Shown piece by piece: positions 1 to 64,000 of a stretch of 64,000 bases of DNA. The stretch is from Eledone cirrhosa (lineage: Eukaryota). A model generated the notes under the pieces. The model did not search any database, was not told the DNA's origin, and was given only the letters and a program-made list of their open reading frames with translations. A program made the translations under genes and the position numbers. The DNA is taken from positions 26,970,001-27,034,000 of the forward strand of contig OZ024762.1 of assembly GCA_964016885.1 (NCBI GenBank), written 5' to 3'. The stretch's first letter is position 1; the number at the start of each line of letters is the position of its first letter.

Positions 1-3000
1 GTGCTCCCTTGGTCTTTCATCTTCCTCACCTATAGTCTGATGTAGAGTGAAGGCCCATTCACACGGGCCATTCTCGCCACTTTCACCCATCTTTCATAGA
101 AACGGCTGGGGTGCAGCACCTCTCTCTCCATCCTGATCCTTCTTCCGAAATGATATCGGAAGAAACGGACCAGTTGTTGGCCAGAGAGAAAGGTGCCTGA
201 CCTCAGTCCTTTCAGACGCGTCCACCATACAACCTCTTTCGCCATGGCTATTACGCACAGAAACACCGCCTCTGCTTCATCTTTGAAGGGGGGAGGCGGC
301 TTGATCATTACAATAGACTCGGTGGTCAACCGGATCGGTCCCACCCTTGACAGCAGTTGTTCGACATAGCCCCACAGATCGGCTACGCCCGAGCAGTGTA
401 CCAATGCGTGTGCAACGGTTTCCTTGTCGCACACGCATCTGGGACAGATCTTTTTGGCGGGGTCCCTACCCGGGCGCCCGTGTCTGTAGAGCCTTTCTCG
501 AACGGGTAAAGCCCCTCGGTAGCACTGCCAGGCCAGGGACTTCTGGAAGTTGTCCATAGGTCCCGGGCTGAATGTCCTACCGAACAGGCTGGCCAGTTCG
601 TCCTCCTCCATGTCTAGGGCTTCTCCGAGGGCGTCGTCGCACCTGCTGCGTACCAGCCCTCTATAGAATGTTGCGGTGGAGTCTCCACTGATAACCGGAT
701 CCGCCTGCCAGAGGGCGGTGAGCTCCCGGGCACACTCAGTGTGCCAGGCGCCCAGTTTTCTCGGTCTTTGCTTGACCCAGGATTGCAGCTCGGTGAGTGA
801 GACGAGTCTGGGAAAGGTTCGTCTCACAAACGAGGCCCACACCGGTTGTCCGGTGAGGAATACGTAGAGGTGCCGTAGCCTTAATGCGTGTTTACGCATC
901 ATTAGCCACGGCATCCCCAGCCCTCCTTTCGAAGGGTGTTGACAGCAGATGGATCTCCTCACCATAGGAGCCCGCCTCTTCCAAAGGAATTGGAAGAGCG
1001 CGCGCTCCATCTTGGTGAGGGTTTCCCTTGGGCAGGGCACTACGGTCAGGCGGTAGTAGATGACGGACGCTATGTAGGTGTTCGCCACCTCCGCCCGACC
1101 TTTCAGGGATAGTTTGCAACTGGCCCACTTCTGGGTCAGTGCAAACACCCTGTTCGTAACCTCCGCCCAGTTTTTCTCCACCTGGAGGTCCGGTCCGAAC
1201 CAGACCCCGAGCAACTTCACCGGGCCCTCCATCCAGCGTCCGACGACGCCATCGGAGGGCATCGGTCTGCCCCTCCACGTGCCGAGTTGCAAACCGATCG
1301 ACTTGTCCCGGTTCAGCTTAGCCCCTGTGAACTTTTCGTACGCCTCCAGTAAGGTGCCGACCGCCTCGATTTCGGAGGCCGTCGACACCATTACTGTCAC
1401 GTCATCGGCGTAGGCCGACACCGCTTTCCGCAATCCCGGTTCCAAAGGGATGCCCTGCAACAACTCCAACTTCCGCAGTAGTGGCTCTAGAGTCAACACA
1501 TACAGAAGGGAGGAGAGAGGGCACCCTTGTCGGATGGACCGCGCGATTTTGAACGGCTCCGAGAGGTAGCCGTTCACCTTGACCCTAGAGCAGATGCGGC
1601 TGCTGTGCATAGCAGTGATCCAGCCCCTGAAAACGGGTCCGAAGCCTGCCGCCGCTAGCACCGCATCCAGGTAACCATGGTCGACCCTATCGAACGCCTT
1701 AGATTGATCCAAGTTGATCAGAGCCCCACCAAAGCCGGGTTCGTTCCCAACCCTCTCTATGATGTATCGCATGAGGTGGAGGTTGTCATGGATGGACCTG
1801 GACGGGATAGCGCATGTCTGCGCATCTCCCACCAGGTTGCCCACGACAAGCGCCAACCTCTTTGCTAGCACCTTGGCCAAAATCTGTAACTCTGTATTTA
1901 GCAGTGTTATGGGCCTGAAGTTACTTATTTCGTCCCCCTTGTTCTCGTCCTTCCTCACTAGCGTGACTACGCCCTTGGTCACAGTACAGGGAATTCTCCC
2001 GTTCTGTTGCCAGTTGCAGTAGACCACCTCGAGGAGATCGGGGAACAAGTCTGCATAGCTAGATATAATTCGTAAGGAAGACCATCGAGACCCGGGGATT
2101 TGCGTTTGCCGCATTGGCTCAGCACGTCCTCTATCTCAGCGGCCGAAATCGGCTCCTCGCAGGACTTCGCCTCCCTGTCCGAGAGGCGCGGCAGGCCGTC
2201 GAGGTATGGACCGAAGTCCACGTTCCCAACCGGCTCCCCGCCCCTCCCGAACAGTCGGGCAAAGTGCCTTTGAAAAGCCTCACACATCTGCTTAGGCTCA
2301 AGAATCGCTCGTCCATCCAGGTCTCGCAAAGACCGGATGGTGGATTTAGTTCCACTGTTGGCCTCTGTCACGCGGGCCCAGCTAACAGCTTTGGTCCCCT
2401 CGTTCCCTAGAGCACGTATTTTACTTCGGACAACGCAGCCTTCGTGCTTCGCGTCGAAAAACTGGCTCAAAGCCGTTCTCGACGCTAGCACTCTGGCCAC
2501 GTCGCCGCTTCTAATTGCCTCTTCTACTCTATCTATTAGCTCCCTTTCCTTCCTATTCCTATCCGCAGCTAGAACCTTACTAAATTCTATCGAGACTACT
2601 CTAATCTCTCTCTTTAGAGATACCCACCACCTGCTGTTGACGATCGCTCCAGTCAACCGTTCCTTAACTAACGTACTAATCCGATTCCTGTAGGCTCTAC
2701 TTGCCGGCAAGGACAAGTTGAGCTTCCAGTAACCGGGGCCCTGTCTATGAGTTCTGTCAAGGTTGACCATGCAGGTCACTAATTTGTGGTCTGAATAGCC
2801 AACCATGCGCATTTTTGGACAACTTAAAAAGTCCTTATCCTTAATTCTAACTAAGAACCTATCTAGGTACGACCTAGATGATCCGCTACGATTTGCCCAA
2901 GTCCAGGTTGGCGCAGTCGGAAAATCTAGTCGATATCTATCGGCCAGGTCAAATCGACCGATTAACCCTTTGAGGCTACTACACCCCTCTCTATCGGGGC

Positions 3001-4094
3001 AGGCCCCTACGTAGTCCCAGCGTGCATCTAGGATACCATTCCAGTCCCCCACTAATAGCAAGGAGCGGGACGTCCCTAGATAAGTCTCCGGACGATGGAA
3101 GAAGTCCGGCCGCATTGACCCGAAAGGGCCGTAGGCGGCTACCAACCTAAACGCTCCGCCTTTACCACTGCCAAGGTCCAGAACCACTAGTCGACCCTCC
3201 GGGTCCAAATGTACCATCTGTGTTCCGAGACCCAGATGTTTTTGCAGCAGAACGACAACTCCACCCCCGCCTCCGGGCTGACAGAGAGATGCGTGCATCT
3301 CAAAGTCATCAAAGGTGGGGGCCAGCTGTTGCACGTTGCTGATCCGGGCCTCGCAAATAACCATCACATCTATACGTTGTGACCTGAGGTCATTTAGAAG
3401 CATTGCTTGCTTCCAAGTTGAGCCCAGGCCACGCGCATTTAAACAGCCTACTCTTAGCATAGCCATGTTGGTGGTGAAGAGAAAAGGCACTTACCTCTCT
3501 GCGTCCCGGGTATCGGGCTGCACAATTTCCATTAGGGTGGGGGATGGGTTGTTGGGTGGGGTGGTGGTTTGTGGAAGTGTGGGGGCATCAGTGTGATGTG
3601 TGGTTGGGGAGCTTGGAGTTGTGTGGGTGTTTGGGGAGGGGGTGGGGTAGTTTTTTAGGAGGACGCGGTTAATGGGCCCGACGCAGGGGGGACCCACGTC
3701 CTCTTTAAAATTGTTTTTTAAAGTTTTATAGGTGTCCTGTGGGGCCTTAATCATTTTGAGGTGGGGGAAATCCCCTGCCTGGGTGAAGTTAGGCCCTTGT
3801 GTTTTTATTAGATTGTTGTTGTACACAATGTTTCACAGTTTTTTGTTTCTTGTATTTATGTATGTGTATGCATGTTTTTGTTTTTGTGTGGTGTTTTTTG
3901 TTTGCTGTTGTTGTGAGCTCTTTTGTGTTGGTGTCAGTGTTATGTTTTGGGGAGGGGTTTTTTTCATTTGTGTGTCTGAGGTGTGTTTTCTTTTTTTTCT
4001 TTTGATTGTGTGGAAGTGCTCCTCCTCGTCTGACGACGAACTAGGGTCATCTTCCGCGTTGGAGGGGAGGGGTATATTTTCGGGTTGTGTTTGC
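1..4094 (-). mobile_element. Tx1/L1-clade non-LTR retrotransposon, copy A (5'-truncated; 3' UTR runs off window start)
   Basis: APE endonuclease, RT and C-terminal CCHC (CPRC..HALVHC). Closely similar to copy B at about 4388 bp offset. The 5' truncation point abuts (GATA)n at 4095. Confidence 0.93.
30..3490 (-). pseudogene. Tx1 ORF2 (EN-RT-zf), copy A, split by a 1-bp frameshift near 2051
   Basis: ORF 1979..3490 has EN motifs LNARG, GDWN, YLDRF, SDHK. ORF 30..2114 has FRPITLLN, DQSKAFD, RQGCPLS, AYADD. Copy A reads aagtctgcatag where copy B reads aagtccggcatag. Confidence 0.9.

Positions 4095-4154
<60 letters not shown>
4095..4154. repeat. (GATA)15 microsatellite between the two Tx1 copies
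   Basis: Read directly from the sequence. Confidence 0.97.
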
Positions 4155-4417
4155 TGTTTCTTTTATTTGCCACCAGGGCATCAAAAGTGGGACAAGTACA
4201 ATGGGGGGAGTTTACAAAACAAGGCGTCCTCAATAAGGAGGAGGCAATAACAATATATAAAAATAAAATAAAATGTAACAAAGAATAAAATTTATAACAA
4301 AGTCCTCAATAGAGAGGAGGCGCCTTGGGGGTTCGCTCACACCCCGAAAAAAGTGTGCAACCCTTCTCCTCAGGAGCACAGAGAAGGGGTGCTCCCTTGG
4401 TCTTTCATCTTCCTCAC

Positions 4418-7400
4418 CTATAGTCTGATGTAGAGTGAAGGCCCATTCACACGGGCCATTCTCGCCACTTTCACCCATCTTTCATAGAAACGGCTGGGGT
4501 GCAGCACCTCTCTCTCCATCCTGATCCTTCTTCCGAAATGATATCGGAAGAAACGGACCAGTTGTTGGCCAGAGAGAAAGGTGTCTGACCTCAGTCCTTT
4601 CAGACGCGTCCACCATACAACCTCTTTCGCCATGGCTATTACGCACAGAAACACCGCCTCTCCTTCGTTTTTGAAGAGGGGAGGCGGCTTGATCGTTACA
4701 ATAGACTCGGTGGTCAACCGGATCGGTCCCACCCTTGACAGCAGTTGTTCGACATAGCCCCACAGATCGGCAATGCCCGAGCAGTGTACCAATGCGTGTG
4801 CAACGGTTTCCTCGTCGCACACGCATCTGGGACAGATCTTTTTCGATGGGTCCCTACCCGGGCGCCCGTGTCTGTAGAGTCTTTCTCGAACGGGCAGAGC
4901 CCTTCTGTAGCATTGCCAGGCCAGGGACCTCTGGAAGTTATCCATGGGTCCCGGGCTGAATGTCCTACCGAACAGGTTGGCCAGTTCGTCTTCCTCCATG
5001 CCTAGGGCTTCTCCGAGGGCGTCGTCGCACCTGCTAACCACCAGCCCTCTATAGAATGATGAGGTGGATTCTCCACTGACCGCCGGGTCCGCCTGCCAGA
5101 GAGCCGTGAGCGCCTGGGCACACTCAGTGTGCCAGGCGCCCAGTTTTCTCGGTCTTTGCTTGACCCAGGATTGCAGCTCGGTGAGTGAGACGAGTCTGGG
5201 AAAGGCTCGCCTCACAAACGGGGCCCACACCGGTTGACCAGAGAGGAATACATGAAGGTGCCGTAGCCTTAATGCGTGTTTACGTATCATTAGCCACGGC
5301 ATCCCCAGCCCTCCTTTCGAAGGGTGTTGACAGCAGATGGATCTCCTCACCATAGGAGCCCGCTTCTTCCAAAGGAATTGGAAGAGTGCGCGCTCCATTT
5401 TGGAGAGCGTTTGCCTTGGGCAAGGCACAACGGTCAGGCGGTAGTAGATGACGGACGCTATATAAGTGTTCGCCACCTCCGCCCGACCTTTCAGGGACAG
5501 TTTGCACTCGGCCCACTTCTGGGTCAGTGCAAACACCCTGTTCGTCACCTCACCCCAGTTCTTCTCCACCTGGAGGTCTGGTCCGAACCAGACCCCGAGC
5601 AACTTCACCGGGCCCTCCGTCCAGCGCCCGACGACGCCATCGGAGGGCATCGATCTGCCCCTCCACGTGCCGAGTTGCAGACCGATCGACTTGTCCCGGT
5701 TCAGCTTAGCCCCTGTAAACCTTTCGTACTCCTCCAGTAAGGTGCCGATCGCCCCGATTTCCGAGGCCGTCGACACCATTACTGTTACGTCATCGGCGTA
5801 GGCTGACACCGCTTTCCGCAATCCCGGTTCCAACGGGATGCCCTGCAACAACTCCAACTTCTGCAGCAGTGGCTCTAGAGTCATTAGATACAGGAGGGAG
5901 GAGAGAGGGCACCCCTCTCGGATGGACCACGCGATTTCGAACGGCTCCGAGAGGTAGCCGTTCACCTTGACCCTAGATCAGATGCGGCTGCTGTGCATGC
6001 CATTGATCCAGCCCCTGAAAACGGGTCCGAAGCCTGCCGCCGCTAGCACCGCATCCAGGTAACCATGGTCGACCTTATCGAATGCCTTAGATTGATCCAA
6101 GTTGATCAGGGCCCCACCAAAGCCGGGTTCGTTCCCAACCCTCTCTATGATGTATCGCACGAGGTGGAGGTTATCGTGGATGGACCTGGACGGGATAGCA
6201 CATGTCTGCGCATCTCCCACCAGGTTGCCCACGACAAGCGCCAACCTCTTTGCTAGCACCTTGGCCAAAATCTGTAACTCTGTATTTAGCAGAGTTATGG
6301 GCCTGAAATTATTTATATCGTCCCCCTTGTTCTCGTCCTTCCTCACTAGCGTGACTACACCCTTGGTCACAGCACAGGGAATTCTCCCGTTCTGTTGCCA
6401 GTTGCAGTAGACCGCCTCGAGGAGATTGGGGAACAAGTCCGGCATAGCTAGATATAGTTCGTATGGAAGACCATCGAGACCCGGTGATTTGCGTTTGCCG
6501 CATTGGCTCAGCACGTCCTCTATCTCAACGGCTGAAATCGGCTCCTCGCAGGACTTCGCCTCCCTGTCCGAGAGACGCGGCAGGCCGAGGAGGTATGGAC
6601 CGAAGTCCACGTCCCCAACCGGCCCCCCGCCCCTTCCGAACAATCCGGCAAAGTGCTTTTGAAAAGCCTCGCACATCTGCTTAGGTTCAAGGATCACCTG
6701 TCCATCCTGGTCTCGCAAAGACCGGATAGTGGATCTGCTCCCTCTTCTGGCTTCTGTCACGCGGGCCCAGCTAACAGCTTTGGTCCCCTCGTTTCCCAGA
6801 GCACGTATTTTGCTTCGGACGATGCAGCCTTCGTGTTTCGCGTCGAAGAACTGGCCCAGGGCCGTTCTCGACGCTAGCTCTCTGGCCACGTCGCCGCTTC
6901 TAATTGCCTCTTCTACGCTATCTACCAACTCCCTTTCCTTCCTATTTCTATTGGAGGCTAACTCCTTACTAAATTCTATAGAGACTACTCTAATCTCTCT
7001 TTTGAGAGATCCCCACCACCTGCTGTTGACGATGGCGCCCGTCAACCGCTCCTTAACTAAAGTGCTAATCCGGACCCTGTAAGCCTTACTTGCCGGTAAG
7101 GACAAGTTGAGCTTCCAGTAACCGGGTCCCTGTCTATGAGTTCTGTCAAGGTTGACAATGCAGGTCACTAACTTGTGGTCTGAATAGCCAACCATGCGCA
7201 TTTTTGGACAACTTAAAAAGTCCTTATCCTTAATTCTAACTAAGAACCTATCTAGGTACGACCTAGATGATCCGCTACGATTTGCCCAAGTCCAGGTTGG
7301 CGCAGTCGTAAAATCTAGTCGATATCTATCGGCCAGGTCAAATCGACCGATTAACCCTTTGAGGCTTTTACACCCCTCTCTATCGGGACAGGCCCCTACG

Positions 7401-7879
7401 TAGTCCCAGCGTGCATCTAGGATACCATTCCAGTCCCCCACCAATAGCAAGGAGCGGGACGTCCCTAGAAAAGTCTCCAGACGATGGAAGAAGTCCGGCC
7501 GCATTGACCCGAAAGGGCCGTAGGCGGCTACCAACCTAAACGCTCCGCCTTTACCACTGCCAAGGTCCAGAACCACTAGTCGACCCTCCGGGTCCAAATG
7601 TACCATCTGTGTTGCGAGACCCAGATGTTTTTGTAGCAGAACGACAACTCCACCCCCACCTCCGGGCTGACAGAGAGATGCGTGCATCTCAAAGTCATCA
7701 AAGGTGGGGGCCAGCTGTTGCACGTTGCTGATCCGCGCCTCGCAAATAACCATCACATCTATACGTTGTGACCTGAGGTCATTTAGAAGCATTGCTTGCT
7801 TCCAAGTTGAGCCCAGGCCACGCGCATTTAAACAGCCTACTCTTAGCATAGCCATGTTGGTGGTGAAGAGAATAGGCAC
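4418..7879 (-). pseudogene. Tx1 ORF2 (EN-RT-zf), copy B, one in-frame nonsense codon at 5978-5980
   Basis: ORFs 5978..7879 and 4418..5965 are in the same frame. TGA stands where copy A has TGC (SSRI-C-SR). Confidence 0.9.
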
Positions 7880-8177
7880 TTACCTCTCTGCGTCCCGGGT
7901 ATCGGGCTGCACAATTTCCATTAGGGTGGGGGATGGGTTGTTGGGTGGGGTGGTGGTTTGTGGAAGTGTAGGGGCATCAGTGTGTTGTGTGGTTGGGGAG
8001 CTTGGAGTTGTGTGGGTGTTTTGGGAGGGGGTGGGGTAGTTTTTTAGGAGGACGCGGTTAATGGGCCCGACGCAGGGGGGACCTACGTCCTCTTTAAAAT
8101 TGTTTTTTAAAGTTTTATAGGTGTCCTGTGGGGCATTAATCATTTTGAGGTGGGGGAAATCCCCTGCCTGGGTGAAG

Positions 8178-8912
8178 TTAGGCCCTTGTGTTTTTATTAG
8201 ATTGTTGTTGTACACAATGTTTAACAGTTTTTTGTTTCTTGTATTTATGTATGTGTATGCATGTTTTTGTTTTTTGTGTGGTGTTTTTTGTTTGCTGTTG
8301 TTGTGAGCTCTTTTGTGTTGGTGTCAGTGTTATGTTTTGGGGAGGGGTTGTTTTCATTTGTGTGTCTGAGGTGTGTTTTCTTTTTTTTCTTTTGATCGTG
8401 TGGAAGTGCTCCTCCTCGTCTGACGACGAACTAGGGTCAACTTCCGCGTTGGATGGGAGGGGTATATTTTCGGGTTGTGTTTGCGGTGCGGGTGTTTTGG
8501 AAATTGTTTTTGTTTTTTGAGTGGAGGGGATGGGTTGGACATTGTTTTGTTTTGGTTTGAGCTGTGGTGGTTGTTTTTGTAGTGGTAGTTGTGGTGATTG
8601 TGTTGGTTGTGCAGTTGTTGGTGGTGTAGGCAGGATTGGGGTTTTCTTATTAAGTTGGGGACAGACAGCCCTCGGGTGACCTCTGGTTCCGCAGAGGTAA
8701 CACGAGGGCCGTCTACCCTCAACGGTAATGTTGATGAAGGTTAGATCATCCAGTATGACGCTTTCAGGGCTCTGGGCGATCCTTTCGGGCCTCATTTGAA
8801 CTACAAGTTCGAGGCTCGTTCCAATGAACGCGTCACCCGATGCCTTTCCCATGGACACCAGCATGTCATCCTCCAGGTCCAGGAAACCTGTCAAAACCCA
8901 CCATATGTCCAT
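8178..8912 (-). CDS. Tx1 ORF1 (gag-like) C-terminal part with CCHC zinc knuckle
   Basis: CYLCGTRGHPRAVC (CX2CX4HX4C) followed by a P/Q/T/K-rich tail, upstream of ORF2. Confidence 0.8.
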   Translation of the reverse strand: MDIWWVLTGFLDLEDDMLVSMGKASGDAFIGTSLELVVQMRPERIAQSPESVILDDLTFINITVEGRRPSCYLCGTRGHPRAVCPQLNKKTPILPTPPTTAQPTQSPQLPLQKQPPQLKPKQNNVQPIPSTQKTKTISKTPAPQTQPENIPLPSNAEVDPSSSSDEEEHFHTIKRKKRKHTSDTQMKTTPPQNITLTPTQKSSQQQQTKNTTQKTKTCIHIHKYKKQKTVKHCVQQQSNKNTRA

Positions 8913-8944
8913 AATCGGCAGGATGGCGTGGATTCATTCAGAAG

Positions 8945-9015
<71 letters not shown>
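8945..9015. repeat. (GATA)~18 microsatellite at the 5' junction of Tx1 copy B
   Basis: Read directly from the sequence. Confidence 0.97.
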
Positions 9016-9320
9016 GCCGAGTAAAATCGGGGGATAAACACAGTTAATAAAGGCACTCTGTACATGAGTAGAGTGTACGTATCATAATTTAATATAGAAA
9101 TGCCTGATGATTTCAAAAGAATGAAACAAATCTACTCCTCTAGGTGCCATCTCTATTTTAAATAATTATATATATATATATATATGTGTGTGTCTGTGTT
9201 TGTGTTTGTTTATGTGTATGTTTGTGTGTGTGTGTGGATGAGTGTGTACCGGGTTCATTTAGGGGTAGCCACAGTAGGTAAGATACACAGTACATAGCCG
9301 AGTATAAATATTTAAGAAAT

Positions 9321-9371
9321 GGCTTCTACAGGTCTAGAACTGTTTCATTCGTAGGAAATCATCAAGAAAGC
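9321..9371 (-). ncRNA. Type I hammerhead ribozyme, variant core TTGATGA; same family as 37613-37665
   Basis: Minus strand: gctttc TTGATGA tttcctacgaat GAAA cagttctagacctg TA gaagcc. Confidence 0.55.
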
Positions 9372-9573
9372 TGACTGTCAATATTATGGTGGTATATATA
9401 TATATATATATATATATATAAGCTAGTGCCGTGACGGGGATGACTTCCAATTGCAAGATTTTTTATATGGAAACGTGTGTTATATGACTCTCCCAAATAT
9501 ACAATATACATAAAGCAAAATTGTCTAGTTTAAATACTCTTTATTATGTCTAAAATCAGAGTAACTACATAAG

Positions 9574-9643
<70 letters not shown>

Positions 9644-10429
9644 TAGATAGATATGAATATAAGGGCGCTGCGGAGTTGCAAATGGGTTACATATGAAAAA
9701 AGTTTGTCCTTCATCAGTGATCTTCCAGCCATCATAGGCATTTCATCGCTTTAAAGACCATATACCTCCGGTTGGTGCGAGCAATGGCTAAAAAAAGACG
9801 TTGGGACACGTAAATAAAGGGGACGCGAGGGTAAACAAACAAAATGGTGAAGCAACAGAAAGTGAGGAAGAAAGAGACAAGTCCCAGATTTCTATGAATT
9901 TAAATTCGGTGAAATCGTGAACGAGAGAATAAAGACCATCAAACCTGGTTGAAATGTGAGCAAGGAAGGAATTTCGGACAGGTCTAACGGGAGGAAGAAG
10001 GGGTCTGGTCTGCGAATTCGGTAAACATAAGTTCTGTGAAATCGTAGACGAGAGAGAGAAAAAATTCATACCAGCTTGGCCAGCGTGCGGGAGAAAAGAA
10101 TTACACACAGGTCAAGCGGAAAGAAAGAGGAGGAGGAGAGGTAGTGACAGAGAATGAGTGAGTGAAGGGTGAGGAAGAGGCTAACAGAGAGAGAGAGACT
10201 GCTAGAAAGGGTAAAGATACATAGAACGAAATATATATATATATATTGTTATACTTGGGGAGGGTCATATTTGTGTAATATTGCCAGAATTAATAACAGA
10301 ACACACTCACTGTTTGGTTGGTTTTCGCTTCTCACTGTCTTTTATATCGGTAATCTAACTTACTCGGTCCTCAATGTTGCCATTGACTGACTGACGGTCA
10401 AAAATAATACAGATACAATATAGACACAA

Positions 10430-10489
<60 letters not shown>

Positions 10490-11026
10490 ATAAATTAATA
10501 TTTATGTTTTATTGATAGCGCACTGTATCTCTCTCTAGTGTGTTACCTTTTCAACATATTGTATTTTAAAGAGCTCAGGATTTCTTCTCCTTTGAGCACA
10601 TTTTATTTATCACATTCATAAGAATTAATATAAGTTTAACTCTGTAAGTATACCTATCAATTAATTAAATTTCCTTTTATGTATCTAGATTCCTTGAAAT
10701 TTAAACAGGAGTAGTATTTCTCACTAACACCCTCATCCCACAAAAAATTATTTTCCCTTCGCTTTTAATAGCATTCCTTAATAACATCAATTTTGGGGGA
10801 ATCCTTCACTATCTCATTGACTTGACCTCATTTTAACCCCTTTCTTTCTATTGCTCCTTATTCTTTTCATTCAAAGCATAAATTTACATTCCTCCACTCC
10901 TAGCATAAAGTTCAACTACTGTTAGTCTATCAACTTGACCTCTAACTCTTTTCTATTGGTCAATTCAAAACCTGTTTCCAAACAGACTTTTTGTATTAAT
11001 ACTTTGTTTCTTTCAATAAACATACT

Positions 11027-11168
11027 TCATCATTTCTGAAGATGGCATATATAGGTGAAGGTATGTATATCTCCTCTGATAATTTGTAATTTTTTTTCTA
11101 GATCTTTAATATGATATACATTCCAACACACACATATATATATCCCAGAAACGACCGTAACGTGATGA
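11027..11168 (+). ncRNA. Hammerhead ribozyme with ~105-nt stem II region; same family as 29272-29424
   Basis: CTGAAGA at 11036; GAAA cgaccg TA from 11148; partial stem I. Confidence 0.5.
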
Positions 11169-11440
11169 TTTCTTTTTAATGTAAGGAACCTGCTCGTTGC
11201 TTTTATTTCATGGTTTTTATTAATATATACTGTATATATATATGTTCGTTGTAAGAAACGAGAATATATATCGTGAAATGCGACAGTTAGTTGATGCGTG
11301 AGAGAAAAAGTTTGTCTGAACGCGAATTCCACATGTGCGTGTGTCCGTTTCTTTGAGTATTCTCATAGTTTGTCGATAAATTTGCTGTGTATTCGTAATG
11401 TTACCCACACAACTCCAGAATCTGCTATCTTTTTCTTTTT

Positions 11441-11837
11441 TCGGGGTGACCACTTATAGCGATGAACGGCTGCGTGTTTGTATCACGTCAGGGTTACCAA
11501 TGTAGAGAGAGTACTGGGTTGTATGAATGTAACAAGGAATACATTGTTTGTGTGTATAATATTTAATTAACAATGGTAGATAGTATAGTTGAAATGTCAA
11601 AGAAATAGATGATAGAATGAAACAAAGTTAGTCGTTACCGTTTTGATTGCCAGCCAAACGCGGCTGGCAGAGGACGCCTGGCCAAGGCCAGGCGCCGGGA
11701 GGCCAAATGAGAGGCAGAGCCAAATGAGAGAGTGAGAACTTAAAGTTGTTAGTTTTATAGGGTTCTGACCGGAAGTTACAGAAAGGGTTCTACTTCCCGT
11801 CTAGATGTTAATCCAAACAAGGGAGACAACCGCTACA
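11441..11837 (-). mobile_element. LTR retrotransposon LTR (11455-11837) plus primer-binding site (11441-11452)
   Basis: Minus strand starts TGTAGCG and ends CGCTATA (inverted termini), with a TATA-like CTATAAAA. It is followed by AG-TGGTCACCCCGA, one mismatch from the tRNA-Trp-type PBS TGGTGACCCCGA (recalled). Abuts (TA)n. Confidence 0.65.
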
Positions 11838-11852
11838 TATATATATATTATA

Positions 11853-11929
<77 letters not shown>

Positions 11930-12052
11930 TATATATATAGGAAAAAGTATGACCTCACTCTACTACCCTAAGTATTGAGTACTCTGGTGCGTTATGGTCC
12001 ATCTGGTTCCTTACCATATTTCCTTTGTTTTATATGTATATATATATATATA

Positions 12053-12657
12053 TGGTGGCTGCCAACTCGTTTTCAAGTACGCCCATGACTTTATATCCAT
12101 GTAGGAGAACTCCTACCGATGCGCTGAACGAGTGACTTTTTAGTCCAGCCAGCGACTTGAAAACTCTGAAACAAACACTACAATTGTAACAATTATTGAC
12201 ACATAGTGCTGGGCCCATGGTACCATGTGGCGACAAGTGCAGAGATCTCCAGATATAAAGTAATGCTTATGCCGTGAAGCTTTTATAGTGAGCAAAGGCA
12301 CTGCACAACGCCAGTCCCACTCTCTTAACCAAGATGATATTTACCAAAAAGAAGAACAAGTCAACATCTTTGGATACCATCAGGGTTGCAGGTGTTATAT
12401 AAGAGTTTTCCTTCTCCTAGAATTCTGCCTTGACAAAGGCTAAGGGGTCATCTCTCCCTGTGATTTTGGATGGCCATTGACTCTTACGAGCTCCTTTGCG
12501 CTTTGACAGGTTTTGTTTTTAGTCCTGCAGGATGTCCAAAGTCACCCTCCTCACCAAGAAACCTTGGTGGGGTTGCCAGTTTAGTCGCCAACGACCCGAC
12601 CATGAGACAGGTTGTACTGGGATACATGTTACCAGTAGCACCAACTGGTGACTTGAC
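12053..12657 (-). mobile_element. RTE-derived non-autonomous retroelement (SINE-like), copy 1
   Basis: Three copies in the window, all ending GGCAGCCACCA-(TA)n. The 3' part encodes a C2H2 remnant (CSVC.R.FKSLAGLKSH) like RTE C-termini. Confidence 0.75.
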
Positions 12658-12731
12658 ATATATATATATACTCCTATATTCATACATATATTATAAGTAT
12701 ATTAATGTGAGTATGTATATATATATATATA

Positions 12732-13268
12732 TGGTGAGGAGGGTGACTTTGGACATCCTGCAGGACTAAAAACAAAACCTGTCAAAGGGCAAAGGAGCTC
12801 TTAAGAGTCAATGGCCATCCAAAATCACCGGGAGAGATGACCCCTTTAGCCTTAGTCAAGGCAGAATTCTAGGAGAAGGAAAACTCTGATATAACACCTG
12901 CAACCCTGATGGTATCCAATGATGTTGACTTGTTCTTCTTTTTGGTAAATAGCATCTTGGTTAAGAGAGTGGGACTGGCTTTGTGCAGTGCCTTTGCTCA
13001 CTATAAAAGCTTCACGGCACAGGCATTGCTTTATATCTGGAGATCTCTCTGCACTTGTCCTCACATGGGCCCAGCACTATGTGTCAATAATTGTCCTACC
13101 ATGGGCCTAGCACTATGTGTCAATAGTTGTCACAGGTGTAGTGTTTGTACCAGAGGTTTCAAGTCGCTGGCTGGACTAAAAAGTCACACTCGTTCAGCGC
13201 TTCGGTAGGGGTTATCCTACATGGATGTAAAGTAGTGGCCGTACTCGAAAACGAGTTGGCAGCCACCA
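12732..13268 (+). mobile_element. RTE-derived non-autonomous retroelement, copy 2 (inverted relative to copy 1)
   Basis: Reverse-complement match to copy 1, with an internal ~35-bp tandem duplication at ~13064-13131. Confidence 0.75.
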
Positions 13269-13729
13269 TATATATGTGTATGTGTTTGTGTCTGTGTATT
13301 CAGTAAAAATAGCTGCCACAAAGAAAAAGAATTAAAAAAGTGTAAATGAGTTCGTGCCACCAGGTGGCTCTCCTCTCTCGTCTAACTCCAACATACAAGC
13401 TTCTCTTTAAATTTATTTATGAAAATTCTCGTCTTTCACATTTTCTTATTGAAACCTAACGTTTGCTACTGTGTCTGGATTTGTTCAGAAAATCGATATT
13501 ACATTTGTCTACTAGATCTGTCCTAATTAACTTCGTATTAATAATTAAGATAACCGAAATGATTTAATTGATACGGTGAATGTCAAGAGGTCGGCGTATC
13601 AATAGCATGTGTCTGCTTTTGATAGAGCAAATTGATGATGATTATGATAAATATCTATATATACATGTATATACAAATGTATACCTCTATAATTGTAAGA
13701 GTATATATATATATATATATATATATATT

Positions 13730-15612
13730 AAGTTTAGGAAAAACACACTCAGGAGAAAAAGCTACCTAAGACGACTGAATGGTGATCTAGGAAAATTGAA
13801 GAACTCGACCACATTTTGGTACACGCAGATAAAACTAACAACCTGTACGATATGGATAGAGTAACCTATGACGATTTGATAACTAGAGAACCTAGGAAAA
13901 GCTACAGAAAAACTATACGGGCCAACTTGGATGTAATCAACACGGAGGCCAATAGCGTCATGACTAAAATCAGTATTGAAGATAAAACGGAACCCTTCCA
14001 TCCTAGAACTCCGAGGATTTTGTTGAAGGACCACAAATTAGACTTTGAATCATCAAGACCTGTCAGACTGATAGACCCTTCGAAGTCAGACATAGGAATC
14101 GTGAGTAAAAACATCCTTGATAAAATAATCCCCACTCTAGTTAGGAGTTCGAAGCTTAAATTTTGGTCAGGAACTAGTGAGGTAATTAACTGGTTTGAGA
14201 AATCGCAGAATAAGAATAGCACTAAGTTTATACAGTTCGATATCTCTAATTACTACTCTTCGATCTCTCCAACTATTCTAGGTAGGGCCCTTAACTTTGC
14301 TACACCGACCTTACATCCGAAGAAATTAACACTATTCTTCTAGCTAGGAAAACCTTAATTGAGTTCAACGGTGACTTGTGGACCAGGAAGGATTGGCCAG
14401 ATAATTTCGACATCACCATGGGATCCACGGACTCGGCATAGGTGACAGATCTGATGGGCATTTACTTCCTTGACTGTCTCTGAGTGGAAATGCCCCACTT
14501 GGGAGGCGGCCCTTACCGTGACGACATTTTGTTTACTGTGTCGTTCCATAATAATAGTATGGTAGAGAAAGTGAGGAAAAAAACTAAGCAAATTCTTCAA
14601 GAACATAGACCTAAGTATAGTATTTGAAGAGAACTTTAAAATAGTTAATTTTCTAGATGTTACACTAACCTCAATTCAGGACTCTTCCAACCCTATCACA
14701 AACCCAACGAGAATCTGAACTATGTCAACGCAAAATTGAACCACCCTAGAATAGTCACTAACGGTATTACCAAAAGCGTCTCTAGTAGAATTTCAGGAAT
14801 ATCTTCCAATGAAGATACCTTTAATAAGATCTATAATAGCGCCCTAGAACGCGCGGGGCATAGCGAGGGATTCTCATTCAAACGTCCATTAAATAGTAGT
14901 AACAACACTGCCTGCGATAGCTTAGGCCAAGATAGTGACACTCTAGTTAACAGCAGGCGTGATACAAGGGAGGATTTATATAGACTTCATGTTGTATTGC
15001 CTCCTAGTCCCAATGTTGATGGTACCAATGGAAACAACCAGCCAGGTACTAACACGGGGTCTGAGCACCGTAACGCCAGCGGAAACTCTAATTGTAACCT
15101 TAATGGTAAAACAACCGTTGAACGTAAGATGGAACGAGGGTCGGGTAAAGGGAATAGAGATAGGTGTAGCAGACGCATAGTGGATTTAATCCCGGCTATC
15201 GAGGGTAATCCCAATGGCTGCACCGGGGGGGTACACCGCCTCGGGGACTTGGGACGATTCAGAACACAATCGTGACACCCCAGGACACCATCGACCCACA
15301 GGCAATTTCCAGTTATAATAGACCAGTAGCTACTAAGGTGACAGGTATCACTAATATAGTTAATAAGAACAAGAGGCATCGGACCAGAAAAAATCATGTG
15401 GTATATGGTATAATCCCCTTACTCCACTGGCCTGACCACTAGTAGAGCTAAGCTTTTCTTTAAGGCCTTATACAAATGCTTCCCTAGATCACACAGATAC
15501 TATAAAATATTCAATAGGAATACCATCAAGCTGTCCTACTCCACAACTAGTAACATAGCTCAGAATATAGCTAAAATGAATTATAGTAGACTTAGGACAG
15601 CCCAAGGGGGAT
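13730..15612 (+). mobile_element. Decayed Penelope-like element, RT region
   Basis: RLIDPSKSDIG, FIQFDISNYYSSI, FDITMGS, YRDD, VNFLDVTL, YHKPN, WYNPPYS, KIFNRNTIKLSYS across frameshifts and stops. Confidence 0.85.
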
Positions 15613-15744
15613 CTCTGTATATAATTCATTGTCGCTTAGGTGTTCAAAGGCTAGGTTGTTGTATGCGTCATCTCTCAAGCAACATACAAAAACCTAGCCT
15701 TTGAACACCTAAGCGACAGTGAATTATACACAGAGGTCCCGGAC

Positions 15745-16575
15745 ATGACTGCAGCCCAGATCGAAAAACAGACCAACTCCATCTGGTTCGATATCTGTAG
15801 GAGAAGACAACTCCCAAATAAAGTTAAGCTCAACTACACCACTAGAAATAGCAGACTGTCCACTTTCTACCACCTCATCAAGACCCACAAGAATAGTACT
15901 AAGACGCAAATAAGAACCATCGTCTCTAGCATAGAAGGACCCCTATACAAAATTTCCTGGCTCCTCTCCCAGGTCCTCAAGCCTCTACTCCCCACCTTTC
16001 CCGGGCATGTCAGTAGCTCCGACGAAGTTATACGTAGACTACACCAACTCCAGCCAGAACAACTTAAATTAAATAGATACGCATTTAGCCTCGACGTTGT
16101 CTCCCTCTACACTACAGTCCCCGCTAATCCACCTGTCGATTTATTGAGGGGCTGCATGGTCGCAGGGGACATCCACTGCTACGGCCTCCATCCGACGGAT
16201 ATACACCAGCTTTTGTCCTTCACAGTAGACAACACGTACTTCACCTTCCACCACCACACATACAGACAGACAACAGGATTACCCATGGGATCTAGCCTAT
16301 CGGGCCTGCTGGCCATCACCTATATGAACCAGCTAGAATGCCGAGCCCTCAACACCTGCCATTCCCATACCATCTTCACCCGATATGTAGATGACATACT
16401 CATCCTTACATCATCCCGTGAGGAGGCAGATAAAATATACACAACATTCTCCAGCATGGACGCCAGTATAAAGTTCAGCAGGGAACACCCCGATGACCAC
16501 GGATCCCTATCCCTACTGGACTTCCAACTCAGGGTAACAGAGGAAGGCAACATCCACACCTGCTTCTATAAATAA
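15745..16575 (+). CDS. Penelope-like reverse transcriptase core (partial)
   Basis: RT motifs SLDVVSLY, GLPMGS, YVDD, LLDF. Confidence 0.8.
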   Translation: MTAAQIEKQTNSIWFDICRRRQLPNKVKLNYTTRNSRLSTFYHLIKTHKNSTKTQIRTIVSSIEGPLYKISWLLSQVLKPLLPTFPGHVSSSDEVIRRLHQLQPEQLKLNRYAFSLDVVSLYTTVPANPPVDLLRGCMVAGDIHCYGLHPTDIHQLLSFTVDNTYFTFHHHTYRQTTGLPMGSSLSGLLAITYMNQLECRALNTCHSHTIFTRYVDDILILTSSREEADKIYTTFSSMDASIKFSREHPDDHGSLSLLDFQLRVTEEGNIHTCFYK

Positions 16576-16813
16576 GCCGCCAGCAGGGACCTGTTCGTAC
16601 ATTTCAGATCGGCCCTCCCAGCCGGCGCTAAGTTCGGATACATAAGGAACGAACTTACACGTATCCGGAACAAATGCACCGACGCTAGAGACCGAGACAC
16701 ACACACCACTCATTTCCTGGAAGTACTCAAACTGAACGGATACACGACATCCACCACAAACCGTACCAGAAAGAACAGAGGACACCACACCCGAGGCACT
16801 GAAGTGTGTATGA

Positions 16814-17103
16814 GCCTCTGGTGGAGTGTCTTTTGGTTAGCTGTCCGCGTAGAGAAGGACCTGAGTGGGCCAGTTGGTTATCTAGTCCCTCTCGTCTGAT
16901 AGCTCTGCGAATGTCTGTTGTTGTTTCGTCACTGAAGTGTGGGAGCTTCAGGAAGCAAGTGCTTCCTGAAGCTCCCACACTTCAGTGACGAAACAACAAC
17001 AGACATTCGCAGAGCTATCAGACGAGAGGGACTAGATAACCAACTGGCCCACTCAGGTCCTTCTCTACGCGGACAGCTAACCAAAAGACACTCCACCAGA
17101 GGC
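16814..17103. repeat. Palindrome with 144-bp arms and a 2-nt spacer
   Basis: Centre ggaagca-ag-tgcttcc; arms read as exact reverse complements. Confidence 0.93.
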
Positions 17104-17424
17104 ACATACACACATGTATGTATATATATAGAGAGAGAGATATATGTACGTTTGTGTGTGTATATGTGTGTTAGTTTAAAATTGTACCCCCAGCTCATCG
17201 ATATTGAAACAATTCTAATATGCCAATAATGTTTATATATGTGCTGCAAAAGTGACTTTGTTCATACTTATATAAATATATCTTTATACATACACTCACG
17301 CACATATATATATATAGATAATAAGGGTTGACGGACCCAACATATTTATCAATGCCAGTACCGGTTGTATCTCAGCGCACTCAATGGGCAATGTAAGATA
17401 CATTACTACATAGTTATATATATA

Positions 17425-17625
17425 TGGGGTAAGAGTTAGGACCCCGACGGCTGAGCTCCGGCCGTTTCGACAGCTAGATCCGAACTCAGTTCGGATCTTG
17501 CTGTCGAAACGGCCGGAACTTAGTCGCTGGGGCCCTAACTCTTTTCCTATTAACCACTCTACTACCCTAAGTTTTGAGTACTCTGGAGCGTTATTGTCAA
17601 CCTGGTATATCCCTTCCATATACGG
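17425..17625 (+). mobile_element. Short PLE-terminal-repeat-like unit with hairpin; other copies at ~11938-12030, 24735-24925, 38125-38320
   Basis: Shared cactctactacc.aag.....gagtactctgg motif and GAAACGGC..GYCG hammerhead 3' half; hairpin at 17441-17531. Confidence 0.65.
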
Positions 17626-17789
17626 TACCGATTGTGTTGTTATTTATGTTTACATTTTACATATATATTTATTTATTTATTTATTTGTCTATAGGACGAA
17701 AGAAACGACAAAAGATTACCAGGTAACTGACTTTTTCGTTATCTTCATCTCACCGTTCATTTTGAATTGTTTAACCTCATATAACTTTC

Positions 17790-17838
<49 letters not shown>

Positions 17839-19134
17839 TATTTATTTCATGATTTTAAAAATTCATGTGAGAATGATGTTTAGCTCAAATATAAAACGAC
17901 CACCTGCATGTAGAGTCTAACTAACGACCTTATCAATGCTAATACCCTAACCCTAAGCCTAACCACTATTCCACTCTCATTTTTTTTACTATCTATTTAA
18001 TATGTCGAAAGCTCATTACCATTTTTAATGCTTACGGCGTTATTAAATTCATTTCATTTCTATGTTATTCGCATTTCTTACATTGCAAAAATATGCAATC
18101 TTGTACAGCCATTTTGTTTTTCCTTTCGAGATACGGTGAAAATGTATGCATAGCTCATGACGTCACAACATGAACGAAATATTACCATCGTTATCTCTCA
18201 TATTTTCTTCTCTCCAGGGACAGGGAAATAATATTACTTATTGACTAATATTGCTATGTCTTTTTAATATTCCCTCGAGGTAAATTCATTTCTAGCTACC
18301 GGTTATAATGTCACTTCTTTAACATATGTTAACGTTAAGTTGAGGATTGATTTTCTTGCCAGTGGCGTCGTTGAATAATTCTAGTTCAATACACAAATTT
18401 GAATTCTCTACGCCGACGAATATAAAATCGTATTCGTTCATTTCCCGATTATTTCCTTTTAATTTTACCAAGTACTGTGGAGGCTATATCTCGCTAATGA
18501 GCTCAGAATAAGATAGAAAATTGCTATATTTTTGGTCTTCGGGATTTTGCTGTTTCCTAGAAACCAAATATGATATCATTTTTCTTTTTTGTTTTTTGTA
18601 TTTTTGTTGTTTTTTTTACCGATCATTAGGTTGTACTGAATAAACCAAACTGGTTCACGTCGTATATATGTATATATATGTGTGTGTGCCTATGATTATA
18701 TATATATATATATATATATATACGTACTGATATATCCATATGCATACATTTCTACAAACATTCCTACGCACACATGTACATTATCACACTCATACATAGT
18801 TACATATACACATATATATAAACTTCCATACATAAATACATACACATTCATACTTAAATACATAACTACATACATACATATATGCATATATATATACATA
18901 CGTACGTACAAACATACATACACACCCATACAGACACACAGACACGCATACTTGAATACATAACTACATACATAGGTACATTCATACATATATTACTACA
19001 TACATACAAAACTATATACATATATACATATATACATGCATATACACTTACAGACACACAGACACATACTTAAATACCTGATTACATACATACATTAATT
19101 ACATACATTCATACCTACACACGTACGTACATTC

Positions 19135-19685
19135 AATCGAATGTGGCTTTTTAGCCCAGCCAATGATCTAAAATGTCTTGCACTGAGTCGGCAACCAAAA
19201 CATTCACTGGGAATAGCCGGCTGTGGTTGGAGTTCCTGTAATTTTGCATGTCGTTTGAGCCCTCCTGCTGATTTACATTCTCTACCATATGCTTGGCAAG
19301 CATGATGTGTAGCATCTCCAACAGCAGCCTGGTAGTCAACCACTGGTCTTACTTTATGACTGCGAAGATGACTTTCGAGTCCAGCTTTGCTTAGGCAGAG
19401 TCTCGCACAGACGCTGCATGTCAGCACCATAGGAGGACCCTCGCCGTCTGGAAGTGCATCAGCAATGCCCTTCCTCACATCCCGCTTTACTTTCTCGTAT
19501 GCGATTCGAGATGCCTCAAAGGCAACTTTTCCCTCATATACAGTCTTTCTCCATTTATTACGATCAGCAGCAACATTTTCCCATGTATCAGCAGAGATGT
19601 TAGCGTCTTTCAAAGAGGCTTTCAAGGAAATCAAGGAATTCTTATACCTCTTTATACCCCTTTTCATATACCTCTTTATACCTCT
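19135..19685 (-). mobile_element. RTE-clade LINE 3' fragment with 2-3 C2H2 fingers
   Basis: WENVAADRNKWR, CSVCARLCLSKAGLESHLRSH, RSLAGLKSHIR. Confidence 0.75.
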
Positions 19686-20299
19686 TATTTAGCTACATAA
19701 CTACATATATATACACACACACATACACATACATAGATGCATAACTACATATACACACACACACATACATACATAGATACATAACTACATATATACATAC
19801 ACGCAGACACATACATAGATACATAACTACATATATACATATATACATACACACATACACATACATACATAGATACATAATTACTTATACACACATACGC
19901 ATACAGACATACATAGATACATAATTACATATACACACATACACATACATACATAGATACATAACTACATATACGCACACACACATACACATACATAGAT
20001 ACATAGATACATAACTACATACATACATAGATACATAGATACAAAACTACATACATACATAGATACATAACTACAAATATACAAACACACATACATAGAT
20101 ACATAACTACATATATATACATACACACATACACATACATACATATATACACACATACATATATACATACACACACATACCCACATACATAACTATATAA
20201 TAAATGTCTGGCAATTACTTAACATCCAACACAAACAAACAAAAAAAATGGTAGACAACAACAAAAAAAGCAAAATAAATACATTACGGAAACGATTAA

Positions 20300-20610
20300 A
20301 GAGCTACAAAAACAAATACTACTACAACTACTACAGCAACAGCAAATACTACTACAACAACAACTACAACTACTACAACAACAAATACTACTACTACAAC
20401 TACTACAACAATAACAAATACTACTACTACAACTACTACAACAACAACTACAACAACAACAAATACTACTATAACTACAACAACAACAACAGCAACAAAT
20501 ACTATAACTACAACAACAACAAATCCTACTATAACTACAACAACAAATCCTACTATAACTACAACAACAACAACAACAACAAATACTACAACTACTACAA
20601 CAACAACTAG
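20300..20610. repeat. (CAA/CTA)n low-complexity tract
   Basis: Read directly from the sequence. Confidence 0.9.
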
Positions 20611-21027
20611 TACAAGAACATCGGCAATAACAACAACAGTAATAAAAGGAAGCAAATGATTATGGTGACCGTCATTGTAAATGCTCTGTTAAAATCTATT
20701 GTGACGTCGATAGGGTAGTTTTATCGTACCATCAACGACAACTGTCCGCCATTACAGTTTGTTTGCTAATAATCCGCCATTAATATACGCCATTTTCGGT
20801 GACATTAGAAATATACTATCTCCCACTGTTCTCTCTGATGATCAGAGAGAATTTTAAATGTTTACCACTTCTACCTCCTCCTTCGCCTTCTTCCTCCTCT
20901 TCCAGCACCCCTTGCTCTTGCTGCCGATAATATTTACTACACATATACCCAACACACACATACACATACATATCCAACATATACACAGACATACACACGC
21001 ACACATATATACATACATAACGACAGA

Positions 21028-21073
<46 letters not shown>

Positions 21074-21229
21074 TATATATATATATAGATATATGTATGT
21101 ATATAGATATATATATCTATGTATATATGTATCTGTGCATGTATATAAATACATATGTTTATATATATATGTGTGTGTGAATGTATGTATATATATATAT
21201 ATATATATATGTGTATATATATGTATATT

Positions 21230-21313
<84 letters not shown>

Positions 21314-21797
21314 CATGTGTGTGAATACACCCATGCACATACATAGAAACAAAAACATACACATGCGCACATATATGCGTACGTTTATATCTCTCTATAT
21401 ATATACGCGGGTGAGGTGGAGAGAGAGAGAGAAAGGTTGAGAATGAGAAAGAAGTGAAGTAATGTTTGTGTCTATGAATGTGTGTGTGTACATATGTACA
21501 TATGTATATATGTGTATACGTGTGTATATATTTATATTTAGGTATGTGTTTGTGACTGTGTAGAGAGCAATTCGCACTAGGTTATATTCAATATAGATTA
21601 GCTTATAGTTTCTCGCCGACAGAGAGACGTAGAACGCAGAGCGATATACAGATTCGCAGACGCCAAGAGCTTACTGGTGAACGCTACCCTGCTAAAAATA
21701 GCAGCGAACGTTCCCTCAATGCACACATTTAGCCTCTTAATAAAACGAGAAACATTGAATATTGTAGTCCAAGAATGCTAACCCGGGCCTAACCTCG

Positions 21798-22205
21798 AGC
21801 AACATCAACAGCAGCATCTACAGCAATAATAACAACAGCAGCAACAATACTAACAACATCAACAGCAATAACAATATCTATAGAAGCAAAATACGCGCCA
21901 GCAGCAACAACAGCAATTACGAAAGCAGCCGGAACAGTAACAGCAACAACAAAAATAACAACAACAGCGATAGAAATAACAACAATAACAACAGCAACAA
22001 CAGCAGCATCAACAACAATAGCAACTGCAGCAGCAATAAAAATATCAATAACAGCAACAACAATAACAATAGCAGCAACAACAATAACAGCAGCAACAAC
22101 AATAGCAACAACACCAACAACAATAACGCCAACAATAACACCAACAATAACACCAACAATAACAACAACAATAACAACAATGCCAATAACAACCACAACA
22201 GCAAA
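21798..22205. repeat. (CAA/CAG/TAA)n low-complexity tract
   Basis: Read directly from the sequence. Confidence 0.9.
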
Positions 22206-22309
22206 AACAAAAAAAGAACGGCCATAACTTAGAAATTTAGAAACTTAACGACGTAGCTGAGTTAAGATTTGAACTTCCGTTGATCTCCCGATTAGGTTTA
22301 ACTTAGATC

Positions 22310-22795
22310 ACAAGTTGACCCACCAAGAAGGTGTTATGGTTAAGAGAACGGAGGGGAAGATGAGCAGTGATTTGACTACTAATGAGAGGGTCAGGAGAAA
22401 TTTAGCAGTAATTTGACAACCATTAGTGACCCACTAACGAGTGGGTGTTATATTTAGAGATCAGTGGGAGGAGATGGGATGTAATGTGACCACCATAGCT
22501 GACCTAACAACCAGAGGGGGTTACAGTATAGAGCCAAGGATTTGGCCACCATTGGTGATCCACCAATGAGAGGATGTTATAGTTAAGGATTAGGCGGAGA
22601 AGATGGGAAATAATTTGACCACCATAGCTGACCTACTAACGAGAGAGTGTTACAGTTAAGGGACAGGGATTTGGCCACCATTGCTGGCCCACCAACATAA
22701 GGGTGTTCCAGTTGAGGGTCAAGGGAAGAAAATGGCCAATAATGTGGCCTCCATTACTACTCAGCAATGATACGGTGTTATAGTTAAGGGCTAAA
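22310..22795. repeat. Diverged minisatellite with alternating ~73/56-bp subunits
   Basis: Anchor tttg(a/g)ccaccat recurs at ~22412, 22485, 22541, 22615, 22670, 22743. Confidence 0.7.
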
Positions 22796-22821
22796 ACAGT
22801 GAAACACCCAATGGACGTTGT

Positions 22822-23060
22822 CTGTGCGACAGCTCACATCTATGCAGGTTTAGCTGGGCTCCTCCAAGGTATATGTCGTTGGAGTTGTCTTGGATAATTT
22901 AAGGATAGGGACCCCAGTCCTATCTCATTTCTACAGCTGAGTAAACTGGAGCAACGAGAAATAAAGTGTCTTGCTCAAGGAAACAACACATCACCCGGTC
23001 CGAGAATTGAACCTTTCGATTGCAAGTCCAATGCTCTAACCACTAAGCTATGCACCTTCA
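22822..23060 (-). mobile_element. tRNA-derived SINE family 2 (central domain ccttgagcaagacactt)
   Basis: A box tagcttagtggt, B box ggttcaattc. Copies at ~24938-25158 and 49895-50127. Confidence 0.8.
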
Positions 23061-23515
23061 CCAATGGACGTTGCACACAGTGGGTTGACATCAGCTCCTC
23101 CTGGCCAAGGCGATGTTTTACCAAAGTTGAATGAATGTGAGCCATCTTCTTTAAGATGTAATTATGTCTACATCATCTCCAGAGTCTGTCGTTCAGACAA
23201 CATTGACCAAAAATCAATAATGCGCATTCCATGCCAAAAATACGTGGAAATCTAAGGGTCATGGTTGAATAACTCTGCCAAAATCAATGCCACTAGATAC
23301 GTTGCTGATTGATTCCGTTTATCGATCTCTGACACGCAATTTGTCTGGCCTATATTCAAATGACAATCAACGACAAGAAACAGGTGGATAGGTGTGTGGG
23401 TAGACGGTAGGAGGGTGGGTGACTGTGGTTATGCTTGTGTAGTTTTCAGTTAGTTTTAGTTTAGCATCTGAAAGCTCTGCGTGTGTTTGTATGTATATAT
23501 GTATGTATATTTATG

Positions 23516-23595
<80 letters not shown>

Positions 23596-23658
23596 AAGAA
23601 AAAGAATGACTTCACTTGTAGTTCTAAATAATTTAATTTTATAATATTATAATATGAA

Positions 23659-23845
23659 GGTGGATTGGCAGTATCGGTAGAGGGTCAGACGCCATGCTTT
23701 GCAGCACAGTTACGTCCCTTTACAGACTGCGTTCAAATCCTGTCGAGGTTAACTTTGCCTTTAATCCTTACGGGGTCGATAAAATAAAGTACCGGTAATA
23801 CACTGGGATAATTGCTGGCCTTGTACCAAAAAGTAGAAACAATTA
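23659..23845 (+). mobile_element. tRNA-derived SINE family 1 (Nin/Deu-like core)
   Basis: A box tggcagtatcgg, B box gttcaaatcc, core ctttgcctttcatcctt.cggggtcgataaaat. About 10 full or partial copies in the window. Confidence 0.85.
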
Positions 23846-23854
23846 TAATATGAA

Positions 23855-24500
<646 letters not shown>

Positions 24501-24937
24501 GAATGTGGCGTTTTTTTACGAAATGAAAAAAAAACGAGGTGTCCTACACGAGTGAATGTATAAGGAAAAAAGATGAAATCGAAAATGCAAATGGAGTCTC
24601 TTTTTTTTTAAATATATTTATTTGGTATTTCGCAGTTCTTGTGCTTTTCAAAAGTAGAATTGACATGGAGGGTTTGTCTTTATAACAAATTTTGACCAAT
24701 CCTCTTGACAATTACTATCTTCCCATATAAGGAAGTACCCCTTGATAAGTTTAGCTATTTATTTACCAGGCTAAAAATTCAAATCTAGTCCAAAATAGCC
24801 GTCGAAACGGCTTGAGCTCAGCCGTCGGGATCATTCTTTTTTTTATTACCCACTCTACTACACTTAGTAATGAGTACTTTGGTGCGTTATGGTCCATCTG
24901 GTTCCTTACAACAATTCCTTTGTTATATATATATATC

Positions 24938-25158
24938 GACAGTCGATCGACTTTCGTCAAATCGGACCGAGGAAACAATGTTTTCGTTGGTCTTTCCAAT
25001 TGCTAGTACTCTCTATCGGTCGCAACTCCAGGTAGAAGGAGCAACGTGAAATAAAATGTCTTGCTCAAGGACATAACGCATCGCCCGGTCCGGGAATCGA
25101 ACTTACAACCTCACGATTAGGAATCTAATTCTCTAACCACTCGGCCACACGCCTTCAC
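24938..25158 (-). mobile_element. tRNA-derived SINE family 2
   Basis: tggccgagtggtt A box, gttcgattcc B box, gtccttgagcaagac. Confidence 0.8.
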
Positions 25159-25482
25159 TATATATATATATATAAAAGAAATGAATACAAGGAGTTTAAA
25201 ACCGTTAAAACATGTTTATATAACAGTGCACCTACGTACTTTTCGCCCGGAATGAGCTTATCAAGGGCATGGAAAACAAAAAAATGATCAATACGCGACC
25301 CAGGAGGGGTTTCACGGTTAAATTCACATCAGAGTTCATTCTTCGCCTACGTACATGTGCTGTTATTATTGCAGAGCAGGGGTAGGTACTCTGGCCGGTG
25401 TTCAAACAATCTAGTCCCACTTGGTTTTTTATACCTGTTCATATGATGGTGTTTTGCATTTTTATATACATATATAAACATA

Positions 25483-26561
25483 TATCTCAAAGAACTCTGT
25501 CATCCCATCAGGTGTAATGACTTGCGCTTTGGTATTGGTGTAGAGCAGTGATATCAGGTCCACTATCTTCTTGGGGGTTCCATAAGCCTGTAAGATCTTC
25601 ATCAGGTAGTGACGGTCCAAAGAATCAAAGGCCTTCCTAAAGTCAATGAAAACCCTGACCGCAGGAAGGCACTTTGGAAGATACATTGGCTCCCTACCTG
25701 CTTATCATCGTAGTGGACTATAGTATGCGCCTTGCACTGGAGAAACATCAGGACTCTGGCTTTACTGTAGCACCGGCTCAGAACAGGAGAGTTAAGGAGA
25801 AAAAGATATCGGATGCTGAATTTGCCGGCGACAGAGTTTGCTGACAAATACAGTGAAGGAGGCTGAGGATTTGATGCAGGAGGTTGAGACTGTGTCGATG
25901 AGTGTGGGGCTGAGAATGAATGAAACTAAAACAAAATATCTGGTAGAGAATGTTGAGAAGCCAGAGGGGATCACTAATGTAGGCGGGAAGCCGCTGGAAT
26001 TGGTTGAGGACTTCCTGTATTTGGGAGCAAAGGTTGGGAATACGGAAGATGATGTAGTTAAGAGGAAGGGCAAAGCCTGGGCGGCGTGCCACAGCTTCAG
26101 ATCCGTGTGGAAGTCGGACCTTCGTAAAGACCTGAAAATCCGCCTCTTCATTGCTGTAGTGGAGTCTGTGCTGCTGTACGGGTCTGAGACTTGGACACTG
26201 ACCAAGAAACTCACTCAGATGGTGGATGGGTGCTACACGAGAATGCTAAGGATGGCTCTGAACATTAATCAGTATACACTGAGGAGGAAAATCTCAGAGC
26301 TGTATGGGAGCCTCCCAAAAGACAGTTCAAAAGTGACACAGAGGAGTCTGGGGTTGGCTGGACGTACTCACCGACGTCCGGAGTTTACATTGCGCTCAGT
26401 GCTCCTGTGGCAGCCCCTGCATGGACACACTGGTGAAGAAAGGCCAAGGTTAACGTATGTTGATGCCCTAAGGCCAGACACTGGTCTGTTGGAGACGCAG
26501 GACATGGCAGCAATAATGAGGGACAGAGACCGCAGGAGAGAAATCGTCCATGGATCTCGGA
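25483..26561 (+). mobile_element. RTE-clade LINE, 5'-truncated with 5' inversion (25483-25676 minus; 25679-26561 plus)
   Basis: Homologous to 54027-57340. Motifs IDFRKAFDS (minus) and ESVLLYGSETW, DGCYTRMLR (plus). Confidence 0.88.
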
Positions 26562-26570
26562 ATATATATA

Positions 26571-26601
<31 letters not shown>

Positions 26602-26720
26602 TTGTGTATTTGTATGTATGTGTATGTATGTGTATGTATGGATATGTTGATATATATATATATGTGTATGTATGAATATGTATATGTATGTGTATTTGTA
26701 CGTGTATATATGTGTATGTA

Positions 26721-26817
<97 letters not shown>

Positions 26818-27066
26818 ATATATATGTGTATGTATATATGTGTGTGTATTTAATTGTGTGTGTGTGCATGTGTGTTTATTTTTCCTTTCCTTCTTCCTTT
26901 TCCAGCCTCACTTTCATATAGATTATATTTTTGTTTTTAAAGTCCAATGTCAATAAATACACCAGGATTTTTTCATTCTGATGATTGAAAGCGAAATGTG
27001 TTTGCTTTAAATAAACCACTGGTAAATGAAATAATTGCCTTATGTTGTTTATTACATAACAATATA

Positions 27067-27153
<87 letters not shown>

Positions 27154-27192
27154 GATATTAATAAATGGAAACTATATTTATAAAACCATATT

Positions 27193-27257
27193 TATTTCAT
27201 TATACATATTTCAGGGATAACAAATTAAATCATTGTATGCCTTCATCAGACAAAATA
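27193..27257 (-). ncRNA. Type I hammerhead ribozyme in a PLE-type terminal repeat
   Basis: tattttgt CTGATGA ... GAAA tatgta TA atgaaata. Confidence 0.7.
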
Positions 27258-27464
27258 CAATATATAGCAGTTTTACAAATAAGCTTTGACGTACCCTTTT
27301 AAAATGCAACCATTATTTTTGGAAGCCATCTGGATAGTGAATTGTTTATATTATTTTTATAAGTCTTAGTGTTAAGGACAATTAGAAAAAAATACTTGTC
27401 GAGTGCTTTATATCAGTTATAAAAATATTTACTTGTTGTATCCCAACAATTTTAAATAGAACTT

Positions 27465-28667
<1,203 letters not shown>

Positions 28668-29271
28668 CTTGATATATTTCTTTTTTCTTTTTTCTTTTTC
28701 TTTTCTTTTTATTTCTAAGTTTATAGATACATCTATAAATAAGCAGTCTGCCGAAACCGTTAAATACTGACCTCTCCCCCCCTCCCACCTAATTTCTGTA
28801 TCTTGATCTAAATGTGTGTGGCAGTGTTTATGTGCGTGCATTAATGTCCATATGCTTATGATAATACTATATGCACATATATATGTGTGTGGGGGTGTGT
28901 GTGTGTATGTATGTTCGTAATTATGTGTATGTTTATGCATATACGCGCGTGTGTGTGTGAGTGTACGTGTATGTGTGAGTATATGAATGTGTGTATACAT
29001 TTATTTCATATTTATGTGTCTATACGCATTTTATCTGTGGATTATAAACTTACAGAGACATTAGCCTTGAATCTTTGTATTTGCATACATCTTTTTGGCA
29101 TGCGTATGCATGTGAGCATATATCTTTGTATAAATATGTGTACGAAGTTAATTACATGTATATACACACACCAAACTGCATAAATTTTTTTGTATTTTCA
29201 TTGGTCAATTTGAACTCTGTTCCCAAACGGACCTGAAATTTTGAATTGTTGTTATTATCAATAAATATATT

Positions 29272-29424
29272 TCATTATTTCTGAAGACGGCATATATGTG
29301 TGTTTGGTATGTATATTTAATCTTGATAGTTTGTATAATTTTGTATAATTTTGTACATAGATCTGTTGAATATGCATGCCAATTCTAACACATATATATC
29401 CTAGAAACGATCGTTAAATAATGA
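29272..29424 (+). ncRNA. Type I hammerhead ribozyme with ~116-nt stem II region
   Basis: 9-bp stem I tcattattt/aaataatga; CTGAAGA at 29281; GAAA at 29404; palindromic ACGATCGT stem III; GTT triplet. Confidence 0.7.
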
Positions 29425-29623
29425 ACTTTTTTTGTTTAATATAAGGAACTGTTTCATTGTTTTATTCATTATTTTTTTAAATATTTTATCTTGACTCTGT
29501 ATTCCGTTTATCTTTCACCGAAAGTGATTTTTCATTGCATCTCTTCTTTCCATGATATCCGGACTACATTGAGTTCTTCATACGGATTGGACACTACCGT
29601 AAACTCTTGGTAGATTTATCTAC

Positions 29624-29710
<87 letters not shown>

Positions 29711-29914
29711 TATGTACACGTACATACATATATGTATACCGACGTACAGTAGTATGTATATATATATACATACATGCACACATATATATATATGCACGTA
29801 TGGATTCACCGAACATTTATTATAATGCTCGGTGTGTTTGTAAACAAACATCCCGTATTAAGCCGTAGTGTCTAGCAACCACCGTTGCTCGTTTGTTCAA
29901 CACTGACAAAGAAA

Positions 29915-29956
29915 CGCTGTACCAGTTTCAAGCTTGTTAGCTATCGTCAGCAACGT
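29915..29956 (-). ncRNA. Type I hammerhead ribozyme (inverted unit)
   Basis: acgttg CTGACGA tagctaacaagctt GAAA ctg GTA cagcgt. Confidence 0.8.
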
Positions 29957-30458
29957 ATACCTTCCTGCCAGATTGTTGAACGTATATACTTACCTTATGC
30001 ATATTAACGGCTAAGTAGCCCAATTTGCATATCGAATGGGTTAATCGGCCGGGTGCACCGAAAACGATAAAAGGAAAAAAATGAAACGATATTTCATTTC
30101 CCACTCTTAGTACGGCTGTTACTTAAATATAAGTATGTACACGTACATACATATATGTATACCGACGTACAGTAGTATGTATATATATATATACGTGCAT
30201 ATATATATGTGTGCATGTATGTATATATATATATACATACTACTGTACGTCGGTATACATATATGTATGTACGTGTACATACTTATATTTAAGTAACAGC
30301 CGTGCTAAGAGTGGGAAATGAAATATCGTTTCATTTTTTTCCGTTTATCGTTTTCGGTGCACCCGGTCGATTAACCCACTCGATATGCAAATTGGGCTAC
30401 TCAGCCGTTAATATGCATAAGGTAAGTATATACGTTCAACAATCTGGCAGGAAAGTAT

Positions 30459-30501
30459 ACGTTGCTGACGATAGCTAACAAGCTTGAAACTAGTACAGCG
30501 T
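30459..30501 (+). ncRNA. Type I hammerhead ribozyme, predicted cleavage after 30495
   Basis: acgttg CTGACGA t-agct-aaca-agct-t GAAA cta GTA cagcgt; palindromic ACTAGT stem III. Confidence 0.85.
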
Positions 30502-30883
30502 TCCTTTGTCAGTGTTGAACAAACGAGCAACGCTGGTTGCTAGACACTACGGCTTAATACGGGATGTTTGTTTACAAACACACTGAGCATTATAATAAAT
30601 GTTCGGTGAATCCATACGTGCATATATATATATGTGTGCATGTATGTATATATATATATACATACTACTGTACGTCGGTATACATATATGTATCTACGTG
30701 TACATACTTATATTTAAGTAACAGCCGTACTAAGAGTGGGAAATGAAATAACGTTTCAGTTTTTTTCGTTTATCGTTTTCGGTGCACCCGGCCGATTAAC
30801 CCACTCAATATGCAAATTGGGCTACTCAGCCGTTAATATGCATAAGGTAAGTATATACGTTCAACAATCTGGCAGGAAAGTAT

Positions 30884-30926
30884 ACGTTGCTGACGATAGC
30901 TAACAAGCTTGAAACTATTACAGCGT
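30884..30926 (+). ncRNA. Type I hammerhead ribozyme, second unit (G>T change in stem III)
   Basis: Same fold 425 bp downstream; GAAActaTTA. Confidence 0.7.
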
Positions 30927-31190
30927 TCCTTTGTCAGTGTTGAACAAACGAGCAACGGTGGTTGCTAGACACTACGGCTTAATACGGGATGTTTGTTTAC
31001 AAACACACCGAGCATTATAATAAATGTTCGGTGAATCCATACGTGCATATATATATGTGTGCATGTATGTATATATATATATACATACTACTGTACGTCG
31101 CTATACATATATGTATGTACGTGTACATACTTATATCTAAGTAACAGCCGTACTAAGAGTGGGAAATGAAATATCGTTTCATTTTTTTCC

Positions 31191-31273
<83 letters not shown>

Positions 31274-31274
31274 C

Positions 31275-31405
<131 letters not shown>

Positions 31406-31411
31406 CATAGA

Positions 31412-31469
<58 letters not shown>

Positions 31470-31609
31470 GGTTTGAGGTTCACCACTGTATAGAGCTGGT
31501 CTATTCCGTATGGTCAATCGTAATGCAATAATATAGAGAGTACTCAACGTAAGGCAATTCAACCGTCTTTGTTTTTGTAGTTGGTGGTGCTATTACGGAG
31601 TTAAATATT

Positions 31610-31937
31610 ATAATGAAATGACAGGAGGCTGGATTTGTGTAAATCCTTGAAAGGTTTATTATACTATGATCATTTCAATGACCGGGTTCCGTATGAATCC
31701 GGTGATATCATCAGGTATTCGAAATATAATACGTGAATGTAATAGATAAAATCCATGGGGCTGAAAATCGAGGACCCGATTTTCAGCCCCATGGATTTTA
31801 TCTATTACATTCACGTATTATATTTCGAATACCTGATGATATCACCGGATTCATACGGAACCCGGTCATTGAAATGATCATAGTATAATAAACCTTTCAA
31901 GGATTTACACAAATCCAGCCTCCTGTCATTTCATTAT
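31610..31937. repeat. Palindrome with 161-bp arms and a 6-nt loop, one hammerhead per strand
   Basis: Centre aaaatcg-aggacc-cgatttt; arms read as exact reverse complements. Confidence 0.93.
31829..31886 (+). ncRNA. Type I hammerhead ribozyme, predicted cleavage after 31882
   Basis: atac CTGATGA ..accgg..ccggt.. GAAA tgatc ATA gtat, then AATAAA; palindromic ATGATCAT. Confidence 0.8.
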
Positions 31938-31950
31938 TATATATATATAT

Positions 31951-33213
<1,263 letters not shown>

Positions 33214-33736
33214 TGAAAGACGTAAAATAAGAAAATTTTAAAAATTCACTTACTTACTAAAATTTCACTCCAACTAAATAGTTTCTGAAAGGGAATAAAC
33301 ATGGTTTCCGAATTGAATGCATGGAGAAAGCCTTTCGACATCAGGGAGTCTATTCTCAGCTAAGTTCCCAGGCGATGCGTGGACACAAGGAACTTATACA
33401 AAAATAATTCAGTGGATGGTAAAAAGCAAGCGTGGACTAAATTCCAAGACATTGAAAAAATCACTGCCTACTTGGTCGGTGGCAAATTCAAAAGAGTCAA
33501 TCACGTGACATCGAGGTTAATCAGTGACGAGTGGGGTGTTAAGAAGACAGTAGCTGAACTATTACTATGAACTATAGTAGCAGTTTTTGCAAATTTTTGC
33601 CCAATAAAATAATTTGTAGATAATTATAAAGAATTAGTATATCTACCAACATATATATACAGATGCATACCTATGCTAGCAAATATATAGGTTTTGTCTT
33701 AGTAACTTTGTGGTTCAATGCAAGGGGATGCAGAAC

Positions 33737-33800
<64 letters not shown>

Positions 33801-33885
33801 GGAATAGAATGAAACGAAATTTCATTTCTCACTCTTAGTACGGCACTTACTCATGTATGTACATACTTACATGTATGTACATACT

Positions 33886-33937
<52 letters not shown>

Positions 33938-33938
<1 letters not shown>

Positions 33939-35171
33939 TAGCAGAAGTACCCGGCGTTGCCCGGGTGTAAGTCGACCTTTGGTCTGTTGTTAAAATGTTT
34001 GAAAGTTACTTCCCGCGCATCACAGGTGCAAAAACCTTCGAACCTCAAGGAAAAAAAGAGAGGTTAGTATACGCAGGTGTGTAATTGAGCATAAATAATG
34101 GATCAATTGTAGGTTCACAGTGTATCGTTGAAATTGTTCTTTGCAAGACTGACGGAAGTCAAATTCACTTGAAATTGAATTTGCAGTTGATTTTTAAAGC
34201 AGGGTGAAAAAGTCGATTTTTTCAAATATATATTTTTTTTTACAATTTTGGCGCTCACATGTGCAGAAGAAGAAATAAAAGGGACTTTATCTGAATCGCG
34301 GCATAATGGACGATTCATTTGCGACAGTTTTCACGAAAATCGCACGTTCCTGTAAAAAATTATCCCATCTGCAACTTTGCCTTGTTTTTTGCGCAAAGTC
34401 GAACCCCCGCTTCAGTTTTATTGATTTTTTACATGAACGCGTGACCTCTGAATTAGATTTGAGTAGCTAAAGACCTGTCCCGGTAAATTTGCTATATGTG
34501 AAAAAAAGTTGATCAAAATTGCGTCTAGGGTTATTGCCCTTTGCAACAGCCTCAAGAACTTGTAATTAAAAAGATTTACCATGGACTATCGTGCACGTTG
34601 GTATTGTGTTTAGCCTGCGAAAATCGGTGATCAAATGAGGCAACAATAAGCCATACTGATGACGTTTAAGCGGGTGGCAAGGAATTGATGCGGCATAGAT
34701 AGCCATGGGAGTCTTGGAGGAGCACGGCGGTCAGGCAAAATAAAGGGCCGAGGATGGGATGGTGGCTGACAGTGCATGGAGGCGGCATCCTGAGGCATGA
34801 AGATGTAGTGGTGCGACGGCCAGCAGGCAAGGAAGAGGGCAGGGGTGAACGGTGGCAAGGATGCCGCATGGTGATCCATGGCAGTCTTGAAGGAGCACTG
34901 CGGGCAGGAAAAAGAAAGGGCCAAGGAGGGGATGGCGGCTGATAGAGCATTGATGCGGCATGGTGATGCATGACGATGCAGTGGGGCGACGGCGTGCAGG
35001 GAAGGGAGATTGCCGGGATTGACGGTTGCAGGGATTCCGCATGGTGAACCATGGCACTCGTGAAGGACCAAGTCGTGCGGGTAAGGGAGAGGTAAGGGGA
35101 GGGCATGGTGGCTGACAGAGCATGGATGCGGCATGGTGAGGCATGACGATGCAGTGGGACGACATATATAT

Positions 35172-35228
<57 letters not shown>

Positions 35229-35436
35229 TATATATACACACACACATATATATATATATATACACACACACATACATATATACATAACTATATGTGTGTG
35301 TGTTTATCTATGTATGTATTTTATCAGCAGGCAGGAGGTTTTGGCTGCGCCAGTGAGGTGGAAGAGAGGGAAAGAGAGTAAGTTAGAGTTGTCCTGATTT
35401 TTGCCTCTGGTGATCCAATTATCGATAAGAATTAGA
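33938..35436 (-). mobile_element. Non-autonomous Helitron-like element (3' end clear, 5' end tentative)
   Basis: Minus strand ends with hairpin cccgg-gcaacg-ccggg, then CTAG followed by T. Candidate A|TC start at 35436. Internal ~173-bp GC-rich repeats at 34660-35162. Confidence 0.55.
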
Positions 35437-36678
35437 TGTTATTAAAGAATGTTGTTAAAAACGAAGGAAAATAAAATTTTGGGATAAGGGTAGTAGTTAG
35501 AAATACCAATCTATAAACTACAAGGAATCTAGATTCATAACAGGAAATTAAAATAGTTTATATGTATACTTTTAGGTATTAATTTGGGAAAAGAGAGCTG
35601 TAAAAGGGAAATAAAATTATGAAGTTCTCTAGTAAAGTACTAATTATAGGTTAACTAAATTAAAGAAACTAATTATAATAATATGTAAAATATAAGTGTA
35701 AGGTGTATATTAATTAGGTTTATAATATTTGAAAGTTCCTCTAATTCTATGATTGCAAGATATAATTAATTCTTGTCGCTTATTTAATAGGATATCCTTA
35801 GATTTTATTATTTCAAAAAGTTCCTGGGAACATAATCTACACTCATATCTGTTATTTTGATAAGGAGTGGCCCTTTTGAGCACACTCCAGGTCAGGTTGT
35901 AATCAATATTCTTTTTTCTATAATTATTAATTGTTTCAGCCAAGGATATTGTATTAGCTAATGCGGCATTTTTAAAACTATGTTTGTGGGTATTAAATCT
36001 TTCTTTAAAATTGTTAGACGTAGCTCCTATATATGAATTATTGGAGACCTTAGTGTTAATTTTACATTTCTAGATTATGTTATTAATAAGACAATTTCCC
36101 TTTAATGGGCAATTTCTTTTGTTTCTACAGTTACAACCATTCGTGAATATTATATCGGGGGAGTTAGTCAAGTTTGGTGTGGAATTTATTTGACTTGTTA
36201 TATGTGAAGCAGATGGTGGTGTGTTGCGGTTTATTTTAGTATTATGGTTGGTTTGATGTGTTGGTGGTATATTCTGTTGTTGTTTTTACATTTATATGCG
36301 TTGTACGCACTTATATTTTGTTGTATATTTTTGGTAGTGTAGTAGGAAAATTTGACAATTGATCTATTTACAATTTGATGGTATTTATGGTTTGGCGGGA
36401 AGTTTTTCTCTAGGATAGTAAAAAAATGTTTAGCGATATTAGCTTTAATTTGTAGATTAAATGGAGCATTATACCAAGTAACCCGTCTATTACGGTTTCG
36501 ATATTGTTTTTTTATATTTATACGATGTATCATAAGAGAGTTACTATTAGTGAATTTATTATATATAGGTTTAGTTAGATTAACTGATTTAGGTGTTTTA
36601 GTCTGATTACTAGGAATTTTGTTAATAATGTTGTTAACATATATTGGAGTATTAGGATGAATGGTTTTTTGAAAGTCA

Positions 36679-36690
<12 letters not shown>
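35437..36690 (-). mobile_element. Penelope-like element 3' part: RT thumb, Cys linker, GIY-YIG endonuclease
   Basis: WYNAPFN, FPPNHKYHQIVNR, CNCRNKRNCPLKGNCL, YIGATSNNFKERFNTH, CRLCSQE, LLNKRQELIISCNH. Confidence 0.85.
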
Positions 36691-36711
<21 letters not shown>

Positions 36712-36719
<8 letters not shown>

Positions 36720-37001
36720 TAAATAACAGATTAAAGTTTAAGCAAAGAATCGCTGCTTTCACCCTTAACGGGATCTTCTGAAACTAACAAAGTCAATCTG
36801 TAAACGCAGAACTGGATATTTCAAAAAACGTTTACAGATTGACTTTGTTTCAGAAGATCCCGTTAAGGGTGAAAGCAGCGATTCTTTGCTTAAACTTTAA
36901 TCTGTTATTTAATAAATATTTGCTCTCCGGTTCTTATATATTTGATATATATTTTCCTTATCGAGCCCTCTCTGGATTTTAGTCTTCAATTTTATTATTA
37001 T

Positions 37002-37005
<4 letters not shown>
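36712..37005 (+). mobile_element. Fold-back PLE-type terminal repeat with variant hammerhead (CAGAAGA core); family also at ~40500-40575, 48125-48282, 57780-57955
   Basis: Arms 36712-36806 and 36829-36919. Fixed 3' end ...gtcttcaa.ttt(att)nactata. Confidence 0.75.
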
Positions 37006-37081
<76 letters not shown>

Positions 37082-37431
37082 AGAGACTCTGTGTGTGTGT
37101 GTGCGCGTGAGGGAAAGAAAATGTAAGAAAGTGAGAGATCGGGGGGGGGGCGTATATATGTATGTGTGTGTATCTCGGGTATATATATAATGTATTTTCA
37201 GATCTAACAATTATATTGCAAATTGATAACATAGATGTCCTCCGACCTGGCTGGGGAAGAAGGGTAACCAAGTTTATTACAAAACACGCTTCACCGAGTG
37301 CTTATACGTAATATAAATCTGATATCTCCTTAGTGGCATTCTGCTATTCGTGGATAATTAATAAGTTTTGAAAACAACAGAATTTATCTCACTAGTATGT
37401 CAGTACTAATAACATATAGCTGGCTTTAGGA

Positions 37432-37524
37432 AGATGAAACTAAACAGAGGAGACTGAGGTTGGCTGGACATGCTCACCGACATCCAGAGTTGACATTGCA
37501 CTCAGTGCTCCTTTGGGAGCCCCT

Positions 37525-37525
<1 letters not shown>
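37432..37525 (+). mobile_element. Small RTE fragment
   Basis: cagaggagactgaggttggctggacatgctcaccgac (QRRLRLAGHAHRHPE). Confidence 0.7.
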
Positions 37526-37556
<31 letters not shown>

Positions 37557-37612
37557 TGGGCCGTCAAGTATGGAATTTGTAGAAATTTGTGGGAAAAAAA
37601 CAAGCGAGAGAA

Positions 37613-37665
37613 GAGCTTCTACAGAACTAGAACTGTTTCATTCTTGAGAAATCATCAGGAAGCTC
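37613..37665 (-). ncRNA. Type I hammerhead ribozyme, complete fold
   Basis: 7-bp stem I gagcttc/gaagctc; CTGATGA; GAAA; stem III ACAG/CTGT; GTA triplet. Confidence 0.8.
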
Positions 37666-37769
37666 TGCTATGTATTGAGTAGCTTACTTACTGTGGTTAC
37701 CTCCGATTCAACCCGGAATAACTTATCCCTTCCGTATACTATACCGATTGTGTTGTTATTTCTGTTTAC

Positions 37770-37886
<117 letters not shown>

Positions 37887-37963
37887 TGGATGGTCAAGTA
37901 TGAAATCTGTAGAAACTTGTTTTTTTCCCACAAATTTCTACAAATTCCATACTTGACGACACA

Positions 37964-37998
<35 letters not shown>

Positions 37999-38047
37999 TT
38001 TACTTTCATTTTTCTAAGATATATATACGCATATATATATATACACA

Positions 38048-38124
<77 letters not shown>

Positions 38125-38128
<4 letters not shown>

Positions 38129-38316
38129 GAAAAAGTATGACTCCGACGGCAGAGCTCAAGCCGTTTCGACGGCTATTTCTGGACATAAATAGCCGTCGAA
38201 ACGGCTTGAGCTCTGCCGTCGAGGTCATACTTTTTCCTATTTCCCACTCTACTACCCCAAGTATCGAGTACTCTGGTAGGTCATGGTCCCCCTGGTATTT
38301 TACCACACCTTCTTTG

Positions 38317-38320
<4 letters not shown>
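38125..38320 (+). mobile_element. Fold-back PLE-type terminal repeat (hairpin 38125-38240) between (TA)n tracts
   Basis: ~54-bp arms around loop ctggacat; contains GAAACGGC...GCCGTC. Confidence 0.75.
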
Positions 38321-38371
<51 letters not shown>

Positions 38372-38387
38372 TATATATATAGACATA

Positions 38388-38424
<37 letters not shown>

Positions 38425-38560
38425 GCAGAGGTTATACTTAATTTGTTGGGATTCAACTAGCTTAAAATTGTTTATAACTGATATAAAGCACTCATCAGTT
38501 TTTAGTGGAGTAAATACACAATATATTAATAAATGGAAACTATATTTATAAAACCATATT

Positions 38561-38626
38561 TATTTTATTATATATATTTCAAGGGTGACCAAGGTAAATT
38601 ATGGTGCGCTTTCATCAGATAAAATA
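38561..38626 (-). ncRNA. Type I hammerhead ribozyme
   Basis: tattttat CTGATGA ... GAAA tatata TA ataaaata. Confidence 0.75.
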
Positions 38627-39011
38627 CAGATTTGTTTTATAAATAAATATTGACACGGAAAAAGACAACCTCAACGGTTGAAATTTGCTGGATAGTTGAG
38701 ATACTTGAGAATGATACAAATTAGTGAGTGAGTATGCAAATGAGTGTCGGAAAAATTGCAAAAAATTGAAAAAAATCAACGGTTTATTTAAATTAAACTG
38801 CTGCAAGAAAATAGATGTAAAAAGGGAGAGAGACAAAAAATTGAGAGGGAGAGAGATAAAGAGAATAGAAAGAGAAAGAGAGAGATAGAAGAAAAAGAGA
38901 AAAAGAGAAAAGATATAATATTGAGAGAGAGTGAAGGAAAGAACAAATAATTGAGATGGAGAGAGAAAGAAAAAAAGTATTGTGCGGGAGAGAGAAATGA
39001 ATGTTGAAAAA

Positions 39012-39990
39012 ATATTGGAAAATATGTCGGCTCTACTTCGACAGACTTCAAATCACGTTTCAATAACCATAAATGTTCCTTCACGAATATTAACAAGAAA
39101 TCTTCAACTTCTCTATCCAATTTAAAATCGAAGAATATAAAATATTCTTTATTTGGGAAAATTGTCTCCAAAGCACCATGCTACACAGGTTTATCCAATT
39201 TTTGTAGTCTTTGTGTAGAGAAAATATTCTTTATACTAAAATCTAAGAACTCTGTTAATTTGCGGAATAATTTATTTAGTTCTTGTAAACATCGATTAAA
39301 TTCAACTTTTAGATATATATATAAAATGTAATATATGCTCATTCTTCCTTACATAACGTTTTTCTCCATCCAAACACCTATAATCTCTCCCCTCAGATTA
39401 TATAGATTCTAACCTTCCTAAATATATAAACTGCACTTATTAATTTTAATTTTAATTTACTCCTTAAAACCAATACTTATATTATCGCCCTCTCCAGAAA
39501 TTCTTTTATGAAAATATTTTGAAAAATTCTAAAAATTTCCTTCGAAACAACTCCTGGAAATTTTTGTAAAATTTCTGAGAGGTTCTTTTGAATGATATGA
39601 ATTCCGATTACCCCTACACATTCTAAACATGCTTAATACTTATGTATTTTCTTATATATCCAACCATTTTTAATACTTATGTATCTTCATATATATCCAA
39701 TCATTTTTATATATATGTGCAATAATTGTCTTATATTTTAATCATATCTTAATTATATTTTAATAGTAATTTTTATTATTTCTTATAACATTATTAGTGA
39801 TTTTCATCTATCTTTGAATCATTGGGTTAAAAAAATCCCTGTTTAACTTCCTTTAAACCTCTTTGTTGTTTTTATTATCTCAATCTTTATAGTCTTAATT
39901 TATAGTCGAAACTGTAAACTGTTTTAATATATACTCCTAATTAAATAATTTTTCCTTTCTAAACTCTCGAAAATCTTCATAAATGTTAAG
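39012..39990 (+). mobile_element. Penelope-like GIY-YIG fragment plus AT-rich 3' region
   Basis: KYVGSTSTDFKSRFNNHKCSF..KSSTSLS, later CSLCVE and SCKH. Confidence 0.7.
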
Positions 39991-40028
39991 ATTTGACTTA
40001 CAACTATTAATACACACCCACATACACA

Positions 40029-40080
<52 letters not shown>

Positions 40081-40448
40081 GAGTAAAAATACGATATTAA
40101 CAAATGGAAACTATATTTATAAAACCATATTTATTTCATTATACATATTTCAATATACTAATAATATAATTAAAGCTACAACTCCACTATCCGGGAGATT
40201 CCAACAGCAATGGTTGCATTCTTTAAGGGTATGTCAATATTTATTTATAAAACTGATCTATATTATATTTTATGTGATGAAAGCACACCATATTTAACTT
40301 AGTGTCCTTGAAATATGTATAATGAAATAAATATGGTTTTATAAATATAGTTTCCATTTGTTAATATCGTATTTTTACTCAAAATATCAGTTATATCAGT
40401 TATAAAAATATTTGCTTGTTGTATCCCAACAATTTAAATAGAACTTTT

Positions 40449-40450
<2 letters not shown>
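40081..40450 (+). mobile_element. Fold-back PLE-type terminal repeat (arms 40081-40153 and 40308-40380) with degenerate hammerhead (GTGATGA)
   Basis: Same family as ~27150-27260 and ~38440-38630. Confidence 0.7.
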
Positions 40451-40503
<53 letters not shown>

Positions 40504-40609
40504 ACAGATTAAAGTTTAAGCAAAGAATCACTGCTTTCAGCCTTAACGCGATCTTCAAATTTATTATTATTACTCTATATATATATGTGTGTGTATGTAT
40601 GTATGTATG

Positions 40610-40670
<61 letters not shown>

Positions 40671-40672
<2 letters not shown>

Positions 40673-41258
40673 CTGGTAACATGTATCCCAGTACAACCTG
40701 TCTCATGGTCGGGTCGTTGGCGACTAAACTGGCAACCCCACCAAGGTTTCTTGGTGAGGAGGGTGACTTTGGACATCCTGCAGGACTAAAAACAAAACCT
40801 GTCAAAGGGCAAAGGAGCTCTTAAGAGTCAATGGCCATCCAAAATCACCGGGAGAGATGACCCCTTAGCCTTTGTCAAGGCAGAATTCTAGGAGAAGGAA
40901 AACTCTGATATAACGCCTGCAACCCTGATGGTATCCAATGATGTTGACTTGTTCTTCTTTTTGGTAAATATCATCTTGGTTAAGAGAGTGGGACTGGCTT
41001 TGTGCAGTGCCTTTGCTCACTATAAAAGCTTCACGGCACAGGCATTGCTTTATATCTGGAGATCTCTCTGCACTTGTCATCACATGGTACCATGGGCCCT
41101 GCAATATGTGTCATAATTGTCACAGGTGTAGTGTTTGTACCAGGGTTTTCAAGTCGCTGGCTGGACTAAAAAGTCACACTCGTTCAGCGCATCGGTAGGG
41201 GTTCTCCTACATGGATATAAAGTAGTGGCCGTACTCGAAAACGAGTTGGCAGCCACCA
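40671..41258 (+). mobile_element. RTE-derived non-autonomous retroelement, copy 3
   Basis: Near-identical to 12732-13268; lies between (TA)n tracts. Confidence 0.8.
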
Positions 41259-41319
41259 TATATATATATATATATATATAACTCTTCCTTCTTATTCTTA
41301 TTCCTCTTATTCTCATTTT

Positions 41320-41444
41320 TCTTCTTCTTCTTCTTCTTCTTCTTCTTCTTCTTCTTCTTCTTCTTCTTCTTCTTCTTCTTCTTCTTCTTCTTCTTCTTCT
41401 TCTTCTTCTTCTTCTTCTTCTTCGTCGTCGTCGTCTTCTTCTTC
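41320..41444. repeat. (CTT)n microsatellite
   Basis: Read directly from the sequence. Confidence 0.95.
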
Positions 41445-41579
41445 AGTATTGGTATGAGTAGAGTGTCTGACAAACTGCTTACAGTTACGTCCCTTTACGT
41501 TATGAGGTCATATTCCGTCACGATTAGCTTTGCCTTTCATCCTTACATGGTCGATAAAATAAAGTAGTTTTGTGTAACG

Positions 41580-42434
41580 AGAGATCTGGTTCGGGGAGCA
41601 AGTTTATTCACCGACTACTCGACTATGAAGCAGATTGTACTGGATTACATGGCACCAGTAGCAGTTAGAAGCCTGACCTCATCAGACCAGGGTTTGCTGA
41701 AGGAAGAGGTTTAGTCACCGACCACTGGACCATGAAGGATGTTGGACTGGGTTACATGCTAGCAGTAGTTGTTAGAAACCTGACCTGCCCAGGCCTGGGT
41801 TTGGTGAGGGAAGCCAGTTAAATCACTGGCCATTCGACCATGGAGTAAGGTAATAGTAGCAATTAGAAGCCTGCCCTGACCAGACCAGGGTCTGGTGAGG
41901 GATGTCAGTTTAGCCACCGACAACTCAACCGTAAAGCAGGGTGTACTGGATTACATGGTACCTGTAGCAGTTAGAATATGACCTGACACTAGATCGCGGT
42001 CTGGTGGGGGAGCAAGTTTAGTAACCGACCACTCAAACATGAAGGAAGTTGCACTGCCTTACATGGTACCAGTAACTGTTAGATGCCTGACCTGTCCATG
42101 CCAGGGTTTGATCAGGGAAGCCAGTTTAATCACGGACCACACGACCATAGCAATTAGAAGCCTGCCCTCACCTGACCAAGTTCTGGTGGGTGGAGCACGT
42201 TTAGTCACCGACTACTCGAACATGAAGAAAGTGGTATTGCCTTACATGGTACCAGTAACAATTAGAAACCTGACCTGTGCAGTCCAGTGTTCGGTGAGGG
42301 AAGCCAGTTTAACAACCGACCACTCGACCTTAGAAGCCTGCCCTGACCTGACAAGGATCTGGTGAGGGAGCAGGTTTAGTAACCGACTACTCGACCATGT
42401 ACGAAGTTGTGCTGGGATACATGGTACCAGTAGT
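41580..42434. repeat. Diverged satellite, ~107-bp monomer, about 8-9 units
   Basis: gtttagtcaccgaccactcgaccatg-like anchor at ~41602, 41709, 41816, 41907, 42014, 42122, 42198, 42305, 42374. Confidence 0.85.
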
Positions 42435-42819
42435 AGAAATTATGATACAAATAAATGACAGTGTCAATGTTTAACTAAACTACTTACTTGTATTTAAAGT
42501 TGTCATATGAAACCATGCGGAAGAGGAATTAAGATAATTATTGTTTAAGACATAGGTGTAATGTTTGGAGATTAAACAACACACCCGTTCTCATGATTAT
42601 TAATTACAATGTGCAGTGTAGTGTAGTATATAATTTAGTATAAAAATGTTGTATTATAGTGTAATAAAGTGTATTGAATCTTAAATCAATATGTTTTGTA
42701 CAGACCAATGAGTGCAGATCGAGAAATTACTTGTGCTTAGCAGTAGCGGTAATTGTAGTGTATCATGTTTCGATTCAGTGACGTAAGAACACATCTGATC
42801 TTTCCCGCCATCCGGTGTA

Positions 42820-43195
42820 ATATCATCAACAACATCACCACCACCACCAACAACACCACAATACTACTACTATCACCATCAACAACATCACCACTAACAT
42901 CACCACCACAACCATTCTCAGCACCACCAACACGACCAACAACATCACCATTCACAACACCAACATCACAACCAACACTACCCCTATCACCACCACCTTC
43001 ACCATGCTCACTGCTCTCACAATCAACATCACCATTCTCCCCACTAACACAACCACTCTCCAAAGAGAACACCACCAGCATCCGCACTACTTTCACCACT
43101 AACACCACCGCCATAACATCATTACCCTCACCATTCTCACCACCAGTATCATCATCCACAACACCCTCATCATTCCCTCCCGCTCTCTCCATCTC
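42820..43195. repeat. (CAC/CAA/CAT)n low-complexity tract
   Basis: Read directly from the sequence. Confidence 0.8.
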
Positions 43196-43199
43196 TCAA

Positions 43200-43775
43200 T
43201 ATTGGGAACAAACGGGGGGAGGGACCTACGCACTGGCCGCCCCGCGTCCCCGGTAAACAGAATAGAGAAGGTATTTCCCCGGAAGATTGTGAAGGAGACG
43301 CGCCGGAAGAGTCGTTCCAGCTCGCGAGTCTCACACATGTGGGTAGGCAACTGTGTCGATGGTGGTGAGTAGGGAGGTGGTCCTAGGGCCAAGGACACCA
43401 GACGTCTCCACTGCTACGGGCTCGACCGCAAACTTGTTGGAAAGTGACCGATATTTGGAAAGTTTACCCTCCTTCTGGGCCCGAAAGTTTACCCAACTGA
43501 GCCTGGAGTAATCGCAGACGGCGGAAGGTTACCGCTGGAGAATGTGTCGCTGCATGTAACAGCCCAGTTGAAATGTTTACCACTGTGGAACGAGAAGATG
43601 GTTGTGCCGTCTGGCCTTTTTCCCTCCCGTCGGTCCAACCCCGCCGGCTCGAGCTGGGCGGGGAAATCTGCAACATCCAACCCATGCTTTATAACCTCAT
43701 TGAGAGCATCCTGACGTGGAAGGCGGCCGGCACTGTTGCGACAGGACAGTGGGTGGATGCCGAAAGCGTACATAC
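43200..43775 (-). mobile_element. CRE-clade non-LTR retrotransposon 3' fragment (restriction-like endonuclease)
   Basis: HPLSC..RLPRQDALN, LEPAGLDRREGKRPDG, W.VTC.DT, K.SKY, PVAVET.GVLG, LFRRVS..IFRGN. Confidence 0.8.
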
Positions 43776-44061
43776 CACCTAAACGGTAATATAGATTTTA
43801 AAACTGCAACGATTGTCGCTTGCTGCTTTCCGCGCTAATACCTCCGCCATTTTGTCCGCAAGACGCAACCGAGGTATCAGCCATATTGCCTACCCTGGTG
43901 TGTAAATGGCGTCGGCACTGTAGTGACAGAACGGCGGGTGGAGGCCGAAAGTGTACATACCACCTAAACGCTAATATAAAGTTTAAAACTGTCGCTATAT
44001 CTTTTCCGCAACAATGTTCCACCATTTTGTCCGCATGGCGTAGTCGAGATATCAGCCATAT

Positions 44062-44512
44062 TGGTTTCTTATATAGGCACAAGGCCAGCAATTTTGGGGA
44101 AGGGGAAGTCGTTTAAATCGACCCCAGTGCATGACTAGTACTTTATTTTATCGACCCTGTAAGGATGAAAGGCAAAGTTAACCTCGGCGGGATTTGAACT
44201 CAATCATGAAGGACCATAACTCTGTACTGCAAAGCATGGTGTCCGACCCTCTACCAATACTGCCAGTCCACCGCCCTTAATTACATACCAATAATAACAA
44301 CGACAACAACAACAGCAACATCAACAATAATTTGGGGTGGGAGGTGTTGATGGAAGTCGATTAAATCGACCCCAGTGTATTACTGGTACTTTTTTAGAAG
44401 TAGGAAAGGTAAAGCTAACTTCTGCAGGATTTGTAATCAGAGCGTAAAGGGTCGTAACTCTTTGCTACAAAGCATGGCTTGCGACCCTCTACCGATACTG
44501 CCAATCCACTGT
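44062..44512 (-). mobile_element. Two tRNA-derived SINE family 1 copies (44062-44277, 44330-44512)
   Basis: Reverse complement of the 23659 element. Confidence 0.8.
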
Positions 44513-44799
44513 CAGACTATCACTCCCTCTATCCTCCTTAATATATTAAATATATGTTAAACTGTTAAAACGAAAATTAAATATTACTATTAGATATTTC
44601 GTCAATTTATTGCCTGATTTTTTTTTCTTCTCTAAATTCTATTCTAGTACAATATATAGATTGTTATCAATTTATTTAATTTTAATCAATTGATTTTTTC
44701 GTTTATGTGTTTTTAGTTATTTGCTCATTTATTTTCTATTCTTTTAAGGGGGCGGGTATTTCGTCGAATTATTTCATAGCTTTTATATATTTTTTTTAT

Positions 44800-47700
44800 T
44801 AGCTTTTATTTCTAATTTTATTTGTTATATATATACATATATAAAGACTAACATATACAAACGAGATTCTAAAAATTATAATACAAACACCAATACCGTT
44901 AATAAATCGGCGAAAAAAATCAGAACTAAACCAGTTATATGGTCCCCCCCCCCCAGCTTCTGTAGCAATAAAAACACCACTCGCAAATCTATTCTTTAAA
45001 GCTTTAGATAAATGCTTCCCCATTCAACACAAATACCGGTCCATATTTAACAGACACACAATTAAGCTTTCTTATTCTACAACTATGAATATGGCCAGAA
45101 CATTGCAAAAATAAATAGTAGAATTATATATCATAATCAACAAACAATTAACGATAATGAATTTAATAGCACTAGCAATATTAATAATAGGAATAACAAT
45201 AACATTGATCTAAGCACAATCAATAGAACACTTCAAAGTACTAACAATGTTAATGTCAATTGTCCAATTTATAGTAATAAGAATAAATCGAAATGTAATT
45301 GTAGAAATAGACCAAATTGCCCTCTGCAAAATAATTGTCTGGATAGCAATCTGGTCTATAAATGCACCGTAAAAGCAAATAACATTTCATACAACTACAT
45401 TGGTGCAACTTCATCGACATTTAAATTAAGATTTGCGAATCATAAATGCTCTTTTTCGAATCCTAATAGGAAATCTTCGACTTCTTTATCACAACTTATA
45501 TGGTTGTTAAAAGACAAAAATTTTAAATACTCGATTTCTTGGTCGAAGCTGTGTAATAGTCGAATATACTCGAATTCGTCAATATCACCTAACTACAATC
45601 TCTGTACCATGGAGACCCTATTAATAATTAATAATTATGATAATTTAATTAACAAAAAAAGGGAATTATTCTCAAATTGCATTCATAAAACTTCCTCTAC
45701 ATTCCAAGCCTCGCAAAATGTCAGGAAAAAACACTAAATAAATACGTTCTAATTTTTTACGTCTCGTATCAACTGAGTGCGTAAAATGTTATATAAATGT
45801 TTTTACTCATTTATGATATGATAATTGTTAGATTGAGGGTTCTATATAAATATATTAACATATAGATTGTTAACACGATCTCTTGATGAATATGCATATT
45901 TTTTATTGTGTAGATACATTTAATTTGTTTGGGATTCTTGTATTTTTTTAAATAAATATATAGCTTATATGGTTGAGCGTAAACTTATATTATTGAACCT
46001 TAAACAATTCATGCTTTTATGTATGTATTTATTCTTTTGGGGTATGTTAGTTTTAAGATTCAAGATGTTTGATTTATATATTCATATTTGTTTATATATA
46101 TATGAATGGTATATGCCTCGTACAAGATCCTATTCGGCAAACTTTTTCCACTTAACTTCATGTTAAACTTCAATTATAACTTTACTAACAATGTTTTTAT
46201 TATTTATTTATTATATGTATATGGATCACTAATATCGTCTTGAGTTCCGAACAGAATACTCTGTATGTGTTTGGACAAGTGTGAATATTTGGTTTAATAA
46301 CAGGCTTCTAGCTACATTTATAAGTACTCTAGATACTTAAGGATATTCTAGTGTTATAATTATTAAATATTTTCTAAATTATATAACTATTATTATGTTT
46401 TAATTTAATTAAATTCGGGTTACCTTCGGGTCGATGAACATCTTAAGTGTTCTCTTTCTCATGTTTGCAGACACTTTAAATATGATACTATACTACAATA
46501 TAGATCCTTAAAATGTTCTTGTATTTTAAATTATATAGCTTAAATATTTGGCACTTATATGATTGTAAACAATTTACTTATTTATTTTGAATCTGGTTCG
46601 TTTCCTTATGATTCATGAAATTTTTATAGTATATATGTATTACATGATCCTAAGGTACAATAATTGATCTAAAACCTTAATTGTAACAATATTAACAGTA
46701 ACTTATTATAACTACATTATATTATATTATGTTATGTGTAACTGATTAATATCGTCTTGAACTTTAGACAATATACTCTTTGTATATATTTGGACAAATG
46801 CATATATCAAATTTAATAATAATTTTTTTTTAAAGTTTAATTATAAGGCCTTTAGATGCTTTAGGGCATTCTAATTGTTAATTTTAAATTTTTAAACTTA
46901 TAACTGTAATTATTTTCTGAATTATATAGAGAGAATTATTTTAGTATGGGAAAATAATATAAGATAATATAATTTAATATGGTTTACCTTCGTGTGGATG
47001 AAAATACTAAGTTTCTTTCTCATGTTTGAAAATATTTTTAATATGATTTTATAAATTAAATATGTTAGTATACTTTAATATTAATATAGACATTTATAAA
47101 CTTTTATAGCCTGAAATATTATACCTTTAGTTTAATCCATTATTCTGAACTAACATAAGGAATTTGAAATTTAACGGTCAGCCGGATAAGTTTGGATATA
47201 TATGGTGTATAAATAATTGTTAGAATATTTCTTATTATTTGAGGACTCGAAATTAAACCCTCATATAATTACACCCAGATATATTTAATATTTAGATAGA
47301 TGGATACTTATAGATAATTCAAAGATTCGAGTTTACTCTTTCACAAAGGTATGCCCAAATGTATATTCATGTATTTATCTATGATTTATACTATAAAAAT
47401 TATTCCCCTTTGTCTCTCTATCCTTAATCAATTCTCTTTTGCTTTCTATAATTCTAGTAACTACATGTTTTCCTCATCTGTTTCTCCCTGTCTTTCTTCT
47501 TTCTTTCTTTCTTCAAAAATTTAAATTATTTGAATTTCTAACAGTTATGTAAATTGCTATTATGTATTTTAAGCTTTCTCACACGCACTCTCTGTATTAT
47601 ATGTAGGTTTTTTCATGTCTCAATCTTAAGGTATATAAATATTGAATCTTGTCATATCATATTCACTACCATGACTGAATCTTAACCATCTACTACGTCA

Positions 47701-47935
47701 GGGCATGTCACGCATCATCTTATTTTATCTGATGAGGACGTACTGTTGAAGATAGCTCAGTACCTCTGAAATAGGTATAATAAAATATACTTGATCACAC
47801 GAATGTATATTTCTGTTAATATTTTGAATTAATATTAATAACTCCGGAAAACCAATACTGTTGAGTGCTTCCAATCTAATTGTAAAATTAATTCTTTCAT
47901 TTATTCATTGAACCTTGTTTAACCTTTAAATATTA
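44800..47935 (+). mobile_element. Penelope-like element 3' part: linker, GIY-YIG, ~2.2-kb AT-rich 3' region, hammerhead
   Basis: LDKCFP..HKYRSIFNR, CNCRNRPNCPLQNNCL, LVYKC, YIGATSSTFKLRFANH, INKKRELFSNCIH; HHR at 47721-47787. Confidence 0.75.
47721..47787 (+). ncRNA. Type I hammerhead ribozyme, predicted cleavage after 47779
   Basis: 8-bp stem I tattttat/ataaaata; CTGATGA at 47729; stem II gtactg/cagtac; GAAA taggt ATA. Confidence 0.8.
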
Positions 47936-48009
47936 TATATATATATATATATATATATTTTAAATATATATATATATATATATAGTTTTTATATGTATGT
48001 AATGTTTAC

Positions 48010-48044
<35 letters not shown>

Positions 48045-48299
48045 GTGTTTACATATCTACATATAATATATATATATAGTTTTTAAATGTATGTAATGTT
48101 TACATATATATATATATATATATATTAAATTACCAGATTAAAATTTAAGCAAAGAATCGCTGCTTTCACCATTAACGGGATCTTCTAAAAATATTTGCTC
48201 TACGGTTCTTATATATTTGATATATATTTATCCTTATTGAGCCCTCTTTGGATTTTAGTCTTCAAATCTATTATTATTACTATATATATATATATATAT

Positions 48300-48680
48300 A
48301 AATGGAAAAAATGAAACAAAGTTTCATTTCTCACTCTTAGTTCGGCTGTTACTTAAATATAAGTATGTATAGGTACATACATATATGTATACAGAAGTAC
48401 AGTAGTATGTATATACATACATACATGCACACATATATATATGTACGTATGGATTTACCGAACATTTATTAAAATGATCGGTTTGTTTGTAAACAAACAT
48501 CGCGAATTTAGCCGTACAGTGTTTAGCAACCATCGTTGCCCTTTTGTTCAACACTGACAAGGGAACGATGTACTAGTTTCAAGCTTATTAGCTATCCTCA
48601 GCACCGTATACCATCCTGCCAGATGATTGAACGTCTGAGAGTGTATAGTTTCCTTATGCATATTAACGGCTGAGCAGCCT
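48300..48680 (-). mobile_element. Diverged monomer of the 425-bp hammerhead unit (HHR 48565-48607)
   Basis: acggtg CTGAGGA tagctaataagctt GAAA cta GTA catcgt; same 3' end as 31195. Confidence 0.8.
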
Positions 48681-48747
48681 ATATACTTACATATATATAT
48701 ATATACATATATATATGTTGTTTATGTATATATATGTATATTTATAC

Positions 48748-48819
<72 letters not shown>

Positions 48820-48931
48820 ATATATATACATATGTTGTTTATGTATATATATATGTATATTTATACATATATATATATATATGTATATATATATAGAGAT
48901 ATATGTTGTTTATGTATATATATGTATATTT

Positions 48932-48991
<60 letters not shown>

Positions 48992-49894
48992 GTATATATA
49001 CATATATATCATTACATTATATATCTCTCATATTTTATCTTTGTATTATTTTGAACTTAAAACGAGAAATATACACAGCACAAACATACAAACAAATAAA
49101 TTAACAAACAAACAAACCTAAACATAACATATATATGTATATATATAAATACCCCCAAATAAGATTCTTTTAGTAAAGGAGGAATAATATTTACGGCTGG
49201 CTCATTATTTCGAATTATTGATGAGAGATCAATCATCAGGGATTTGTTAAGAGAAGATCGATTCCTAACAATAATGTTATTCGTTTTATTTTCATACATT
49301 TCAAGGGATTTTTTTGTTTTTATTGTTGTCGTTTTTTTTTGTTTGTGTTTTCGAAGTCGTTTATATTGCTACGTACGTAACATTATTTTTATTTTTCATT
49401 TTTTATTTTTGTTTTTATCTTTATTTTTATTTTTATATTTATTTTATTTTTATTCATATTATTTTTATTTTTTGTTTATTTTTATTTTTATTCTTACTTA
49501 TATTTTTATATTTTTCTATATTTTTTTATTTTTATATGTAGTTTTATTTTTTATATGTATTTTTATTTTTTATTTTTATTTTTATTTCTTTATATTTTTT
49601 TGTTTTTATATATATCTATTTTTATTTGTATTTTTATTTTTAGTATTTATTTTTATCTTGTATTCTTATTTTTTATATTTATTATTTTATATTTATTTGT
49701 GTTTTTATAGATCATTTCAATTTTTTTGTTATATTTATTTTGTTTATATTCTTATTTTTATTTTCCTTTCTGTCTTTTGGTTTTCGTTTTTTTTTGTTTG
49801 TTTTTTGGTAAAAATGGCTGACGTCTTTGTCAGTAAAGTATCAATATTTATCTTCTTAACACGTGAACTGGTTTAGTGTTGTATGACATAGTGT

Positions 49895-50127
49895 GTGTGT
49901 GACAGCTCACACCTATGCAGGTTTAGCTGGCCTCCTCGTTGGAGGTGTCTTGGGTAATTTAATGATAGGAACCCCAGTCCTCTCATCTCATTTCTACAGC
50001 TGAGTAAACTGGAGCAACGTGAAATAAAGTGTCTTGCTCAAGGAAACAACACATCACCCGGGGGAAGAATTGAACTCACAACCTTTCGATTGCAAGCCCA
50101 ATGCTCTAACCATTAAGCCATGCGTCT
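49895..50127 (-). mobile_element. tRNA-derived SINE family 2
   Basis: Matches 22822-23060. Confidence 0.8.
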
Positions 50128-50224
50128 TGTCTTGTATGACATAGCTAGATAGATAGAACCAAACTACTACTGTCACTGCCCCGGTCTATGCCGCTCTCCT
50201 GTCTCTCACAACTGTGAGCAAATA

Positions 50225-50568
50225 GGAGCCCATGCGCTAGCCGCCCCGAAACCCCCGCAGACAGAATAGAGAAGGCGTTTGCCCGGAGGATGGTGAGGGA
50301 GACGCGTTGGAAGAGTCATTTTAGCTCGTGAGGCTCACACCTGCAAGTAGCCAACTCTGTGCCGATGGTGGTTAATAGGGAAGTGGTCCCTGAGCCAAGG
50401 ACACCATAAGTCTCCACTGCTAAGGGCTCGACCGCAAACCTGTCGAGGAGCGACCGATATTTGGAGAGTTTAGACTCTTCGCCTGGAAGTGCAGCAGAGC
50501 CTGAGTTAATCGCAGGCTGCACCAACTTGCCGTTGGAGAATGTGTTGCTGCACGTGTCATCCCACATG
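50225..50568 (-). mobile_element. CRE-clade RLE 3' fragment
   Basis: WDDTCSNTF, KLSKYRSL, PLAVETYGVLG, LFQRVSLTILRAN. Confidence 0.78.
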
Positions 50569-50591
50569 AGAGGTTAAGATGTCAAAATAAT

Positions 50592-51038
50592 TGTTTTTAA
50601 TATAGACACAAGGCCAGCAATTTTGGGAGACGGGAAAATCGATTAAATCGACCCCAGTGCATTACTGGTTATTTATTCGTCAACCCCGGAAGGATGAAAG
50701 GCAAAGCTAACCTCGGCGGGATATGAACTCAGAATATAAAGGGCTGTAGCTCTATGCTGTGTAGCACATATTCCGACGCTCTATAGATTCTGCCAATCTA
50801 CCGCCTTAAGATGTCAAATTAATGGTTTCTTATATAGGCACAATGTCAGTAAATTTGGGGAGGGGAAAGACGATTAAATTGACCCCAGTGCCTTACTGGT
50901 GCTTTATTTTATCGTCCTTGTAAAGATGAAAGGGAAAGCTAACCTTAGCGGGATTCGAACTCAGAACATAAAGGACCGTAACTCTATACTGCAAAGCATG
51001 TATTCCAACGCTCTACCGATACTGCCAATCCACCGCCT
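50592..51038 (-). mobile_element. Two tandem SINE family 1 copies (~232-bp period)
   Basis: Reverse complement of the 23659 element, with similar ttaagat(g)tcaaa spacers. Confidence 0.8.
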
Positions 51039-51574
51039 TAAGATTCAAATTTATAAAAACAAATCACTAAAACATTTCATATTAAACAAAACAGGATTAC
51101 AGCTTTTAAAAAATGTAAGGTTTTATAAACTACAGAGAAAAGGAAGTATGAAACAACGGAATATATACTCACACGTATAATGCAATTTGTTCTCTTAATC
51201 CGAGTCTATTTTTTTTTTCTTGGTGGATAAAAAGCTTTTTTACGTGTCGCCATCACTTATAGTTTTCCAAATGTCTAAAATCTTCAAGCATGCATGTGAG
51301 TGTGTATGTGACAATGTATGTATGTTTGTTCTTCTGATTTTATAATTTCACAAAGTTTTACCAATAAAGAGAGAGTCGGATTCTAACATAGACACAAGAC
51401 TCTCTCATTGGAATTCACACATCAACTAGGTAGATTATGTATGCATGCCTGCATGTTTATGTATGCATGCCTGCATGTGTAGATATGGATGTTATTGTAT
51501 GTGTGGACGTGTATGTTTTGAGTTGTATGTGTGCATGTGTATATATGCTTTGTATCTGTACATGTGTATATGCA

Positions 51575-51905
51575 GTTATTAGATGCAACATTCTTGGAAT
51601 GTTGTACATATTTTTACTGTTCCATTAAGGGATTGTACTTGTAATTTCCTAACTAGTTGTGTTCTTTCTGTTCCTGTGAAGCCCAGTTTCTCAAGATTTG
51701 TATTGAGGCAGTTACTAACATACCCCAGTGCCCCAATAATCACTAGCATAAATCTGAAGGTATAATCAGGGTGGAGTATCTGCAGATTTCTCATCAGTTC
51801 TGCATAAATATTTTCCTTTTCACTAATCTTTGATATTATATTGGCATCTGCTGGGCAGGTAATTTCCACTAGTGTGCATGCTTTCTTCTCCCTGTCCCAT
51901 ATGTC
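51575..51905 (-). mobile_element. R4/NeSL-like non-LTR retrotransposon C-terminal RLE fragment
   Basis: [37 protein letters not shown]. Confidence 0.65.
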
Positions 51906-51956
51906 TGTATGTATGTTTCTATGTATGTATGTATGCATGTATGTATGTATATATAT

Positions 51957-52451
<495 letters not shown>

Positions 52452-52535
52452 TGTATACTCCAGTCCTACAAACTGTAGAGTGCTTCTTATCCGATATCTG
52501 CATTGCTTTATTGTACTACAATAAAACTCACCTCC

Positions 52536-54025
<1,490 letters not shown>

Positions 54026-54037
54026 ATATCTATCTAT

Positions 54038-54737
54038 CTAAGGCGGGTAAAATTCCCGAGATCCATGGACGAGTTCTCTCCAGCGGTCTCTGTCCCTCAT
54101 TATCGCTGCCATATCCTGCATCTCCAACAGACCAGTGTCTGTCCTTGGGGCATCAACATATGTTAACCTTGGTCTTCCTCTTCTAGTGTGTCCATGTAGG
54201 GGCTCCCAAAGGAGAACTGAGTGCAATGTCAACTCTGGATGTCGGTGAGCATGTCCAGCCAACCTCAATCTCCTCTGTGTCACTTTTGAGCTGACTTTTG
54301 GGATGCTCCCATACAGCTCTGAGTTTTTCATCCTCAGAGTATACTGATTAATGTTCAGAGCCATCCTCAGCATTCTCGTGTAGCACCCATCCACCATCTG
54401 AGTGAGTTTCTTGGTCAGTGTCCAAGTCTCAGACCCACACAGCAGCACAGACTCCACTACAGCAATAAAGAGGCGGATTTTCAGGTCTCTACGAAGGTCC
54501 GACTTCCACACCGATCTCAAGCTGTGACACGCCGCCCAGGCCTTGCTCTTCCTCTCAACCACATCATCTTCCGTATTCCCAATCTTTGCTCCCAAATACA
54601 GGAAGTCCTCAACCAATTCCAGCGGCTTCCCGCCTACATTAGTGATCCCCTCTGGCTTCTCAACATTCTCTACCAGATATTTTGTTTTAGTCTCATTCAT
54701 TCTCAGCCCCACACTCATCGACACAGTCTCAACCTCC
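54038..54737 (-). CDS. RTE ORF C-terminal part (non-inverted segment)
   Basis: GLRMNETKTK, FLYLG, RRLRLAGH, RGRP; the stop TAG begins the (TAGA)n tail. Confidence 0.8.
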
Positions 54738-54946
54738 CGGGTATGACATTAAACTACATCCAGTGGCAAGGCTCCAGTTCGGGAGTTCAGGAGATGTGGG
54801 GAATGTGAAGTTACCCCTTAGTTGTCTTGACTCCCAGGTCTGCCCTGGCCCGGGGTGGTAGTACCTGTTAGGGCTCCATTTATGGGTTAAATAACTACCT
54901 TATTCGAGTGGCGCCGGTAAGGTATTGTCAGCCATTGAAAAGAAAT

Positions 54947-57340
54947 ATGGCGAGTCGATCTAACAGCACTAGGGTTAGAGCCCCTAATTACACTGTCAAG
55001 GAGCAGCCTGGTCGTTATGACTCTGCTGGCTTAGAGCCACAGAGAGGGCCAGTGGATGATGGATCAGCTGTCTCTGAGACAAATATAAAGAATGCAGTTT
55101 TGTCCTGCAGAAGAGCCATCAAAATGGGCACTTTGAATGTGAGGACTATTCGAACGCTGGAGAAGAGAGAGGAGTTAGGACATCTATTCGAGGAGAGTGG
55201 TATACAGATACTTGCGATCCAAGAACACAGGATTCTACACGATGAGCCCGTGAGGAGTGTGATGATCGGGAGGAAGAGCCAGCTCATCACTACATCGGCA
55301 GTGAAGAACACAACAAATGCTGCAGTAGGAGGAGTGGGTTTTGTGTTCAGTGCAAAAGCCAATCTGTTGGTGAGGGAAATAATGCCTATCTCCCCGCGAG
55401 TGTTGAGGGTGACCTTCAATGGAAACCCAAGACTGACAGTCATCTCAGCCTATAGTCCAACCGAGGGGGACAGTGATGTGAATGCCGAGGAGTTCCATGA
55501 GGAGGTGTGTAGAGCTGTCAACACCACTCAGGCACACAATATCCTGCTTGTTTTGGGGGACTTCAATGCACATCTGAGTAAGGAGGGCAGTGAAGATCCT
55601 TGCTGGTACTTCCATAACAACACCAACCGAAATGGAAGACTACTGAGAGACACCCTGCTGGAGGCGAACTTGATGGCGACCAACCTAAGGTTTAGGAAGA
55701 ATCTGGGGAAGATGTGAACCTACATCTCAGATATGCACCTGTCCAAGTCCCAGATTGATTTCATTCTGGTGAGGAAAAAGTGGCGGAATAGTGTTCTGAA
55801 CACGGAACCATACAGCTATTTCAGTACACTGGGTAGTGACCACCGGCTTGTTATGAGTGAGGTCCGCGTGAGCTTAAGAAAGAGCAAGGCTCAGCCCCGG
55901 AGAACAATCTATGACTGGGGAGCTTTCAAGGAAGATGATAAGCTACAGGAGAGGTTCACAGTGGAAGTGAGAAACAGGTTTAGTGCTCTGTGTGGAGAGT
56001 CAGAGGAGAGAGAGATTGGATGGACTGAGGAGAGTGTGACGAGGAGGTACGGGCACTTCACCAATGCAGTGGCGAAAGCAAGTGAAACCCTGGTGCCGAG
56101 GAAAAAGAACAAAGGGAAGCACGTCAGCTCTGCAAACCCAAAAGTGTGTGCAGCCAGAGAACACCTGAAAGCTGCCAGGGACCAATTCTATGCTGATCCT
56201 ACGGAGGAGAGGATGGAGACTGTGGAGGTGATGAGGGAAGAGCTCTGTACCGCTTACACTGAGGTCAGAGAGGAGGCACTGATAGAGAAGATCAGAAGCG
56301 TGGGGAGAGCGGTTGACAGATCTGGATGTAAGGAGAGCTGGATGATCATCAACGAGATCACAGGGAGGATGAAAAGGTGTTCGTGTCAGATCCAGGGAAC
56401 GGGGCCCGAGGATAGGAAGAGGAAATGGCTAAACCATTTTAGGACCCTACTAGGAGAGCCACCCTCCACAGCCCAGAACACTGGGGAGATCAGGCGGCTG
56501 TTTGAGGAACTGGATGTTGAGACAGAGCCCTTCACCAGAGAGGAGCTTCAGAGAGCCAAGAAGAAGATCAAGGAGGGCAAGGCTCATGGAGAAGATGGAG
56601 TGGCATCAGAGGTGATGAAGAGGTGTGATTTTGATGATATCATCCTGGGGTTCTGTAACGCGGCACTGGAGAAAGGAGTTGCCCCGAATCAGTGGAGGAT
56701 CAGTAACATCGTCCCAGTGCCAAAGAAGGGAGATCTCTCTAACACCAACAACTACCGGGGGATATCACTGACGTCACTTGTGGCAAAGACCCTCAACAGG
56801 ATGATTCTTAACAGGATCCAGCCTGAGATGGAGAAGAAGCTCAGGGACAACCAGAACGGCTTCAGAGAGGATAGATCAACCACCAGTCACATCCTGATGC
56901 TGAGGAGTATATTAGAGGGAGCTAGAGCAAAGTGCCTTCCTGCGGTCATGGTTTTCATTGACTTTAGGAAGGCCTTTGATTCTGTGGACCGTTACTGCCT
57001 GATGAAGATCTTACAGGCTTATGGAATCCCCAAGAGGATAGTGGACCTGATATCACTGCTCTACACCAACACCAAAGCCCAAGTCATTACACCTGATGGG
57101 ATGACAGAGTTCTTTGAGATACTGGCTGGAGTGCTCCAGGCAGATACATTGGCTCCCTACCTTTTTATCATCGTAGTGGACTATTGTATGCGCCTTGCAC
57201 TGGAGAAACACCAGGACTCTGGCTTTACTGTAGCACCGGCTCAGAGCAGGAGAGTTGGGGCGAAAAAGGTATCGGATGCTGAATTTGCCGACGACATAGT
57301 TTTGGTGACAAATACAGTGAAGGAGGCGGAGGATTTTATG
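54947..57340 (+). pseudogene. RTE EN-RT ORF, one in-frame TGA at 55715-55717, broken at the inversion point
   Basis: ORFs 54908..55717 and 55733..57475 share a frame; the tail after 57340 is microsatellite. Confidence 0.87.
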
Positions 57341-57430
57341 TGCATATATATGTATATATATGTATGTATTTATATATTTGTATACATATATATGTACATA
57401 TGTATGTATATATATGTATGTACGTATAAC

Positions 57431-57465
<35 letters not shown>

Positions 57466-57497
57466 TGGATTTTAGTCTTCAAATTTATTATTATTAT

Positions 57498-57535
<38 letters not shown>

Positions 57536-57796
57536 TACTTTATTCTTAAATCTGAAGCCGAGAATCATTGGGTTTCCTAAATAGGATTTTAGTCTATGAA
57601 TTCAGTTATACTATGAACGTGGTTTTGACATGGCCTCTAATTGTTCTCAACGCTCCATATAATGACGTAGTATCTTCGTTTTTTTCCGTTCTTTGCCAGG
57701 GAACGTTTCCAGCAACCAAAGTATCGTCTTCCTCTCTTCCTTCGGTTGCAACGTTTTTTGAAATATTTACTTCTGCGTTCACAGATTGAGCTTTTT

Positions 57797-57847
57797 AGTT
57801 TCAGAAGATCCCGTTCAGGGTGAAAGCAGCGATTCTTTGCTTAAACT
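57797..57847 (+). ncRNA. Hammerhead fold with variant core CAGAAGA
   Basis: agttt CAGAAGA t-ccc-gttca-ggg-t GAAA gca..tgCTT aaact. Confidence 0.55.
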
Positions 57848-57963
57848 TTAATCTGTTATTTTAATAAATATTTACGGTTCTTATATATTTGATATATATT
57901 TATCCTTATCGAGCCCTCTTTGGATTTTAGTCTTCAAATTTATTATTATTACTATATATAGAA

Positions 57964-58150
57964 GGGCGATGAATTGGCAGTATCGGTAGAGGGTTGGACA
58001 CCATGCTTTCTAGCATAGTTACGTCCCTTTACAGTCTGAGTTCAAATCCCGCCGAGGTTAACTTTGCCTTTCATCCTTACGGGGTCGATAAAATAAAGTA
58101 TCAGTAATGTACTGGGTAATTTGCTGGCCTTGTGCCTAAAGTAGAAACAA
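57964..58150 (+). mobile_element. tRNA-derived SINE family 1
   Basis: Matches the 23659 element. Confidence 0.85.
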
Positions 58151-58168
58151 TTACTATATATATATATG

Positions 58169-58216
<48 letters not shown>

Positions 58217-58459
58217 GTATATGTATGTATATGTATGTATATGTATGTATGTACGTATATATATGTATGTATTTATATATTTGTATACATATATACAAAT
58301 GTGTGTGTGTATTAATATACAAGCATGCATATTGTGTGAATTTATATATACATCGCAATATATATAGACAGTTATATATGTATAATTATATATGTCAAAA
58401 CATGTGAATATATGAATAAAAATATGAGTGTGCGTACACGTATAAATATATATATTTGT

Positions 58460-58494
<35 letters not shown>

Positions 58495-58495
58495 T

Positions 58496-58548
<53 letters not shown>

Positions 58549-58583
58549 AAAGAATAGAGGTGTAACACACAAGTTATTATATA

Positions 58584-59076
58584 TTGGTAAACGGAATAGA
58601 AAATGCTGACAAATTGTTCACAGTGAAAAGGAATAAGGAATAAATGAGAATTAGTAATTGTATTGCTTAGTATTCAGTTTTGGTATTAAGTTTTACCGGT
58701 TGCGCATTTCTAAATGCTTTTCAAAAATAATTTTGAGATAGAGCGTCCGTGATGTTTGCTGTGATCTGATTAGTTTTGGGAATTCTATCTGTTTTTATGT
58801 TAAAAAAATGGCTCCAACGCTATTAAAATTGGTTTTTGCGCCAATTCGTGTTGCAAAAATTCTTGTGGTCAAAACAATTTTGATTAGTCGGTAGAGGTCA
58901 TGTGAATGTAAAAAATTGATTTTGCGCCAAGACTGAGAAATGACTCTTTCACAACAAATATGTGTGTGTGTGTGTGTGTCTGTGTAGTAGTAGTAAAGTG
59001 TTCGTTGTTGTGATAATGGTTAGCAGGGATGTGTATGCAAACAGCAGCCTGTTGACAGTTCAAATGCCTATTAAGA

Positions 59077-59157
<81 letters not shown>

Positions 59158-59374
59158 CAGAGTAATTTGTGGTAGAGGGATGGTCAGTAGGAATGTGTCT
59201 GTAAGTGAGTGGGGGATATTTTAACATGTTAAAAGATATTTTTCAGCTCTTGCGCAACCGGTAAAACTTAAAACCAAAACTGAATACTAACCAATACTAT
59301 TACTAATTCTCATTTTTTCCTAATTAAACTATTTTTCACTGTGAACAATTTGTCAGCATTTTCTATTCCGTTTA

Positions 59375-59378
<4 letters not shown>
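58584..59378. mobile_element. MITE-like element with ~125-bp terminal inverted repeats, TA-flanked
   Basis: TTGGTAAACGGAATAGAAAATGCTGAC... at 58584-58706; reverse complement at 59251-59378. Confidence 0.75.
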
Positions 59379-59450
<72 letters not shown>

Positions 59451-59634
59451 TATAGGTTCGGAAAACATTTAGTAGTTGAGTAAAGTATTTCTGACGGGAA
59501 AATGGTGTGGACTTAATATTCCCGTTAGCTTATGATATGCTGAATAGCGTTTGTGCATGAATCTCTGCGTGTTTAAATCTTGAAGTTACGCGCACACACA
59601 CACACATACACACATAAACACACACCACGCACAC

Positions 59635-59669
<35 letters not shown>

Positions 59670-60451
59670 AAAAAAATTGTTTTTGCTCTCGACGTGGTGG
59701 ATAATAATAATATGACAATATCGAGTTCAAGAGTTCAAATCCCGACAGGTTAAATTTGCCTTTCATCCTTACCGATATCATAAAGTACCAGTAGTGCACT
59801 GGAATAAAAACTGGCCTTGTGCCCTAAGTAAAAATAATTATTAATATTCGGTTTGTTTACAAGTAAACAGCCTCATAAAACACCACGTGGTACAACACGT
59901 GGTAGAGATGACGACGTAAATATTTTGTTCCAGCGGTAACTGAGAGAAAACAATTGACAATTAACAACTCCTTTAATTTAACAATTTGCCCTCAGTAAGT
60001 ATAAACCGTGGGTATCATCAGTTTAATAACAGTTGCTTATATAGGCACAAGACCCTCAATTTTCGGGGAGGGGAAATTCGATTAGATCAACCCAGTGCGT
60101 GATTGACCACCTAAACGCTAATATAAAGTTTAAAACTGTCGCTAGATCTATTCCGCAACAATGCCCTACCATTTTGTCCGCATGGCGTAGTCCAGATATC
60201 AGCCATATTGGTTTCTTATATAGGCACAAGGTCAGCAATTTTAGGGAAGGGGAAGTCGATTAAATCGACCCCGTAAGAATGAAAGGCAAAGTTAACCTCG
60301 GTGAGATTTGACCAGAGTTTAATGATAATACAAGTCACTCAGGAAAAAAAATTAGAACAGATAATATATATATATATATATCACTTAACAATGTATCACG
60401 GTAAAAGTTTACAGTCAGAAATACCCTTTTAAAATATCATATATTTATATA

Positions 60452-60726
60452 CAGTGAAGCACCACCATTCGCAGTCTCGGTTATTCGCGATATTTTCTTT
60501 GGAACCTAACTAATAATTGTTCATGGATACGACCGCATATTCGAGGAATAGTAAGAATCTTCCGCGATTTTTTATAGCATTTTTCCAGGTAATATATATT
60601 TTTTCCCGCTTCTTTTACGCTAAATTATTAACAGCTATATACCGTATTTGCCGGGCTATATTTTATATTATGTTTTGACAGTTATAGCAATGTTTATGGA
60701 CCACGTCCAATATTCGCGGATTTTTG

Positions 60727-60774
<48 letters not shown>

Positions 60775-60815
60775 CTCCTTTGCTCTAGGAACATAAGCCC
60801 CGCGAATACCGGAGC
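60452..60815. mobile_element. Possible decayed Tigger/pogo-type MITE
   Basis: TA|CAGTG start, repeated TATTCGCG motifs, and an inverted CGCGAATA near the right end. Confidence 0.4.
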
Positions 60816-60817
60816 AC

Positions 60818-61080
60818 AGAAGTCAGCTCGAAAGTAACACAGAGGAGACTGAGGTTAGCTGCACATGCTCACCGACATTCAGATTTGACACTGCACTCAG
60901 TGTTCTTGTGGGAGCCCCCTACCCGGACACACTAGAAGAGGGAAACCGAGGAGGACATATATTGATGCCCTGAGGTCAGACATTGGTCTTTGGGAGATGC
61001 AGGACATGGCGGCAATGATGAAAGACAGAGACCGCTGGAAAGAACTCATACATGGATCTCAGTAATTTTACACGCCCTAG

Positions 61081-61082
<2 letters not shown>
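60818..61082 (+). mobile_element. RTE 3' fragment
   Basis: Matches the RTE C-terminus; ends gccctagat. Confidence 0.8.
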
Positions 61083-61178
<96 letters not shown>

Positions 61179-61229
61179 AGAGAGAGAGAAAGAGATAGAT
61201 AGATAGTTAGATAGATAGCAGGAGGGATA

Positions 61230-61510
61230 AAAATGCCAAGTTGAAGATGTTAGGGTCCTTTATTAATTGAGCAGTTATACATATTTCAATGACGATAGAT
61301 ATCGTGATTTCTTCAGACAGCAAACATTGATTAAAAGGTAATATTTTCGAGGCAGTTGGAAGGGAGCAGACTAAAAAACATGTGTATGTTTATACTTTGA
61401 GTGTCCGCTCCCTTCTGACCTGCATAGTCACAGGGCTGTATCTATCGTCATTGAAATATGTATAACTGCTCAATTAATAAAGGACCCTAGCATCTTCAAT
61501 TTCGCATTTT
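61230..61510. repeat. Fold-back (arms ~61230-61301 and 61439-61510) with hammerhead core on minus (61272-61322)
   Basis: CTGAAGA aatcacgatatctatcgtcatt GAAA tatgt ATA; stem I is weak. Confidence 0.7.
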
Positions 61511-61841
61511 CCTCTTTATTAATATACTCCGTCATCCTTGTTTTTAGGAAGCAATATGACTTTGAGTGCTAGAGGTGAATTGCGTCCTTGTATACAGAAT
61601 GTATATACATATATGTGTTTGTGTGTGTGTGTGTACGTGTGTGTGTGAGAGCATGCATGTGTGTTTGTGTAACACAATTACATTTTTAATGCTGTATACT
61701 AGAGTGCAATAAAAATCTAACCGCAAACCATATTCACATAGAAAGTCAATATGATTTACATATTAAAATATAACGCAAACTTGATATATATTTTCTTTTG
61801 TAGAATACTTAGATTTAACGCTACATTTCTATATATCTGTG

Positions 61842-61867
61842 CCTCTCTCTCTCTCTCTTTCTTTCTC

Positions 61868-61927
<60 letters not shown>

Positions 61928-62182
61928 TATCTATCACTTTCTTTTTCTCCCCCTCTTACATTTTCTCTCACTCACTCTCTCCCTTTCTCCCTCTCGCTAT
62001 GTCTCTCCCTGTCTCCCTCACACCCTTTCTCTCTCCCTCTCTTACTGTCTCACACATTCTTTCCCCTCTCACTCACTCTTTCTTATTCTCTCACTCATTC
62101 TCTCCCTTAATCTCTCTCTCCCTCTCTCTCTCCCTCTCTCTCCCTCTCTCTCCCCCCCCCTCTCTCTCTCTCTCTCCCTGTC
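61842..62182. repeat. (CT)n-rich polypyrimidine tract
   Basis: Read directly from the sequence. Confidence 0.9.
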
Positions 62183-62262
62183 TAGCGGTAACATCACATA
62201 CACAGACAAACGCTCATGCTCGTACATGCAAACAGACATATAAATATATATACATGTACATA

Positions 62263-62460
62263 CACACACACAAGCACATACGCACACACAAGCACATACG
62301 CACACACAAGCACATACGCACACACAAGCACATACGCACACACAAGCACATACACACACACAAGTACATACGCACACACAAGCACATACGCACACACAAG
62401 CACATACACACACACAAGTACATACGCACACACAAGCACATACACACACACAAGTACATA
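62263..62460. repeat. 18-bp minisatellite (cacacacaagcacatacg), about 11 units
   Basis: Read directly from the sequence. Confidence 0.9.
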
Positions 62461-62825
62461 TAACGCACAAAAGTACGCATATATAAACATATAGAAATGC
62501 ACAAACACAGACGCACAAACACACACACACACATACACACATAAACACACATACACACACACACTCACACGCACGCACATACACGTATACATATATTGTG
62601 GTGTTATGCATATTTCCGAGACGCCACTTCACGTAGATTATTATTTATAACAAGTTCCAGAAATGGACGAACTAATTTGCTTATATTCAGCAATTAAGTT
62701 TTCAGCAGTTAATTAAGATATATGATTATTAGTTCACTAAGCAATTTGAAAAATATATCCATATATATTCATATATGCGTGTATATATATGTGGGCGGGT
62801 GTGTGTGTGTGTATGTGTGTGTATA

Positions 62826-62882
<57 letters not shown>

Positions 62883-62955
62883 TATATATACATATATATA
62901 GACTTATATACATTTATATATATATATATACATATATATACATTTATATACATAC

Positions 62956-63003
<48 letters not shown>

Positions 63004-63079
63004 ATAAATGTATATATATGTATATATATATATGTATATAAGTATATATGTATATATATATATGTATATATCATTTTTT

Positions 63080-63250
63080 TCTACTTTTGGCACAAGGCCA
63101 GAAATTATCCCAGTGTATTACTGGTACTTTATTTTATCGACCCCGTAAGGATGAAAGGCAAAGTTAACCTCGGCGGATTTCAACTCAGAACGCAAAGGGC
63201 CATAACTATGCTGCAAAGCATGGCGCCTGACGCTCTACAGATACCGCCTT
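63080..63250 (-). mobile_element. tRNA-derived SINE family 1
   Basis: Reverse complement of the 23659 element. Confidence 0.85.
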
Positions 63251-63306
63251 ATATATATATTATAATAATGCATCCGCCTGTTTGTTCGTGTCTTCTTTTA
63301 TTGATA

Positions 63307-64000
63307 TATCTATCTATCTAGGGATGGTAAATTTCCCTAGATCCATGGACGAGTTCTCTCCAGCAGTCTCTGTCCCTCATTATCGTTGCCATGTCCTGCG
63401 TCTCCAACAGACCAGTGTCTGTCCTTAGGACATCAACATACCTTAACCTTGGTCTTCCCCTTCCAGTGTGTCCATGCAGAGGCTTCCACAGGAGCACTGA
63501 GTGTAGTGTCAACTCTGTATGTCGGTGAGCATGTCCAGCTAACCTCAGTCTCCTCTGTGTCACTTTTGAGCTGACTTTTGCGAGGCTTCTGTACAGCTCT
63601 GAGGTTTTCATCCTCAGTGTATACTGATTAATGTTCAAAGCGATCCTCATGCATTCTCGGGTAGCACCCATCCACCATCTGAGTGAGTTTCTTGGTCAGT
63701 GTCCAAGTCTCAGACCCGTACAGCAGCACAGACTCCACTACAGCAATGAAGAGGCGGATCTTCAGGTCTCCACGAAGGTCCGACTTCCACAACGATCTCA
63801 AGCTGTGGCACGCAGCCCATGGCTTTGCTCTTCCTCTCAACGACATCATCTTCCGTATTCCCAATCTTTGCTCCCAAATACAGGAAGTCCTGAACCAATT
63901 CTAGCGGCTTCCCGCCTTTATTATTGATCCCCTCTGGTTCTCAACATTCTTTACCAGATATTTTGTCTTAGTCTCATTCATTCTCAGCCCCACACTCATC
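63307..64000 (-). mobile_element. RTE-clade LINE 3' part with (TAGA)n tail (continues beyond window)
   Basis: Frameshifted homologue of 54038-54737. Confidence 0.88.

What the first reader, a model, noticed from the sequence alone, without database searches (positions are those of the whole stretch)
1..9015. Tx1-clade LINE apparently targeting (GATA)n and building a head-to-tail array
Seen: two diverged copies in the same orientation with different 5' truncation points (4094, 8944). All three visible junctions lie in (GATA)n of the same polarity, and there is no poly(A): AATAAAAGAAACA runs straight into (TATC)n. Known: Tx1-clade elements include sequence-specific families (Kibi and Koshi on pyrimidine microsatellites, Keno on U2 snRNA genes, Dewa on tRNA arrays). 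Inference: independent insertions by a GATA-specific APE endonuclease, a specificity I do not recall being described.
Basis: partly seen in the sequence, partly recalled or inferred. Interest (0 to 1): 0.75.

Follow-up and report, generated by a model that had tools for sequence, protein, structure and literature searches.

The report
Octopod LINE family targeting GATA repeats
These are two separately inserted copies of a young jumping-gene family, probably from an octopus, that lands at a short TATCTAT motif and so piles up head-to-tail in GATA repeats, likely because its cutting enzyme and RNA end both match that motif; repeat-seeking elements of this kind are known, but I did not find this repeat described as a target.

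Summary
Observation confirmed, with corrections. Two 5'-truncated L1/Tx1-type LINE copies (95% alike, each closer to copies elsewhere) sit head-to-tail in (GATA)n; two more related copies extend the stack upstream. Copy B ends at 8934; 8935-8944 is a 10-base inversion. The family has 1,488 exact 3' ends, 896 followed by TATCTATC. In 100 fetched copies the 3' flank starts TAT in 97 and never poly(A). Of 79 5'-truncated copies, 49 have two or more TATC units upstream, none in reverse (background 0.3%). Thirteen of 18 non-repetitive duplications begin at the first flank base, so TATC is target, not copied tail. The target is a short motif (about C^TATCTAT), not strictly the array. TATC-flanked families form one branch, apart from relatives ending in (ATT)n. 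Tx1 membership is consistent but unanchored; Repbase/Dfam could not be checked. The scan noted this family before on other DNA (three earlier findings). Verdict: new variant of known microsatellite-targeting Tx1 elements.

The parts
1..4094 (-). LINE copy A, 5'-truncated in ORF1; its 3' end lies 235 bases before the window and is followed by (TATC)17+
   Evidence: nearest of 100 fetched copies 98.8-99.6% per 500-base segment
30..3466 (-). ORF2 of copy A (APE endonuclease, reverse transcriptase, C-terminal CCHC), frameshifted near 2050
4095..4154 (.). (GATA)15; reads (TATC)15 in element sense; 3' flank of B and 5' flank of A
4155..8934 (-). LINE copy B, 5'-truncated about 930-950 bases from the full-length head
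   Evidence: nearest fetched copies 98-100% per segment
4155..4417 (-). 3' UTR of B; AATAAA at 4162-4167, seven bases before the end; no poly(A)
   Evidence: sequence; terminal 28-mer has 1,488 exact matches in the genome
4418..7855 (-). ORF2 of copy B, one in-frame stop at 5978-5980; Exo_endo_phos, RVT_1, zf-RVT
   Evidence: collinear with human L1 ORF2p (intact copy L073)
7880..8934 (-). 3' part of ORF1 of B, in two frames (one frame in 4 of 8 checked relatives); CCHC knuckle at 8661-8702
8935..8944 (+). 10-base inverted piece of the element; in full-length copies it is followed by GATAGA, which matches the adjoining array (twin-priming signature, inferred)
   Evidence: 16-base match 8935-8950 to positions 789-804 of natural full-length copy L073, 144 bases 5' of the truncation
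8945..9015 (.). (GATA)17.8; 5' flank of copy B

Best explanation
Copies A and B are separate insertions of a young L1/Tx1-type LINE family whose copies sit at a short motif, about C^TATCTAT in element sense, most often inside (TATC)n arrays, likely because its APE endonuclease nicks the GATA strand there and the freed end pairs with matching repeat bases on the RNA. Steps: (1) inferred: transcription runs past AATAAA into the flanking repeat, so the RNA carries some UAUC after ...GAAACA; (2) inferred from junctions: the nick falls at 5'-ATAGATA^G on the GATA strand; (3) inferred: the 3' end anneals to the first UAU(C)U of the RNA, so reverse transcription starts at the element's last base and no poly(A) or extra tail is copied (the absence is shown); (4) shown: duplications of roughly 11-19 bases start at TAT; (5) shown: every insertion leaves TATC on both sides, and later copies of this and related families land there in the same orientation, building the stack.
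For: 896 of 1,488 exact 3' ends are followed by TATCTATC. First 100 copies by position on contig C1: flank starts TAT 97, TATC 88, TATCTAT 75, TAT(C/A)T 95, poly(A) 0. 5' side (98 scored; L125 and L131 dropped; 9 junctions corrected by hand): 49 of 79 truncated copies have two or more TATC units within 30 bases, 0 of 79 in reverse, 36 of 62 when copies behind another element's 3' end are removed; background 0.3%. Unbiased duplication search: 13 of 18 non-repetitive matches start at the first flank base, the other 5 lie in local tandem repeats. At TATATTTC, TATATATCTG and TATCATTT sites no TATC is added (L129, L137, L124, L153). Bases before the cut read TCTATC (C at -1 in 15 of 24). B's 10-base inversion needs a TATC end as primer. 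Another clade member lies within 500 bases downstream in the same orientation for 33 of 100 copies, opposite for 0. Endonuclease motifs align with human L1 ORF2p.
Against: 30 of 79 truncated copies lack two TATC units at the called 5' junction; about ten older copies show no duplication at all. Only 50 of 100 have two perfect units on the 3' side. The preference upstream of the cut may only reflect repeat periodicity. Full-length heads sometimes carry extra TATC-like bases beyond the duplication (L105, L116), so their 5' flanks (18 of 19) are not independent evidence. The sample is one contig's first 100 exact-match ends, which favours young copies. No biochemical or RNA data.
Confidence: 0.62

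Rival explanations
1. Specificity comes mainly from RNA-DNA pairing: a loose, TA-preferring endonuclease nicks widely, and only nicks whose 3' end pairs with read-through UAUCU prime efficiently.
For: The strongest conservation is in the primer bases 0 to +6 (91-100% except +5 at 87%); mismatch is tolerated at +3 (A in 8 of 100). Related families that end in (ATT)n keep an endonuclease hairpin differing mainly at one position. Pairing of RNA and target is proposed for SART1Bm and R1Bm (PMC7265360, passages).
Against: C at -1 and TCTAT further upstream lie outside the primer. (TA)n arrays are far commoner in the window than GATA arrays, yet TATA starts only 8 of 100 flanks. TATC and ATT groups have 44 near-fixed endonuclease differences and separate in trees.
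Confidence: 0.27
2. TATC is only a templated tail, as for RTE or L2 elements that generate microsatellites; 5' arrays are tails of older neighbours.
For: 24 of 100 copies sit directly behind another clade member's 3' end; all 3' ends are repeat-like.
Against: 36 of 62 free-standing truncated copies still have TATC upstream; duplications start at the first flank base and no TATC is added at non-TATC sites.
Confidence: 0.06
3. The array arose by local tandem duplication or misassembly of one copy.
For: A and B are adjacent, same strand, and 98-99% alike in their ORF1 parts; some stacks elsewhere do look duplicated (L142-L144).
Against: A and B differ by 4-10% across most of ORF2 while each has 98-99.6% relatives on contig C1; different truncation points; two more diverged relatives (about 79% alike where aligned) lie upstream.
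Confidence: 0.03

Closest known systems
Kibi (TC)n and Koshi (TTC)n of teleosts; crocodilian Tx1 families on (TTCC)n/(TTTC)n (PMC4494074 and PMC3812793, passages)
   Same: APE-type LINE with preference for a microsatellite; passes Kojima's rule of more than 20% of flanks; pyrimidine-rich strand in element sense.
   Different: Target is TATC/GATA, not listed in the passages read; invertebrate host; preference is for a short motif also used outside arrays; relation to these families not tested because their sequences could not be fetched.
Xenopus laevis Tx1L (PMC1950540, passages)
   Same: APE endonuclease targeting; hairpin loop between the T192 and S202 anchors is the candidate reading element.
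   Different: Tx1L inserts in the Tx1D transposon; its loop is two residues longer than L1's, whereas this family's loop has L1's length in the alignment.
Human L1 (PDB 8sxt and others)
   Same: Best solved-structure match (E 3e-43, residues 8-855); duplications, 5' truncation, 5' inversions.
   Different: L1 nicks TTTT/AA and copies poly(A); here 0 of 100 copies have poly(A); ORF1 has a CCHC knuckle and no L1 ORF1 Pfam match.
Waldo (ACAY), Mino (AC), Dong (TAA), Togen (TG) microsatellite-targeting elements (PMC3812793, PMC4640811, passages)
   Same: Same strategy of hiding in microsatellites.
   Different: Other clades and other repeats; none listed on GATA.
L1-Tx1 families in the Octopus vulgaris annotation (PMC13282606, first third of text plus term search)
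   Same: 13 recently active L1-Tx1 families are reported in an octopus.
   Different: The word 'target' does not occur in that paper's main text; whether this family is among them was not tested.

Membership tests
L1 group of non-LTR retrotransposons (L1 + Tx1) | ORF2 with N-terminal APE endonuclease, RT and C-terminal CCHC, collinear with L1 ORF2p | tested here: met
   Pfam Exo_endo_phos and RVT_1 above cutoff, zf-RVT just below; human L1 ORF2p 151 bits against R2 75 or less
Tx1 clade | RT phylogeny groups it with named Tx1 elements | tested here: inconclusive
   No named Tx1 sequence came back from three homologue searches. A quick tree of 37 RT regions splits it (SH-aLRT 98) from lizard, plant and other L1-like proteins, but a yeast protein falls on its side on a long branch
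Tx1 clade | ORF1 with CCHC zinc knuckle rather than vertebrate L1-type ORF1 (feature recalled, from no call) | tested here: met
   CX2CX4HX4C present; Pfam zf-CCHC E 0.003-0.035, below the curated cutoff; no L1 ORF1 family hit
Target-specific Tx1 families | One sequence type in more than 20% of flanks (criterion in PMC4494074) | tested here: met
   896 of 1,488 3' ends; 49 of 79 truncated 5' ends
Target-specific Tx1 families | Endonuclease domain nicks the target sequence in vitro | not testable with these tools
   needs a nicking assay
Kibi / Koshi | Target is (TC)n or (TTC)n | tested here: not met
   TATCTCTC starts 2 of 100 flanks; TATCTAT starts 75
Vertebrate-type L1 | Poly(A) tail and TT/AAAA target | tested here: not met
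   0 of 100 copies with poly(A)
RTE/L2-type elements with a microsatellite tail | Repeat units added between element end and duplication | tested here: not met
   13 of 18 non-repetitive duplications start at the first flank base; the other 5 are in local tandem repeats
Already catalogued family | Listed with this target in Repbase or Dfam | not testable with these tools
   neither library is offered

The most novel reading that the evidence does not exclude
Within one octopod LINE lineage, microsatellite specificity switched from (ATT)n to (TATC)n; the TATC branch then radiated into at least six families that now abut half or more of the genome's longer GATA arrays and renew their own landing sites. 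Both kinds have intact young copies with 69% identical ORF2, and the tip of the endonuclease hairpin (Ser in TATC, Ile in ATT families) tracks the target, giving a natural pair for working out how APE endonucleases change specificity.
Probability: 0.3. Interest if true: 0.65.

Novelty: new variant of a known kind. Interest (0 to 1): 0.45.

Why it matters
It adds GATA/TATC to the repeats used as safe harbours by APE-type LINEs, with about 1,500 copies and many intact ORF2 frames in one animal genome. A review states that the mechanism of microsatellite targeting by these elements is not well understood (PMC3812793, passage). Close relatives in the same genome that end in a different repeat make the question testable by domain and RNA-end swaps. 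It also warns that GATA microsatellite markers in this animal often sit against a mobile element.

Tried and rejected
Single-sequence AlphaFold model of the endonuclease: pLDDT 33, not used. Endonuclease-only PDB search gave only a spurious kelch hit. Protein atlas held neither query. Three homologue searches gave no named Tx1 anchor; cluster look-up named only Argonauta and Xenopus proteins. No RNA holder listed; contigs of three runs laid on the 3' region did not show the flank beyond the element end, so they are not used. Careful protein tree did not finish; the quick tree is cited as such. Not held: Fell 2025, Christensen 2000, Ostertag and Kazazian 2001; supplements of PMC4494074, whose figures list Tx1 targets, could not be read; Kojima and Fujiwara 2004 was not read. 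A 2026 review says the Fell screen used RT and restriction-like endonuclease models, so it probably did not cover APE elements. The duplication list starts at the first flank base by construction, so the tail test rests instead. The GATA array count (8,158) is a lower bound because the pattern misses arrays preceded by A. Rejected: tandem duplication of A from B; TATC as pure tail; strict requirement for a long array.
Full report
What is in the window. Two copies of one LINE lie on the minus strand: A (1-4094) and B (4155-8934), 94.9% identical over 4,096 bases. ORF2 carries Pfam Exo_endo_phos, RVT_1 and zf-RVT; in an intact copy it is collinear with human L1 ORF2p over residues 8-855, E 3e-43, well above R2. 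Both window copies are broken: A by a frameshift near 2050, B by a stop at 5978-5980. Perfect (GATA)15 and (GATA)17.8 lie at 4095-4154 and 8945-9015. B ends AATAAAAGAAACA and runs into (TATC)n with no poly(A). Upstream of the window, A ends the same way, followed by two 5'-truncated relatives that also end in (TATC)n, so the stack has four elements. The closest named protein is from Argonauta hians, 62% identical over the RT and C-terminal part, so the host is probably an octopod (inference).

Independent insertions. Per 500-base segment, A has 98.8-99.6% and B 98-100% relatives among 100 copies on contig C1, while A and B match each other at only 90-96% across most of ORF2. This excludes local duplication. 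B's last 10 bases (8935-8944) are absent from the other 39 listed hits. They are the reverse complement of a piece 144 bases further 5' in natural full-length copies, where the next bases are GATAGA. This fits twin priming: the TATC end of the target paired with internal GAUAGA of the RNA (inference; the concept is cited from a passage of PMC4859970, the original paper was not held). It implies that the array was there when B arrived.

The family. The terminal 28-mer has 1,488 exact matches in the 3.0 Gb genome, 896 of them followed directly by TATCTATC. A protein search listed 150 near-identical endonuclease domains, most in unbroken frames of about 1,153 codons, so the family is young. I fetched the first 100 of the 1,488 by position on C1. 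Their 3' flanks start TAT in 97, TATC in 88, TATCTAT in 75, TATCTATC in 50, poly(A) in 0.

Target or tail. For the 5' side I dropped L125 (fused to another copy) and L131 (gap) and corrected 9 junctions by hand. Of 79 truncated copies, 49 have two or more TATC units in the 30 bases upstream and none has them in reverse; without copies that follow another element's 3' end, 36 of 62; background about 0.3% of windows. Thirty of the 79 lack two units; some are clean duplications of non-repeat sites, about ten show no duplication. An unbiased search found non-repetitive matches between the two flanks in 18 of 98 copies: 13 start at the first flank base, 5 start later and lie in satellites or tandem copies. 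At sites such as TATATTTC or TATCATTT nothing is added. So TATC is taken from the target, and the site is a short motif, TCTATC^TATCTAT at its best (C at -1 in 15 of 24 duplications). Full-length copies (18 of 19 with TATC upstream) are weaker evidence, since L105 and L116 carry extra TATC-like bases between duplication and head.

Stacking. Another clade member lies within 500 bases downstream of 33 of 100 copies in the same orientation and of none in the opposite one; 45 of 100 have a neighbour on one side or the other. Conversely, of the first 30 loci from 8,158 matches to a four-unit GATA pattern, 15 abut a clade member by 3' end or alignment and 3 more probably do; two of these loci are one array and four of the negatives are one satellite, and the pattern is a biased lower bound.

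Mechanism. Best reading: the endonuclease nicks the GATA strand at ATAGATA^G; the RNA, read past AATAAA into the donor's flank, pairs with the freed end, so copying starts at the element's last base and skips poly(A). The junction pattern is shown; the nick, read-through and pairing are inferred. RNA-target pairing is proposed for SART1Bm and R1Bm (PMC7265360, passages). How much is enzyme and how much is pairing cannot be split from sequence alone.

A sister group with another repeat. A related element 14-20 kb upstream of the window (L032, 71% identical) is flanked by (ATT)14 and (ATT)5. Its 3' motif has 2,119 matches with up to one mismatch. In the first 40, 31 read CATTATT at the end and 37 have an ATT/AAT run; all 29 full-length copies have (ATT)n upstream, but the 11 truncated ones mostly do not, and L277 looks as if a short tail was added. 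Target versus tail is therefore open for this group. ORF2 proteins of the two groups are 69% identical. In a tree of 3' coding DNA (38 of 152 ends) the ATT families form one branch, 100/100; in a quick RT tree the 7 TATC representatives form one branch (SH-aLRT 100) inside ATT-ending and octopod relatives, the nesting resting on one row. Among 26 TATC and 18 ATT endonuclease domains there are 44 near-fixed differences; one, Ser194 versus Ile, aligns with the tip of the hairpin that in L1 probes the minor groove (PMC1950540, passages). It is a candidate only.

Comparison with what is known. Passages of PMC4494074 list Tx1-clade targets as Tx1D, U2, (TC)n, (TTC)n, (TTCC)n, (TTTC)n and several transposons; PMC3812793 lists ACAY, AC, TC, TTC and TAA; PMC4640811 adds (TG)n. 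None of the passages read names GATA. Eight literature searches listed no paper on a GATA-targeting LINE; term searches in two octopus repeat papers found no such statement. Kojima and Fujiwara 2004, the supplements of PMC4494074, Repbase and Dfam were not seen and could hold it. Tx1 membership is consistent with the architecture and a quick tree but has no named anchor; Dewa and Mutsu are recalled names. The scan noted this family before: two findings in this genome and one in another; a look-up for the ATT group found nothing.

Verdict. New variant of a known kind; interest 0.45.

Noticed in passing
L032:426-6279 (G000:C23, about 14-20 kb before the window): Full-length related LINE flanked by (ATT)14 and (ATT)5; its group has about 2,100 3' ends and intact 1,150-codon frames, and separates from the TATC families in trees.
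   Followed up: partly
L031:8635-9366 (965 to 235 bases before window base 1): Two further 5'-truncated relatives, each ending in (TATC)n, complete a four-element stack that ends in (TA)n.
   Followed up: yes
window 54027-54300, 63307-63580, also 26316-26560 and 60817-61079: 3' ends of an unrelated LINE (DUF6451 weak hit; RT frame at 55718-57472) that end in about three GATA units followed by various microsatellites; here GATA looks like a short tail, in the opposite polarity. Clade not tested.
   Followed up: partly
L105, L116 (5' junctions): Full-length copies carry 11-16 extra TATC-like bases between the duplication and the element head, as if transcripts start in the donor's repeat and seed new repeat at the new site.
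   Followed up: partly
L087, L088, L155: Copies inserted in short satellites whose unit contains TATCT or TATCTAAT.
   Followed up: no
L110: Copy with an inverted 227-base 5' head, a second 5'-inversion case; TATC on the 5' side, (TA)n on the 3' side.
   Followed up: partly
L073, L106, L118, L145 (heads and bodies): At least two head types and several ORF2 subfamilies share one 3' end; window copies A and B are 99% alike at both ends but 88-90% in mid-ORF2, suggesting recombination between subfamilies.
   Followed up: no
window 13786-16572 (+): Broken frames with an RVT_1 hit at 15655-16572 (E 4e-14), probably another retroelement.
   Followed up: no
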